Virus record (IMG/VR): IMGVR_UViG_3300048591_000147
Coordinates: 1-64,000 of that record
Reading direction: 5' to 3' (one strand)
Length of the DNA: 64,000 nucleotides
Shown here: piece by piece, positions 1-64,000 of the stretch
Layout of the letters: each line of letters begins with the position of its first letter
Position numbering within the stretch: position 1 is the stretch's first letter
Notes under the pieces: generated by a model
The model's database searches: none
What the model was told of the DNA's origin: nothing
The model's input: the letters and a program-made list of their open reading frames with translations, nothing else
Made by a program: the position numbers and the translations under genes

Positions 1-130
1 TTACTCCAACAGTTACTCCAACAGTTACTCCAACAGTTACTCCAACAGTTACTCCAACAGTTACTCCAACAGTTACTCCAACAGTTACTCCAACAGTTAC
101 TCCAACAGTTACTCCAACAGTTACTCCAAC
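1..130 (+). repeat. Perfect 12-nt tandem repeat (GTTACTCCAACA, about 10.8 copies) encoding VTPT
   Basis: Read directly from the sequence; in frame with ORF 168..773 and truncated by the window edge. Confidence 0.95.
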
Positions 131-773
131 TATATCGATTACGCCTACAATTACGCCTACAGAGACTGTGACACCTACAGTAACTCCAACCACTTCGTCT
201 ACGTCCAATGACATTATATTTGATATTGTCCAAACGGTTGGATTAGATTTAAGCAACGCAAACAGAACCGCAACAGTGTCAAATCCGGCATGGTGGGAAT
301 GTCTTTCATATTGTAATAAATTAGTGGATGCGACTGATAGTAATTATATTGAAATAGAATGCACAGTGGTGGATGCAGCGGCGGGTCATATCATGGTGGG
401 CATTGGCAGTGATTACACGTTGGCGTTTCCACACAACTCACCAAATTCATATATGTATTACGCGCATGGGTCTATATGGAATGGGGGTAGTTCATCGTCA
501 TATGGTAGTTCATGGTTATCCGTGGGAACTCACAACATAGGCATATTACTGAAAAATGGTAAATTGTATTTTAGGGTGGATGGGGTTTGGCAAAATAGTG
601 CTGATGTAGACTCTGAAACCGGGTTCGCATTCTCTGGTTTGACTGGTTCGTTTAACGTATTGTTTAGCGTATCTGGAGACACAGATCCAAATGCATATGG
701 TACATTGAATAATACGTCAGGTCTTCTGGTTTATTCATTACCTACTGGCGCTTCCGTCTGGGGGCAGCTATAA
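3..773 (+). CDS. 5'-partial Pro/Thr-repeat virion protein with C-terminal SPRY/ConA-like beta-sandwich
   Basis: Frame open from nt 3 through VTPT repeats into ORF 168..773; C-terminal pattern YIEIEC..IMVGIG..YMYYAHG..YG..IGILL..GKLYFRVDG resembles SPRY domains. Confidence 0.65.
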   Translation, partial: TPTVTPTVTPTVTPTVTPTVTPTVTPTVTPTVTPTVTPTVTPTISITPTITPTETVTPTVTPTTSSTSNDIIFDIVQTVGLDLSNANRTATVSNPAWWECLSYCNKLVDATDSNYIEIECTVVDAAAGHIMVGIGSDYTLAFPHNSPNSYMYYAHGSIWNGGSSSSYGSSWLSVGTHNIGILLKNGKLYFRVDGVWQNSADVDSETGFAFSGLTGSFNVLFSVSGDTDPNAYGTLNNTSGLLVYSLPTGASVWGQL

Positions 774-833
774 ACTATCTTCTCATATGTTATGGCATAA
801 ATAGTATGAATAATATTTTTATAGGATTAAAAA

Positions 834-1370
834 ATGGCTGACAGTAAAATCTCTGATTTACCATTAAGGGATGCATTAACAGGCGCGGAACAGTTCCCGC
901 TCGATCAGGGCTTAGTGACTGTGAAAGCATCGTTGGATGATGTTAAACAGTATTGTAATACTATACTAACTTTAACTGATGGTACTTGGTCTGGGATATT
1001 CTCAGAATATGGAATTCTAGGCGAAGCAGTGGCATTCGGTGAATTAATTTATCTAAGTGCTGCTGATAGTAAATGGTATAAAGCTGATGCAACAACAGCC
1101 GCTACATCTGGTGATGTAAAAGTTGGTGTATGTGTTGTAGGTGGGGTTTTGGATGCGGTTACAACGATATTATATATTGGTAGTATACGCGCAGACGCAC
1201 TGTTCCCAACATTTACCATTTCTGGCCCAGTAATGATATCAGAAACTCCGGGTGAAATGACACAAACCGCGCCAGTCACGAGCAATTCTGTGACAAGACG
1301 AATAGGATTCGCTAGCACCGCTAATGAAGTCCTGATAAATATCAGTAACGATTATTACACGCACATATAA
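834..1370 (+). CDS. Putative virion structural/decoration protein
   Basis: MADSKISDLP start typical of phage fibre proteins; C-terminus (TAPVT..RRIGF..EVLINI) similar to C-terminus of 14905..15858. Confidence 0.5.
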   Translation: MADSKISDLPLRDALTGAEQFPLDQGLVTVKASLDDVKQYCNTILTLTDGTWSGIFSEYGILGEAVAFGELIYLSAADSKWYKADATTAATSGDVKVGVCVVGGVLDAVTTILYIGSIRADALFPTFTISGPVMISETPGEMTQTAPVTSNSVTRRIGFASTANEVLINISNDYYTHI

Positions 1371-1387
1371 CAGGATATAAATTAATA

Positions 1388-2299
1388 ATGACTACACAAA
1401 CGTGGACGACTGCGCTAAATCATGCCAACACCGCTGGTTGGAGAGCAACACATTCTGAATTATCAACACATTTAACAACAGTGGGCGCGCCTAAGTCTGC
1501 CGATACTGGTCAAGTTGATTGGACAACGAATAACATACCAACAACGGCTGGTACACCTAGATATGAAATACGATATCTAAATGATTCATTGCACGCCACT
1601 TCTCCGATTTACTTTAAATTAGAGTGGGATAATGAAACCGCAGGCGGAACAATTCCATATATGTTCCTAACTGTTGGCACTGGGAGTGACGGTGCTGGCA
1701 CTTTAACTGGTGATGTGACTGCTAGAGTTGCAATATCTATTGGTGAATTATTATCATCAAACGTAACTGCAAGGGCTTCATATCTATGTGGAATTTCAGG
1801 TTATTTGGGTTTATCTTATAAAAGATACGCACAACATAACGGTGGCAGCGCCCCAATGGGATTTTCATTTTTTGCTATAAGCAGATTTAGGGATGCTTCG
1901 GGTACGCCTATTGATGGTGGATTTTATGTTTATTATTCATCTGGCGCAAATCATAATGTGTATAGGTATACTGTGAACACAACACTTAACACGGTTTCAG
2001 ACGATGGAAATGCTATTTGTTTCTTCCCCGGCGCAGTTGGAGCGCCCACTTTGGTGGGTGGTGAGGCACAGGTAATGCGCCATTTCGGCATGCAGCCTAC
2101 TGTTACATGTGTACCAGACTTTTTGAGTTACCTAAGTACAGAAATCGGAACTACAAGCACTTTTACGGCTACTCCAGTCGGCGTAACACCAATAACATAT
2201 TTGGCACTTGGTCCTGATGGTAGTGGTAATATAGCAGCACCCGGAATAGCATCTGTGCATGCAAGCCCTTATCACATGCTAGCCATGCGGTGGGAGTAA
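1388..2299 (+). CDS. Putative tail/fibre-associated protein, paralog of 11950..12843
   Basis: Shared motifs KSADTGQ.DW, YEIRYLNDSLH.T.PIY.K.E, TVGTGS.G.GT.TG. Confidence 0.6.
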   Translation: MTTQTWTTALNHANTAGWRATHSELSTHLTTVGAPKSADTGQVDWTTNNIPTTAGTPRYEIRYLNDSLHATSPIYFKLEWDNETAGGTIPYMFLTVGTGSDGAGTLTGDVTARVAISIGELLSSNVTARASYLCGISGYLGLSYKRYAQHNGGSAPMGFSFFAISRFRDASGTPIDGGFYVYYSSGANHNVYRYTVNTTLNTVSDDGNAICFFPGAVGAPTLVGGEAQVMRHFGMQPTVTCVPDFLSYLSTEIGTTSTFTATPVGVTPITYLALGPDGSGNIAAPGIASVHASPYHMLAMRWE

Positions 2300-2300
2300 A

Positions 2301-2648
2301 ATGCCTCATTATAATGCCACACCTGATATATTAGTTGGAGAAGGCGTTCCACTAGTCACGATTAATATCGTGCCAATTTATCAGTTCCCCCTATTTAATA
2401 CTGTGCCTCCCGGTGACAAAAGGATTGCTGCTGATAATCCGGCACGAGTAATTCTGGGTAGTGCTCCAGTGTCTAGAATAATAGACATATTCGATAAAGA
2501 AACTAATGTACATGTAGCTCGCACCACATCATCCGCTATTGACGGTACTTATAGCTTTGGCCAATTACCTAACAGAGAATATTTTGTTATATGTAGAGGG
2601 ATTAATGGAGAAAATGATACAATACACACAAGAGTGGCCCCAGTATGA
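2301..2648 (+). CDS. Small beta-sandwich fibre accessory protein, paralog of 11587..11946
   Basis: Shared G.AP.SR..D.FD.E....VA.T.S..DGTY.F..L motif. Confidence 0.55.
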   Translation: MPHYNATPDILVGEGVPLVTINIVPIYQFPLFNTVPPGDKRIAADNPARVILGSAPVSRIIDIFDKETNVHVARTTSSAIDGTYSFGQLPNREYFVICRGINGENDTIHTRVAPV

Positions 2649-2884
2649 GTTATACGCCACCATCCGGTGATAGTGTCGGTTTTTTAGTATATCCTGACAT
2701 AGTATTACCAGAAATAAAGAAACAGATAAATGCACAAACTATAGTGGACGGTGAACCGCCCCCACCATATGGTGCTTACGATGCACCATTAGGCGATTCT
2801 GTCGGATTTGTAATAGATCCAGCACCAGTGGTCATAACCATTAGAAAGATAAATGGAATTGATATAGACCAGTTAATAGCATAA
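2645..2884 (+). CDS. Hypothetical protein with YTPPSGDSVG motif
   Basis: Motif occurs twice here and twice at the C-terminus of 12884..13894. Confidence 0.5.
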   Translation: MSYTPPSGDSVGFLVYPDIVLPEIKKQINAQTIVDGEPPPPYGAYDAPLGDSVGFVIDPAPVVITIRKINGIDIDQLIA

Positions 2885-2909
2885 ATATATTACTAATGCA
2901 GGAATTGAT

Positions 2910-3179
2910 ATGAAACTAATTGATCTGATACAAGAACATAAAGACGAGAATAAAGACATAAGCAAGGCGCCACCACCAGATTCGGAGTGGATAACAACTG
3001 CGCAAGCCGCGAAGATGTTAGGTGTTACCATGTCTAGAATCAGACAAATGATAATGGATGGTCAGATTTCTTCAAAATCACCGATAAAGGGTAGACGAGA
3101 TAATCTAGTTTCTAGAAAAACCATAACAGCATTATCAAAGAAAGAAAGAAAACCAACCGGACGTCCAGAAGGCACCTAA
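2910..3179 (+). CDS. Helix-turn-helix DNA-binding protein (excisionase/HTH_17-like)
   Basis: WITTAQAAKMLGVTMSRIRQMIMDG pattern. Confidence 0.7.
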   Translation: MKLIDLIQEHKDENKDISKAPPPDSEWITTAQAAKMLGVTMSRIRQMIMDGQISSKSPIKGRRDNLVSRKTITALSKKERKPTGRPEGT

Positions 3180-3401
3180 ATGATTAAAATACGTAGTGAT
3201 TTTGGAAATTTAAGTATTGACGAAGACACAATTGCATATTACAGTGTGTATGCTGATTTATCTGCCAAGAAATATACAATAACCTTTTATTTTAAGGAGA
3301 CTGGCAGTTCTATCAACACCACATTATCAACAGTAGATGAACTGGTAAAGATAATAAAAGCTATAGATTTTCAATCAACATTTAAAAGGAAAACATTATG
3401 A
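3180..3401 (+). CDS. Hypothetical protein
   Basis: ORF abutting its neighbours. Confidence 0.5.
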   Translation: MIKIRSDFGNLSIDEDTIAYYSVYADLSAKKYTITFYFKETGSSINTTLSTVDELVKIIKAIDFQSTFKRKTL

Positions 3402-3625
3402 TAGTTGAGGTATATTCAAAAGATGGTTGCTCATATTGTGTCAGAGCAAAGCAGTTGTTAACCAATAAGAAAATTTCGTACAAAGAATACAAGTTGGGTG
3501 AGGATGGTATTGACAGAGCCTTCATACAGGAGAAAGTTGGAAAGCCTATAAGTACGGTGCCACAGATTTTCATTGACGGTAACCACATTGGCGGTTACAC
3601 TGAATTAGAAAAATATCTAAGATAA
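3398..3625 (+). CDS. Glutaredoxin
   Basis: VYSKDGCSYC active site, TVPQIFIDGNHIGGY motif, 75 aa. Confidence 0.95.
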   Translation: MIVEVYSKDGCSYCVRAKQLLTNKKISYKEYKLGEDGIDRAFIQEKVGKPISTVPQIFIDGNHIGGYTELEKYLR

Positions 3626-3633
3626 ATACTGAT

Positions 3634-3677
3634 AAAACCCTCGTAATGGATAAATAATTATAAATTACGAGGGTTTT
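3634..3677 (+). promoter_or_regulatory. 14-bp inverted repeat enclosing an ATAAATA box and masking the RBS of ORF 3681 (may also terminate transcription)
   Basis: AAAACCCTCGTAAT / ATTACGAGGGTTTT. Confidence 0.6.
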
Positions 3678-3680
3678 TGT

Positions 3681-3992
3681 ATGTTCGATATGACAATTTT
3701 ATTACTAATCATCTTTGCGGTCCTATCTTTTGTGGTGTATCACACCATTAAGACTAAGCTCACGTACAAGCCTTCTGAAGTCATTATTGGTAAACAGGTA
3801 TACATCCATCCTGAAACACGCTTGTGCGTCGATGTAGTGGACTTTGATGGCACTTCAGTGTACTTCCGCCTTAGCATCGAATCAGAAATCGCACCAATTA
3901 GTGTCTTACCCAAAAAAGAATTCCTATTACACTATAGTAAAGTGTTAAGACCGTCTACGATAAAATCAGACTACTCTGAAATAGACGATTAA
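3681..3992 (+). CDS. Hypothetical membrane-anchored protein
   Basis: N-terminal hydrophobic helix. Confidence 0.5.
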   Translation: MFDMTILLLIIFAVLSFVVYHTIKTKLTYKPSEVIIGKQVYIHPETRLCVDVVDFDGTSVYFRLSIESEIAPISVLPKKEFLLHYSKVLRPSTIKSDYSEIDD

Positions 3993-5258
3993 TCACTCAA
4001 AATTTGTGAGCACAAATTTCTTTGATTTAACATCTATGTATCGGTAATAGGGCTCGGTAAGAAACCAATACCAACGTGCTGGCATTTTAGGGTTTACCGC
4101 GTTTCCATACCCGTCAGTAACAATAAATACTGCGCCGGGATATTTCTTGAACTCTTTTAATACGCTAGTCTCTATGATGGAGAAACTTGTACCATATCCA
4201 GAAGGAAGTCTTGCGTCTTTCAAATCAATTTCTTCAACGTATGTAGAGAATCCAAAGAATCGCACATTGAATCTGTCCAATGGCACTGATTTTGCCGCGT
4301 TAAAAAACCGCTGTGTATAGTTTCTACAAGATGGTGAAGTGTCTATGTAGAATGCCACATCTATCTTTTCTGGTTTGATCTTAATAAATTCGTCATCAGT
4401 GGGCAATATAAGCGACTTGTCCAAAGTGGTGAACCGCCTATTAAGCTTCACCCATTGTTGATTCTGATGTTCTGTTTCTTTTAGTTTATTATTGACCCAT
4501 CGGTGTATAATAGTTTCCCATTTCTTCTTCTTTCTGATTTTCTTGTTCTGTAAGTACTGTGATATTTTACCAGAACAATCACCAGCATTTAATCCAGTCT
4601 CTTCACTTACGTCTTTTTGAATCTTGTTAAGAAGCTCAAGCTCTTGCACGGACATATTGTCCAGAATATCGTCTACTAGTTTGTCTGATGCGTCTGTTTG
4701 CTCCCATTGTGCATGATCATCCGCTAGACTTGGAAGTGCCTGATCCGTACTTGTCGAACCATCGGATGACTGACCATCTAGTTTATTGTTGAGCATTTCA
4801 AAATAATATTCAAAATTGTGGTTTGGTTGTAAATCGGGATCGTTTGGAAATACATTTTTTAACCAACATAATTCAGTGTTGGGATCTATTTCTTGCCTCA
4901 CAAAGTTATAGTATTTTACTAGGGATTCATTAATAGTTAGATCCATAGCGATGTTGGCAACGTGCATGGTACTCTTACTCATGCCGTTATTCACCATATA
5001 AATATATCGTGTAATATGGTTAAGCATGACATGCAGACATTCATGTGCGATATAAAATGTTTTTTGGTTTAAATCCAGAGTGTTCCAAAACTTCTCGTTC
5101 AATAATAATTTGAAATTGTTGTTCAACGGGTCGAAGCTGATAGCACAACGCTCAATCTCTTCGGTAAAGTATGGTTGACCCAGATTGAAAAACGTATGGT
5201 ACATATTGCCATACAACTGTAAATTATTTAAGATGTCTTGCTTTTCGTTGTTATCCAT
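3993..5258 (-). CDS. Metallopeptidase-like (HExxH) plus vWA domain protein (DUF2201-like)
   Basis: AHECLHVMLNH, N.A.D..IN motif, C-terminal DTSPS MIDAS-like, GYGTSF, VTDG. Confidence 0.85.
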   Translation of the reverse strand: MDNNEKQDILNNLQLYGNMYHTFFNLGQPYFTEEIERCAISFDPLNNNFKLLLNEKFWNTLDLNQKTFYIAHECLHVMLNHITRYIYMVNNGMSKSTMHVANIAMDLTINESLVKYYNFVRQEIDPNTELCWLKNVFPNDPDLQPNHNFEYYFEMLNNKLDGQSSDGSTSTDQALPSLADDHAQWEQTDASDKLVDDILDNMSVQELELLNKIQKDVSEETGLNAGDCSGKISQYLQNKKIRKKKKWETIIHRWVNNKLKETEHQNQQWVKLNRRFTTLDKSLILPTDDEFIKIKPEKIDVAFYIDTSPSCRNYTQRFFNAAKSVPLDRFNVRFFGFSTYVEEIDLKDARLPSGYGTSFSIIETSVLKEFKKYPGAVFIVTDGYGNAVNPKMPARWYWFLTEPYYRYIDVKSKKFVLTNFE

Positions 5259-5320
5259 TTATAACCTTGATTTTTAGAGATTTCTACACATACATATGAA
5301 GACGATGGAATATTTATTGA

Positions 5321-6328
5321 ATGAATAAAAACATAATGAACCAATTGGAGTTTGCGGTCAAGAACAATTATAACGTTCTGCTGATTGGTGATGCTGGAGT
5401 TGGTAAAACAGCAGTCATAAAACAAGTGTTCGAATCGATGAACTTCAGTTATATGTATTTCTCAGCAGCGACCATGGACCCTTGGGTGGATTTCGTTGGA
5501 GTTCCAAAGGAAGTAGAAGATGCTGATGGTAATAAGTATCTGGACCTAATCAGACCTAAACAGTTTGCATTTGATACGGTAGATGCCATCTTCATGGACG
5601 AGTATAATAGGGCAGCGCCAAAGGTAAGAAATTCTACCATGGAGTTGATACAGTTCAAGAGTATCAATGGAAAGAAATATAATAGGCTCAAAATGGTGTG
5701 GGCTGCTATAAATCCATACTCAGAAGATGATAACAAGTATAATGTTGAGGAACTAGACCCAGCACAATTGGATCGATTTGATTTTCATATTGAGATACCG
5801 TACAAAATCAATATGGAATATTTTACATTGAAGTATCCGACAATCGCTAGACCTAGCGCGGAGTGGTGGAACGCTCTACCAGCAGAACAAAAGAAAATAG
5901 TCTCACCAAGACGATTGGATAAAGCATTACAAACATTTACTGAAGGTGGGGACTTATCGTGGGTGATTCCTAAAGGCGTCAATGTATCGCAATTAGCTAT
6001 TAGCCTAAAGTACGGCTGTTACCAAGACAGACTGAAGGAAGTGTTTGAAAGTAAGAATGAGGCTGATATTAAAAAATTGGTCAATGATAAGAATACTCTA
6101 AGTGACTTTGTCAAACATATCGTAAAGAACAAAGATTATTGTAATTTCTTCCTACCGTTTGTGTCAGACGAGCGACTGTCGTCCTTATTGGAACATGAAC
6201 AGATAATAGATTATTTGATGCAGCCAGAAGTTGTCATCATGCGAAAAAATTTGATCCGTAGCATTGTAAACACTAAATCGGTTAAATCAAATATATTGGA
6301 TAAGTTTACTAGTCTGCTGGCACGCTAA
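5321..6328 (+). CDS. MoxR/dynein-related AAA+ ATPase
   Basis: Walker A GDAGVGKT, Walker B MDEYNRA, AAINP, LDPAQLDRF. Confidence 0.9.
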   Translation: MNKNIMNQLEFAVKNNYNVLLIGDAGVGKTAVIKQVFESMNFSYMYFSAATMDPWVDFVGVPKEVEDADGNKYLDLIRPKQFAFDTVDAIFMDEYNRAAPKVRNSTMELIQFKSINGKKYNRLKMVWAAINPYSEDDNKYNVEELDPAQLDRFDFHIEIPYKINMEYFTLKYPTIARPSAEWWNALPAEQKKIVSPRRLDKALQTFTEGGDLSWVIPKGVNVSQLAISLKYGCYQDRLKEVFESKNEADIKKLVNDKNTLSDFVKHIVKNKDYCNFFLPFVSDERLSSLLEHEQIIDYLMQPEVVIMRKNLIRSIVNTKSVKSNILDKFTSLLAR

Positions 6329-6922
6329 TTATTTTGTTATCAATTTGGCTGGTGTGCCAACGTAAGTGCCAGATTCGGTGATGTGCTTTACGACACCAGA
6401 GTTCAAACCAATAGTAACATCATCACAAATGTTTATTTTCTCTTTAACGCAGGCGTTAGTTCCAAAATATACCCGATTACCAATGTTACAGTTTCCAGAT
6501 ATTTTTGCGCCGGGTGCAGTTGTGAAGAAGTCTCCGATTCGACAGTCATGTCCTATGGTGGTCTGTAGGTTTAGATGACAGTGGTCCCCAATTACTATAT
6601 TGGTGGTTAGAATCGATCCAGCACATATTACAGAACCTTTTCCAACCTTGATAAACTCATCCAACACAATAGCTGAAGAATGTACGAAAGAAAAGAACTT
6701 TGTGGCATCTGGTAACGAATTCAATATCTTTTGGCGGTGATGTGGACTACCCACAGCTATCAACACTTCGTATTCATTAATATCTAGTGTACTCAGAGCG
6801 GCGGACGTTTCATCGGCGTATTCATCATTGACGAAGAATTTTATTTCTGCATCTATGTCACTTAATATGTGGTGATAAACTTCTCTCCCAAATCCACCAG
6901 ACCCTATAATAGCTTTCTTCAT
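6329..6922 (-). CDS. Sugar N/O-acetyltransferase, NeuD/PglD family
   Basis: N-terminal IIGSGGFGREV, hexapeptide repeats, IGHDC catalytic His, YVGTPAK. Confidence 0.92.
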   Translation of the reverse strand: MKKAIIGSGGFGREVYHHILSDIDAEIKFFVNDEYADETSAALSTLDINEYEVLIAVGSPHHRQKILNSLPDATKFFSFVHSSAIVLDEFIKVGKGSVICAGSILTTNIVIGDHCHLNLQTTIGHDCRIGDFFTTAPGAKISGNCNIGNRVYFGTNACVKEKINICDDVTIGLNSGVVKHITESGTYVGTPAKLITK

Positions 6923-6931
6923 ATCGTTTCC

Positions 6932-7816
6932 TTATAATGGTGCGTATTGGCTGTAACTTCTAACGAATGCGTCTGAGTAGGGACACACAGCCGATCCCAT
7001 ATCAATTTGTGTAATATTCTTATACTCGTGATAAAAATCATCTATTAGCTTCTTCGCCACATATGAACAAGCGTATATCAAGACCGTGTTTTCGTTTCTA
7101 TCAAATTTATCTAATAGGTTTTTTATTTCGTCTTGGACTCTATCGCTTTCTTTCCAAACGTCATTATTGTTCAGCGTTTGTACATGAGAAAATGAAAAAT
7201 ATTTACGCATATTTATACAGTAATCTGGCCCAATCACGATCACATTACGTTTCTTGAATTGGTCAAAATACTTCTGCATTTCACCAGTTATACTAAGCCG
7301 CACGAATAGGAATCCATCACAGAGCTTCATCCCATTTAAATGTGGGTATATCTGCTCACTCATATAAGGTTTTTTGTATACTTGTGAAGATATACCAATA
7401 AAATATGGGGGGACTTTCTTTATGATAGGCATAAGATAATCGTCAACATATTTCTGTCCAGATTCGCCCCAGACCCAGTTATTACAATTGTACTCAGTTG
7501 GGGGGCGTGTTATTACACTGTTACCAGTATACGCTATTCGTAGCATAGGAATCCACTCACCGTCATTATATCTGGCAACCGAGAATGGCTTATGGTCTTG
7601 TAATTGGTTTAAAAAATGTGTGTTGATATTTGCTTGTAACACATTTACATTATAATTCTCCGTTAGTGGGAACTGTAATTTTTTAAATGAGAAAATCATA
7701 TCTTGGCAATAAAACTTTGGAGCCAGCGTATAAAGTCTTTGTAGACCTTGTGCCATTTTATTTTTGAATTGTTTGGAGTCTTCTATTGTTATTGATTTAT
7801 ACTGTTCATCTATCAT
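6932..7816 (-). CDS. Putative GT-D-fold (DUF1792-like) glycosyltransferase
   Basis: FSVARYNDGEW resembles the GT-D S..RFGDGE motif; C-terminal AKKL..D..IDMGS; paralogous to the C-terminal half of 7813..9777. Confidence 0.6.
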   Translation of the reverse strand: MIDEQYKSITIEDSKQFKNKMAQGLQRLYTLAPKFYCQDMIFSFKKLQFPLTENYNVNVLQANINTHFLNQLQDHKPFSVARYNDGEWIPMLRIAYTGNSVITRPPTEYNCNNWVWGESGQKYVDDYLMPIIKKVPPYFIGISSQVYKKPYMSEQIYPHLNGMKLCDGFLFVRLSITGEMQKYFDQFKKRNVIVIGPDYCINMRKYFSFSHVQTLNNNDVWKESDRVQDEIKNLLDKFDRNENTVLIYACSYVAKKLIDDFYHEYKNITQIDMGSAVCPYSDAFVRSYSQYAPL

Positions 7817-9777
7817 AGTGGGGTAAATTTATGCCAAGGTCTTATATTTATGCCACAATATGCGCATAGTGCGGCACCTATATCGATCTGGGTGATCATT
7901 TTATACTCATGGTATAAAGCGTCGATCATTGTTTTGGCAACATACGAGCAGCAGTATAATACCACAGGACTGTCTATTTTATTTACATTGTTCTTAAGTT
8001 CATTATAGATTCTATCATGCTCATCCCATACGTTGTTGTTGGTAACAATATGAGTGAATTTAAAATATTTTGTCATCTTGCTCAGGTATTGAGGTCCAAC
8101 TATTATTATATTTCTTTTCTTGAATTGATCGAAATACTTAATCAGTTCACCATTGATACTTAACTTAGCCCACAACCCACCATCAACCAATTGTAAGTCC
8201 TTCAGATATGGCGTTATGAAACTCATCATATAAGGTTTTTGTAATACTTGGGACGCTATACCAATATAATATTTTGGCTTGCTCTTTATCACTGGTAACA
8301 TCCGCTCTTCGGCATATTTTTGCCCGGATTCATTTAATGTCCAATCTTTAAAATTGTATGGTGGGTGATTGGGTGGAACGCTGCTTGAAATGCCGGAATA
8401 TGATATTTTTAACATTGGTGACCACTCACCGTCATTATATCTGGCAAATGAAAATGGTATATTATTCTCTAAGTTATTGAGAAATAATTGATTAACATCA
8501 TTCTCCAGTGTTGTTATATTTGATGGTGTTATTAAAGGAAATTTGACCGTGCAATCATTGATAGTATACACACTATCTTCCGTGAAGAACTCAGGACATA
8601 CCAAGCGATATGCTTGTAAACCATCCTTTATCTGTTTCTTAATTTGATATGCTTTAGGATCTGCTCTTGATTCTAGATAATCAAATATTTTTTGTTGCTG
8701 CACGCCATAATCGAAACGCATAAATGAATGCGATTGAATGTTGGTAGACATTTGATGTAGCAGTTTACGATCAGCTTCTAACTTTTTAATTATATTGCAT
8801 GCTCTATCGACCTCATTATTCTTTATGATGAACATCATATCAGTAGTGTATTTGAACTGATTGTTACTGTTATGGATATCAGTTGTGATTAGCACTACAC
8901 CCTGCAATGCTGCTTCTATACCAAGAGGCCAGCCGTTGAATGCATCACCAGTCTCGGCGTTTATTAGAATGTCAACATGCTTATTATAGAATTCATCGAG
9001 TTCTACTTGTGCCTTCGGACTATAATTTGTTATATTGGCATCTGGGATACAATTACCAATGGATATAAATCTCACATTTAATGATGGAAAGGTCTTTTTA
9101 AATGTCGAGGCTATTTGACGATAACTATCACTTCCCTTACTGGCATTGTGCCCCATGTTAGAGAAGCAAACCGTCAGAGTCGATCTATTTAACTTTTTTT
9201 GTTGTGGCTTTTCATCTTTGTTTAAACATGTACTACCATAGCATGAGATATAGTTAGTGAAGCCATAATTACTCAACCATTTATCAGTCTTTTCTTGTGT
9301 GGAGATTATGTTGGCTTTTTTGTTTATTTTCAATATGTCTTCTTTGCCACCTAGCCCACCACCGGGATACAGATGAATGAACTGTTTTTCGTGCGGTACT
9401 TTAGTATATTCTTTGTTAAATTTTATGTAGTTTGACAAGAAAATGTGATATATTGTCTTATATGAATCTACGTTGAATTCGGTGCCAGTGGTGAAGAGAT
9501 AACTGAATGAACTTAGCCCATTGAATTTAGTACCATCTACCATTGTATTATACTTGTTCAAATGATTATATTGTGGATCAAATATTAGAATGTTGAAACT
9601 AGACAAATTGAAATACTTGGACATCTGTTCATAATCAACGTCATATGATATGTTGGCATAGGACTGTATCTTATTGACTAATATATCACAGTTACCACGA
9701 TCTATGAATGCTTTAGTCTCAGCAATGCGCCACTTTGCGTATTTTGATGGAAACAAAATATCTACTAATAGGTTCAT
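7813..9777 (-). CDS. Two-domain glycosyltransferase (GT-B/GT4-like N-terminus plus GT-D-like C-terminus)
   Basis: SKG.D, DILIN, GWPLGIEAALQGVVLITTD GT4-like signature; FSFARYNDGEW in C-terminal domain. Confidence 0.75.
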   Translation of the reverse strand: MNLLVDILFPSKYAKWRIAETKAFIDRGNCDILVNKIQSYANISYDVDYEQMSKYFNLSSFNILIFDPQYNHLNKYNTMVDGTKFNGLSSFSYLFTTGTEFNVDSYKTIYHIFLSNYIKFNKEYTKVPHEKQFIHLYPGGGLGGKEDILKINKKANIISTQEKTDKWLSNYGFTNYISCYGSTCLNKDEKPQQKKLNRSTLTVCFSNMGHNASKGSDSYRQIASTFKKTFPSLNVRFISIGNCIPDANITNYSPKAQVELDEFYNKHVDILINAETGDAFNGWPLGIEAALQGVVLITTDIHNSNNQFKYTTDMMFIIKNNEVDRACNIIKKLEADRKLLHQMSTNIQSHSFMRFDYGVQQQKIFDYLESRADPKAYQIKKQIKDGLQAYRLVCPEFFTEDSVYTINDCTVKFPLITPSNITTLENDVNQLFLNNLENNIPFSFARYNDGEWSPMLKISYSGISSSVPPNHPPYNFKDWTLNESGQKYAEERMLPVIKSKPKYYIGIASQVLQKPYMMSFITPYLKDLQLVDGGLWAKLSINGELIKYFDQFKKRNIIIVGPQYLSKMTKYFKFTHIVTNNNVWDEHDRIYNELKNNVNKIDSPVVLYCCSYVAKTMIDALYHEYKMITQIDIGAALCAYCGINIRPWHKFTPL

Positions 9778-10790
9778 GATTTAAATTTTTTGATGGCCGC
9801 ACAGATATAATTAATCTCAAAATCAGTTACATTACAGTGTAATGGAAAATTGATTATTCTGTCATATAAGTATGTGGCGTTATCATGGCCGTCAGCTATA
9901 GGTTTGTAATACTTGTTCGCCTCTATACCTATATCCCTAAATGCGTTTGGTGAGATGGGATTCTCGAATACTACTGGTAGATTACCATAGAAATTTCTGT
10001 CATTGAAATTGAATATTTTGACGTCTTTGTTATCGGTCAAGACCTCACAGTATTTTTTCTGCGCATTAAGATGCTTGTCAATGTCATAATTATCTATATG
10101 TTGTAAGATGAATGCGGCAGATACTTCGGATATCTTGAAGTTTGACGATTTTGGTTTGTGTATTCGGTTATAGTGAAAACCAAATCCACATATAGCCTGT
10201 AGTACTTCATACTCATCGGTGTCAACAACTAAAAATCCACCTTCTCCAAATCCAAATGTTTTAGTGTGATGTAGCGAACCAAATGATGCGTCACCCAATA
10301 AGCAAATGTTGACACCATCTTTATTACATGTTAGAAATGAAGATGCATTGTCATAGATTATGATTTTATCTTTGAATGTATTAATGTCAAAGTCCACTAC
10401 AGTACCAAATAGATTGGTTATTATGATACCATCGGCATCACCAACATCTTCTGGTCTAAGCGTGTATGTATTCAAATCTATATCGACAAGCCTAGTATTA
10501 GTTTCGTTTACTACACAACTTGGAAATGTAAACGATGGACTAACCCATTTCAATTTTCGTTTGTGTTTTGTTTCATAGTGGAATATTAGAGCGTGTAGCG
10601 CAGTGGTCCCATTCGATACGCACAATACCCTCTTGTTAGAAGGGCAATTAATCATTCTTTCTATTTGCTTTTCTAATAGGTCTTTGACTGGACCGTTATT
10701 TGTGAATTGGTTGTGGTCAGTGGATATCTTTAAATATTTCTGTACCAACTCGGAATCGATTGTTTTATGTTGAATATAGCTAATTTTCAT
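9774..10790 (-). CDS. DegT/DnrJ/EryC1/StrS PLP-dependent sugar aminotransferase
   Basis: FTNNGP, SNGTTALHAL, PSFTF, DNASS, GSLHHTK (PLP lysine), GEGG. Confidence 0.92.
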   Translation of the reverse strand: MKISYIQHKTIDSELVQKYLKISTDHNQFTNNGPVKDLLEKQIERMINCPSNKRVLCVSNGTTALHALIFHYETKHKRKLKWVSPSFTFPSCVVNETNTRLVDIDLNTYTLRPEDVGDADGIIITNLFGTVVDFDINTFKDKIIIYDNASSFLTCNKDGVNICLLGDASFGSLHHTKTFGFGEGGFLVVDTDEYEVLQAICGFGFHYNRIHKPKSSNFKISEVSAAFILQHIDNYDIDKHLNAQKKYCEVLTDNKDVKIFNFNDRNFYGNLPVVFENPISPNAFRDIGIEANKYYKPIADGHDNATYLYDRIINFPLHCNVTDFEINYICAAIKKFKS

Positions 10791-10801
10791 TTACGTTCTC
10801 G

Positions 10802-11587
10802 TCAATTTGGTGGAATATCCATTGTGTCTGCGTCAAACAATGTTTTATATGGTGGATCTTCTCTTGTAACGTCAGTCACTTTTTCCCAAATATCGTCTTG
10901 AGTTCGTATAGTATCCAATCGCAGTTTGATGGATTTTATGAAATTCTGTTTGATGTTGACTGGTGGGCTTAAATAAAACTGCACTCTGAAATTTAATGAT
11001 GTAACTATGACCCGCTTATCAGCGAGTTTTGGGTAATTTTTGTTAAAATCTACATTAACTAGCTCTACGCTAGTGATTTTCGTCAAGTCGTGAAAGTCGT
11101 CAGAAGTTTGAATTTGTAATACAGGATCAAAGATCATTAATATCTGTTCTAATATCTGTAAATGTTGGTCTTCATTACTACAATACATTGAAAGCTCAAA
11201 TAATCCGTCATATGGTATTGGTTGAGCTTGATAGACTACTTTTATGTCATCTGGTAACGATCCGCCCGCTGGTAGCACGCTATGGCGCATGAAAGTTCCG
11301 ACACCTTTTCTTCTAGATGGTACTTGTTCCATTCCGGCAAAATCAGCCGCGAACATGGGCAATCGTATAGGTTTATTTTGTGTATTCTCAGAAAGAATTG
11401 CATCCACTATTCGACTAGAATTACCATACCGGATAGGCACATACATTAGATTCTTAGTAGAATTGAAATTGTTTTTTCCAACAGATACTTGCAGCCCGGA
11501 AAATATGGCCATGAATTGTATTATATAGCTTCTGATTTGTTCGTCATAGAAATAGGTATCTAAGTCTTTCTTGAAATCATTATCCAT
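10802..11587 (-). CDS. Tail sheath stabiliser/completion protein, T4 gp15-like
   Basis: YFYDEQIRSYIIQF..IFS, VPIRYG, LPM, P.PYD..FELSMY, LQILEQIL..FDP pattern. Confidence 0.75.
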   Translation of the reverse strand: MDNDFKKDLDTYFYDEQIRSYIIQFMAIFSGLQVSVGKNNFNSTKNLMYVPIRYGNSSRIVDAILSENTQNKPIRLPMFAADFAGMEQVPSRRKGVGTFMRHSVLPAGGSLPDDIKVVYQAQPIPYDGLFELSMYCSNEDQHLQILEQILMIFDPVLQIQTSDDFHDLTKITSVELVNVDFNKNYPKLADKRVIVTSLNFRVQFYLSPPVNIKQNFIKSIKLRLDTIRTQDDIWEKVTDVTREDPPYKTLFDADTMDIPPN

Positions 11588-11946
11588 TAGACTGGGTGAA
11601 CTCCGGGTATAATAACATCCCTTTCATTACTAGCAATAACGCCTCTAATAATTACATCATATCCTTGTGTACGGGCAGACAAATTGGTAAATTCATATGT
11701 ACCATCACCCGCTGATGTAGTTGAAGCGACTAGAACCTTAAACTCTCTGTCAAAGACATCCACAACCCGAGATGCTGGCGCCATTCCAACTAGTACTAAA
11801 CCAGTGGGAGAGTCGCCAGCAACTCTTAACTCGCCGGGAGGTACATATTCATTCACAATAAATGAGGGTGTGAATGTTAATATATTAGATAGCGGGGCTA
11901 CAGGAAATAATACAGTATCTAAATACGCATCAATAATAAGAGCCAT
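11587..11946 (-). CDS. Small beta-sandwich fibre accessory protein, paralog of 2301..2648
   Basis: Motif similarity as above. Confidence 0.55.
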   Translation of the reverse strand: MALIIDAYLDTVLFPVAPLSNILTFTPSFIVNEYVPPGELRVAGDSPTGLVLVGMAPASRVVDVFDREFKVLVASTTSAGDGTYEFTNLSARTQGYDVIIRGVIASNERDVIIPGVHPV

Positions 11947-11949
11947 AGG

Positions 11950-12843
11950 TTACTCCCAGATTAACCCGAAATAATCGCGCCATGACATATTATTTTCAAG
12001 CACAATAAATGTTTTTGGTGTAACACCAAGAGTAGTGCAGGTAAATGTTGTTCCTAGTGTTAAACCATCAGTTGATGACAATGATACTACGTTAGATAAC
12101 GGCTGTATTAGTGGCATTGCACAATAATGTCGTGCCACCTGATAATCACCCGGAACACCAGCATGAATAGTCCCTGACGTACCGAGAAGACCGGGCATGA
12201 ATGCATATGCGTTACATCCAAAAATCCCAACATCAGTAGATGACCAAGTGTATCCAGTGGTAAATTCATATGTTGTGACTGAGGGACACACAGTGACAGT
12301 AGCTACATAAACGACAACGCCCTGTGCGGTAGGTGTTCCAGAACTGTCTACTGTACGATGTATTACAAGCCCAGAAACAGCTCCAGATGTAAAAACTACA
12401 TTACACTTTAATGCAAACCATACACACCCTTCTACCATACACGCATAAGTTTGTTTGGCCAGAACTGTAGAATCAAGAACGAATTGAGAAGAATAACATT
12501 GAACACGCGCCACGAATATACCTGTGATGGTGCCGCTTCCATTAGAACCAGTACCCACAGTTATCCATATTGATGGATATGTATGAACAACACCATTACC
12601 ATATTCTATTTTAACATAAATTGGTGCAGTGCCGTGTAATGAATCATTTAAATATCTTATTTCATATCCAGCAGCGGTATCAGTCGATCCTGATTTGTTT
12701 ACAGACGCCCAGTTTATTTGACCAGTGTCTGCGGATTTAATGAATCCTACCGCTGTTAAAGCATTTGAAAACGCCAACCCCCATGCTCTGAAGTTAGCAG
12801 TTGCTGCATGTGAAATTAATGTTGTATAATTATTTGTTGCCAT
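11950..12843 (-). CDS. Putative tail/fibre-associated protein, paralog of 1388..2299
   Basis: Motif similarity as above. Confidence 0.6.
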   Translation of the reverse strand: MATNNYTTLISHAATANFRAWGLAFSNALTAVGFIKSADTGQINWASVNKSGSTDTAAGYEIRYLNDSLHGTAPIYVKIEYGNGVVHTYPSIWITVGTGSNGSGTITGIFVARVQCYSSQFVLDSTVLAKQTYACMVEGCVWFALKCNVVFTSGAVSGLVIHRTVDSSGTPTAQGVVVYVATVTVCPSVTTYEFTTGYTWSSTDVGIFGCNAYAFMPGLLGTSGTIHAGVPGDYQVARHYCAMPLIQPLSNVVSLSSTDGLTLGTTFTCTTLGVTPKTFIVLENNMSWRDYFGLIWE

Positions 12844-12883
12844 TTTTATAATACCTTTAGTAGTTCGTTACATTATTTATACG

Positions 12884-13894
12884 TTAGGCGCACAAATTAC
12901 CGCCTACGTCATCGCCGCTTGGTGGTGTATATCCAGTGACTATATTTCCACCCACATCATCACCATTCGGTGGCGTGTAAGTGCAACCTACTACATATGA
13001 CGGGCTAGGAGTCACGGTTGGCGTAACTGTTGGTGTTACCGACTCTGTAGGAGTAATAGTTGGAGTGATTGAAGGCGTCACCGTTGGCGTCACGGTTGGT
13101 GTAACAGTCGGCATTACTGACTCTGTAGGAGTAATAGTTGGTGTTACAGTCGGTGTAATTGTAGGCGTCACAGTCGGTGTTACAGACTCTGTCGGTGTAA
13201 TGGTTGGTGTAACAGTCGGTGTTACAGTTGGTGTAATCGTAGGCGTAATTGTAGGCGTTACCGTAGGCGTCACAGTTGGTGTAATTGTAGGCGTCACAGT
13301 TGGTGTAATTGTAGGCGTCACAGTTGGTGTTACCGTTGGAGTGACCGAAGCGGTTGGTGTAACAGTCGGTGTAACACTAATCGTTGGTGTAACAGTCGGT
13401 GTAACTGACATCGTTGGTGTCACTGTTGGTGTTGGTGTTGGAGTTCTAGTTGTTGTAGGTGTAATGGTCACCGTGGGTGTTATTGTAGGTGTTACTGTAG
13501 GCGTCACAGTCGGTGTAATGGTTGGAGTAATAGTAGGTGTGACTGTTGTTGTAGGCGTCACAGTCGGTGTTGGAGTTGGAGTTGGCGTGACGTTTATTAC
13601 ACCATCGTTTAACGGTTTTATGAACAATACATTACAAAAGCCAGAAACGCTTTCTGAAAAATATATGTTAATCGACGAATCAGTTGCTTCGACATAATCT
13701 GGATATATTAATTTGTTATCAGTGTCAAAAACTTGAATTAATAGATTATCGGTATTGAATGTGTGTGAAATGTTCCAAACGCTAGTAGCTACAACTTGTG
13801 TGTTGGTCGCAACAGCAGGATTACTAGAAACGTCGACTGTTTCTAGTTCATTTGTCTTTGTGTTTATATAAATTTTCTTAAAACTAGAATTCAT
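12884..13894 (-). CDS. Pro/Thr-repeat (mucin-like) putative virion protein
   Basis: About 190 aa of xTPT repeats between an N-terminal beta domain and a YTPPxGDDVGG C-terminus. Confidence 0.75.
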
Positions 13895-13972
13895 GGGTCA
13901 TTCACCACTCACTAGTTCTAGTCCACAATATGATTTCATTTTATCACTCTTTAAGATATTTATTAATACCAA

Positions 13973-14908
13973 TTAAATTGGCGTTACAGATGGGGTAACT
14001 GTTGGAGTCACAGATAACGTAGGAGTAACTGTTTCCGTAGGTGTAATCGTTGGGGTCACAGATATTGTAGGGGTTATCGTAGGCGTCACAGATATTGTTG
14101 GTGTGACTGTTGGAGTGATAGTTGGAGTAGGGGTTATCGTCACTGGTACACAAGTAATTAATGGAGATCCAGCCTCCATTTCTATATCTGAATCATCTTC
14201 CATTGTTATCGGGCTGCAATTCTCCATCAACATCGCCTTAATCACATCTGTCGTAGTTGGTGTAATTGTAGGTGTAATAGTTGGCGTAACGGTGACAGTT
14301 GGGGTCACAGTTTCTGTAGGAGTAATGGTTGGTGTTAAACTAATAGTTGGTGTAATAGTTGGCGTGACGGTGACAGTTGGAGTAATAGTCGGAGTAACCG
14401 TAGGTGTCGGTGTAGGTGTTCTAGTTGTCGTAGGTGTCGGTGTAGGTGTTCTAGTTGTCGTTACAGTTGGTGTGACAGTCGCAGTTGTAGTTATTGTAGG
14501 AGTAATAGTCACAGTCGGCGTAATAGTTGGTGTTACGGTCGGCGTAATTGTAGGTGTAATGGTTGGAGTTATTGTAGGTGTAATGGTTGGTGTCACCGTT
14601 GGAGTAGGCGAATTTGTCACCTGTACCAAGGTTACATTAGGAATTGAAAAATGTATTGCTACCGTCCCAGTAACTATATCAGAAAAGTTGAATACTAAGT
14701 GGCTACCAGTGTCTATTACACTATTGGGTATGATGATTTCATTATTAGCGATAACTACGAATGAATAATCAGAAGAGTGTTTCTTGATGGTAACTTGGGC
14801 GGCATTGAATTCATAGATTACATCATTTATGTCGTCTGGTAGCGGACCGTTGAATAAAACGGTATTCCCTGTTTCTATGTCTAATGTGTATCGATACAAG
14901 ATATTCAT
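13973..14908 (-). CDS. Pro/Thr-repeat (mucin-like) putative virion protein
   Basis: Two xTPT tracts; N-terminal domain related to that of 12884..13894. Confidence 0.75.
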   Translation of the reverse strand: MNILYRYTLDIETGNTVLFNGPLPDDINDVIYEFNAAQVTIKKHSSDYSFVVIANNEIIIPNSVIDTGSHLVFNFSDIVTGTVAIHFSIPNVTLVQVTNSPTPTVTPTITPTITPTITPTITPTVTPTITPTVTITPTITTTATVTPTVTTTRTPTPTPTTTRTPTPTPTVTPTITPTVTVTPTITPTISLTPTITPTETVTPTVTVTPTITPTITPTTTDVIKAMLMENCSPITMEDDSDIEMEAGSPLITCVPVTITPTPTITPTVTPTISVTPTITPTISVTPTITPTETVTPTLSVTPTVTPSVTPI

Positions 14909-15858
14909 CTGTTTATCAATACTTGGTCAGTGATGTCAACGAATATGCTATTACTGTCTACTATAAAACCTATTCTCTGCATCGAGTACTCATTTGGTAC
15001 GGTAGTGGTTATTTCACCATTTTTCCCAACGAAAACTGTGGTCATTGGCGGTTCACTCCAATTCCAAGAGTTCGGATTTGATATCTTACCAAATTTTATA
15101 AATCTTACTACTTCACCGTTTGAATATGGTGCCAGTGAAACGCCTACACATTGTCGTGTGATATCCGTGCTGGATGCTACACCTAATTTGTTATAGTCCT
15201 TATAACATACACAATAATTTGCTGGGATCGTTTCTATAGCCTTAGCAGTGATTGCATGGCCCTCGGCTTTAGTGGATTGATCTAAAGCGTTCTGGTAGCT
15301 AATAAATGATTCAGTAGTTAAGAACGCACCACTACCAAATTTGTCTAATCTTTTAACAGGTTTTCCAGCATCATCAAATAAGATCTGGCCAGAGTAATTA
15401 CTTTGATTCAGTCCAACTGTAGAGCCGACAGAATATGCATTAACAATCGAACCGCTTTGTAAGTATCCTACAAATAAACGAACCTTATCTACCCAGCGAT
15501 TTCCAACCCTAACCTGCATGACTTTAGTCTTTAAATTAAAGAAGTGCTGGTCAGCGACTGGCGAAGCTGGTATTGTTGACCCGTATGTTGGTGCTACTGT
15601 CGTGTAACCAAAAGTTCTAACTCCAGTAGGAATGTCAATATCTATATAAAGATAATAGTTGTTGCTGCTTGGGAATGACCCAGTCCATGCGGTTAGGTTG
15701 GTTTCTGATTCTACTAATAGGTAATTATGGTTACCGTGGGCAAAAGTTCCGATGAATGGGGTAGAATCACAAATCAAACGAACATTATTACCAACTTTTG
15801 ATAAAAAAGATGGACTTGTTTGGACTTGAACTAGACCTTGGCGAAAAGATAATAACAT
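14905..15858 (-). CDS. Putative virion structural protein
   Basis: First gene of the minus-strand module; C-terminus similar to 834..1370. Confidence 0.55.
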   Translation of the reverse strand: MLLSFRQGLVQVQTSPSFLSKVGNNVRLICDSTPFIGTFAHGNHNYLLVESETNLTAWTGSFPSSNNYYLYIDIDIPTGVRTFGYTTVAPTYGSTIPASPVADQHFFNLKTKVMQVRVGNRWVDKVRLFVGYLQSGSIVNAYSVGSTVGLNQSNYSGQILFDDAGKPVKRLDKFGSGAFLTTESFISYQNALDQSTKAEGHAITAKAIETIPANYCVCYKDYNKLGVASSTDITRQCVGVSLAPYSNGEVVRFIKFGKISNPNSWNWSEPPMTTVFVGKNGEITTTVPNEYSMQRIGFIVDSNSIFVDITDQVLINR

Positions 15859-15887
15859 TAAGATTCCCTGTTTTGTATATTTATTTT

Positions 15888-16187
15888 TTAATCATTTAAA
15901 ACCGAATTAACCTGTTCATTTGATGTAACTGGTACACAGATATAATTATCTAACTCAAATTCGTTAAGCATTCTCTTATGATTGAAAATGTCAACGAAGG
16001 TTATCTGCATCACTCCAGTGGATTGTGAAAGATATTCTGATTTTTTAGAGTCGTAAAAGACTATGTCATCTTTTACATCATACTTATTAGTGCATGCGGT
16101 AACTGTACCAATAGTGAAGTCTACGGATGGTGAGTCTTTACAACCATATAAGCTAATTGCTAGAATTAATAAAACTATAAACCTCAT
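15888..16187 (-). CDS. Putative lipoprotein
   Basis: Signal peptide with LYGC lipobox. Confidence 0.6.
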   Translation of the reverse strand: MRFIVLLILAISLYGCKDSPSVDFTIGTVTACTNKYDVKDDIVFYDSKKSEYLSQSTGVMQITFVDIFNHKRMLNEFELDNYICVPVTSNEQVNSVLND

Positions 16188-16258
16188 GATTGCACCAACC
16201 TTTCAAATAATATGTCTATTTATCGTTATAAATAGTTGAAAATAGATAGGTAAAATAC

Positions 16259-16753
16259 ATGATGACACAAGCCAAAAGAAATAATGCTATATTAGGGGCT
16301 TCATGGTTAGCTTTGGGAGTGTTATTGATATTGTATGTGGCTGCGATAACGCTTTCTGGTTTGGGACAATCAGATGAATCTGCCCCAATGGCATCATCTC
16401 CAGCGCCCATGGAGTACACCGAAAGTATTTCTAATGTGTTAGTGAGTAGAGAATCATCACCTAGAGTTATATTAGAACCCCAGTTGATGATAAGTCAATC
16501 CAATTTGGCTTTTAAACTGGATGAGAGTTACATGGTCGCTTATGAAATGTTTAAATCAAAGACCATCGTGAGTGAAAATTCCACCAACACGAAAAAACAG
16601 TTTGAAAATTTTCTAGAACTGTATGGTATAAAATTGGATGACAATGGAATGTTGGTGGATGTTAGGGGGAGTATCGTACCCAGCAAATTAATCGAATGTC
16701 ATATAATGGGCTATTTTCCAGACAAGCCTTATATAAAATCTAATTGCGTATGA
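16259..16753 (+). CDS. Hypothetical membrane-anchored protein
   Basis: N-terminal TM segment; TATAAATA box about 30 nt upstream. Confidence 0.5.
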   Translation: MMTQAKRNNAILGASWLALGVLLILYVAAITLSGLGQSDESAPMASSPAPMEYTESISNVLVSRESSPRVILEPQLMISQSNLAFKLDESYMVAYEMFKSKTIVSENSTNTKKQFENFLELYGIKLDDNGMLVDVRGSIVPSKLIECHIMGYFPDKPYIKSNCV

Positions 16754-16929
16754 GCTTGTATATTTCTCTTAATTGAGCCGCCATAATCCCTGCTAGCAAT
16801 AAACAAAACACGATAAAAACGCTGTCCACCAAAAAATTGGTGGCAACAAATCCCATTATGGAATAAATCAAAATATAACCAGTTCCGCAAAAAAATAGGG
16901 ATAGTACAAAAACTAGTAACACTTTCATA

Positions 16930-17181
16930 TTATTCTGCATCACATTGCCTTTCTCTATAAGCCAACAATTCTGCATCATCCATATATGTGTATGTATATG
17001 CGATATTGTTACTATCCAAATGGCCAAAACACTCATCAAGGAAACCATTGAAGTCTGCATATGCAGAACTGTCGATGACTATAGCACCCTCATGCTCAAC
17101 ATTAATTAATATATATTTTTTAATCATACCGCCTCCGGGATTATGGTATTTATTGACCATATTGTGCGGTGATGATATCAT
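16930..17181 (-). CDS. Hypothetical protein
   Basis: ORF track only. Confidence 0.35.
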   Translation of the reverse strand: MISSPHNMVNKYHNPGGGMIKKYILINVEHEGAIVIDSSAYADFNGFLDECFGHLDSNNIAYTYTYMDDAELLAYRERQCDAE

Positions 17182-17216
17182 AAGCCGGATAGTAAAAGAA
17201 TATAGGGTGTTACTTT

Positions 17217-17917
17217 ATGAAATTTAAATTATATGGTGGACAATCTGAAGATGGTAGAGGCGCAGCCAGATACCTAAGAACTACGACCGATGTCAATGTA
17301 GCTAAAAAGCATTATGACAAAGTTTATAACGACCCATATTCTACGGGTAAAGTAGTTGTGCAGTATGATGACAAAGAAGATGATGAAATTGGCCAGTGGA
17401 CTGATTGGGAATCTCTGGGTTTAGTTATCGAAAAGGAAAAGGAAATGCGATATTGGCTTTATAAGGAAGGTACTGATAGATTAGTTCGTGGAAGTCACGG
17501 GGATTCTGGTGGGATGTCGCGTTTCGTGTATTTTGATGCTCTTACAAAAACTTATAAAGTAGAAGAAAACGCTAAGCCGAGAGTCGGTGGTGCCATTCAA
17601 GTAGGTTCGCCATATCCTAGACAATTTTGTGAGCAAGATTTTTGGCAAACTACTTTGATTGTAGAAATTTTGGAAGATTCCGAAAATTATGTTAAATTCT
17701 TAACTGAAAATGGTTCGATCTATGAATGGAAAATTTTATGAAATTTGAAATGCACCAAGGTTTGGTTATATTCTCAGCAGTTATGTTGGTGTTATCAACG
17801 ATAATGTCAGCTTATTTTGTTTATAATCATGGATTTATTGCACCATACTCAACTTTAGCGGGTATGACGGTGTTAGGCCATGTATTCATGGCATATATAC
17901 TCTTAACCGAGAGTTGA
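17217..17917 (+). CDS. Two hypothetical proteins (17217..17741; 17726..17917, membrane)
   Basis: Overlapping ORFs with RBS. Confidence 0.5.
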
Positions 17918-17943
17918 CGCTCGGGATAAAAGCTGTATAGTAG

Positions 17944-18069
17944 ATGACACAACCAGAAGGAAACAAAATGCCACACGAAAAAATCGAAATGAATAAATCC
18001 AACGATCTGACCGAAATGGCTAAATTGTATACTCAATTGTCATCGGCATTGTCCTCCGCAACGGAGTGA
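17944..18069 (+). CDS. Small ORF (MTQPEGNKMPHEK...SATE), below the track cut-off
   Basis: Open frame followed by a terminator. Confidence 0.35.
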   Translation: MTQPEGNKMPHEKIEMNKSNDLTEMAKLYTQLSSALSSATE

Positions 18070-18074
18070 ACAAA

Positions 18075-18100
18075 GAGGGGGGGCGCAAGGCCCCCTTTTT
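18075..18100 (+). terminator. Rho-independent terminator
   Basis: G-run / GCAA / C-run hairpin followed by T5. Confidence 0.75.
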
Positions 18101-18112
18101 CATTGGTAAAAT

Positions 18113-18180
18113 AAAACTCTCCAACATTTATTGTAATTAAAATTACAAGCGTATAAATACTCTTAATACTGGAGAGTTTT
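18113..18180 (+). promoter_or_regulatory. Late promoter (TATAAATA 18152..18159) inside an 11-bp RBS-occluding inverted repeat
   Basis: AAAACTCTCCA / TGGAGAGTTTT, with GGAG in the 3' arm. Confidence 0.75.
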
Positions 18181-18182
18181 AT

Positions 18183-19016
18183 ATGAACATATATTACACA
18201 TACATTTACTTAGATCCAAGAATAACTGGCATATGGGAAACAACGTTTGGAGTATTTAACTATGAACCATTCTACGTTGGTAAAGGAAAAGGGCAGCGAT
18301 ATTTAGTCCACCTTAAAGGTTGGGCATATAAGTATAAAAACCCACATTTATATAATAGAATAAGTAATATCAAGTCTGATGGGTTTGAGCCAATTGTAAT
18401 GATATTAAAAAACAACATATTACAAGAGGACGCATTAGCTATTGAGGCTAAATTAATAAATGAATTGGGCACTAGAAAGAATATATCACAAATAAAACTA
18501 GGACCGTTAGTAAATCTAAAATTGGACGGGAAGGTTCAGCGATTTTCAGATGAAACCAAACAAAAAATTAGTGAATCCGCACGAACAAGAAAGAGGAAAT
18601 CACATTCAGATGAAACCAAACAAAAAATGAGACTCGCGTCTGCGAATTTCACCGAAGAACAAAGAAAACAAAAATCAGAAAGAATAAGTAAGAAAATAAA
18701 AGGTAAAAAATTGTCAGAACAGCAATGTGAGCGCTTATCCCTATTACATAAAGGTAAAAAATTATCTGATGAACAAAAAGAGAAATTACGGATAACGTCT
18801 ACTGGCCGAAAACATTCTCCCGAATCGTTATTAAAGATGTCATTATGGCAAATTAAAAAATGGAAAATAGAAAATATAAATACTGGGATTTTTATAACGG
18901 ATAATCTAGCAGATTGGTGTAAATCTAACAATATAAATTATCATACACTCTATAATACATTAAAATCTCAAAAGTTTCACAAATTACATCGGTTGGTAGA
19001 AAAAGTGGCTGATTAG
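18183..19016 (+). CDS. GIY-YIG-family homing endonuclease with NUMOD3-like repeats
   Basis: YYTYIYLDPR..PFYVGKG..R; repeated HS.ETK.K / LS.EQK.K motifs. Confidence 0.85.
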   Translation: MNIYYTYIYLDPRITGIWETTFGVFNYEPFYVGKGKGQRYLVHLKGWAYKYKNPHLYNRISNIKSDGFEPIVMILKNNILQEDALAIEAKLINELGTRKNISQIKLGPLVNLKLDGKVQRFSDETKQKISESARTRKRKSHSDETKQKMRLASANFTEEQRKQKSERISKKIKGKKLSEQQCERLSLLHKGKKLSDEQKEKLRITSTGRKHSPESLLKMSLWQIKKWKIENINTGIFITDNLADWCKSNNINYHTLYNTLKSQKFHKLHRLVEKVAD

Positions 19017-19042
19017 GGTATACGAATTTAACCACCCTTCAA

Positions 19043-19954
19043 TCAGAAGGGTGGTAGTTTTTTCAATAATTCTATATAATTGTCTTTTTGAGGGTCATTA
19101 TTTTTAACCCCATCAATCCACATAGTTACCATTTCTGGAGTTGGTGGCTCAGGTTCTGGTAATTTTTCTACAGGTTCCGCAAATGGATTATATGGACAGT
19201 AGAATGCACCAGCATCTGTTTCTATTTGACATTTATACATAATTGGACCATCAATATTTTTTCTAGGTTCTTTTCTACTGAACTTCTGTTCTAGTGCCAT
19301 AATCAGATCTGTCATGTTGGCTGCGTATAGGCCCGCCGCGTTGAGCGTGTTAATTTCGACGATCTTAATACCGTCTGGCGTTTCGCAAACATCTATCACG
19401 TATGCCTCATGTGGTTGCCAGTCTCTACGATAAGAACAGCACAGGTTGTAAACGAAATTGTCAAATCGTTTATCAACGTCAGATGAGTAATGCACCGTGC
19501 CTCCACGTTTATACATGGATTTCGTTACAATTTTTCTATCTACTATCCAGTACCTATACTCCGCGTAGATTTCTTTAACAGGGCATACTTGGATTAATGT
19601 ATCACCGTTCATAGAAGAACCATAGTCATCACCCATCGTGAGAATACTATGTTGCCAATCTGTAAGCTCTTGATCCGTAAAGACTTTTCCAGCAAATACC
19701 TTGGAATCTTCAATTGGACGAAGGAATGCCGTTCCTGTTACAATCTTGGCATCAGCAAATCTCGACACAACAGCATCAGCATTGAGCATATATGAGCCCC
19801 AATGCTTCATCTGCTCATTGAAATTGACTGGCTCTAGATCGAACACACCGGGATACCAACCTTTCTTTCTTGCAATATGACGCATGGAATAAGATCCCAT
19901 GCATATTACATTAAGTAATAAATAAGAAAAAAGATTCAGTCGAATGACAATCAT
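19043..19954 (-). CDS. ATP-grasp protein (DUF4343/R2K-like), possibly N-terminally truncated
   Basis: F.RP..DSK.FAG, EYRYWIVD, YVIDV..T..G.KIVEIN..AAG.YAA. Confidence 0.7.
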   Translation of the reverse strand: MIVIRLNLFSYLLLNVICMGSYSMRHIARKKGWYPGVFDLEPVNFNEQMKHWGSYMLNADAVVSRFADAKIVTGTAFLRPIEDSKVFAGKVFTDQELTDWQHSILTMGDDYGSSMNGDTLIQVCPVKEIYAEYRYWIVDRKIVTKSMYKRGGTVHYSSDVDKRFDNFVYNLCCSYRRDWQPHEAYVIDVCETPDGIKIVEINTLNAAGLYAANMTDLIMALEQKFSRKEPRKNIDGPIMYKCQIETDAGAFYCPYNPFAEPVEKLPEPEPPTPEMVTMWIDGVKNNDPQKDNYIELLKKLPPF

Positions 19955-20008
19955 GGGTTATCTCCTTATACGATAAAACCCCCATAACCGTCGATAAACT
20001 TACTGAAT
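19934..20008 (+). ncRNA. Y-RNA-like element A (minimal)
   Basis: ATTCAGT-CGAA...CTT-ACTGAAT terminal helix with bulged C; inner ATGGGTT/AAccCCCAT stem; TTATC. Confidence 0.65.
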
Positions 20009-20736
20009 TATATGTGTCTAGGTGCCAGAATGGTATTGGGTTGCGCTGCAAACGCAAATTGCGGGGGTTCGATTCCCTCCCTAGACTCCAAATCTTTAAC
20101 CTTGGCAATCCAGTTTTTAACTTTTTGCCTTTTCATACCCAAAAGGTTGGCGACTTTGGTCACCCAACCATATTTTGTAAAATCTATACCAGATTCGTTT
20201 AGTAATGTTATACGTTCTTGCTGTGATTTAAACCACTCGTTTAAGTGAGTCGCCAACCATTCTTTTCTTTCTTTCTTCTGCGGTTTGATTAATGCCGTTT
20301 TTTTATTTTTAGAACAGTAGTTGGTAGTCTGAGTATGACAATTTGGACACAGCAATCTAAGATTTTCAAATCTGTTATCATCATTTAGACCGTTGATATG
20401 ATCTAATTGTAAAGTTAATGGTAAATTATTATGCGTTCCGGTATTTGCGCATAATGCACACGAGTAATTTGTTAATTCAATAAACCTAGCTTTGACCCTT
20501 TTTCTAGGGACTTCGCAACCTGTAGTAAATAATTCATCATCTGTGTAGTATCTCTTTAAGGCGGTCATATCTCTGCATTTAAAATGTGAAATATCTAAAT
20601 TATATTGTTTTATATATTTGGATAAGGTTCTATAACCTCCACCAGACGTTGAGTTGCAACCCATTTTTGCAATTGCTTCTCTTTTACTTAAACTATTTTG
20701 AATTATTGATTTAATTTCTTCTGCTTTTGTTTCCAT
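20008..20736 (-). CDS. HNH homing endonuclease
   Basis: CALC..LQLDHINGLNDDNRFENLRLLCPNCH; own TATAAATA box in a hairpin at 20742..20787 (minus strand). Confidence 0.9.
   Translation of the reverse strand: METKAEEIKSIIQNSLSKREAIAKMGCNSTSGGGYRTLSKYIKQYNLDISHFKCRDMTALKRYYTDDELFTTGCEVPRKRVKARFIELTNYSCALCANTGTHNNLPLTLQLDHINGLNDDNRFENLRLLCPNCHTQTTNYCSKNKKTALIKPQKKERKEWLATHLNEWFKSQQERITLLNESGIDFTKYGWVTKVANLLGMKRQKVKNWIAKVKDLESREGIEPPQFAFAAQPNTILAPRHI
20016..20090 (+). tRNA. tRNA-Cys(GCA)
   Basis: Full cloverleaf: GTCTAGG/CCTAGAC, TTGCG-CTGCAAA-CGCAA, U73, encoded CCA. Confidence 0.92.
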
Positions 20737-20840
20737 GATTAGATGAACCCCTGTTGTTAATTGTATTTATAATAACTGTAGTTCATCCTCAAATTTGACA
20801 GATACGAATTGGTGTGTTAACATGCTTCACATGAGATCAG

Positions 20841-20868
20841 GGGAGTTCGACTCTCTCACGAGACTCCA
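20841..20868 (+). pseudogene. Orphan tRNA 3' half (T arm, acceptor 3' strand, CCA)
   Basis: GGGAG-TTCGACT-CTCTC-ACGAGAC-T-CCA with no matching 5' acceptor strand upstream. Confidence 0.5.
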
Positions 20869-20876
20869 AATAGAAT

Positions 20877-21010
20877 TACTAGTCGAATTGTAAAGGGTTA
20901 TCGCATTCGGAGCGGCTGATATTGGTTCGATTCCAGTGTGTTCCATACAGAGGGACACTAGCTTAATGGATAAAAGCAGCTAAAACATCCTTTCTTAATA
21001 CTTACTAGTA
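20877..21010 (+). ncRNA. Y-RNA-like element B with circularly permuted tRNA domain (YrlA-like)
   Basis: TACTAGT-CGAA...CTT-ACTAGTA; T arm ATTGG-TTCGATT-CCAGT, acceptor GTGTTCC/GGGACAC, then D arm GCTT..AAAGC. Confidence 0.8.
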
Positions 21011-21040
21011 TATTAATTTATGTCATAATGAGGAAGCAGC

Positions 21041-21988
21041 ATGGAATGTTACATGGTAGCAAGAAATCCATCAGGTGGAGATTATCTAGTCATGGATTAT
21101 TCATCCTTCGTTAGACAAGGTGGTAACGACCAATCATGGGGTAAGTGTTGGGTAACAATTTACGCTCGCTCCGCGAGTGAAGCTAGAGCTAAGGCATATC
21201 AATACTTATGAAAGTTAATATCAAATTAGAAATTGTCCCATTTACGGTGCCGGATGACGTTGCTTTAAAAGGACCACCAGCACTTAGACAAGATGGATTT
21301 AAACCATTGCAAAGATATCCGCTATCAGCCTTAGACTATGATAGTTTGTCAGAATTATGTTCTAACTTTAGAAAAGAAATTTTCAAAAAGGCTGGAATCA
21401 TTGATCAACAAAATCATAATCCGTATCGCAGTTATGATTCGAATGGTGATCTTGAGGGTGGAAAATGACAGACAGATTTCATAGTTTTACAGTGGTTTTA
21501 AAAGAACCGATTCGCGAAGATGACGCAGAAGCATTGATGAATGCCATTAAATGCTTGAAAGGTGTAATTGATGTAGCTGGTAATGTTGCGGATGCTAACG
21601 CATATGTGGCATACTCCAGAGCACGCAGCGAGCTTCGTGATAAATTATGGGATGCACTGAAATGACATCCACAATGGAAAGATTAAAAAAACATCTGGTA
21701 GCGGACAGGCAGAAGAGATTAGATGATCTAAGTGAACAAGATAATACGTTCTTTGATTTGACGAAAACTTCGGCTGAAAGATTTTTAAACAGAGTTAATG
21801 CGCAATTAGATCAAAGATGTCAAGTGATGGAAGCTATATTGCTTAGTCCAACATTTTCCAATGATGACAACAATCAGGAATATATTAACTGTAGCTTGTT
21901 GTTGGATAAGTATGAGAGTTTAATAAAACTTCTTCAACGAGATGATCTACTTGACATACTGGAAAAATGCGGTACAATAGAAGAATAA
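21041..21988 (+). CDS. Four small hypothetical proteins (21041..21211, 21208..21468, 21465..21665, 21647..21988)
   Basis: Overlapping start/stop codons. Confidence 0.55.
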
Positions 21989-21993
21989 AGAAT

Positions 21994-22153
21994 ATTGGTC
22001 GAACGATAAAAGGTTATCTCATTATCAGGGGCTGTAGGAAAGGTTCGAGTCCTTTCTCTTTTCACCAGAATGTAATTTGTGAAGATTATATCCATGTGAA
22101 AAGATGCGCTAGCGGCTGGCGGGCAAAAACATCTTTTTCATTAACTTACCAAT
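21994..22153 (+). ncRNA. Y-RNA-like element C with permuted tRNA domain
   Basis: ATTGGT-CGAA...CTT-ACCAAT; T arm AAAGG-TTCGAGT-CCTTT; acceptor-like TCTTTTCAC/GTGAAAAGA; upstream TTGACA..TACAAT promoter. Confidence 0.8.
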
Positions 22154-22215
22154 TAATTAACAAAGTAGTTGACAGCAAGAATAATACGCAGTAGAATGTA
22201 CTAAATAAAGAGAAC

Positions 22216-22375
22216 ATTGGTCGAACTATAAAAGGTTACCACGTAAAGGGGATGTAGGAATGGTTTAAGTCCATTCGCTTTCCACCAAAATGTAATTTGA
22301 GAAGATTGCATTTCTATGGAAAGCTAGGCGAGGGTCCAGCCGTCCAAAAAAGTCTTTTGTAATAAACTTACCAAT
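22216..22375 (+). ncRNA. Y-RNA-like element D (close paralog of C)
   Basis: ATTGGT-CGAA...CTT-ACCAAT; acceptor-like GCTTTCCA/TGGAAAGC; promoter TTGACA(22169)-17-TAGAAT. Confidence 0.8.
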
Positions 22376-22398
22376 TAATGTATAAATAGAATAAAAAT

Positions 22399-22511
22399 GT
22401 TGGTCGTTGATAGAAGTTTATCCGATAATCGTCCTAAGTAGAATGAAATAGTTCTGGATCTGGTAGATCTGATGATAAGAAAAATTACTTTTATTGTTAC
22501 ACCTTACCAAC
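22399..22511 (+). ncRNA. Y-RNA-like element E
   Basis: GTTGGT-CG...CTT-ACCAAC; TTTATC; preceded by TATAAATA at 22381. Confidence 0.65.
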
Positions 22512-22523
22512 GAAAATTAAAAT

Positions 22524-22661
22524 TGTTTAAGTCGAAAATGTAAAGGTTATCACAAACAGTCGTATGTGGGTTCGAGTCCCACCATTGCTGGAAGCAGTAA
22601 TAGTAGGCAAATTGGTTTAGCCAACCGTCAAAAACATCTTTCATTATTACTTACTTGAACA
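22524..22661 (+). ncRNA. Y-RNA-like element F with permuted tRNA domain
   Basis: TGTTTAAGT-CGAA...CTT-ACTTGAACA; T arm GTGGG-TTCGAGT-CCCAC; loop-closed acceptor ATTGCTG-GAAG-CAGTAAT; D arm GGC-AAATTGGTTTA-GCC. Confidence 0.8.
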
Positions 22662-22677
22662 TATAATTAGAATAAAA

Positions 22678-22785
22678 TTGTCAGTCGATTTGTAGAAGAT
22701 TATCTTTCGTGAAAAAGGAAATATGGGTTCGACTCCCATCTCGGGCTTGGTGCTATCAAACTCTTTTACTATAACTTATTGACAA
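22678..22785 (+). ncRNA. Y-RNA-like element G
   Basis: TTGTCAGT-CGA...CTT-ATTGACAA; T arm ATGGG-TTCGACT-CCCAT. Confidence 0.72.
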
Positions 22786-22800
22786 ACATATAAATAGAAT

Positions 22801-22881
22801 TTGTAGTCGATCTGCTAAGAATTATCTTTCAAATGGTGAAGTGGGCTAGGCCCATAATTTCTTGCTAATAACTTACTACAA
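22801..22881 (+). ncRNA. Y-RNA-like element H (minimal)
   Basis: TTGTAGT-CGA...CTT-ACTACAA; TTATC; preceded by TATAAATA at 22789. Confidence 0.7.
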
Positions 22882-22892
22882 TAATTTTGAAT

Positions 22893-23001
22893 TTATCAGT
22901 CGATAAATGATCATTATCACTCCGCCAAAACTTGGAGATTAGATGGTTCGAATCCATCACTAGCGTCGGTTCGCACTTGGTCGTTGACAACTTACTGGTA
23001 A
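22893..23001 (+). ncRNA. Y-RNA-like element I
   Basis: TTATCAGT-CGA...CTT-ACTGGTAA; T arm GATGG-TTCGAAT-CCATC. Confidence 0.72.
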
Positions 23002-23010
23002 TATATATTT

Positions 23011-23102
23011 GGATAGGTGTTCGAGCGGTTTAAGAAACTTGCCTTGAAAGCAAGAGATCCACCTAAAAACTGGGTCCGTGGGTTCGAATCCCACTCTATC
23101 CT
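23011..23102 (+). tRNA. tRNA-Ser(TGA)
   Basis: CTTGC-CTTGAAA-GCAAG, long variable arm, GTGGG-TTCGAAT-CCCAC; CCA not encoded. Confidence 0.88.
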
Positions 23103-23157
23103 CAGTTTTGTGTCCCCACATAAATAGATAAAGACTATTTAATGTGGGAACATAAGC

Positions 23158-23778
23158 ATGTATTATACGATATATCTAGTAACTAATACTATTAATGGTA
23201 ATGTTTACATAGGTAAACATCAAACGAATGATTTAAACGATGGCTATATGGGATCTGGTAAGATCCTTAAAAATGCCATTAAAAAATATGGACTTTGTAG
23301 TTTTCAAAAAACAATTTTACACATATTTGAAAACGAACAAGAGATGAATAAAAAAGAAGCAGAATTAGTAAATGAAGAGTTTATAGTACGAAAGGATACT
23401 TATAATATCTGTGTCGGTGGTTGTGGTGGATTTGGTTATATAAATAAAAATTTACCGAATGGTATGCTTGGTAAAAAGCAAACCGATTTCCAGAAACAAA
23501 GAGTGTCAGAGTGGCATGAGAAAAACAAACATCTTGTTGATAAAAACAAACACTCTGAAATGATTAAAAATGGATTGAAAAAAATGCTCAAACCTTCCGA
23601 TGGCTTTACAGGAAGGACACATACAGAAGATACCAAAAATAAAATGTGCAAGCCTAAAAATATTGGTGAAAGTAATTCACAGTTTGGTAGTATGTGGATA
23701 ACAGATGGTATAAATAGTATTAAAATAAAGAAGACAGATCTTATTCCAGAAGGATGGTATAAAGGTCGTAAAACGTGA
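23158..23778 (+). CDS. GIY-YIG homing endonuclease (Seg-like)
   Basis: TIYLVTNTING.VYIGKH..Y.GSG..LK.AIKKYG; upstream CATAAATA within hairpin 23111..23152. Confidence 0.9.
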   Translation: MYYTIYLVTNTINGNVYIGKHQTNDLNDGYMGSGKILKNAIKKYGLCSFQKTILHIFENEQEMNKKEAELVNEEFIVRKDTYNICVGGCGGFGYINKNLPNGMLGKKQTDFQKQRVSEWHEKNKHLVDKNKHSEMIKNGLKKMLKPSDGFTGRTHTEDTKNKMCKPKNIGESNSQFGSMWITDGINSIKIKKTDLIPEGWYKGRKT

Positions 23779-23966
23779 AAATGTTTTCTTTTTGGCGTGT
23801 CGTGTTACTGTTTAGTTGGGCTAAAGATGGACTTTGGTTCACTAGACGAAAAGATGGTGACAATGAGAAGCACTTAATAAGTTTTTGTTTTGTAGATAGA
23901 AAAGAAGGTCGCGTGTATACATTCATATGTTGGCGCTTCATGATTAAATTAGGTATTGTATAATTT

Positions 23967-24094
23967 TCACAGTCGATTAATCTGGTTTACCTTGGAGAAA
24001 CGTCCGACCTAAAAATCGGGTGCGAGTCTGGTTCAAACCCGGACAAAATAGCGAAAGCTATGCTGTATAAAACCATTTTAGCAACTTATTGTGA
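23967..24094 (+). ncRNA. Y-RNA-like element J
   Basis: TCACAGT-CGA...CTT-ATTGTGA; TGGTTT/AAACCA stem; TTACC; T-arm-like GTCTGG-TTCAAAC-CCGGAC. Confidence 0.7.
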
Positions 24095-24102
24095 TTTATA
24101 AG

Positions 24103-24128
24103 AAAAGGCCAGCGAAAGCTGGCCTTTT
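24103..24128. terminator. Bidirectional Rho-independent terminator
   Basis: AAAAGGCCAGC-GAAA-GCTGGCCTTTT. Confidence 0.9.
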
Positions 24129-24137
24129 TGTTTGCGC

Positions 24138-24166
24138 TTGACAGTGGATCACTGTGACGCTATCAT
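24138..24166 (+). promoter_or_regulatory. Sigma70-type early promoter
   Basis: TTGACA-17-TATCAT; similar promoters start at 26235, 33018, 34294, 35031, 45980, 46232, 48171, 55484. Confidence 0.75.
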
Positions 24167-24331
24167 TGCTTCATAGATCAAGAGCCATCATATTATGGAT
24201 GTTAAAAAACAGATAGAAGATGCTAAAGCTGAGATAGCATCTTGGCCGCAATGGATGCAGGATGCGGCGGTGACAGCGTCAGCGACATTCCCAAAAGTTC
24301 CAGAAAGTCTTTCCAAGCCTGATGAAGACGA

Positions 24332-24876
24332 GTGGATTATATGAAAATTATCAAACGTGGTACGGTCCCAACCCCAGAAGGTGAAAAGGTACACAAAGCC
24401 ACATGCCGTAATTGTAAAACAAAAATAGAATTCCAACAGAAAGAAGCAAATGTTGATGGGCGTGATGGTGATCGTTCCTTGTCCATTGCTTGTCCAGTCT
24501 GTAATACCTCAATTTATAAGAATCTTTAACCATGCTTGATGCATTAAAACAGAAAGCGCTGGAGGCGTTCAAACACAATTGCCATAGCGGCATTCAAGCA
24601 TATGCAATGGTTGAAGAGTTCAAAGGCGACTATAGCGTTGAACGTGCAATGGTGGTCATTGCCCATACTTATTTTAATGTAGCGCAGGCATTCGCAAATA
24701 ATTATGTACTGAGTGATAGCTGTGATGATTTCTTTCCATATGTGGTATTGCGGACATTGGATCAAAGAGGGCAGAAACCAATTCCTGATTGGATTCTAAA
24801 AGTCATTGAAGATAATGATGGAATCATTCCAGACGCAATAGACTGGGTTGATGGTGTGGCAGTAGTTCGCGAGTGA
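24332..24876 (+). CDS. Zn-ribbon small protein (24332..24529) and hypothetical protein (24532..24876)
   Basis: CRNC...CPVC in the first ORF. Confidence 0.55.
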
Positions 24877-25202
24877 AACTAATATGGCACCGAGGTAGAC
24901 AAGATTCAGGTTACTTTAAACTGAAATTGTTTGAGATACGCTGGCCGATTGGCATCGATTGCTATCTGTTAAAATTTGAAGACGGAGTGTCAGTACCATC
25001 CCACACCGATCTGGTTGATGATAAAAAACATTATAGAATGAATGTGACAATACGTAAGCCAGTGGATGGTGGCGAATTCATTTGTGAGAAATATGTGTTC
25101 AAATTTTGGCGTGTGTGTCTGTTCAGACCGGATATCAATAAACATAGCTTGACAACCGTTCGCGGAAAACTTATCATGTTTTCACTAGGAGTGGCAGTAT
25201 GA
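24873..25202 (+). CDS. 2OG-Fe(II) oxygenase-like protein
   Basis: LLKF..G..VPSHTD (HxD), GGEF, FRPD..KHS.T (distal His). Confidence 0.75.
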   Translation: MKLIWHRGRQDSGYFKLKLFEIRWPIGIDCYLLKFEDGVSVPSHTDLVDDKKHYRMNVTIRKPVDGGEFICEKYVFKFWRVCLFRPDINKHSLTTVRGKLIMFSLGVAV

Positions 25203-25393
25203 TCAAAATTATATTAACAATCGTTGCATTCTTCTGTATCTTCTTCTTCGGTATTGACTATGTCGTCAAGCATGCGTATCATGTAAAACTCAAGAAGAGT
25301 CAGAGACTGACATATGCGGTAATCTGTACCACATTGACAAGCGTTGCACTATATCTCTTCGTTACTCTATTCTAACCATTTAAGGAAAACAAA

Positions 25394-26200
25394 ATGACCA
25401 AATTTACCAAGTTGTCCCTAGCTATTGCCATTTCAGCTTTTGCTGTCGGTTGTACCCGTATTGAAACGGGTGAAGTGGGAGTGCGCGTTGACTATTTTAA
25501 GCAAGTTCAAAATGAAGAACTGATGGCAGGATCAGTAAACCAGACGCTAATTGGTGACGTACTTACCTTTCCGGTGAAAGACGTTCAGATCGATGTTGTG
25601 GACATGAATCCAGTTGCATCTGATAATAGCACCATGAAAGATTTTGACATGGTTGTCATTTACAGCATCAATGTTGACCAGATTGCTGACATCTATATCG
25701 ATAAGAATAAAAAGTTTCATTTTGTAGATGCAGATGGTGACATTCTACTGATGTATAACTACATCTATCAGGTAGCGCGTAATGCTGCCTATAAGTCTGC
25801 GCGCAAATACGAAGCATTGAAGATGGGTGACAATCGCGAAAGTATTGAGCAAGAAGTTAAAGAAATTATGGTAGCTTCGCTTGAAGCGGAAGGATTATCT
25901 GAGTCCATTTTAATTCAGCAGGTATTGGTCAGAAATATTCTACCAGCAGATGAGATTGTTGATTCTGCAAATGCTCTCGTAGAATCTAAGAACCGTTACC
26001 TCCAGAAGGAAGTGGAAGTACAGACAGCACGCAAGGAAGCGGAGCGTATTGCAGTTTTGAATGCGAATGCTGGGGCAGTAGGCTATATGGAAGCGTCTGC
26101 CACTGTGATGATTGCAGAGGCTGTACGTGATGGTAAGGTCAACACCATTATTATTCCATATGACTTCAAAGGCATCGTTGATACGAGAAAGCCTCAATAA
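25394..26200 (+). CDS. SPFH/band-7 (prohibitin) family lipoprotein
   Basis: AVGC lipobox, RIETGEVGV, coiled-coil C-terminus (QKEVEVQTARKEAER). Confidence 0.85.
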   Translation: MTKFTKLSLAIAISAFAVGCTRIETGEVGVRVDYFKQVQNEELMAGSVNQTLIGDVLTFPVKDVQIDVVDMNPVASDNSTMKDFDMVVIYSINVDQIADIYIDKNKKFHFVDADGDILLMYNYIYQVARNAAYKSARKYEALKMGDNRESIEQEVKEIMVASLEAEGLSESILIQQVLVRNILPADEIVDSANALVESKNRYLQKEVEVQTARKEAERIAVLNANAGAVGYMEASATVMIAEAVRDGKVNTIIIPYDFKGIVDTRKPQ

Positions 26201-26211
26201 GTTATAAAACA

Positions 26212-26263
26212 TACATCATGGATGTTGAGTAAGCTTGACATCCATGATGTAACGTTGTATTGT
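26212..26263 (+). promoter_or_regulatory. 14-bp inverted repeat overlapping the -35 of a TTGACA-17-TATTGT promoter
   Basis: TACATCATGGATGT / ACATCCATGATGTA. Confidence 0.6.
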
Positions 26264-26293
26264 TACTACATCAACCACCACTGAGATAAAACC

Positions 26294-27822
26294 ATGTCCA
26301 ATACCAAATTAAACATCGCAAAGACCTTAAAGGTCGGCTTCAACACGCGAACTGACACCTATACTGGGATGCTCGCATATATCATCTATTATGATGAAAA
26401 GAATGTGCTGCGAAAAGAAAAAAGTTGGGAATCGTGGCGCGATAAGAAGATTGAAGCACAGGAATATCCGAATGAGCCAACTTCTGGGTTCGTTCTGAAC
26501 AAGAAAGTTGGCGATTATAGAAGTGATTGGAATCACCGATCTGCTGCTGTTCGCGTATACGATCCTCGCGGGTTTGAATTTGAGATTTCCGTAGAAAATC
26601 TCTTGTATATTCTCCAAGAATGTACTTCTACCAAGGGCAAGGGTCTGGAAGGTGACTTTGTATACGCATGGGATGGTTCCAACTTGGTTTTACTCCCTAC
26701 ATCCTCAGTAGAATATCAAGCATCCAAAGTTTTCACTGATCATAAACTGTCAAAGGTTTCGAAGAGTGAAATGGTTCCCGGATGTGTCTACATGAATAAG
26801 GACATGGAAAATGTTCTATATCTGGGCAGAGAGGACTATTACGAGTTCGAAACTAATTATAACGATGGTGGTTTTTACTCTCGTTATTATGCGAACAAGG
26901 GTAAGAAACACATATTCGTCTATATTGATAATGGTAAGACAGGATATTGGGTTCAATCCGGTTTCACCAAGATCGCATCTAAGATTTCTGATGTAATCTC
27001 TACAGATTTCCCAGAACAATACGAGAAGTTTAAACAATCGTTTAACGGGTCACCAGTAACCAAAATCACATTTGAAGAATGTGAACCAGTAATTTGTAAC
27101 CAATATGGATATGCACGTCTAGCAAATAACTATGAGACGGTTATAATGAAGGGTGGTAAATACTACAACTATAACGCTGATAGAATTACAAGCGATTCTG
27201 TAACTATACACGCTAGCGAAGAATGTACTATTGTCGGTGATAAGTTGATGGTCGCTGCTCGAAATTATAATAATTCCTATTATTATGGGCGTAACTTGGG
27301 CGATACTGTACGAATTCAAGATTTAAAGCTGTATGTTCCAACCATTCATAATGAATATGGCAACACCCACAAAATTCGATAAGGAATAAGAAAATGTCAA
27401 ACAATGATACTAAGATTAAAGCCCTGTTAGAAACTATCGCTGTCAAGAAAGAGGCACTAGGCCAAAAGCCTCGAATTAGCTACAAGACCAATGGCGTGTT
27501 TAAGTATGAGAATAATGAGTTTTTCAATATTAACACCATTGTAGATCCACAGAAACTAGTTGACGCGCTATCGTATCTTCTGATCAAACAGAACTTTAAT
27601 GATGTTGCGGCAAATCTTCTATCAGTACCACATAAAGTATTACAGTGGAATGGATATACTCTAGACGAATGGTGTGATGATTTCAAAACCCGTCTAAGCG
27701 TAGTATCTTGGGAATCCAAGAAGAAGGAATTGGAAGCCGCTGAACTGAAACTTAAGAAGTTGGTCAGTGAAGACACCAGAACTGCGATGGAAATTGATGA
27801 AATCGCCAGCCTGTTTAAATAA
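26294..27822 (+). CDS. Two hypothetical phage proteins (26294..27382, 27394..27822)
   Basis: Long ORFs with RBS; no motif recognised. Confidence 0.6.
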
Positions 27823-27840
27823 GATCAAGGAAAATCCATA

Positions 27841-29050
27841 ATGAACTTTAGTAGATTTGATTTTTTAGATAATGGCAGTATTTTAGTAATAGATGAAAAC
27901 GGCTCTGCCATTGTACACGGGCCTGATAGCTTGTTTAAAAATTGGAATTGTCCCGAAAAGAGCTTTTCTGTAAGAGTAAAGCAACTATATGATGCGTATA
28001 TCACTCTGCGTGATCAAGCACAAAATACTAAATCAGAAACCATTCAAAAACCAAAACAGTTTCTGATATTCGATTACGAAGATGAAAATGTGGTCGAAGT
28101 AAACGTCGGGGAGAATGAAATCCAGAATGTTATTCGGCGTTATGCTGAAGAAGATTGTGAAGGTTTCGAAGAGGACTTCAGACTTGGAGTTTATGAGTTG
28201 AAGGATAATTACCTTATCTCTCAGGTACAAAAAATCAATATAACCAAGCTATAAATCATGAACTTAACCGATCTCAAAGAGAAGAAGCAGAGAGAAGTCC
28301 TCAAGCTAATAGGCGAGAAATTTATAGAAGTTTCTAGAGATGGGTCGGAGGTTGACATTGATATCATTTTAGGATATCTTCAGGATAACTTCCTTGATCC
28401 ATTAGGGAATGATGATTTCTTCGGTACTGAAGGATGGGAACACTGGTTAGGTTTAGACTAAAATAAAGGAAAAGCAATGCAGCTATTTATCCCGCCATTA
28501 GGCACTGTACTAAGATTGACAGCTAAATGGGAGTTCAGTTATTATGACGAATATCGAAACACCCAGTTGCGAGAATATCTTGGTCTTCCAAGACCTAGCT
28601 ATTATGAGCCAGATAAAGTTACACAATGTCAGCTACCTAGAGATGCGCTATTAAAAATTGATAGGATCTATATTAAGAAGGGATCACCAGCATATGATAG
28701 CGTTACATTCCTGTGGTTAAAGGAATCAGTTCCGGTGATCAATAACAAAAAGATTACAAAAAGCATCAGGTTTTGGGTAAAATTGCGTGACGCCAACCAA
28801 ATAGAGTGTGAAATTCATGAAAAATAAAGTTGAGTTGGTGATTAACGAGGACAATTTTAAGCCATTCTATAAAGTAGAACTGTATGTATCCGTAGAAGGG
28901 TTACAGGACTTGAGGCATTCTAAAATTGCACGTTATACCACGGAAGCATTAGGTACAACAGTTCTCGAAGAAATTGAAAAATTCACTATTCAATTCGAAG
29001 AACATATGAAGGCCCAGATAGCGCGGGAATTAAAGCCGGTTACACCATAA
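27841..29050 (+). CDS. Hypothetical ORFs 27841..28254, 28258..28461, 28477..28827, 28808..29050
   Basis: Tandem same-strand ORFs. Confidence 0.5.
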
Positions 29051-29080
29051 ATAGTTTTAAGTTCATATAGGAGAAGCACC

Positions 29081-29440
29081 ATGAACAAATTTTTAATGGT
29101 TTTGGTATTGATCACATCACTGTTTACAACTAGTGTTAATGCTGGTAGTGATGTAAGATTGATCTACGATAATGGTAATTTCGCTGTAGCCGTAGATCGA
29201 TATGATGATAGCGGATACTATAATAGAGGAAATTACTATTATGGTGATAGATATGTACCGCCCCAGTACCGCCCATATGATCCTTACGGAAGATATGTAC
29301 CGCCTCAGTATCGCCCATATGGTTATTATGGTATTACTAGATATAATCACCGCTACTATCGTCATGATCGTCGATTTGACAATCGTAGAGAATATAGGCG
29401 TGATAGATATAATAGACGTTATGATAGGTGGGATCGTTAA
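29081..29440 (+). CDS. Secreted Tyr/Arg/Asp-rich protein with a duplicated RYVPPQYRPY repeat
   Basis: Signal peptide; two 39-nt-spaced repeats; CATAAATA upstream. Confidence 0.6.
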   Translation: MNKFLMVLVLITSLFTTSVNAGSDVRLIYDNGNFAVAVDRYDDSGYYNRGNYYYGDRYVPPQYRPYDPYGRYVPPQYRPYGYYGITRYNHRYYRHDRRFDNRREYRRDRYNRRYDRWDR

Positions 29441-29616
29441 TTGAGAGAGTTGTATATCGCGCTAAGATATGGCGAGTGGCAATTCGGTTATAGTAACGAA
29501 CAGGAATGGTCGAACAAGAAGTTGTTCGGCTATTTTTCGATGTATTATAATGGGCATCACAAAGTTCTCCATGTGTGGAGATTCTATATCGCTGTTTATT
29601 ACTAAGGATTTGGTCA

Positions 29617-29784
29617 ATGAAGACTATCAATGAAATACTCTCAGGAGGTTGTAAACCCGGTGAGTTAGTGGTACTATTTGCGAATCCTAGCACTGGTAAG
29701 TCAATTTGGAAAGAATTACAAATGGCGAAGTGCTTGGCTGAAGCTGACTCACAACAACCCTCAAATGAGAATGACGATGGATAA
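29617..29784 (+). CDS. Mini-protein resembling a DnaB Walker-A fragment
   Basis: LSGGCKPGELVVLFANPSTGKS. Confidence 0.4.
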   Translation: MKTINEILSGGCKPGELVVLFANPSTGKSIWKELQMAKCLAEADSQQPSNENDDG

Positions 29785-30248
29785 TAATGTGCTAGCTGGT
29801 GGTTTACTTGGCGCATTCATGTTGAAGCATTTGTATGATGAAAACGTCAAACGTGACGAGTTAAACAATCAGCGAATTGTTAACGCAGTCCTCAGTATCA
29901 AGCCGATTGAAGACGTAGTGACTCCAGCAGAGGAAATTTACGAAGCTCCTAAATCTGTCTGGCCATTCGTATAAACCATAAAAGGATAAATGCTATGAGA
30001 GTTTATGAGAAAGACCCGGAATTTCACTATACGGTGTTTGGTAACTCCGTACAGATTAAAGAACAGTGCGAGCATTGGAAAATGGTAGAGCATAAAGAAA
30101 GGCTAGAAGCGGCATGCGAACAAGCATACCAAGTCGTTGGGTTAATTGCGTTGGAAGATAGTGAGCGTTTTAAGAGTTTAAAAACACTACTTGACAATCT
30201 TCTTGCAGCGATGAATAATAGACCACTACCACATTCGGATGTACTACC

Positions 30249-30647
30249 ATGGTCCAAGAAGTCATAACGATACAAAATTTTGAGAAATTCACGGGGCAGG
30301 AAGTCTTTGATTACGTGGTTTCGAAAATCTTTGGACAGGGTGAGCCAGCTTTCGATAACGAACGTGGAATATGTTGTTATCGATTAGGTGATCTGAAATG
30401 CGCCGCTGGACATCTAATACCAGACTCAATGTATAGTCTACATCTAGAAAGTTTTGATTGGCTTAAATTGGTAGCTCTTAAGAGAGTACCTGATGCTCAT
30501 TGCCAACTGATTAAACAGTTACAATCAACGCATGATACGGTTGCCATAAATTTCTCAGGCGAATTATTTTTGAAAAAATTTGATTACTGGTGTGGTGATC
30601 TCGCAAGAGACAATAATTTAACGTATGTGAGAAAATATGAAGACTAA
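30249..30647 (+). CDS. KCAAGHLI-family hypothetical protein 1
   Basis: QEVFDYV..C.Y....KCAAGHLIPD..QLQ..HD. Confidence 0.65.
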   Translation: MVQEVITIQNFEKFTGQEVFDYVVSKIFGQGEPAFDNERGICCYRLGDLKCAAGHLIPDSMYSLHLESFDWLKLVALKRVPDAHCQLIKQLQSTHDTVAINFSGELFLKKFDYWCGDLARDNNLTYVRKYED

Positions 30648-31029
30648 AACTATAACAATAAATAATTTACACGAATTCACAGAACAAGAAGTTTTTGATT
30701 ATGTGGTTGAAAAGACCTTTCAACAAGGTGTACCGTCTTATAACGCGAAAGAACATCGTTGTTATTATAGACTTAATGGACTTAAATGTGCTGCTGGCCA
30801 TTTAATACCAGACGATTTTGATGTCGGATTGCTTTCCAATAGCACTTGGACTACACTAGTCCAAGACGGTTATGTTCCAGTCGTTCATAGTTGTTTGATA
30901 CAGCAATTACAAATCGCACACGATAGTGCCGCGATCAGGTCCGTACCATTTTTGCGTGGAATTGATGCCCGTTTGGCACAAGTAGCCGAAGATTTTAACC
31001 TCACCTATGAGCGAAAATATGAAGACTAA
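30637..31029 (+). CDS. KCAAGHLI-family hypothetical protein 2
   Basis: Same motifs. Confidence 0.65.
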   Translation: MKTKTITINNLHEFTEQEVFDYVVEKTFQQGVPSYNAKEHRCYYRLNGLKCAAGHLIPDDFDVGLLSNSTWTTLVQDGYVPVVHSCLIQQLQIAHDSAAIRSVPFLRGIDARLAQVAEDFNLTYERKYED

Positions 31030-31288
31030 AATTATAACAACAGAAAATCTTGATGAAGTTACGGCTCAGGAAGTTTTTGATTATGTCACAGGTAAGGTTA
31101 TAGAACAGGGTAAGCCTTCTATAGATTTAGAACGTGATACATGCGTGTATAATGACGGCAAATTACGGTGTGCTGCCGGTCATCTTATCCCAAGTTCAGT
31201 GAATACCAAGAAATGGGACTCTCATATGTATACATGGCTTCAACTTATTGAACAGGATCTAGTACCTGACAATCATTGTGATCTGTAA
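31007..31288 (+). pseudogene. KCAAGHLI-family copy 3, C-terminally truncated
   Basis: Stops before the LQ..HD motif present in the other copies. Confidence 0.5.
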
Positions 31289-31335
31289 AATGTTGAAGGA
31301 AAAGTTCAATATTGATGCTCAAATCATCAGCTTAG

Positions 31336-31599
31336 ATGATGGGGAAGATTCGACTAGATTTGAAGATTACACAAAATTTAAACTGCGTGGTAATTGGCAG
31401 ATCAAAGAGGCACAACTCGCACGAGCATCTATTGATGACTGAACCATGCCCATATTGTTCTCGGGCAATTCTAATCGGGGACGGTTGGAGTATACATGCT
31501 CGCATCATAAAGTGCCCGCATTGTAGGAAAAAGATTTCATTACTGTGGGATGAAGATGGCTCTGGAGAAGGTTGGTTCTATTTTGAAAAGGAAGAGTAA
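31336..31599 (+). CDS. Zn-ribbon protein
   Basis: CPYC...CPHC. Confidence 0.5.
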   Translation: MMGKIRLDLKITQNLNCVVIGRSKRHNSHEHLLMTEPCPYCSRAILIGDGWSIHARIIKCPHCRKKISLLWDEDGSGEGWFYFEKEE

Positions 31600-32093
31600 T
31601 GAGATTAAATGAAGTGCATGATGAAGATGCCAAGGTCATATGCGGGTTTCCCGGAGTAGGAAAGACAACACTATATAAAGAATTGAAAGATACTAAAGCT
31701 AAAGTATTGGATTCTGATAGCAGTCAGTTCGACAAAAAAGAATTCCCCGACAATTATATAAAGCATATAAAAGAGTCTACCAAAAAGGGATACACTGTGT
31801 TAGCATCATCTCACGATGTTGTGAGAGATGCGTTAATACAGAACAAAATACCGTTTATTCTGGTTTACCCTTCGGCAGAATTGAAAGAAGAATACCTGAA
31901 ACGTTACGCTGATCGTGGAAGTCCTACCCCATTCATTACCTTATTAGAAAAGAATTGGGATAAATGGATTGGAGAGTGTGATTCAATTAAAAACGATTTA
32001 GTTAAAAAGATAAAGTTAAAAGCTGGCGAGTATATTTCACTGGACAAGATCAACGAAAAAGGTGATAATGATGGACGATCAAGCAAAAATTAA
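31599..32093 (+). CDS. P-loop nucleoside/nucleotide kinase-like protein
   Basis: VICGFPGVGKTT, LDSDSS, YADRG. Confidence 0.7.
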   Translation: MRLNEVHDEDAKVICGFPGVGKTTLYKELKDTKAKVLDSDSSQFDKKEFPDNYIKHIKESTKKGYTVLASSHDVVRDALIQNKIPFILVYPSAELKEEYLKRYADRGSPTPFITLLEKNWDKWIGECDSIKNDLVKKIKLKAGEYISLDKINEKGDNDGRSSKN

Positions 32094-32627
32094 ACAATTT
32101 CTTGACTTGTTTGAGAAGCGCACTAAGACCTCTGATAGCTATGCTTCTAGGGCTTTGTATAAATTGCTTAGAGAATATGAATCAAAGCTACCAAATATTG
32201 ATGACTACTTCCATAAAGCATTCCGCCAGATAGATGTTACCGACAGTGGCAATATCGACATGGCTATTTGGCTACTGATCAATGAATCGGATGATTTCTG
32301 GTATTGTTATGGTGTTGTTAATAAAGATAAACCAGAAGAGGATGCAATAGTATGAGTATGTCAATGCGTGTTGTGGGATTAATCCCAGTAGATGGTAGAT
32401 GGCGAGCAATGAAGGCTGTTTGGGATTCTTGTCTACAATTAAAAATCGAACCACCAGTTGAAGTTGTAAATTTTTTTGAGGGGGAATACCCCGAAGAAGA
32501 AGAGTCCACAGTCACATCATTGGATTATGTCAGAAAATATAATTCTGAGATGCGCGAGGGTCTAGAAGTAGACTTAAAGCATGTGCCAAAAGATGTACAG
32601 ACGATCAGATTCTATTGCTCATGGTAA
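32062..32627 (+). CDS. Two hypothetical proteins (32062..32355, 32352..32627)
   Basis: Overlapping ORFs. Confidence 0.5.
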
Positions 32628-33021
32628 AACAATTATGAATATAACAACAAAAAACTTACACGAATACACAGAGCAGCAAATTTTTGATTATGTGGTAGAT
32701 AAACTATTTACTCAAAATAGAGCTAGTATTAATGAAGATGATCATTGCCAATATCGTGGTGAGAACGGTATTAAATGTGCTGCCGGTCATTTAATAGCAG
32801 ATGAGGATTATGATCGCTCGTTTGAAGGTGCTATCTGGAGTGAATTGGTTGATAATGGTGATGTACCAAAGGAACATTTCAATTTGATTGGAAAATTACA
32901 ACAGATGCATGATTCTGTTGCATTTAACAATAGTGGGTGGTTCGCTAGCATGTTGGATTACGCTGCTGACGAATTGGCTTCAGAACTACATCTGAAATAT
33001 ACCAGAAAAAATTTCAGTTGA
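32581..33021 (+). CDS. KCAAGHLI-family hypothetical protein 4 (likely start MNITT)
   Basis: Same motifs. Confidence 0.65.
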   Translation: MCQKMYRRSDSIAHGKTIMNITTKNLHEYTEQQIFDYVVDKLFTQNRASINEDDHCQYRGENGIKCAAGHLIADEDYDRSFEGAIWSELVDNGDVPKEHFNLIGKLQQMHDSVAFNNSGWFASMLDYAADELASELHLKYTRKNFS

Positions 33022-33057
33022 CAGCAGCACTAAATAGATGTAAGATACACAAACTAA

Positions 33058-33136
33058 CTCGTTGTAACATTCAACTGGAAAGAATAAATCGCTACGAACG
33101 ATTTACGTGCAGGTTCGACTCCTGTCAACGGGGCCA
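33058..33136 (+). tRNA. tRNA-Arg(ACG)
   Basis: AATCG-CTACGAA-CGATT; CTCGTTG/CAACGGG; CCA; two extra nt before the D stem. Confidence 0.85.
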
Positions 33137-33151
33137 GAATTAAGAATATGT

Positions 33152-33226
33152 AGCGGTGAAGCTAAATGGTCAAGCACGGTCCTTTGAAGTCCGTATTAGA
33201 AAGTTCGATTCTTTCCACCGTTGCCA
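33152..33226 (+). tRNA. tRNA-Gln(TTG)
   Basis: CGGTC-CTTTGAA-GTCCG (one U-U), G73, CCA. Confidence 0.85.
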
Positions 33227-33240
33227 AAATTAGAAGTAAT

Positions 33241-33316
33241 GCCACTGTAGCTCAATTGCTAGAGCTTCTGAGTGAAGATCAGAGAGTTGGAGGTTGGAGT
33301 CCTCTCGGTGGCACCA
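33241..33316 (+). tRNA. tRNA-Phe(GAA)
   Basis: TCTGA-GTGAAGA-TCAGA, A73, CCA; atypical G32 and TTG T-loop. Confidence 0.82.
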
Positions 33317-33325
33317 AAATTCAAT

Positions 33326-33396
33326 GCGGGTATGGTATAGTGGTTGTGCCGTAGCCTTCCAAGCTTCAGACGCGGTTTCGATTACCGCTACCCGCT
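33326..33396 (+). tRNA. tRNA-Gly(TCC)
   Basis: GCGGGTA/TACCCGC, CTTCCAA loop, U73; CCA not encoded. Confidence 0.88.
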
Positions 33397-33437
33397 AGTT
33401 TTCAAAACGTATAAATACATAGAAATGAGAATTTTCT

Positions 33438-34313
33438 ATGAAAGTTTATACCGTATATAAAACCACAAACATCGTAAATAACAAATATTATATCGGCGTA
33501 CATAAGACTGCCAATCCAAATGATGATTATCTTGGTTCTGGCACCGTCTTCAAGTTAGCAATCAAAAAATACGGAAAACAAAACTTCAAAAAAGAAGTTT
33601 TGTTTGTATTTGATGATTTAAAAGACGCATATGAAAAAGAATATGAATTAGTTAATGAAGCATTTGTAAAATGTGAAGATAATTATAACTTGCACATTGG
33701 TGGGTCTGGTGGATTAGCTTTTGAATACATCAACAATGATGTTGAATTTAGAAAAGCAAAGAATAGAAAAGCCCAAGCCGCCATGATAGCTACTGGATAT
33801 TATAAAACACCAGAACATAAAGCTAAAATGTCTGAGTTAAGGAAACAAGAATATAAAGAAGGTAAAAGAGTAGTTAATCCAGAATTTCCAAATGCTTTTA
33901 AAGGAAAGAAACATTCTGAAGAAACTTTAAGAAAAATGAGTGAGTCATCGAAAGGTGTAACTGCGGGGGAGAAAAATTCGCAGTTTGGCACTAGATGGTG
34001 TAATGATGGCGTGAATAATATCAAAATATCCAAGGGTGGGGAAATTCCAGAAGGCTACCACTTGGGTAAAGTTAAACTGGCTAAAGAGCAGCGCAAGCCG
34101 CGTATAGTAAAGTCACAAAAGAAACATGATAATTATGATTTTGGTGCACCAAGAAGAAAAGCTACAATAGAAGATATTAAAATTGCATTATTAAAACATG
34201 ATAAAAACATAAACGATGCGATGGTTAGTTTAGGATATAAAGCGAATAGTTCAGGCAACTCTAGATATAGATTTGAAAAGGTGTTAAAAGCACTTGACAT
34301 CAGCACTAAATAG
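33438..34313 (+). CDS. GIY-YIG homing endonuclease (Seg-like, NUMOD3)
   Basis: TVYKTTN..NNKYYIGVH..YLGSG; KHSEET..KMS; TATAAATA at 33410. Confidence 0.9.
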   Translation: MKVYTVYKTTNIVNNKYYIGVHKTANPNDDYLGSGTVFKLAIKKYGKQNFKKEVLFVFDDLKDAYEKEYELVNEAFVKCEDNYNLHIGGSGGLAFEYINNDVEFRKAKNRKAQAAMIATGYYKTPEHKAKMSELRKQEYKEGKRVVNPEFPNAFKGKKHSEETLRKMSESSKGVTAGEKNSQFGTRWCNDGVNNIKISKGGEIPEGYHLGKVKLAKEQRKPRIVKSQKKHDNYDFGAPRRKATIEDIKIALLKHDKNINDAMVSLGYKANSSGNSRYRFEKVLKALDISTK

Positions 34314-34336
34314 AAGTATCATAGCAACATATCAAT

Positions 34337-34423
34337 TGGATCGTCACCCAGTGGACGAAGGTAGCGGGCTTTTAACCCGATTGCGAAAGCACAACGTGGG
34401 TTCGAATCCCACCGATCCAACCA
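34337..34423 (+). tRNA. tRNA with Lys(TTT) anticodon and long variable arm
   Basis: TGGATCG/CGATCCA, GCGGG-CTTTTAA-CCCGA, 15-nt V arm TTGCGAAAGCACAAC, CCA. Confidence 0.85.
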
Positions 34424-34450
34424 TTTTATCCCTCCAAAAATAAAGCCGCC

Positions 34451-35361
34451 ATGCGCATAGTCATCGAAATTCCTGACGACCAAGTTCCACCATCCTTTAT
34501 TACGCCACTATACCCTTCCGGTTATGCCGAGGATAATTTACACGATCTATTAATAAATAATTCCGCATTACACATATTTGATAATAAGATGTTGATGACG
34601 ATATCACAGGATGTCGCAGACGATCATAAATTAGCATATAAAGATGCATGTGATGCTCATTTAGCATTCCTAAAACTCTTACAACAAAACATGAGAATAG
34701 AGTCAGGCGACTCTAAAGAGAAAGTTCTGATTGACGGCTTGACTGAGGTAGCGAAGGATTGGTATGATGGTTGTCCTAAGTCGATGAACTTTGTTTCAAG
34801 AACCCTTAAACTCCTTAAAACATATATGGGAAACCCAAAATGAGTGCTGCATTACAAGTTGGAAAAGCCATTGATATTCTTTCAAAATATGAAGAAATCT
34901 CTATTGCTGCTGATCATGATGAAATTTATTTAGGTGTTGGGTATGAGAATACCGTTTCATTGGAAGATGAAACCGCTTTGAAAGAACTCGGTTTTCGAGA
35001 GAATAGTCACAATTATTGGCGCAAGTACATTTGACAGTGGCCGAATGGTCAGGTAAGATACATCCACACTAAATAGGATACACCAATGTTTTTCTTATCA
35101 GCGTTTTTGATATTCTTGACTGTAGTGTTTTTTATAGCGACTCTGAACTCGTACAAATACGATCTTGTCTATATGATATTAACAGTCGTCTTGCTAATAT
35201 CAAGTCTGATGGCTCTAGACATCGCTATGACAGAGCGGTCGTGCACAGTAACGTGGAATATGTCAAATACACCATCACAGTATACAATTCTAACGGGTTG
35301 TATGATTAAAGTAGATGGTAAATGGATTCCTGCTAGAAATTACAGGGCATTCACAGATTAA
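34451..35361 (+). CDS. Hypothetical ORFs 34451..34843, 34840..35034, 35086..35361
   Basis: ORFs lying between the two tRNA-Lys copies. Confidence 0.5.
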
Positions 35362-35366
35362 TTTAA

Positions 35367-35479
35367 TGGATCGTCACCCAGTGGACGAAGGTAGCGGGCT
35401 CTTAAAATACTTTTACGAGAGTATTTTGAAACCCGATTGCGAAAGCACAACGTGGGTTCGAATCCCACCGATCCAACCA
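35367..35479 (+). tRNA. Second copy of the long-V-arm tRNA-Lys, anticodon CTT, with a 26-nt hairpin insertion in the anticodon loop
   Basis: Identical to 34337..34423 outside the anticodon loop; insert 35403..35428. Confidence 0.85.
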
Positions 35480-35494
35480 ACTTACGAGTGATTT

Positions 35495-37950
35495 ATGAAG
35501 ATCGCACTAGTTCTCATGTTATACTTAGGCACTCAAAATCCTAAAATAGAAGTCATCCACGGGTTTAAACGCATGGATGTGTGTAATACGGCAGGCGAAA
35601 GAATCTTGGCCAAAAGAAATCCAGCACTAAATGATTTCGCCTGTATTATCATCGACAATAACAACCTTGTAGAACAGGAATAAGACATGTTAATCTTGGG
35701 TTTAATTTGTATCATCGTTGGTGGTTATTTATTTCTATATAACGTTAATAACGAGTATAATAGCAGCATTCTCCCAGAGGTAATGGGCATAATTATGGTA
35801 TTTCTTGGAATGCTTTTTACCACTATTGGTGCTGATAAACAGCGCTGTTATGATAAATGGGAAGAGAGTAATATCGAATTTAAATACCAAGGTATGTGTA
35901 AAGTGAAAGTTAATGGTGTCTGGATGCCTGACAAACACTATCACGTATATGATAACAACCAGATTGAGGCAAAGTAATGAAAGTCATCATGGCATGGATT
36001 TTTTTATTTATTGTAGGTTTTGGACTCTATTACAAAGATCTAGGGTATTTCCAAGAAACTAACAGGGCTTGTATCGTCCTAGACAAGTTAGAATCGACTC
36101 ACATTGGAAAGTACACCGCAACCAATGAGTTCATTTTAGTATTAAGACTACCAGACAATACCGTGACAGACCTTGAGGTTCGCCCTCACGTCTGGTCCCA
36201 GACTAAGGAAGGTGACACATTATACTTCTTATTGTCAGATTTCGAACTACACCGCGATGGGTGGAAGTTCTTCCCCCATTTTTTCGGAATATGTTTGATG
36301 CTGATAAGTGGTATTATGACCTTGTCTCACATCGCTGTAAATAGTTATAGGAAGTTCTCCTGAAATGGCGACAGCACAAAACATGGTCGGATATAAACTT
36401 TTTAGAAAGCGTGTTGACGGCACCTACGGTCCTCTTTTTATCAATAAAAAATTGCAGATGGTGAAAGATGTTGTATATCATGCAGAAGAGCACAGAACAA
36501 AGGGATACGCTTATCGTCCCGGCTGGCATATATGTAGAACTCCTGACGCGCCACACCTATCGACAAAAGGTAGAGTGTGGTGTATGGTAGAGTTTGAGCA
36601 TAAGCAGACACTGAATAGACCAGCACATCAAGGTGGAATTTGGTATCTCGGCAACACGATTAAAATTATAAAGGAAGTATGATTCGTGAAATACAATATT
36701 AAAGAAATGGTAAAGGATAACAAGAGAGTTAAATTCTGTTATTACAGAAGCGGTGAACTCTTTTATAAAACTGAATGCGGCTTCATGTTTCCAGTCCCAG
36801 TAAGTGATACCGGCAACGGAGTCTTTCTGGATGAAGACAAAGCAATGTTCTTTATGCGATATATCCGCAAACAGGTCCAAGCTATTAAAGATGACAACAA
36901 CGAGTTTGAATCGATCAAAGATGCTACACCATTGACACAAGATGAAAGCTTAAAGGTTTTGAGGTCTGCTGGCGTCATCAATGATAAAAACGAATTGACC
37001 GAAACATTCGGTGGTGTTGGAATGGTCACGGAATAAACTGGAGAAATAAGATGAGTAGAAATATTTGGATTGTTATGTCTGTCGTGATGTTAGTGTGTGG
37101 TATAATTCAAGCTCTTAGTTATTTCACCGGAAACTCCCTTGCGCTTGTCCAAGCATTTGCATCCTTTACATTTTCTTATGCGATGAATATTCAAGTTCAA
37201 GTATATGATCTGCGTGAAAAACTCGCAAAATTAAGTTTGTAAATATTTGGAGATATAATAATCATGTTTAGAGGCGTAGACGGTATAGGTTATAGCAACG
37301 AAAAGAAGAAATGGTTTATTTACAACACTTCTGTTGACTATGACGCAATTGAAAGAAATGAAAATTACTTTCCGAAACTCCGCAGAGAGATGGAATATAC
37401 CGTATATTTCGATAAGTTTGAAGACGCATCCATTGAGCTTGGTATTATTCAAGAAAAATATAAGGGTAGCCTATAAAGATGCGTAATTTGGTTATCTCTC
37501 CAAAGGAACTATCCATCTTAGGTGTGATTGCAATGAAGCCTAAAGTTGATCCCGATATTATAGAAAAAGAGATAGGACAAATCGAGTTAGGCACTGATGC
37601 CACTATAGTTGCTAATATAATGATTCAACAAATGCGTAAAGTTCCAGTAGCCGCTGATAGAAAATATATAAACCTTGCAAATGCTATTAGGGCTTGGGCC
37701 GAAGCAATGCGTAACATGAAAAATAGGAGAGAATATTATGGGTGATATGTTAGTAATACATGCGTACAATCCAGAAAAACGGGCTGGAGAGGTTCTAATC
37801 GACGATTTTGAAGTAGCGTCTACCGATTACGATGCAACAGGGTGGGCGGGATTAGCTTTGCTCGAAGAATTGGCCAATAATCTTGCAACCTATTTCGGTG
37901 TGACAGTCACTGATCGCGACACGGGTGGATGTGAAGAAGAAAGTGAATAG
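35495..37950 (+). CDS. Run of small hypothetical/membrane ORFs (35495, 35687, 35977, 36365, 36686, 37051, 37264, 37479, 37738)
   Basis: Tightly packed + strand ORFs with RBS. Confidence 0.5.
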
Positions 37951-38009
37951 TTGAAGTAGTCAATCATAGCTGGTATGATTCCCACCACACAATCAAAAAG
38001 GATATAACC

Positions 38010-38525
38010 ATGTCACTCATTTATACTCTATTCATCATATTCGTCATCGGTTGTCTGATCTATTATTTCTTTTCTCTCAGAAATCAAAAGAGTGATTTGG
38101 ACAAGTATAAAATTGCATTGGATGAATATGACAGGCATCTAGAAGAATGCTCAAGAGCTATGGCGCAGCAATACAAGCATACGGTGACAACAATCACCAC
38201 GACTGCGGAACAACCTGCTAATACGCCTGCGAAGAAGGCTAAAAAAGCACCTACGAAGGTGTATGCGGCTAAAAGTGCTCCATACTCGTATGATCGTTCA
38301 AAATCTAATGCAAATAGCAACAACAACGCTGACAATAATATTATTCAATTCCCATATGTGCATCATGCGGTAGTTGATGACGATTCGTGCAAGACTTCAA
38401 ATTCCTCTAGACAATCCTGTGAGTCTCCTGTAGAATCATATTCTGGTTCCAGTTACTCAAGCGATAGTTCAAGTTCATCGTCTTGCGATTCTGGTGGTTC
38501 CTCATGTGGTGGCGGTGGAGATTGA
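38010..38525 (+). CDS. Membrane-anchored protein with Ser/Gly/Cys low-complexity tail
   Basis: N-terminal TM; ends SSSSSSCDSGGSSCGGGGD. Confidence 0.6.
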   Translation: MSLIYTLFIIFVIGCLIYYFFSLRNQKSDLDKYKIALDEYDRHLEECSRAMAQQYKHTVTTITTTAEQPANTPAKKAKKAPTKVYAAKSAPYSYDRSKSNANSNNNADNNIIQFPYVHHAVVDDDSCKTSNSSRQSCESPVESYSGSSYSSDSSSSSSCDSGGSSCGGGGD

Positions 38526-39180
38526 AATGTTTGACTTCGACCCCAGTGTTCGTCATTTCTTAAGCATAAGAAAGCGTCTTGGAGATGGTGGACCAGAATT
38601 TATCGCTTACCGTTATGGTAGCAGAGTTTATGGGACTGAATCATATGACTCAGACTATGATTATATCGTAGTCTCTGAAAAAGCAGAGGATGGTAAAGAA
38701 GAATATTTCTACGCTCAGCAGGATCAACTGAACGTTCATTATCATACGCCAGCACATTGGCAACAGATGGTGGACGATCATAAAATTTTCGCTTTGGAGA
38801 GTATCTTTCAATGTGAGCAATCACACCAATATAGAAAGAATTTTAAACTTGATCTAACCAAACTGCGCAAAGAGATTTCTGAAAAGTCAAATCATAGTTG
38901 GGTGAAGGCTAAGAAAAAATTACTGGTCGAACATGACTATAAGATCGGCTTGAAAAGCTTCTTCCATTCCTTTAGAATCATCATGTTCGGCTGTCAAATT
39001 GCAAGGGACGGTCACATTTATGATTATAAGATCGGGCATACCATATGGGAGCCTATCAAAGCCCTTATGCTTGAAATTAACGCGGATAACGTAGAAGAAA
39101 TCTACGCGAAATTGGTTATAGATTATAAGTGGTATCACAATAACCTCATGACAGAATTTAGGAAGTTGGCACCAAAATGA
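38494..39180 (+). CDS. Pol-beta-superfamily nucleotidyltransferase (likely start 38527)
   Basis: YGSRVYGTESYDSDYDYIVV (GS..DxD); helical C-terminus KS.FH.FRI. Confidence 0.8.
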   Translation: MVPHVVAVEIEMFDFDPSVRHFLSIRKRLGDGGPEFIAYRYGSRVYGTESYDSDYDYIVVSEKAEDGKEEYFYAQQDQLNVHYHTPAHWQQMVDDHKIFALESIFQCEQSHQYRKNFKLDLTKLRKEISEKSNHSWVKAKKKLLVEHDYKIGLKSFFHSFRIIMFGCQIARDGHIYDYKIGHTIWEPIKALMLEINADNVEEIYAKLVIDYKWYHNNLMTEFRKLAPK

Positions 39181-41078
39181 ACAAAGATGATATCAGATTA
39201 GGTATTTACTTAGTTCTCGGATTGCTATGTGGCAATCTACTTGCAGAATTCTTCATATACAAATTGAAAAAATCTCATGAGTATTGTAACGAGGACGGTT
39301 ATTGGGTTAAAACAGGTATGACAGGCAATCCAATTGGTATCGCCATAGACAAGAATGGTAAACAAATTACTTGCGAGTATAAAGTAGAGCGGTCCAATTG
39401 AAAACGTATTATACATTAAGCGATGATGGTAGTTGCATCAGAATACGTATAGATGATAATATAGTGGCAATTGTTGAAGACTACCACTATGGCGGTCATG
39501 TCCATGCGGCCATACTTCAGCTATTAGAAGAGCTAGAAGAAATGCACGAAACAGTTAAAATATACGAAGACAAGGAAATGTAAGATGGAACTTTTCAACA
39601 CAGTATTTACGGATGTATCATCCATTGCATTCTGGATGTATTGGACATCCGTAGTCCTATGCTTATACCATGCAGCAACACACTGGGCGTATTATTACAA
39701 AACGGATTTGGAACGATGTTACAGTTCTAACTATAGACCACGCTTGACCGTTGGATCAATCGTCGGAAAGACATTCGTGGCATTGATTCCTTTCGTTAAT
39801 AGTATATTAGCGGTGTTTGTAACCCTTGACCTCATATCTCTTGTGACGGCTAGATTAGATAGAGTATGGTCTTATGGTCTTATAAAAAAGAAACAACCAA
39901 TTACGAAGGACGCAGCACCGAATGCTTAATATAAAGAATTTGATTGCAATATATGATAAGATGCTTGATGGTTACGGCACAAAGACCAAAGCAGACCTTA
40001 ATAGTAAATATTTAACAGATCACGAGCGGTTGTCACATCTTATTTTCATGCTCGATAGTATGAAAACTGAGACTGACGAGGGAAAACTGAATCGATGGAT
40101 TGGCTTTATTCAGGGTGTGCTCTGGGCCAATAGCTGGTGTACCATTGATGATTTGCGCAAGCATGTCATTTCATGTACAATCCAACCAGAAACTAAATCA
40201 GCATTAGAGCAATGCTGGTTGGTAGAGCCACAGACTCCGGTTATTGACCTAGAAATGGATTAAATTTTATGAGCACAGAAGATAGAATTATGGTAATTCG
40301 CAACATCGAATTGGACGAAGGTGACAACTTGTTAGATATTTTAACAAAGTTGCCCAAGAATGTGTCGTATACGGACTTAAAATTAAAGACGTATGCTGAT
40401 AAGTATGGCGATTCAGATCGTGCGCAGGTTTGGTTTGAATATAAGAGTCTAGAAACAGACGAAGAATATGATACTAGAATCAGATTACAAAAGTTGCGTG
40501 CTACGCAGGAAGAAGAACGTGAAAAGCGTCAGCTAGAATATCTTAAATCTAAGTACGGGTAATGTCATGAGCGAAAAAGTAATGTTTAAGGATAGTATCA
40601 CATTAAATTATGGTGATACTATTGCTGATATTATGGAACGGATTCCGTCTGGCGTTGCTCCGCATGAAATTTATATAGAGTATGATCATGAAGAACGATT
40701 CGTAGCGCTTTCTTACACAAGACTAGAAACAGACGCAGAGATGCAGAAACGAATCGAACAGGAGACACGATTTAAGGAAACACGAAAAAATCGTGAAATC
40801 CAGCAATTAAAATACTTGATTTCTATACATGGAATACCAGAATGAGCACTGAGGGTAAAATCTACAAAGATATGTTCAATGATCCACCGGAACATGGTGA
40901 AGTAATTGCATACTACTTTGAGCCTTTTGAAAGTTGGCATATTGGAACATACCATGCACCAGAAGTCGGTGATAAGTATAGCGCCTGTGTCTCTGGTAAA
41001 AGTGGGTTTACAACAGTATATCATGAAGTGCCGTATTGGATTAGATTACCTAAATTTGATTTGACTGAGGAAGAATAA
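39177..41078 (+). CDS. Run of small hypothetical ORFs (39177, 39398, 39585, 39922, 40269, 40567, 40842)
   Basis: Packed ORFs; 40269 and 40567 are paralogs (LETD.E...RI). Confidence 0.5.
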
Positions 41079-41079
41079 T

Positions 41080-41547
41080 ATGAACACAGTAAAAACGTCC
41101 ACAGTAAGGACCACTAAGGAATTATCAGTTATACAGCAGTATTTTGGAGATAAGATAGTTTCTGAAACATATCGTTATGATAACAAAACTCATAATGATG
41201 TTGGTCCAGCATTTCGTGGTTGGCATCCTAATGGTACTATTTCTCGTGAAGAATATTATCAATACGGAGTTAAAAATCGTGAGGGCGGTCCAGCTATTAC
41301 ACACTATAATGAGGATGGGTCAGTAATTCTCCAATCTTACTATAAAGATAATATGCTACATCGTCTGGACGGTCCCGCATTTGTTCGCTGGTATTCTGAT
41401 TCAGGTGAACTCGCACTCAAGGAATTCTATATTAATGGTAGGGAAATTTCTGAAGAAGATCTTCATAAAAGAAATGCCGTAAAACCATTAGAAGGAAAGA
41501 CGATGGTGATTGATGGTGTTGAATATAAGTTGGTGAGGGTTGATTAG
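41080..41547 (+). CDS. MORN-like HRxDGPA-repeat protein
   Basis: HNDVGPA, NREGGPA, HRLDGPA repeats; paralog of 63293..63910. Confidence 0.7.
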   Translation: MNTVKTSTVRTTKELSVIQQYFGDKIVSETYRYDNKTHNDVGPAFRGWHPNGTISREEYYQYGVKNREGGPAITHYNEDGSVILQSYYKDNMLHRLDGPAFVRWYSDSGELALKEFYINGREISEEDLHKRNAVKPLEGKTMVIDGVEYKLVRVD

Positions 41548-41551
41548 CAAT

Positions 41552-41804
41552 CATAAATAATAGTGATGTTGGGTAGCACCCAACTGATTTTAGGGAATCG
41601 CAAGTTAGCCTAAAAAAGAATGACAAAAATCTTGCCCAGAATTACCCACTCGGGGTAAACAGTCCTTATACCACGACTATAAACTGGATGCCAGCTATGG
41701 CGGAAATAGTATGGTAACCAGATCAATCCATTGACATTAAGGATGTCAAAAGAGTTTGAGCGATTCTGATCTATAATTAAGCCACTGTAACAGGTGGCTT
41801 TTTT
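41552..41804 (+). ncRNA. Candidate structured late ncRNA bounded by CATAAATA and a terminator
   Basis: At least six hairpins (see findings); terminator AAGCCAC..GTGGCTTTTTT at 41779..41804. Confidence 0.5.
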
Positions 41805-44142
41805 ATTGACCAATATTTTGTGCATGTGGTATGATACACGTAACGAGGATAATAAAATGACAACACAAGAACTGCTAGAAAATCCGAACCTTACATTAGA
41901 AATGTTAGAACAAAATCTAAAAATTGTAACCCGCGAAGATGCTATTTTAGTTGCTAAATTTATAAAAATGCATTTCGAAAAAATTGGTGCAATTTTTGGC
42001 AAGGCATTTGCAGAACTCGAAAAAGAATGAGCGTATATAAAGTCGGTGATTTAAGACTTGAAGACAAGTTTCTATGGTGGCCAATGCGTTACAATGGTCG
42101 CTGGCATTGGTGGAAGAAAGTCTGTATCATGAAGCAACTAACCTTGATAACCGTTAACGGTGGTCCCGGTACTATTTGGGTCACTATTAAAGTAATGGAA
42201 TTTCCGAAATAACACATAGGTCAAAGCAGATGGTCTTTAACATAAAACGAAAGCCTGAAGTAACACCAGATATCAATACAAAGCGATTTTATATCAAATT
42301 CGCTTGGTTCCCATTGCTATGGGATGACAAGATATATTGGCTGGAAACGTTATGCATCTCTGAAATATATAAATGTCGCAAAAAGATCAACGTGTATGGC
42401 GGCTATGACTATTATGTTAATGAATGGGAACGAATTAGCGTTTCCATATTGGAACCGAAATGAAAATTGAAAAACGTAATTTATATGAAATGTTGAAAAG
42501 AGCAATGTCCTATGAAATTCTAGGAACAATTGAAATTTTTGACGCTGGTCCATGTGCTGGCATCGCCATTCCCTATGATGATGAGTCTTATAAAGAATTT
42601 CTTAGCGATAATAGCGCTGAAGAGACTTGCTTGGGCCTTAAATTCATGATGGTTGTTAGACAATTTATTGAAAATCCAGCTAATGATATTTGTATAGTTC
42701 CCACACAGTGGCCTTGCACTTCATTGATTCCGCCAGAAGATTACAATACCTACATAAAGATTAATTGTATTGAATATGCACTGGACGAGGATCAAGCTGA
42801 TGAGTATCATAGGCTGATTCGTGAAACGAACGCCATTAAGGCTGGACAGTATCTTGTACAGGTGCTTTCAATTCCATTAGTAACAGCGGTCGCCTTTGCA
42901 AAGAACAATAGATATTTACCGTATAGAGGACTAAAATGACCGAAATTCTTACAAGAGTTGACAGATACTGTGTAGAAAAATTATGCGCCAATTGTTATGT
43001 TGGTACTATGATTTTTACTGGGCATATTGTTGGAGAGGTTTTTCGGAGAACCGCGTGACATATATCAACACGCCTGTGTCGAGTGTAGTTATTGCGAGAT
43101 GTATCCGACAAAGTATCCAACCTTCAAAGACATTAAGATACAGTGACCCATAATGAAACTCCGTAAAGAATATTTACATCGCATATTAAGTGACGCATTA
43201 TCTTATGAAATTATAAGATATGTTGACATGACATGTGGGGGCGCGCATTCTGGTGGCATACACGGCTATGATGTTCGGATCAAATTTGATGATTTAGAGG
43301 CTAGACTAGCCCGCAAATTTATAGGGAATATTCGCGAATTTTTGAAAGATAATGAACTGAGTCTGATCGAACCAGAAAGAACTGATTATAACTATAACGA
43401 ACGTGTTGAAATAGATGACGTCCCATATGTTATAACAGAAGACCAGTTATACGAGTATCGCAGACTTATGCAGGAATCAAATGCTATTAATGCGGCGAAA
43501 TACCTATCTAAAATATTTTCATTACCGTTATCAGTAACATATCCGTTTGCAAAAAATAATACACAACTGAAAACGTTATACGAATAAGAGCAGTCATGAA
43601 ATTCAATATACCAAAACGTGGTGACAAACGAGTTATAAAACATTTTTGTTTATTGCCCAGAACGGTGAACAACGTGAGATATTGGCTAAAATATATTAAT
43701 ATCTCGCAGACCTATGAAATTTGTTATGATTTGATATATGATTATGTCATATTTGATTCTGTGCCAGTGTGTTATGATGGTTGGGTTGATAAAGAAGTCA
43801 TAGAAAATGAAACAGTGTAAATGTAAACATTGCCAAGCGAAGCTGACAATGGAAGAAGTGAACACATTAAGTGTGATATTTCTGCATCGGGAAAGTATTC
43901 CAGCGGACTACGCTTTACACTATATCAAAAAATATAATCTGAGTGACTATGTTAGAGAACTGTGTACCTTAGCTGCAAAGAAAGAATACCCTAAAGGCAA
44001 ATGCGGCTTAGATTTCTTCAAATTTTATGAAGCATGGGTCGCTAACTGTCGTAGGATTGCGGATGAAAATGCGTTGACTGCAAAGATCAATGACAAGATT
44101 GACAAGATGAAAGAAGCTCACTATAATAGTCGAAAGAATTAA
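41794..44142 (+). CDS. Run of small hypothetical ORFs (about 41855, 42027, 42230, 42460, 43153, 43596, 43807)
   Basis: Packed ORFs; 42460 and 43153 paralogous; 42027, 42230, 43596 paralogous. Confidence 0.5.
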
Positions 44143-44149
44143 AGAGCGC

Positions 44150-44284
44150 CGTTGTGGAAAGTACGATGTTATGACGTACACGACCAAGAGGGGTTACAGT
44201 AGGTGTGTCTTGGCCTCAATCATTCGTGGGAATGGTGAAGGGGACTGTAACAGATGGAGAAAGCTAGAACTATCCACCACAACG
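44150..44284 (+). ncRNA. Candidate pseudoknotted ncRNA
   Basis: 8-bp closing helix CGTTGTGG/CCACAACG; crossing helices CCAAGA/TCTTGG and GTTACAGT/ACTGTAAC. Confidence 0.55.
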
Positions 44285-44308
44285 TTAAATTATAACTAAG
44301 AGAAAAAT

Positions 44309-44854
44309 ATGAATAATTACTTCAAGATCCATAAGCTTACAGATGACAGAAAAGAAATGTTAAAGTCGTTCGGAACGTTGTCGCATATTAATGCGGAGTT
44401 TGTTAAAAACGTGAATAAGTATGATGAATATGTCGATCCGAAATCAGTTGTAGATTTTATCGCACAGATGAAACTTGAAGGTAAGTATTGTGTCTTCGTA
44501 GCGTCAAAGAAAACTGGCACAGAGCGTTTTCTTTCGTGGGAAGAGATCGAAGAGAAAGTAATTAGTAAGCGTGATTCTATCTTAGAAGAAGGTAGAATCA
44601 AATTGGACAAGATTGTGCTTGATCTCAATCAACAGATAATGAACCTTGATGAAAATTATGTACATGCCAATAAGACGTCCCTGTCTTGGAAGCTAGTTTA
44701 TGAGGCTCAGGCGGAAGCGGAGTTCTTACAGGTACATAAGAAGCTTGTACAGCATCAAAAAGAATATGCGAATGGTGATTTCCACCTACATGTGGATGGA
44801 TTTCATAATAATAGGGTCTACCATTACGTTTCGGCGGATGATTTTGTGCTATGA
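44309..44854 (+). CDS. Hypothetical protein
   Basis: ORF track. Confidence 0.55.
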   Translation: MNNYFKIHKLTDDRKEMLKSFGTLSHINAEFVKNVNKYDEYVDPKSVVDFIAQMKLEGKYCVFVASKKTGTERFLSWEEIEEKVISKRDSILEEGRIKLDKIVLDLNQQIMNLDENYVHANKTSLSWKLVYEAQAEAEFLQVHKKLVQHQKEYANGDFHLHVDGFHNNRVYHYVSADDFVL

Positions 44855-45810
44855 AATTAATTCTAAACGATAAACTAACCAAAGCTGAAAAGATATACGA
44901 ATATTCGTTGGGAGATATCATTCGGTCAAATATGACCAAGGTATTGAAACCTGATGAAAAATATCAATTCTTCTATCAGTTTCCTAAAACAAAATTACAT
45001 AATGCGGGGTTTTTGGGCTTTTTGAGCCATGCCTATTCGAATCATGTGAATGTATCTATCTCACCATACGATATCTGGATTGTGATTATTAGTGAAGTGT
45101 CCAAATTTATTGTAGATAAGCCGGAACCATTTAGAGGTTTGTTCACTGATTCTGCCGAAAAGAAAGAAATTTTAGTTCCAACGGATAGTGAATATGAGAT
45201 GCCGATGGATTTATTATCAGAGGCTTTATCGAAGAGCATTAATTTTGATGCGTCTATCCTCTTTCCAGAATTATCAATTGAGAGCGACGAAGCTGTTGGA
45301 ATGATTCAGGCTTTATTTTGTGAAATGGCGTCACCGTATTATTCGTACTCAATGTTTATGTGTGGTCTGCCAGAGATAAAAGTTCTAGGCACCGTAGACG
45401 ATTGGAAAAATATTAGCACGAACTTTGATAAGCTTTTCGAATTACTTGGCAAGTGCTATAATTTTAAGAATTATCCGGTAAGAGTTAAAATAATTCTAGA
45501 CAATATAGTTAACTCATTTGAATCTAGTATGGCGGATAGAATTTCTTTTTGGAAGGACATTTTCACACAAAAGAACGTTGGATCTGGTGGTCAATTAGAG
45601 GTAAACGGTTGGATTACTCATTTCCTAATTGTACAGGAAAAGCCACTAAAGCTTGAAAACTTTACCAACACCATTGGTTATGTCAGATATAAAAATGTGT
45701 CATCTGGTAATAGCTATATAAGTGTTCACGGCGGGTTCGATTACGATCTTGACGAGGAAGACTTTGCGGTGCTAAGATACTCTAAGTACATAGCGATGAA
45801 GCAGCCATGA
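44851..45810 (+). CDS. DUF4419-like protein
   Basis: AYSNH..V.ISP.DIW.VI, YYSY.MF.CGLPEI...GTVDDW, GWI..F. Confidence 0.7.
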   Translation: MKLILNDKLTKAEKIYEYSLGDIIRSNMTKVLKPDEKYQFFYQFPKTKLHNAGFLGFLSHAYSNHVNVSISPYDIWIVIISEVSKFIVDKPEPFRGLFTDSAEKKEILVPTDSEYEMPMDLLSEALSKSINFDASILFPELSIESDEAVGMIQALFCEMASPYYSYSMFMCGLPEIKVLGTVDDWKNISTNFDKLFELLGKCYNFKNYPVRVKIILDNIVNSFESSMADRISFWKDIFTQKNVGSGGQLEVNGWITHFLIVQEKPLKLENFTNTIGYVRYKNVSSGNSYISVHGGFDYDLDEEDFAVLRYSKYIAMKQP

Positions 45811-46275
45811 AAGAAGTATTTGTTGTAACAACTGAAATTGCGACCGATGACGGATACAAATATAAAGTTGAAGGCGTAAGATCAACAATGCAATTGGCCA
45901 GAGAACTTAAAAAGTTAGCTGGTCGCAAACGCCAAGTTACAGATGTAATGATAGAATGTTTCCAAGTTGATGAAGAGTCTTGACAAGAAGTTGGGTGCCA
46001 GTTACCATAGTACAACTTAAAACAGACAGTATCGGAGCATTCAGATGCAATGGAAGCGACCAAAACCACCAGCAGTAGGCGAAGAAAGAAACATATACAA
46101 ATTCTGCTTTTTTCCTACAACGATTGATGATACAACTTATTGGTTGGAGTGGATTAGAGTAGTACAAAAATTTACTAGTTGTAAATTCAGCGAACCAAGA
46201 TGGGTAATTGTGCGAGTCCTGCGATAAAGTGTTGACAAGAGTTAGTGCATCAGTTACCATAGCACAACTTAGAAA

Positions 46276-46380
46276 TTCGGTGATCTCACACCGAACCCCG
46301 GTCAAGGGGTGAATTGACCAGTCTATTTTGGGTGACTTAAAACGACCCGATCACGTCAGGCACATTATGACTTAATAGAT
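46276..46380 (+). promoter_or_regulatory. Structured 5' leader with alternative pairings upstream of ORF 46399
   Basis: TTCGGTG/CACCGAA; CCCC-GGTCAA-GGGG versus GGTCAA/TTGACC; GTCTATT/AATAGAT multiloop; follows promoter at 46232. Confidence 0.45.
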
Positions 46381-46398
46381 GCCATAGCTTGAGCAACT

Positions 46399-47364
46399 AT
46401 GTGGACCTCGAAATCCACGAAGGAATTGAGAAATCCTGCTCAAAAATTATTAGGATCTGGCATGACTAAAGATGCGACCGAAGTTAGATGGATTGTTAAA
46501 TATGGTCCAGAATTAGAATGTGACAGAGAACAGAAGGTGGTGTATGATGAAAAATCCGCCATGGCACTATTTAAGAAGTACCAAGACAAGAATTTTCACG
46601 TAGATGTTTACAAACAATCTACAAAGATTGTAACAGAAAAGTTAACATAATACAGAGATAATATAAAAATGTACCCAGATAAGTTCGTTAGTAAGCCGGA
46701 AGAAATTCCATTAGAAGAACACTTTGCAATTTTTGAAGCTGCGTCTTACTACACTGAAGGGTATGATAAGGGCGATTCGGGAACAAATACGCCGTTTGTG
46801 CAGTATAGAGCGTATTTGACCAAAGAAACTCTTCTTGAGGGTATCAGACAAAGTGAATCTAGTGGATACGGTAAGAAATCTTATAAGGTGTGTAAAATCA
46901 TTCCAATGAGAATTGAAATCAGTATTGATGTTGCTGTACGATAAACGGAGTTACATGCAATGCAAAAGAAGAAACCGCATGAATTAAAAGAGACTGACAT
47001 CATTATTTACATTCAGGCTGCTATGGGTGTAAAGATATATAAAATCCTATCAATTGATAGGGTGTGGATGCAGATAAAGAATCAGTTTAATGCGTATCCG
47101 AAGGTGAGTAAGGCTATAGACTGGAATGGTTTACCACCATCCGCGAGAGCCAGATCAAAGACATTGTATAGGGATGAATACATCACTATTAATGATGAAT
47201 ACGCAGCGTTATGTGAGTTGAACAAGTTGAATGTCGATAACAATGAAAATGTGGCTCGACAAAACTTGCAGAACATGATACAATCGGTTAAAAGAGAATT
47301 ATACCCTGACGGATGGATTGAAGATTACGCAGAGTATAAAGCTAAAAGAGATGGTGCGCGATAA
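46399..47364 (+). CDS. Hypothetical ORFs 46399..46650, 46669..46944, 46960..47364
   Basis: ORF track. Confidence 0.5.
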
Positions 47365-47429
47365 AAACATGTTGCAGATTCTTTGAGTGTGTGATACCAT
47401 ATATACAAGATGTAGGAAATAAAAATTAC

Positions 47430-47503
47430 GGGACTGTCTTCTAACTGGCGAAGAATCCTCACTGTCGATGAGTATAATGTGGGTTCGAATCCCATCAGTC
47501 CCG
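47430..47503 (+). tRNA. tRNA-Asp(GTC)
   Basis: GGGACTG/CAGTCCC, CTGTCGA loop, G73; CCA not encoded. Confidence 0.85.
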
Positions 47504-47536
47504 CATAAATAGAGAATATCAATATGAGAATTCTCT

Positions 47537-48187
47537 ATGTTTTATACGGTTTATAAAATAACAAACATAAAAAATAATATGGTTTATGTAGGTGTCCATA
47601 AAACACTTGATTTAAATGATAATTATTTTGGGTCTGGACAGTATCTACGTGCCGCTATCAAAAAGTATGGAATATCAATCTTCACAAAGAAGATATTAGC
47701 AGTATTTGATACTCCCGAAGAAATGTTTAACATGGAGCGAAAAATAGTAACTGAGGAATTTGTAAAATCTAAAAATACGTATAACCTTGGAATAGGTGGG
47801 TCTGGTGGTAATAGAGTAGGTAAAGATCATCATACCCATTCGCTCTCCAATATGACAAGCATGTCAGAAAAAGCAAAGGCATCTTGGAATGATGTGACTT
47901 CAAGGGGGGAGAGGGTGAAAAAGTTAGCTACCAGAAATAGTAAGCTACATAAAATTGGCATACTTAAAAGACCTGATTGGACAGGCAGAAAACATAAAGA
48001 AAGTACAAAGCAGAAAATTTCTGAGAAAAATTCTAAAAATAGAACTGGTGAAGCAAACCATAGATTTGGTAAATGCTGGATAACAGATGGTACGATAAAT
48101 CGATCCGTATGTAAGGAAGCGGAATTACCAGATGGTTGGAGATATGGTAGAGTAATGAAAACGAACATAGTTGACAACACTAAATAA
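47537..48187 (+). CDS. GIY-YIG homing endonuclease (Seg-like)
   Basis: TVYKITNIKNNMVYVGVH..YFGSG; KHKESTK.KIS; CATAAATA upstream. Confidence 0.9.
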   Translation: MFYTVYKITNIKNNMVYVGVHKTLDLNDNYFGSGQYLRAAIKKYGISIFTKKILAVFDTPEEMFNMERKIVTEEFVKSKNTYNLGIGGSGGNRVGKDHHTHSLSNMTSMSEKAKASWNDVTSRGERVKKLATRNSKLHKIGILKRPDWTGRKHKESTKQKISEKNSKNRTGEANHRFGKCWITDGTINRSVCKEAELPDGWRYGRVMKTNIVDNTK

Positions 48188-48212
48188 GTTGTGTATGATA
48201 CAAAATAAAAAT

Positions 48213-48315
48213 GGGAACCTCGTATAAAGTGTGAGCAAGTGCATTAACCTCACATTTGGAATTATGGACAGCGTAATAACTGTCAGATTATGGTTCGAAT
48301 CCATGGGTCCCGCCA
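48213..48315 (+). ncRNA. tRNA-like RNA: acceptor stem, T arm and CCA with two non-canonical internal hairpins
   Basis: GGGAACC/GGGTCCC-G-CCA; ATGG-TTCGAAT-CCAT; TGTGAG/CTCACA; GACAG-8nt-CTGTC. Confidence 0.6.
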
Positions 48316-48335
48316 AAGTATAAATAAAGTAATAT

Positions 48336-48411
48336 GGGTTATTAGTGTAATCAGGCCGCACGCGAGTCTCCAAAACTCTTAGTCTGGGTTCAAATCCTAG
48401 ATAGCCCGCCA
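48336..48411 (+). tRNA. tRNA-Trp(CCA)
   Basis: GGGTTAT/ATAGCCC, CTCCAAA loop, G73, CCA. Confidence 0.88.
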
Positions 48412-48433
48412 TATAATGTAATAAAAGATAAGT

Positions 48434-48512
48434 GAGCGGTTGGCGGAACGGTAGACGCAGATGGCCTAAAAAACTGTCTCCTTAGTGGTTCGAATCCACT
48501 ACAGGCTCACCA
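48434..48512 (+). pseudogene. Degenerate Leu-like tRNA
   Basis: Leu-type D arm GCG-GAACGGTAGA-CGC, T arm and CCA, but 9-nt anticodon loop CCTAAAAAA, mismatched acceptor, no long V arm. Confidence 0.5.
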
Positions 48513-48531
48513 GAATAATGTAATAGTATAA

Positions 48532-48653
48532 TGGCATGTAGCTTAGAGGCAGAGCGAGTGACTGTGGAAGGAAACGTCAAGGCGTTGATCAGTTCGAATC
48601 TGATAACTTCAAAAGTAATCACTAGGTCGTAGGTTCGATCCCTACCTTGCCAG
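48532..48653 (+). tRNA. tRNA (Asn-like body) interrupted by a 50-nt structured insert in the anticodon loop
   Basis: AGTGA-CTGT[48566..48615]TAA-TCACT; G73; removing 50 nt gives a standard 72-nt tRNA-Asn(GTT). Confidence 0.8.
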
Positions 48654-48667
48654 CATAAAATTTAAAT

Positions 48668-48806
48668 GTCTCTTTGGCCGAGTGGACTATGGCAACAGGC
48701 TGTGGGTGTAAGAGTAAAGGCTCTGATCAGTTCGAATCTGAAATCACCGAAAGTAACCTGTCAGATGAAAATCTAATCACTGGTTCGAATCCAGTAGGGG
48801 ACTCCA
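48668..48806 (+). tRNA. Long-V-arm tRNA interrupted by a homologous 50-nt insert
   Basis: ACAGG-CTGT[48704..48753]TAA-CCTGT; 17-nt V arm; U73; CCA. Confidence 0.78.
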
Positions 48807-48861
48807 ATATTTTTTAGGACACGACATACATAAATAACATGTATATACAGAGTGTCCTAAA

Positions 48862-49767
48862 ATGAAAAATAACATAACAAACGATATTGAGCTTTTCAAG
48901 CAGATAGTTCTTAAAAGTAAGAGCATAAGACAGGTTTTAAAATTTTTTAACATCTCATCAAATTCTGCTAGATATTTTACAGCCTTCCATGATCTCGTTA
49001 AATTATATGACATTGATATAAATCATTTCATTGCTTATAAAAGACTAATTGTACCAACAGACTTCGATTGGGGGCGGGTTAACTCTATAAAAGATGCCGC
49101 AGAACAATTAAAATTGATCGAACCGGAAGCCAAGCTATGTTCAACGTGGTATGGAAAAATTAAACAATACATTAACAATAATAATGTTGATGTGTCACAC
49201 TTCAACTACAATGGCAGATATAGAAATTTAAATAGAAGATATAATCATGATGATATCTTCATAGAAGACTCCATGGTATCTAAACAAACATTAAAGGCAA
49301 GATATTCAGCGCTGCGTTCAGACAATATCAGATGTGATATGAGCGATTGCATCATATCCGATAATTGGTTAGGTCGTCAGATCACATTACATCTGGACCA
49401 TATTGATGGTAATAATAGAAATAATTGTTTAACAAATTTACGCTTCTTGTGCCCGAACTGTCACAGCCAAACGTCCACATATGCTGGAAGAAACTTAAAG
49501 TTACACTCTAAAAAGCCAGAATATAAAAGAAAATACGTACCAAAACCAAAAAAGCAAAAAACTGAAAATATTATACCGCGTGAGAAGTACAAAAGGCCAG
49601 AACAGTTCACCGTAGATAAAGATGCGTTACAATCATTGATCATGACTAATTCCATGGTGGAGGTTGCAAAACTCTTCAAAGTGTCGGATAATGCGATTAG
49701 AAAGAGATGCAAGAAATTGGGCATTGATTTGTCGCTTTCTAAAAATAAAAGGACTTCAAAAATATGA
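48862..49767 (+). CDS. HNH homing endonuclease with C-terminal HTH
   Basis: LHLDHIDGNNRNNCLTNLRFLCPNCH; SMVEVAKLFKVSDNAIRKRC; late box within 11-bp hairpin 48812..48862. Confidence 0.9.
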   Translation: MKNNITNDIELFKQIVLKSKSIRQVLKFFNISSNSARYFTAFHDLVKLYDIDINHFIAYKRLIVPTDFDWGRVNSIKDAAEQLKLIEPEAKLCSTWYGKIKQYINNNNVDVSHFNYNGRYRNLNRRYNHDDIFIEDSMVSKQTLKARYSALRSDNIRCDMSDCIISDNWLGRQITLHLDHIDGNNRNNCLTNLRFLCPNCHSQTSTYAGRNLKLHSKKPEYKRKYVPKPKKQKTENIIPREKYKRPEQFTVDKDALQSLIMTNSMVEVAKLFKVSDNAIRKRCKKLGIDLSLSKNKRTSKI

Positions 49768-50027
49768 AATTCCCACCGTGGCAATCTATGGAAAACGCTC
49801 CCAAGGATAGAGATATTCTTATGGTGTGGCAATTTACTCACTCTACCGATCCGCGCCACAATTGTAAGCAAATTGGCATAAGTTGGTTCAACGGTGTCTT
49901 TGAAGAGCATCATCCGGGTAGTGGATTCTGGAATGGTTATGTTGTCGGTGGACATATTACAACCAGATCAAATAACTATAAACCAATCGCATGGATGGAA
50001 CTTCCACCAATTGATATAGAACAATGA
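49764..50027 (+). CDS. DUF551-like protein (paralog 52460..52747)
   Basis: WQSMENAPKD...P.AWMELP. Confidence 0.6.
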   Translation: MKFPPWQSMENAPKDRDILMVWQFTHSTDPRHNCKQIGISWFNGVFEEHHPGSGFWNGYVVGGHITTRSNNYKPIAWMELPPIDIEQ

Positions 50028-51261
50028 AAACCCGTAGAGATATTGGCGTTGGTCAAAAATATAACAAACATCAATGCACTTGTTATGTATGTGTGGGTGA
50101 TATCATAGCCTATAGAGACAAAAAATCCCTTGCAGAATACGAAGACTCCGTGTTAGAATATGATCTAACAAAGGATGAAGAACATGAAAGTATTTTGGGT
50201 GTTGGGCTGGGATCAGTATTATCCACGCAGAGATAATTTCTTAGCATCATTTGATAATGAAAAGGATGCGCGACAGTTTATCTACGAGCAAGGCGACTAT
50301 TGGGATAATTATGAAGTCATAAACATCTCCCATAGACTATAGAGTATAATAATCATGATGGTAAATCCTAAAGATACCGTAGTACTAATTGTGCAACATC
50401 TAATAACCAACAAATATAGATTAATCGAATTGGAATCACCAATTGCTAACAAATTGGATGAAGATGAATGCATAGTCGATTCAATTGAAATTGGAAAAAG
50501 TGAACCGTCGCATTTCGTCGCATTCATTACCACTATTCGCTTACAGTATGGTGTTGACTGTAGAATTAGCATTTGTTCTGGAGAACTTGGTTCATATGGT
50601 GAGATACTCTATTTTGAGATTAGAGATGGTAAAAGAAATAAAAATTTCAATCATATCCAATAAATTGAGAACTGTTAATGAATATTAAGATCGGTATGAT
50701 CGTAGAGTTTGTGGACAAGGTCTATGAGCCGCCATTCTACCCTTATTATGAAGCCTACAAGGGCCATAAATTTAAAGTTGATCACATCTATCACGGTGAC
50801 CATCTTGCGTTAACCTGCACCACTGGGGACGTTCTGGTGAACGGTTACGTGCATGACTTTGATGTGAGGGTTGTATGAGCTACGAATTAGACTATTTTCC
50901 ACCAAAACCCTTTAATAGTAACGGGTGGAGTTCAAAGACATTAAATTATAGTCCTTGGCGGAAATCACTATACTTAGGCTCCCCAGCGCAAATTTCATTA
51001 GAAGTCGATCTATTTGATGGCGTATATAAATGGGTCGTGAATGTTACCGATTGGAATTATAAGCATACCCGATATGTTGGAAGAGCTAAGACGGCAAAAG
51101 AAGCATGTCAAAAAGCAGAAGATATGGGCGAAACACAATTATATGTCTTAACTCCCGATTGGATTAAAACAGCGCTACAACATAAATGGCGCCCACCTTT
51201 TATAGAAGGTAATCGTTCTGGGTATTTGGGTGTAGCTGTAGAAATTATTGAGATGGATTAA
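50024..51261 (+). CDS. Hypothetical ORFs (50024, 50355, 50678, 50875)
   Basis: ORF track. Confidence 0.45.
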
Positions 51262-51266
51262 TACAA

Positions 51267-51551
51267 ATGAATGATGTAACGCTACTACCATGCCCATTTT
51301 GTGGGATGGAACCAGAAGATGATTTAATAGACACGTTATATCGATCTGGAATAATGTGGAGAGATCATCCACATCCAGATGGGTCTACCATGCGTTCTTA
51401 TCACGGTAGAGATAAAGCTCAACCGGGAGATGGTTGGTGTTGGACCATGCATTGCACCGAAAATATTGGTGGATGCGGTGCAGAAATAAGTGCTGATAGC
51501 AGAGAAGAAGCTATCGCACGTTGGAATAGACGACCAAGTCAGGAAACTTGA
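51267..51551 (+). CDS. Lar-like (restriction alleviation) Zn-finger protein
   Basis: LLPCPFCG...C..CGA...EAIARWNRR. Confidence 0.7.
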   Translation: MNDVTLLPCPFCGMEPEDDLIDTLYRSGIMWRDHPHPDGSTMRSYHGRDKAQPGDGWCWTMHCTENIGGCGAEISADSREEAIARWNRRPSQET

Positions 51552-52270
51552 TTATGAAAATTATAAGATTTGATACACCTAACCATACCGCTGAGCAAGT
51601 CAAAACAGTGCTATCAACCATCGGATGCGGGTTTGAGTCACATGATGAATCGGCTTGGTTGGTTGGTATAGAAGAAGATAATAAAAATAGCTGTCTTACA
51701 GACTTCTTTGAGGCTATTGGCTTCAAGTATGTCATGGTAGTTTCGATTGACGATGTTAAATCTCTCTTCGTTAATTCTCAAGATGATAATACTATTACAT
51801 TAACAAAATATGTATTAGTTTATCGCATGTACGATAATAAGACTTTTTGCTTTTCTGCAATTAACCCCACCTTCAAGGCTAAGGTGAATGCTGATTATAT
51901 CTTTGCTCCGGGAGTTTATCCAATTCCTATGAAAGATAGATATGGCATATTCTCTAATTCTCATCCTCAGATTCCAAGTGATAGTGAACTTATGCGTTTG
52001 ATGGGGCGATGAGACATGGAAGAAATAACCAAAGAAACATACGGGGACTTTGTCCGCAAGTATTGGTCACAAGACTTGACTGACGAAGAGTGTGATTTCG
52101 TATTATGGAATTTAACAGGATTTCCTATGGTGCCTATTGAAACCATGAAAGAACAACTCCAAACACAGTATAAAGAAAGTGGTGGAAATATCGATCTTGC
52201 TATGAAGACTTATGATGACTATGTCCGTAGAGAGCTTAAACGATTACGGGAAGAAGAAAATGGATTATGA
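51548..52270 (+). CDS. Hypothetical ORFs 51548..52012, 52016..52270
   Basis: ORF track. Confidence 0.45.
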
Positions 52271-52463
52271 TGATATCAGAGTTAAGACACGAGTTGCTTC
52301 AGATCAAGAAAGTGATGCTCTGGATGCTGCTTTAGGATTAAAGAAAGTTGAATTTAGAGTGTCAGAAGACACCTATGATTTGCTAAAACAATTAGCAATA
52401 CACAACGGAGTTAGCCTACCACATCTACTGCGCACGATTATCGAACAAAGGTTAAAGATATGA
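52212..52463 (+). CDS. Ribbon-helix-helix/CopG-like DNA-binding protein
   Basis: VEFRVSEDTYDLLKQLA..NGVSL..LLR.II. Confidence 0.6.
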   Translation: MMTMSVESLNDYGKKKMDYDDIRVKTRVASDQESDALDAALGLKKVEFRVSEDTYDLLKQLAIHNGVSLPHLLRTIIEQRLKI

Positions 52464-54333
52464 ATGATATAAAAGATTGTGCGGAGTTTTATGTATGGAA
52501 GCCATTTGACACTGCACCGAAAGATGGTAGACTAATAGTAATTCGCATGAAGAAATCAGCATTTCCGTTCGTTGCATATTGGTCGCCAGTATTCAAGGCA
52601 TGGGCCGCACCGTCCTTTGAGAAAGAAGAAATTATACAGGACGGAGAATTTACTAGGTTGCGATTTGTGGCTATTATGCCAGAAACTGGTATGGGCGGGT
52701 GGGCACCGATCCCACAAATTACGAGCAGGATGCCATTAGATGATTGAATTAGATAGAGAAGAATATTTTTCTGAAGAAGAATATCAAATCGACGTCCGTA
52801 GGGAACAGATCAAACAACTACAAGCCGAAATTAGAGGGTTGCAGAGTGACGTGCCATGGATTTGTCCGAACTGCGACTATCATAATTTGACGAAACACAG
52901 TACCCTTCATTTATATGAATATTATGTGCCACCATATTCATGCGCCGGTGGCGATTATTATACCCCAGAAAAATATGCAAGAATACAATGTGATAGTTGT
53001 GAACACTATATGCAATTCCTTAGAGCGGAATTAGATATTCCAACTGATTTATTTTTAAGAATTCTGACGCACAAGACAGGTGGATGATGGGCTATATTCC
53101 ACCACCACGACCATTGTATTATCCTATGACCAGAAACTCTGTTCCGCCTCCACCGCCTCCAAAAAGAATTATCAGGGAGGATGCTCCGCTATTATTCAAA
53201 CCGAAAAAGAAAGCCAAAGAAATGAAATTAGAAGTCCTTTCCCATGCCCTTGAAGGTGATACTTTAATTATTAGATATGGCAATGCGGATGGATATCGCA
53301 CGATGAAAGTTGGTCGTCATGGGTCATTAACTGACGTTGACATAAATGAAGCGTTAGAGCAGATAGTTGAGCAAAAAGATTTGGCAGAGGTTAAAAAATT
53401 ATATAGCCCATATCTCAGTCCATCATATTCTTCTAAAGAAGAATGGTTTGGGAAAATAGTTGTTGACGAGAGTAAGAAATATTGTAATAGAGTTACTAAA
53501 TACGCGGATGCGGCAGACTACTATAAAAAATTGAGCACAAACCAAAAAGAGCAAATTGAAAAGCCTAAATTTCCGCCAAATATGTTGATTAATGAATCCA
53601 CTGGTAAAGTTACATATGATGTGGATGATCGCGTAATAGTGGAACAGGCACAAGCAGACCATCATGCTGAATGGGGTAATCATGCCCCATCAAAAAGCGA
53701 ATGGTATGATATTTTCCCAGAAAAAAGAAAAAAGAAATCATTGTGGGAAAGGATCATTGACAGAATTATCAAAAATATAGTATGGGGTAAGTGAATGCGT
53801 AAGCTAGAAGGTGAGTGGACAATAGAATATGAAAAGCCGGTTAGGCAATATCATAGTCGGGCATTACGAATGATGGTTAAACAGTTAAAACAAGAGATAG
53901 CCGATGATGCTAAAGTAATTGTTGACAAATATGCGACTGAAGCCGTCTTAAAACATCTGATTAAAGAGCTTCGTAAACAGACGAAAGAGAGATTTAAGAA
54001 ATGAATTATACAGTGAATGGCCCATTTATTATATTGGATGGAGTTAATAGGGGAGGTCCGAGCTATAAGCTTGATGCCAATTTTGATTTAGATATATCTT
54101 GGGAGAAAACTTCGAAGCGTAGATTGAATACCAATAGAATCCTACCAAAGAGTAAAAGAAATCATAATATTATTCAACCTTGGCAGTCATCATATAAGCG
54201 GTGGAATAGAAATCCCCATATTATCGAAAGACTTCTCGTTAAGAAATGCGCTAAAGAGATATGTGATGAAATTGATAAGGAGCTTATGGCAGATTTAGTA
54301 AAATTATTTAGAGGGCCATTATTTAATGTATAA
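52460..54333 (+). CDS. DUF551-like 52460..52747, Zn-finger 52740..53087, Pro-rich 53084..53794, hypotheticals 53795..54004 and 54001..54333
   Basis: Motifs WKPFDTAPKDG; CPNC/CDSC; PPPPPP. Confidence 0.5.
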
Positions 54334-54730
54334 CATAGCAAACTTGACATATAACTGCAATTTCAAGATTGATTACACGAACTATAAGGGCGAACGTTCA
54401 GTAAGAACTATTCGCCCAATTTGCATATGGTTTGGATCAACAGAATATCACAAAGAGTCGCAATTTCTTTTAAACGCTTTGGATGTCGATAAAAATGAAG
54501 AGAGGGATTTCGCGATGAAGGATATCCACGATCTAGAGCTTGATAACCAAGACGGTTATTACAATCCACTATTGTTACAAGAAGATTACATTTTTCCATA
54601 TCCTTCCAATAGTGGGGCGACAGTTGAAGGTGATAATGTAATTATACTAGACAGAGAAGAATTGCTCAAACAGTTGACAAGGACTCTGCTACCAGATACT
54701 ATAGAGCCATCAAATGAGAAACAAGAATAA
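54326..54730 (+). CDS. WYL-domain protein
   Basis: IDYTNYKGERSVRTIRP..IW.G......LLNALD.DK..ERDFAM.DI. Confidence 0.8.
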   Translation: MYNIANLTYNCNFKIDYTNYKGERSVRTIRPICIWFGSTEYHKESQFLLNALDVDKNEERDFAMKDIHDLELDNQDGYYNPLLLQEDYIFPYPSNSGATVEGDNVIILDREELLKQLTRTLLPDTIEPSNEKQE

Positions 54731-54871
54731 CATATGTAACCGGAAACGGTGTCATTAAAGGCGGTTGAATACTACCCGGCTGAGATTAGACAGAGAGGTT
54801 CGAAACTCTCAAACTATCGAGAACTAAGGAATGGACCGGGTTCGTTATCACAATGTCAACCTGCATATGTT
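54729..54871 (+). ncRNA. Candidate structured RNA with a T-arm-like hairpin
   Basis: AACATATG/CATATGTT closing helix; ACCG-GAAA-CGGT; ACCCGG/CCGGGT; GAGAG-GTTCGAAA-CTCTC. Confidence 0.5.
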
Positions 54872-54891
54872 TTACTTATATGTAATAGTAC

Positions 54892-54963
54892 ACCCTGTTA
54901 GTAATAGCGGCTAGAATATCTATATTGATCTGGAAGAGGACGGTTCGATACCGTCACAGGGTG
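54892..54963 (+). pseudogene. tRNA-like gene with distorted anticodon arm (Gln TTG-like)
   Basis: ACCCTGT/ACAGGGT, GACGG-TTCGATA-CCGTC intact; 4-bp stem with 8-nt loop TATTGATC. Confidence 0.55.
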
Positions 54964-54979
54964 TATGAAAAAGAATTAA

Positions 54980-55054
54980 GCCCATTTAGCTCAGAGAAAG
55001 AGCAGCGATAGCGTATAGCGGCGAGCGCGGGTTCAAGTCCCGTAGTGGGCTCCA
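54980..55054 (+). pseudogene. tRNA-like gene with intact acceptor/D/T arms and CCA but an unpaired anticodon arm
   Basis: GCCCATT/AGTGGGC-T-CCA; GCTC/GAGC; GCGGG-TTCAAGT-CCCGT. Confidence 0.6.
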
Positions 55055-55077
55055 AATTATACAGGAATATTGGCTTT

Positions 55078-55488
55078 ATGATGTCTGCAAATGGTTTAAC
55101 AAAATTGATGGAAGAATGTGGTGAACTAGTTCAGATATGCGCGAAGAAAATTGCCTATTATGATAGTGATGATCACCCGGATGGTAAAGGTTCCATGAGA
55201 ACCAGAATGACTGAAGAGATGGGTGATGTGCTTGCAGCAATAGCATTCGTTGTAAGAAAATTTGAGATCAATCAAGACACTCTTGACGCCAGAAAAAAGA
55301 AAAAGCTAGAACTATTTCTAGAATGGGATAACCGTGATTCCAACATTGCTGACGGTTGTGACTTTAATAATGTCAATTTGAAGAAAGTCCTTAAGACGTT
55401 GGAGTTCGAACGAGACAACATAAAACATATGAGTGTGATCAACGCAGAGCTTCGTAAGCGTATCAAAGAGCTTGAGACTGCTAGTTGA
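55078..55488 (+). CDS. MazG-like nucleotide pyrophosphohydrolase
   Basis: KLMEECGELVQ...EEMGDVLAAI. Confidence 0.8.
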   Translation: MMSANGLTKLMEECGELVQICAKKIAYYDSDDHPDGKGSMRTRMTEEMGDVLAAIAFVVRKFEINQDTLDARKKKKLELFLEWDNRDSNIADGCDFNNVNLKKVLKTLEFERDNIKHMSVINAELRKRIKELETAS

Positions 55489-55539
55489 CAACCGCCCTGT
55501 ACGTCTCTATCATGTGTCAACACTTACGGAATCTTAGAA

Positions 55540-56851
55540 ATGTTTACATATTTTTTAATTTGGTACGTCGCACCAGCAATCTTACTATCGATTATCCATA
55601 ATTATGATGTTTTCATAAAAAAGGCAACGAATTATTCAATCAGAGAATACATTATAGGCGTAATTTGGTGTCTAGTACCAGTAGCAAATATTGTCTTTTT
55701 TCTTGGATGTATAATTTCGGATATTCATGCATTCCTCACGAATGGTAGATTTTCAGATTGGTTAGATAAATCTATTAATAACTATAGGAAGTAAGATGAT
55801 GCTATTTTTTACTTTAATATACGTTATACCAACTGTGTTTATGCTCTGTTTCAACCACTATGAGATCGTATATAGCAGTTGTAGGGCTTACACGAATGCA
55901 GAATACTTGTTCGGTGTACTAATCTCTTTCGTACCAATCATCAATGCTGTAATGATGTTGTCATTACTGTCTATGTATGTAGAAAATTGGAATTTACTAA
56001 GTCGATTTACCAATAAAATAACCAAGTGGTTGGATACTCCAGTTAAAAAAGGAAAGTTGTCATGAGTTCAATTGCAATATTTGTAGTAGTTTACCTAATA
56101 CCTTGCGTGATTATTTTATCAATCATGAATTATAGCGTTTTCATTAACAAAGAAGAAGTAACAATCGGCGGGTATATCGGTTTCACAGTATTAGCGCTGT
56201 TCCCAGTAATGAACGTTATTGTGTGTATGGCATTCATAATAATGTATATCGATGAATTTGCCATGAACTGTAAAGCAATAGACAGATTTAAAGCATGGCT
56301 GGATAAGCCGCTACTAAAACGATAGGAATAATGTGTTATGATGATGATTGTAGTATTTGGATATATTTTACCACTAATAGTTACACTGGCTTGTCTAAAC
56401 TATTACACATTCGTGTATAAGAAAGAGATCATTACGATAACCCAATACGCTTGTGTGACAGTTGCCGCACTGGCGCCCGTGCTGAATTTGATGGCCGCGA
56501 TTATAGGTACGGGGTTCATAGTTGAAGAGACAACATTGTTTGACGGTATTAAAAAAGTTTTAAGCAAACCAATCAACAGGGATTAATATGATTTTACTTT
56601 CGATATGGCTAGTTCCAGCGATCATTAGCTTGATCTGCCTCTTCATTGCGATAGTCATTCAAAAGATGACAGGATTTAATAGGTTTAATGTAATCGTATT
56701 AGCTTTACTGTCATTTGCGCCTGTAATGAATATGTTTTTAGCTGCAATTGGAATGATTCAAGTTTTGATATCTAGTAGATTCTATCCAAAAATTGAAGAA
56801 TGGAGTGATTCGGCATCTAGTTGGTTGACTAAACCAATAAACAAGGATTGA
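55540..56851 (+). CDS. Five tandem paralogous small two-TM membrane proteins (55540, 55796, 56062, 56338, 56588)
   Basis: Shared Y.(I/L)P TM1, (F/L).P..N TM2 and C-terminal (W)L.KP(I/V). Confidence 0.7.
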
Positions 56852-56852
56852 C

Positions 56853-57189
56853 ATGGACGCAGAAGAGATTAAAGAATTGATAAGAGATTATATTAAAGAT
56901 AGTCTCAGCATAGAAATTAGAAGATCTTACGATTATGGGTTCGGTGGTGATACTGATGTGCGTCTGGAAGTCAAGCTATTTTTAGGTAGCGATCAGATAT
57001 CATCTGATTATATTACATTGTAGTGAGAATACTATGGACAAAGAAGAACTTAAAGAGTATCTTAGGGATAACCTTAAGGTGCGCGTAAAGGCCGAATACG
57101 GTGACTATGATGGCACACCGTCATCATTCTCTGTTAGACTCTTCTTAGAAGATGAAGAGATTTCCTACGATAATGATTCTCTACGCTAA
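56853..57189 (+). CDS. Two small paralogous acidic proteins (56853..57023, 57034..57189), below the track cut-off
   Basis: MD.EE.KE..RD.....  ..V.LFL..  .IS.D. Confidence 0.55.
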
Positions 57190-57213
57190 TAATTCAATTA
57201 AGGATTAAGGTAA

Positions 57214-58206
57214 ATGGGCTGCTATAACAACACATGCGGAATCTCACAATTTCCCATCATTGCCGGTGATAAGACTGTAAACTTTATCATTGTATCTACA
57301 TCTTGGAAGACTGATCCTCGTCCTTCCTATATGAATACCGCTTGGAACGTAATTCCAATTCCATTTTATGGAGAGTATGACGATTATGGTTGGCAAAAAG
57401 ATGATAAGAAACAACAACTTAAATACAAGTTTTTGTCAAACTTTTATAAAGGTCAGTTAGTCTGCATGGACGCTGATAGGGCTAGCCGTGATAAGATCGA
57501 AGACCCGTTCAAAGATAATAAATCACTGGGTAGTTCCATCCATGGTAATGTTTGGCATATTAATAATCCATGGCATGAGCAAGACATCGCGAATGAGTCA
57601 CCCACCAGAACAATTTCCAATTTTATGGTGAGCCGTACAGTCCTTGATACCTTAACTGAATCGGTCGTGGAAACGTACCCAACAGAGAAAGTATATACAA
57701 AGGCTGATTTCATCGAAACGTTGGATGAATTTTTTAAGCTGTCTGCAAATAATCCAAACGAACGTAGGTTTCAAGAGCTTTCCGAAAAGAAGAAAGTGCG
57801 TGAACTAGATGAAACAGAAAACAAAGAGTTTTATGAATTGATAGTCGAAAAGCTTCACGGTTTAAAGAAACACAATTTAGTACAAGAATTTCTTACTAAA
57901 AAATATGGTGAGAGAAGTTATTTCAATACGATGGGTGGGCTGTTGCGTTGGGTGACTGAACGTTCCGGTTCAGAGTGGCGCGATGAAATCAGTATGACTG
58001 AATTGTTAGAGGCCAATGTATTATCTTCGGAAGATATTGTTAATATGTTCTTGATGAAGAGTTCCATGGATACTCTTCGTAAGAGTTTTCATCCGATGTC
58101 TGGCTATGGTTCGCAGGAAGGATTTGGTGCTGCACATAGCAAGTTGATTGTAGCCATGCAAAAGATGATAGACTATGATAACGTCAGGTATGCGGAGTAC
58201 GAGTGA
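57214..58206 (+). CDS. Hypothetical protein
   Basis: 330-aa ORF; MGCYN.TC.IS..PI motif. Confidence 0.6.
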   Translation: MGCYNNTCGISQFPIIAGDKTVNFIIVSTSWKTDPRPSYMNTAWNVIPIPFYGEYDDYGWQKDDKKQQLKYKFLSNFYKGQLVCMDADRASRDKIEDPFKDNKSLGSSIHGNVWHINNPWHEQDIANESPTRTISNFMVSRTVLDTLTESVVETYPTEKVYTKADFIETLDEFFKLSANNPNERRFQELSEKKKVRELDETENKEFYELIVEKLHGLKKHNLVQEFLTKKYGERSYFNTMGGLLRWVTERSGSEWRDEISMTELLEANVLSSEDIVNMFLMKSSMDTLRKSFHPMSGYGSQEGFGAAHSKLIVAMQKMIDYDNVRYAEYE

Positions 58207-58300
58207 ACATATTTGTAGTAGATTACAATCTAAATTTTTGCATGAACTCACCACATAAAGCATAAATACTCTTGAAGTTGTTCAAAATCAGGAGCATAAT

Positions 58301-58885
58301 ATGAACACATGTAAAGAATGCGGAAAAGAAAGAAGAGAAGGTCGTCAATTTTGTTCTGTTGTATGTTCGAATACACATAAAGGTAGAATAATATTTAAAA
58401 TTAATGATGAAAAAGGTATACACAAAACATGTGTGACTTGCAACAAGTCTAAATGTCTCAACGCTTTTTCTTTCAACATACGAAATAATTTTGAATCTGG
58501 GAAAAAAGACCAGTGTAAACGTTGTGGTGCTAATATCCGAGAAACTAAGAGAAGAGATAGAACTTGGAAAGATGATGCGACACTAATAATGTTGTCCAAT
58601 TCTAGACAACGCGCAAAAAATGCGGGTATGGAGAACACATTAAAAAGATCTGACATCCAAATCCCAGATCTTTGTCCAGTATTTAATGTCCCCCTAATGC
58701 GTGAAGATAAAAGTACATGGCTGTATTCCCCATCGATAGACAGAATAGATAATACAAAAGGGTATACACCCGATAACATAGTAATTGTTAGTAGAAGAGC
58801 GAATATTTTAAAGAAAGACGCTACAATTGACGAATTAAGAATGATGCACGAATTTTACCAAAAATTATGGAGGGATAAGAATTAA
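58301..58885 (+). CDS. HNH-like homing endonuclease
   Basis: Zn-finger Cys pairs; CPVF..PL..SPSIDRIDN.KGYT.DNI..VS.RAN. Confidence 0.85.
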   Translation: MNTCKECGKERREGRQFCSVVCSNTHKGRIIFKINDEKGIHKTCVTCNKSKCLNAFSFNIRNNFESGKKDQCKRCGANIRETKRRDRTWKDDATLIMLSNSRQRAKNAGMENTLKRSDIQIPDLCPVFNVPLMREDKSTWLYSPSIDRIDNTKGYTPDNIVIVSRRANILKKDATIDELRMMHEFYQKLWRDKN

Positions 58886-59345
58886 CATATTCATTGTAAA
58901 CTATAATCCAATTTTAGCTGCGCAACAACTAAATGATAAACATGTCGTGCGCATGCCGTTAGAAGGTTCCCAAATGCTATCTACTGTAATGCATCGCTAT
59001 GGTGTTGTGTGTACTTACAAGCCAACGCATCGTAATCATCCCTGTACGCTCTGGGCTGGCAACAGTAAGCAGAATTTCATCTGGCTATGGATTCATACCA
59101 TGGAACTGTTTAAAGAGTATACGCGACGTTACGGAAAGATTCATAAGAGCGAACAGTATATGAAGGAATACACATGCCCTGTGGAGATTCCTAATATTGG
59201 TCTAACTCCGTTTGCGCAGGCTATGCCTGACCAGTATAGACATGAAGATGCGGTCACCGCATATCGTAGTTATTATATTGGTGATAAATCTGGTTTTTCA
59301 ACGTGGAAGCTTGGTAACACTCCAGAGTGGTTCTTGACACAGTAA
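58881..59345 (+). CDS. Pyrimidine-dimer DNA glycosylase (DenV-like) family protein, probable ATT start
   Basis: (I)NIFIV...A.Q.L.DKHVV.M.LE..QMLST; YK.TH.NHPC..W; AYR.YY..K. Confidence 0.75.
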   Translation: MNIFIVNYNPILAAQQLNDKHVVRMPLEGSQMLSTVMHRYGVVCTYKPTHRNHPCTLWAGNSKQNFIWLWIHTMELFKEYTRRYGKIHKSEQYMKEYTCPVEIPNIGLTPFAQAMPDQYRHEDAVTAYRSYYIGDKSGFSTWKLGNTPEWFLTQ

Positions 59346-59389
59346 CCAAATTATCCTATGATTGAGACAAACTCCAAAAGGAATTCACT

Positions 59390-59847
59390 ATGTTTTTCGT
59401 TATATATTTAATACTCGTTATCTGTAGCTTGTTTGGCATTTACAGATTAGTATATTTTAGTGACACCACCTACTTTAATTGGATAGGTTTAATTGCATCT
59501 ATATTTCTCAGTTTCGTTCCGTTTGTTAACTTGGCCATAGCAATTGCTTTTTGCGGAATTGCCATTGGAGAGACAGACCGCTGGAAGCGAATAGCGGAAT
59601 TTCTTGAGTCGTCTGTTAAACTTAAAAAGGATTGATCATGAAATTGTCAGTTTCAGAACAGAAAACTAGAGAATTAATACAACCTATGTTGGATTTATTT
59701 GGTGGTGCGGATGGTGGTGTTGGTTTCGTAAGGATGCGTGCATTTATAAATGACATTATCGAGAAGACCGATAAGTCAGCTCTAGAATCACACTTCTTAT
59801 CTGACTTGGAAAGAATGTCAAGATTATGTGAAGGTATGATGAAATGA
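59390..59847 (+). CDS. Small membrane protein of the P..N family (59390..59635) and hypothetical (59632..59847)
   Basis: FVPFVNL motif. Confidence 0.5.
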
Positions 59848-60191
59848 AGGATGATGTCTGGACTTTAAATAATGCTGCGCTGTTTTGCACGCTGCTAGAG
59901 GCTATTGCACCTTCATATGGTTTTCATGTAGCATTGACTGGTGGTTGTCTATACAAAGACGGTCCCCGAAAGGACTGTGATGTTATTTTGTATAGAATTA
60001 GAACAGATGGGCAGCCATCAACTACTCCCGTAGAAGAGCTATTAAAAGCCTTCAAAACTAAGATCGGAATTTCCAGACTGACGGATCATGGATTCGTTGT
60101 CAAGGCCGAATACGAAGGTAGACAGGTAGATTTTTTGATTCCTGAAAGCGAGCCTACGGAAGTTGATTATGCTGGTAACCACGGTGGATGA
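59844..60191 (+). CDS. Minimal nucleotidyltransferase-like protein
   Basis: VALTGGCLY.....KDCDVILY...VDFL (GG/DxD/D triad). Confidence 0.6.
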   Translation: MKDDVWTLNNAALFCTLLEAIAPSYGFHVALTGGCLYKDGPRKDCDVILYRIRTDGQPSTTPVEELLKAFKTKIGISRLTDHGFVVKAEYEGRQVDFLIPESEPTEVDYAGNHGG

Positions 60192-60351
60192 TTTATGTTA
60201 GATTACTATCCAGAATTTTCATGGCGTAAGGCGTCAACTAGACAAAGATTAAGACATTGTGTAAGTCAAGCGTCTTGGTTGTGCCTGCTACCAGTATTAT
60301 ACGTAATTGGAATGACGCAAAAGAAACGTAAACAACGAAGGACACAGAACA

Positions 60352-62561
60352 ATGACTGACGAAATTACTAAAGAATTGGGCAAGATCAAAAACGTGAAGT
60401 TTGGGCATGTTGGCTATAATGACGCAGGGCTGGGAATCCAATTTGAGCTAGGTGGTGAATCATGGGGTGTCTGCGACACCAAATGGACTTGGGATTACAA
60501 TCTAATTAAGCGTGATTCGCATACGCGATGGACAGAAGAAGAACGAGAAAAGCTTCATATTGAAATGCTTAAATTTATCTCTAACCTTCTGAGAGATGCC
60601 AAGGTGGACAGTATCGAAAAATTAAAAGGCAAACCAATTGAAGTGACATTCAGGGGCTTCAATACGCTAGATAGCTGGCGAATTCTTTCGGAAGTGCTAT
60701 GAAAGCCAGTGAACTAATTGATCGTCTAAAGCTCATGATAGAAGAGCAGGGTGATTACGAGGTTTTCTATTCAGATTACTGGCGTGGTGCTGAAGTTGTA
60801 CATTTTATCAAGATTGAATCTAATATCAGAAATAACGACAAAGTTATTCTATTATCTTAAAGGAAAGGTATATGTTTCTATTTTATGTTCTACCAATGAT
60901 TATCGTTCTACTGTCATTGTATTATTTCACATTCGTAGTTGATCCTGTTAAGATTCACAATGGGATGGTGGTGCTTCTATTTGCATGTGCTTTTATGCCG
61001 TTAATGAATATCTTGGTTGTGGGTGGACTGATTATCTTTTGGCTTATAGAAAGTGATTGGTCTAATAGCACGTTCCGAAAGCCATGGTAAGCGTCTGGGC
61101 GACATCATACAAATGCGCTGCATGCAACGATCAACTGATCAATATAACACAACTACAATATTCAGACCGCCCCGTAGTCAAATCGTTGAACCCGTGTAGC
61201 AACTGTGATAGAATACAGCAGATAGATAAGGACGTTCAAAATGATCTGGGACTCACCGCGCAAGAGTAATGGCGATATATTTTATAAAACACATTTCTGC
61301 ATCATGCCATTTCCATATAAAGATAAAACATATTGGTTCGAAAAGTTGTACCTGAAAATGGAATACAATAGAACCTGTGGACCGGATGGCGAATGTGGTG
61401 ACAATCACAAAATTCTGGAATTGCGATTATCCCCCGAAGAAGGTGTAATTTACGAATGAGTATGACATTTGCGCTCTTACTTGCTCTACATTTCTTATAC
61501 CACCTAATTGCTACTATTACAGTGGTGTACTCACTGTATCACTCTAATACCGTACACAAACGCGCGTGGTGGAAGTTAGCCGCAGCCTTTGCGTGGACTG
61601 CACTATCTGTGTATCTTGCAGTAGAAGTGTTTCTAGGCGCACACAATCATGTCTAGAAAGAACAAAGTCTATAAAGAAAAAGCTAAGAAATCACTAGCAG
61701 ATCATGCGGATATCAATTGTGAAAAATGCGGTGCCGTGGGGTCGGAACATTCTTGCCCATATTCGGAAGAAATGAGTGGTACTGACGAATATTTTGCGTG
61801 TACCTGTTGCAGGGCATGTACCAGACAATGTGCAGAGGATATTTAAAATGAAAGTCAAAAACGAAAAGACGATTACGCTATCTGCGAAACAGTTAGAAAT
61901 GATATTGAATAATATGTTTGTGGCTGAATTTGCTCCTAGCACGAAGTTACAAATCTCATTTTTGCTAGAGCCCTATGGCGATGATGAAGACCGATTCAGC
62001 AGATACAGGCTTGACCGTGTCACTGTATCTGGCGTCGAAGAACTCGAATGGAATAAAAATCATGAGCACTAAATTCAAATATCTAATCAGAGATTATTCA
62101 AGAGTTAACTATAATAGTATGCTTATTGAACGCAACATCAATATCCTCGGAGATGATGGATGGGAATTAGTAAGTGTTAGATGGGAAGGCGATCTCACGC
62201 AGTGTTTCTTTAAGAAAACTATAAATATTATAGCAAACACTGGACCGAGATGAAACGACCATTAAAATTGTCAATTAAATTAGATCTACCTTGCGGATGT
62301 GTGGAAGAACACACCTTTGATGAGGGAGAGATAGTATATTTTATTGAGCGCGAAGATAAATTATTAGATCAAGAACTATTTGGTTTCTGGATCAACCAGA
62401 AGATCAACAAACACCTGTGCGTTGCATCTACCGAAGATGTGGAAAGATATTTATTATTGGTTGTGAACGAAGCTTATAGAGACAGAACTGACTATGAAGA
62501 AGATGTAGTCAGATTTTTAGCCAACATGTACGCGAAGAAAGAGCGTAAGAAAATTGTATGA
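60352..62561 (+). CDS. Run of small hypothetical ORFs (60352, 60872, 61084, 61241, 61456, 61649, about 61848, about 62082, 62250)
   Basis: Packed + strand ORFs. Confidence 0.45.
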
Positions 62562-62730
62562 CTTTATTTTACATTCTCCCACTAATAGTATTAATCACAA
62601 TCGCCTGCTCAATTGACCATAGTTCTTTTGATGGTATAATTTTATTTGTTATAGCATTTGTCCCGATCATAAACATCCTTGTTCTGGTCTTCCTACTTTA
62701 TTTGTTTATAACTTCCTACAGAAATCCTAA

Positions 62731-63258
62731 TTAAAAGAATTTCTTGAACCTATCCTTCCATGATGGAGGGGTTGTGCTAGGATCGGATGCTGTCTGAGCT
62801 TTAAGAGAGGCAGCAGCTTCTGGTGATGTATTACGAGGTCCAACATTCAATGGAGCCAATGAACCGACATTTCGCCCGTTGCTGTTCTGTTCCATTTCAT
62901 AATTATATCGGATATTATCTACGATATCATCGACAAGTTTGCCAGCGGTCTGTAGGTTGCTCATGATACGAGAGGTATTCTTTTTGACAGATTCCTTTCC
63001 AGCTTTGTATTTCTCTAGAGCTTCAGGGTCTTTGGCAAACTTTTCTTTATCCATTAAATAGAATTTGCTTAATTTCTTGACCAGTGCCATTCCACGTCTA
63101 GCGGCTTCCAATCGTGCGACAGCTAAATCAAACTGCTGATCTATGTCCATGCCTTCAGGAAGATCGCCTGTACCCTCGTTGATCTTCTCTAATTCATTCT
63201 GAAGGATTTCAACTTGAGTAGAACTCAAGTTGTCCTGTATCTCTTTAATTAAACTCAT
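62731..63258 (-). CDS. Hypothetical protein
   Basis: ORF with upstream late-like box. Confidence 0.55.
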   Translation of the reverse strand: MSLIKEIQDNLSSTQVEILQNELEKINEGTGDLPEGMDIDQQFDLAVARLEAARRGMALVKKLSKFYLMDKEKFAKDPEALEKYKAGKESVKKNTSRIMSNLQTAGKLVDDIVDNIRYNYEMEQNSNGRNVGSLAPLNVGPRNTSPEAAASLKAQTASDPSTTPPSWKDRFKKFF

Positions 63259-63292
63259 TTATCGATTCCTTAGATTTAATATATTTATCACA

Positions 63293-63910
63293 TTATGGAC
63301 TTATTTCGTCTAGAATAACCTGAGTGCCACGAATCGAAGCGATTCTGTATTTCTTAAAATCGATGGTATAAATCTTGTCGTGGAGAAAGGTGTCGTATTC
63401 GTGAGGAAGGTATTTTTTCAAAAATTTGGCTTTTGACATCCTAACACCTTCAACATAATACAAATATTGTGGTTTCTTCTGATCTGGATACTGAGTTATG
63501 GAAGCTGGGCCAGATATATTATGCTGTTTATGTCTAATCCACCACTCCCGATGAACGATTGAACCATCTTCAGCATAATAAATCACAGCAGGACCGTTTT
63601 CTCTATGTAATTTTCCTGCACGGTGCCAACGCTCAACGTCTGGCTGACCATTTCGATGATATGTTATCATTGCGGGTAAATCATTGCCCCTATGAAGAGC
63701 ACCATCAATGTAATATTCTTCTATTATCTTAAAGTTGGGTGTTGTGTGTACACCAAATCGTTGGACGGCTGGACCTGTTTCACAATGAAATATTTCACGC
63801 TCCGCATCTTTATATTTGTTTGCTTCAGCTAATCGCATTGGGTTATCGTAATAAATGTGCCCAACGAAACAACCATCAATAAATCCAAGGTCTTTGTAAA
63901 TTCTAGCCAT
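63293..63910 (-). CDS. MORN-like HRxxGPA-repeat protein
   Basis: HCETGPA, HRGNDLPA, HRENGPA, HNISGPA. Confidence 0.7.
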   Translation of the reverse strand: MARIYKDLGFIDGCFVGHIYYDNPMRLAEANKYKDAEREIFHCETGPAVQRFGVHTTPNFKIIEEYYIDGALHRGNDLPAMITYHRNGQPDVERWHRAGKLHRENGPAVIYYAEDGSIVHREWWIRHKQHNISGPASITQYPDQKKPQYLYYVEGVRMSKAKFLKKYLPHEYDTFLHDKIYTIDFKKYRIASIRGTQVILDEISP

Positions 63911-64000
63911 AATGTAATTCCAGTAGTCATTAGTGACGACGAGTCTAGCACAAGATCAAAAATTGCGCTACAATGTGCGTCACAAATCATACAAGGTAAT

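Follow-up and report, generated by a model that had tools for sequence, protein, structure and literature searches.

Compact tRNA-like inserts within the anticodon of giant-phage tRNA genes

Introduction

Bacteria are thought to splice tRNA only through self-splicing group I introns, which need a catalytic core of about 200 nt or more. A 64,000-nt stretch (positions 1 to 64,000, hereafter the window) of the 315-kb phage contig IMGVR_UViG_3300048591_000147 contains two neighboring tRNA genes that are each split inside the anticodon by an insert of only 50 nt, folded like the top half of a tRNA. This raises the question of whether such genes are real and functional, and if so how inserts far too small for group I chemistry could be removed. 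A first-pass annotation of the sequence described them as a tRNA inside a tRNA and inferred a new tRNA intron class, possibly excised by host tRNA end-processing RNases and religated, or alternatively an unspliced decoy shielding GUN anticodons from anticodon nucleases. The observation itself is confirmed by the present analysis, whereas its interpretation is only partly supported.

Two interrupted tRNA genes in the window

Both genes lie on the plus strand. The Rfam tRNA model (RF00005, gathering threshold 29 bits) matches 48532-48653 with 50.2 bits and 48668-48803 with 36.1 bits, and in both matches a 53-nt insertion is placed at the anticodon loop. Exactly 50 extra bases lie between anticodon positions 35 and 36, flanked by CTGT and TAA inside an anticodon stem (AGTGA/TCACT and ACAGG/CCTGT), and neither gene has a contiguous 7-nt anticodon loop. 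ARAGORN without introns finds neither gene, whereas with its intron option it calls both tRNA-Asn(gtt) with a 50-nt intron, as i(35,50) and i(37,50), respectively. Joining the flanks also gives tRNA-Asn(gtt) in both.

The first tRNA is an Asn-like, class I body. Its 5' exon (48532-48565) comprises the acceptor 5' strand, D arm, anticodon stem 5' strand and loop bases C32 U33 G34 U35; its 3' exon (48616-48653) comprises U36 A37 A38, the anticodon stem 3' strand, variable loop, T arm and acceptor 3' strand, ending at G73 without an encoded CCA. U1-A72 and G73 are as in bacterial tRNA-Asn. The second tRNA (48668-48806) is a class II body with a long variable arm. Its 5' exon (48668-48703) also ends in C32 U33 G34 U35, and its 3' exon (48754-48806) comprises U36 A37 A38, the stem, a 17-nt variable arm, the T arm, the acceptor, U73 and an encoded CCA.

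Insert 1 (48566-48615) consists of a closing stem P1 (48567-48570/48607-48610), a D-arm-like hairpin P2 (48573-48577/48582-48586), a T-arm-like hairpin (48588-48592/48600-48604) with loop TTCGAAT (48593-48599) and the tail AAAAG (48611-48615). Insert 2 (48704-48753) has P1 at 48705-48708/48745-48748, P2 at 48711-48715/48720-48724, a T-arm-like hairpin at 48727-48730/48738-48741 with its loop at 48731-48737, and the tail GAAAG (48749-48753). The inserts align without gaps, with 37 of 50 positions identical, and 8 of the 13 differences form 4 compensatory pairs (GAAG/CTTC versus GGTG/CACC; AACGT/GCGTT versus AGAGT/GCTCT). RNAfold gives the same three-way junction for both. The shared 18-mer TGATCAGTTCGAATCTGA occurs exactly twice in the window. 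An assembly artefact, which the first-pass annotation had named as a possible refutation, is ruled out, since an independent metagenome contig (L260) carries the second tRNA with the same insert and only 3 substitutions.

Relatives in other giant phages

Pattern scans and a covariance model built from relatives (R1) revealed that the inserts are not unique. R1 scores both window copies 65.5 bits (E about 1e-16) and finds nothing else in the window. At least 10 distinct in-loop relatives of 45-59 nt were found in jumbo-phage and metagenome contigs, namely (with contig labels) L031/L213, L067/L236, L087 (Agrobacterium phage Atu_ph07), L267/L215/L254/L256, L257 (two, Asn and Lys), L258 (two, class II GUU and Lys), L260 and Salicola phage SCTP-2. 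All sit at 35/36 of NUU-anticodon tRNAs (Asn GUU, Lys UUU). Two are in cultured phages, Atu_ph07 with Agrobacterium C58 and SCTP-2 with Salicola, so that the mechanism is accessible to direct test. In addition, free-standing copies with the same AAAAGTAA tail lie directly after intronless tRNA-Asn genes in three tRNA arrays (L228, L230, L237), and the element may therefore have a role of its own. A MAFFT alignment that added the free-standing copies put the closing stem in different columns for different subtypes and was left out of the model.

Other searches gave no further relatives. An exact 18-mer scan of IMG/VR returned only the source contig plus ordinary tRNA T arms, and the pattern CTGTGG...TTCGAAT...AAAGTAA gave only chance matches inside genes. 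Relatives of the downstream ORF were found only in the source contig, and megablast and blastn of the window region against GenBank phages found nothing beyond a tRNA-Trp match. A scan of genome contigs used too loose a pattern, gave chance hits only, and does not bear on presence in bacterial genomes. Among Rfam families, no hit other than tRNA was obtained at E up to 10 in 48300-48900.

Structure of the insert

In the family, a purine at +1 is followed by P1 of 4-6 bp, a purine-rich segment containing AAGG, a T-arm-like hairpin (4-5 bp, loop TTCRAWT) and the return strand of P1. The AAGG segment is either single-stranded or in a small hairpin; the D-arm-like hairpin described by the first-pass annotation is not a family feature, as most relatives have only a single-stranded AAAGG segment there. 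The element ends in a tail R-A-M-A-G whose last four bases face C32-U35 of the 5' exon: C32-G, U33-A and U35-A are paired, the wobble base is always mismatched, and U36-A37-A38 is left as a 3-nt bulge. RNAfold predicts the C32-G and U33-A pairs and the UAA bulge independently, and the tail base opposite the wobble base is A with G34 and C with U34.

The closing stem and the T-arm-like hairpin covary strongly. On 9 copies, 92.9% of cells are paired against at most 52.4% with slid partners, 9 of 14 pairs have changes on both sides, and 0 of 500 shuffles reach the covariation score. This bears on the possibility that the insert is purely selfish or protective DNA, which breaks the recognition site of a homing endonuclease in genes that are tolerated pseudogenes, with RNA structure irrelevant. 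Presence/absence polymorphism, a sharp identity break at the site and frequent homing endonuclease ORFs beside the genes are in line with it. Nevertheless, compensatory covariation in two helices across at least 9 lineages shows selection on the RNA fold, and conservation of the exon bodies also argues against pseudogenes. As a stand-alone explanation it is already largely refuted by the covariation and is very unlikely, although DNA mobility is compatible with, and part of, the favored explanation.

The tRNA-inside-a-tRNA picture holds and is sharper in relatives, in which a T stem of 5, a closing stem of 6 and one mismatch (at +1) make 12 stacked layers, followed by a 4-nt 3' tail. These are the dimensions of a tRNA acceptor/T minihelix with its NCCA end. 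By inspection only, 12 layers and a 4-nt tail occur in the 7 short copies, in the window-type copies and in the free-standing copies, but the window copies reach 12 only if two non-canonical layers are counted, the Lys copy in L257 gives 11, and the Lys copy in L258 breaks the count with 13 nt between the T stem and P1. The base at -1 is U, the tail is AMAG rather than NCCA, and -1 to -4 are paired with the tail.

Boundaries and mobility

The sister contig L260 carries the intronless orthologue of the first window tRNA with loop CTGTTAA, which proves the 35/36 boundary. Identity to the window is 82% over the 56 nt upstream of the site and 96.3% over the 188 nt downstream. Removal of exactly 50 nt gives GUU, as the first-pass annotation had proposed. 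A 37/38 junction (His GUG or Tyr GUA), the GUG form of which that annotation had raised as an alternative, is contradicted by the intronless orthologue and by the Asn-type U1-A72/G73 bodies. For tRNA-Trp(cca), the first gene of the same cluster (48336-48411, plus strand), the reverse holds: it is intronless in the window, whereas its orthologue in L260 carries a 28-nt hairpin intron at 35/36. The insert is thus present or absent among close relatives at an identical site, with a recombination junction exactly at the insertion point, which is how a mobile intron behaves.

The tRNA clusters are full of free-standing homing endonuclease genes. For instance, a GIY-YIG (Seg-like) ORF lies next to the window cluster (47537-48187, plus strand; weak Pfam hits to SegE_GIY-YIG and GIY-YIG). 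It is a candidate driver of DNA-level spread by its position alone. GIY-YIG or HNH ORFs also lie next to interrupted tRNAs in L215, L031 and L067, and PHROGs homing-endonuclease families are abundant in the window. A sigma-70-like promoter match (TTGACA-17-TATGAT, 11/12) lies upstream of the cluster at 48171-48199 (plus strand), as a consensus match only.

Evidence for removal of the insert

Joining the flanks gives ARAGORN tRNA-Asn(gtt) or tRNA-Lys(ttt) in 10 of 10 copies, whereas the unspliced sequences give none. Atu_ph07 was reported to have tRNAs for all amino acids except Asn and Thr (Attai et al., 2018; PMC6102473). The Asn gene is present with this insert, and a Thr(UGU) gene is present with a 33-nt hairpin insert, also at 35/36. 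The inserts are thus very probably removed, as inferred from gene content and conservation only, which would imply an uncharacterized way of splicing tRNA in bacteria. These results correct published tRNA inventories, because the missing Asn and Thr tRNAs are interrupted genes that standard bacterial tRNA finders skip, and suggest that phage tRNA counts, and codon-usage arguments built on them, are systematically biased.

Alternatively, the interrupted RNAs may not be spliced but act as stable tRNA-like decoys or shields, for example against anticodon nucleases that target Asn and Lys tRNAs, or the mini-tRNA itself may be the functional product with the host tRNA only as its carrier. Hosts are restricted to NUU anticodons, which are classic targets of anticodon nucleases, the tail masks C32-U35, and free-standing copies exist. 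Three hosts (window tRNA 2, L260, L258) are class II bodies that would carry a GUU anticodon, which is odd for a working tRNA-Asn. Nevertheless, in Atu_ph07 the interrupted genes are exactly the two specificities otherwise missing from a near-complete set, tRNA bodies stay intact and score well, and sister phages swap between interrupted and uninterrupted versions of the same tRNA, as expected if both give the same product. The decoy reading, which the first-pass annotation had also offered, is therefore made less likely and is considered improbable.

A possible route of splicing

The favored explanation, held with only moderate confidence, is that the inserts belong to a family of compact intervening sequences between positions 35 and 36 of giant-phage tRNA genes whose loops read C-U-N-U|U-A-A. 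The anatomy of the element and its behavior at the DNA level are established by the comparisons above, and the mimicry for most copies, whereas precise removal at the RNA level to give functional tRNA-Asn or tRNA-Lys, cleavage by any enzyme and ligation are all inferred. In the preferred route, host RNase P would cut at the 5' junction (U at -1, R at +1, 12 layers from the T loop), leaving a 3'-OH, a second metal-dependent endonuclease would cut the single-stranded AG|UAA at the 3' end of the mini-tRNA, leaving a 5'-phosphate, and an ATP-dependent Rnl-type RNA ligase would seal the anticodon-loop nick. By inspection, the geometry of most copies would fit RNase P at the 5' junction, and RNase P cleaves acceptor/T minihelices lacking D and anticodon arms (McClain, Guerrier-Takada and Altman, 1987). 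However, pairing of -1 to -4 in the precursor normally disfavors or shifts RNase P cleavage, and no known bacterial endonuclease cuts precisely after a non-CCA position 76. RNase E or G is a candidate for the second cut. RNase Z, invoked together with RNase P by the first-pass annotation, does not fit the 3' junction, as at its usual site it would cut 3 nt too early and leave 3 extra bases on the 3' exon. RNase III was rejected for the T-arm type, because the stagger is 4 nt rather than 2.

Regarding the ligase, jumbo phages commonly carry Rnl1, Rnl2 or RtcB. XacN1, whose tail protein is the closest cultured match to the window phage (50% identical), has three Rnl2 paralogues (PMC7824862), and RNA ligases are reported among ORFs shared by AP-J-162 and Atu_ph07 (PMC11242549). 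No RNA ligase or RtcB appeared among the families listed for the 137 ORFs of the window, where each summary covered only the first 25 families (25 of 34 for Pfam) and the window is only a fifth of the contig. Product names in the Atu_ph07 GenBank annotation were uninformative, being almost all hypothetical protein.

The insert might instead be a small self-cleaving or self-splicing RNA, whose T-loop/AAGG core docks on the short exon-intron helix and catalyzes cleavage at one or both junctions, with exons joined by RtcB or by reversal of the reaction. Conserved unpaired purines sit next to both junctions (the +1/-5 mismatch, the wobble mismatch and AAAGG), the 5' exon always ends in U and the insert always in G, and the size matches known small ribozymes. 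Such an RNA would work in any host, which fits the spread across Alpha- and Gammaproteobacterial hosts and, as a neighboring bilin-reductase gene suggests, cyanophage-like contigs. Whereas, no hit to hammerhead, twister, pistol, hatchet, hairpin, HDV or any other Rfam ribozyme was listed at E up to 10, very little sequence is invariant apart from a generic T loop, and the region between P1 and the T arm varies freely in length and form. Two precise cuts plus ligation by 45 nt has no precedent, and this reading is unlikely.

If a protein-dependent pathway does exist, in which a miniature tRNA top half recruits the host's own end-processing machinery and a phage Rnl-type ligase reseals the loop, it would be a third way of splicing tRNA, alongside group I self-splicing and the EndA/bulge-helix-bulge pathway. 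This reading is not excluded but remains doubtful.

Comparison with known systems

The closest precedent is the "enigmatic" tRNA introns of the uncultured Lak megaphages (Devoto et al., 2019; PMC6784885, Table S6), and literature searches found nothing on this element beyond that paper. Those introns also lie in anticodon loops of huge-phage tRNAs, contain a T-arm-like hairpin (GTTCGAAT or GTTCGATT) enclosed by a closing stem, so that the authors noted an intron that "may itself encode a tRNA", match no Rfam family and have intronless alleles in relatives. Lak phages and Atu_ph07 are placed in the same jumbo-phage group 2.2 (PMC7824862). However, Lak introns are 79-114 nt, carry an extra 5' hairpin (TACA...TGTA with an A-rich loop), and, by the present reading of the published sequences, sit at 36/37 in Tyr, Phe, Gly and Thr tRNAs and end right after a discriminator-like base. 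The present inserts are 45-59 nt, sit at 35/36 of NUU tRNAs, lack the 5' hairpin and end in a 4-nt tail that pairs with C32-U35. The claim of a new intron class is therefore not fully supported; the element is a compact, differently placed variant of the phenomenon reported in 2019, for which a minimal consensus, a fixed junction, an exon-intron pairing rule and cultured phage-host pairs are added here.

Archaeal and eukaryal tRNA introns (bulge-helix-bulge, spliced by EndA endonuclease plus RtcB or Trl1 ligase) are likewise short introns in the anticodon loop, with a 4-bp exon-intron helix formed by positions 32-35 and a 3-nt bulge on the 3' strand next to the anticodon stem. In the present inserts, that helix has four layers with an internal mismatch, the second 3-nt bulge is replaced by a 1x1 mismatch, the junctions lie at the helix ends and not two bases into bulges, and the position is 35/36, not 37/38. 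In addition, bacteria are not known to have EndA. Group I introns in bacterial tRNA anticodon loops (cyanobacterial tRNA-Leu UAA and tRNA-fMet, Azoarcus tRNA-Ile) also interrupt the loop, sometimes within the anticodon, and are mobile with patchy distribution. Their 5' exon ends in U and the intron in G, which is true in all present copies but not specific to group I, and here U35 pairs with A, not with G. The insert has no match to the group I model (RF00028) and is too small for its core (P3-P9, G-binding site). Hence the first-pass annotation was right that the insert is real, conserved and structured, too small for group I and not a bulge-helix-bulge.

tRNA-like processing signals, such as RNase P minihelix substrates, mascRNA at the MALAT1 3' end, mitochondrial tRNA punctuation and tRNA-like small RNAs in the T4 tRNA cluster, use an acceptor/T-arm mimic so that tRNA end-processing enzymes cut at a defined place in a longer transcript, and the free-standing copies in tRNA arrays fit this use. 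None of these is nested inside another tRNA's anticodon loop or requires religation of the flanks. At the DNA level, collaborative homing, in which a free-standing endonuclease acts with an endonuclease-less intron that disrupts its target (cyanophage psbA with F-CphI; T4 SegB in the tRNA region), resembles the interleaving of tRNA clusters with Seg-like GIY-YIG genes and the recombination junction at the site, although a link between any particular endonuclease and this site would be inferred from proximity alone.

Besides the T-arm type, the same phage carries a second kind of interrupted tRNA at 35367-35476 (plus strand; Rfam 35.6 bits). Alignment with its intronless paralogue showed the same body as 34337-34423, but with a loop of CTCTT plus a 26-nt simple hairpin plus AA.

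Genomic context of the interrupted tRNA genes

The window covers the first 64 kb of IMGVR_UViG_3300048591_000147, a phage contig of 315 kb, and the coordinates of the two coincide. T4-type tail proteins, many small ORFs, an unusual number of homing endonucleases and at least 14 tRNA genes are encoded there. Among cultured phages, the tail-sheath stabiliser is closest to that of the Xanthomonas jumbo phage XacN1, with 50% amino-acid identity. Nearly every tRNA group in the window is followed or overlapped by a GIY-YIG or HNH homing endonuclease ORF (18183-19013, 20008-20733 on the minus strand, 23158-23775, 33438-34313 and 47537-48187), and several homing-endonuclease families with 2-4 members each were identified using PHROGs. 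A further tRNA at 54980-55051 was found by the Rfam model (40.6 bits) but not by ARAGORN. Upstream of tRNA-Ser, at 22640-23000, lie three repeated units, each with a promoter-like TTGACA...TATAAT and a conserved GTCGAT start. Two of them contain T-arm-like hairpins, and the segment 22711-22742, which has AAAGG plus a T arm, scores 11.9 bits with R1, the covariance model built for the present insert. These units may be further small tRNA-like RNAs.

The tRNA series of interest is preceded by a good sigma-70-like promoter match at 48171-48199. It starts with tRNA-Trp (48336-48411), followed by an aberrant Leu-like tRNA (about 48436-48512) and then by the two interrupted genes. The Leu-like gene possesses a D arm like that of tRNA-Leu, a good T arm and CCA, whereas its anticodon loop is of 9 nt (CCTAAAAAA) and its variable region is short. 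It scores only 16.7 bits with Rfam and is missed by ARAGORN.

Two tRNA genes carrying a 50-nt insert

The Rfam tRNA model matches 48532-48653 (50.2 bits) and 48668-48803 (36.1 bits), each with a 53-nt insertion at the anticodon loop. Both loops read CTGT, then 50 nt, then TAA. The first body is class I with U1-A72 and G73, which is the Asn type, while the second has a 17-nt variable arm, U73 and an encoded CCA. The two inserts align without gaps, and 37 of 50 positions are identical. Of the 13 differences, 8 fall in four compensatory base pairs, two in the closing stem P1 and two in the small hairpin P2. The 18-nt T-arm-like core is identical in the two inserts and occurs nowhere else in the window. 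The same three-way junction was predicted for both inserts by RNAfold, which in the full precursor also pairs C32 and U33 with the last two insert bases and leaves UAA as a bulge. Both genes are missed by ARAGORN in bacterial mode, but with introns allowed both are called tRNA-Asn(gtt) with a 50-nt intron. The observation made in the first-pass annotation is confirmed.

Relatives and consensus of the insert

Exact and near-exact searches returned only the source contig. Nevertheless, a looser pattern (AAGG, a T loop, AAAG-N-AA) revealed homologous inserts in three other IMG/VR contigs, and a metagenome scan added more. Two further copies, in tRNA-Lys genes, were then picked up by model R1. In addition, a blastn search of GenBank phages found the insert in unannotated intergenic DNA of two cultured phages, Agrobacterium phage Atu_ph07 (490 kb, identical to locus L087) and Salicola phage SCTP-2 (440 kb).

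The consensus of the commonest form (45-47 nt) reads, from 5' to 3', CTGT as the end of the 5' exon, a purine at +1, a 6-bp stem P1, (N)AAAGG followed by 5-7 unpaired bases, a 5-bp stem capped by TTCRAWT, the return strand of P1, the tail AAAAG, and TAA as the start of the 3' exon. The window copies and that of L260, a 173-kb metagenome contig closely related to the window phage, have instead a 4-bp P1 plus a small hairpin that carries the AAGG, and one Lys copy (locus L257) is built the same way. On nine copies, 92.9% of cells form standard pairs, against 28-52% when partners are slid by 1-3 columns. Nine of 14 pairs show changes on both sides, and none of 500 shuffles reaches the observed covariation, indicating that the RNA fold is under selection. 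No Rfam family other than tRNA matches.

Free-standing copies of the element lie directly after intronless tRNA-Asn genes in dense tRNA arrays at three loci, L228 (689-765, plus strand), L230 (1079-1155, minus strand) and L237 (329-406, minus strand). Each has a closing stem, an extra hairpin, AAAGG, a T arm and the tail AAAAGTAA, and is followed by about 100 nt of structured RNA and a terminator. A second mini tRNA-like element, composed of a 7-bp stem plus a T arm, lies between other tRNAs there. In two unrelated viral contigs, L001 (8149-8221, minus strand) and L006 (405-476, minus strand), a tRNA shares two strings with window insert 1, but in permuted order, namely the 18-nt T arm and a 14-nt string (GATAACTTCAAAAG). 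This is either chance or a hint about the origin of the insert. On the 35-kb viral contig L067, which carries one of the interrupted tRNA-Asn genes, a GOLLD RNA (9117-9601, 195 bits) lies among more than 15 tRNAs.

Position of the insert and exchange between phages

All host tRNAs have loops C-U-N-U | U-A-A. Eight distinct copies have GUU (Asn), of which three are on class II bodies (window tRNA 2, L260 and locus L258), and two have UUU (Lys). The insert starts with a purine and ends with G, so only a junction at 35/36 restores a 7-nt loop. Direct proof comes from L260, which carries the orthologue of window tRNA 1 without any insert, with loop CTGTTAA, followed by the orthologue of tRNA 2 with the insert. 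Identity between the two phages is 82% over the 56 nt upstream of the insertion point and 96.3% over the 188 nt downstream, and the insertion site is therefore also a recombination junction. The pattern is reciprocal, as the tRNA-Trp of L260 has a 28-nt hairpin intron that the tRNA-Trp of the window lacks. This is the behaviour of mobile introns. Free-standing GIY-YIG or HNH genes sit beside tRNA groups in the window and beside interrupted tRNAs in the contigs L215, L031 and L067, although any link between a particular endonuclease and this site is unproven. Beside the tRNA cluster of L260 lies an ORF with an IS605 OrfB/TnpB-type HTH (241-492, plus strand), and this contig has another over-long tRNA of 101 nt (1202-1302, minus strand), whose anticodon arm could not be parsed.

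Inferred removal from the RNA

Joining the flanks gives a normal tRNA-Asn(gtt) or tRNA-Lys(ttt) in all ten copies tested, while the uninterrupted reading gives none. The strongest argument for removal is provided by Atu_ph07, which was reported to have tRNAs for all amino acids except Asn and Thr (Attai et al. 2018, PMC6102473). The Asn gene is present in this phage with the insert. ARAGORN with introns also finds in this phage a Thr-type body whose loop reads TTTG, then a 33-nt hairpin, then TAA, which is anticodon UGU interrupted at 35/36. The two specificities regarded as missing from Atu_ph07 are exactly the two interrupted genes, which is hard to reconcile with pseudogenes or pure decoys. 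It is still an inference, made without RNA data.

Putative processing pathway

The sequences themselves show that the last four insert bases face C32-U35, with C32-G, U33-A and U35-A paired. The base opposite the wobble position is A when N34 is G and C when N34 is U, so the wobble base is always mismatched, and the +1 purine faces a purine. Both junctions therefore lie at the two ends of one short helix, next to a 3-nt bulge (U36 A37 A38), an arrangement that resembles half of a bulge-helix-bulge (BHB) motif but fails its definition. Counting further shows that in all seven short copies the T stem (5), P1 (6) and the +1 mismatch make 12 layers, followed by a 4-nt tail. The window-type copies (5+2+4+1) and the free-standing copies (5+1+5+1) reach the same count if non-canonical layers are included, whereas one Lys copy gives 11 and another breaks the rule. 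Twelve layers plus four unpaired bases are the dimensions of a tRNA acceptor/T minihelix with NCCA, and the AAGG segment is placed where D-loop guanines would meet the T loop.

The enzymatic steps, in contrast, are only inferred. RNase P cuts minihelices 12 bp from the T loop and prefers U at -1, so it would cut exactly at the 5' junction and leave a 3'-OH. The 3' junction (AG|UAA) corresponds to the mature 3' end of the mimic in single-stranded A/U-rich RNA. RNase Z at its usual site would cut 3 nt too early, so another endonuclease would be needed, for which RNase E or G is a candidate. Both enzymes leave 3'-OH and 5'-phosphate ends, the substrate of Rnl-type ligases, which jumbo phages often encode (PMC7824862; PMC11242549). 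No ligase was found in the 64-kb window, which covers only a fifth of the genome. An R2K-clade ATP-grasp protein (19043-19951, minus strand) and a weak Pol-beta-type nucleotidyltransferase (38494-39177, plus strand) are encoded there, and neither is an identified RNA ligase, but both classes occur in phage RNA-repair contexts. A new small ribozyme followed by RtcB, an unspliced decoy or a functional mini-tRNA remain possible alternatives.

Comparison with the introns of Lak megaphages

The closest precedent is the study of Devoto et al. (2019), in which introns in Lak megaphage tRNAs were reported and called enigmatic, no Rfam match was found, and one intron was noted that "may itself encode a tRNA". 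Their Table S6 shows that all the listed introns end in a closing stem plus a T-arm hairpin. These introns are 79-114 nt and carry an additional 5' hairpin, and by our reading they lie at 36/37, because only that junction restores the canonical Tyr, Phe and Thr loops. Lak phages and Atu_ph07 are placed in the same jumbo-phage group. The present element is therefore more compact than, and positioned differently from, these previously reported but unexplained introns, and it is not a group I intron, not a BHB intron and not a catalogued ribozyme.

Taken against this background, the interpretation offered in the first-pass annotation is supported in part. Its reading as an intron with an inner tRNA-like fold is supported and extended, the claim of a wholly new class is tempered by the Lak precedent, and the proposed enzymology is plausible for the 5' cut but unresolved for the 3' cut and the ligation. 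The finding matters because it gives a minimal consensus and cultured systems for an open problem, and because it shows that phage tRNA inventories miss interrupted genes.

Hairpin-type introns

A second intron type occurs in the same phage. Two paralogous tRNAs, at 34337-34423 and 35367-35476, have identical class II-like bodies with a long variable arm, A73 and an encoded CCA. The first has loop CTTTTAA (anticodon UUU), whereas the second has C at position 34 and a 26-nt simple hairpin inserted after the anticodon (CTCTT, the hairpin, then AA), on a body type that is unusual for Lys anticodons. In introns of this hairpin type, the last two bases of the 5' exon pair with the last two intron bases, so the two junctions are offset by 2 bp across one helix. 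That gives a 2-nt 3' overhang, the geometry left by RNase III. This arrangement is unambiguous for tRNA-Thr(UGU) of Atu_ph07 (45105-45213 of locus L275, minus strand) and tRNA-Trp(CCA) of L260 (917-1016, minus strand), both at 35/36, and is compatible with the window copy at 35367-35476.
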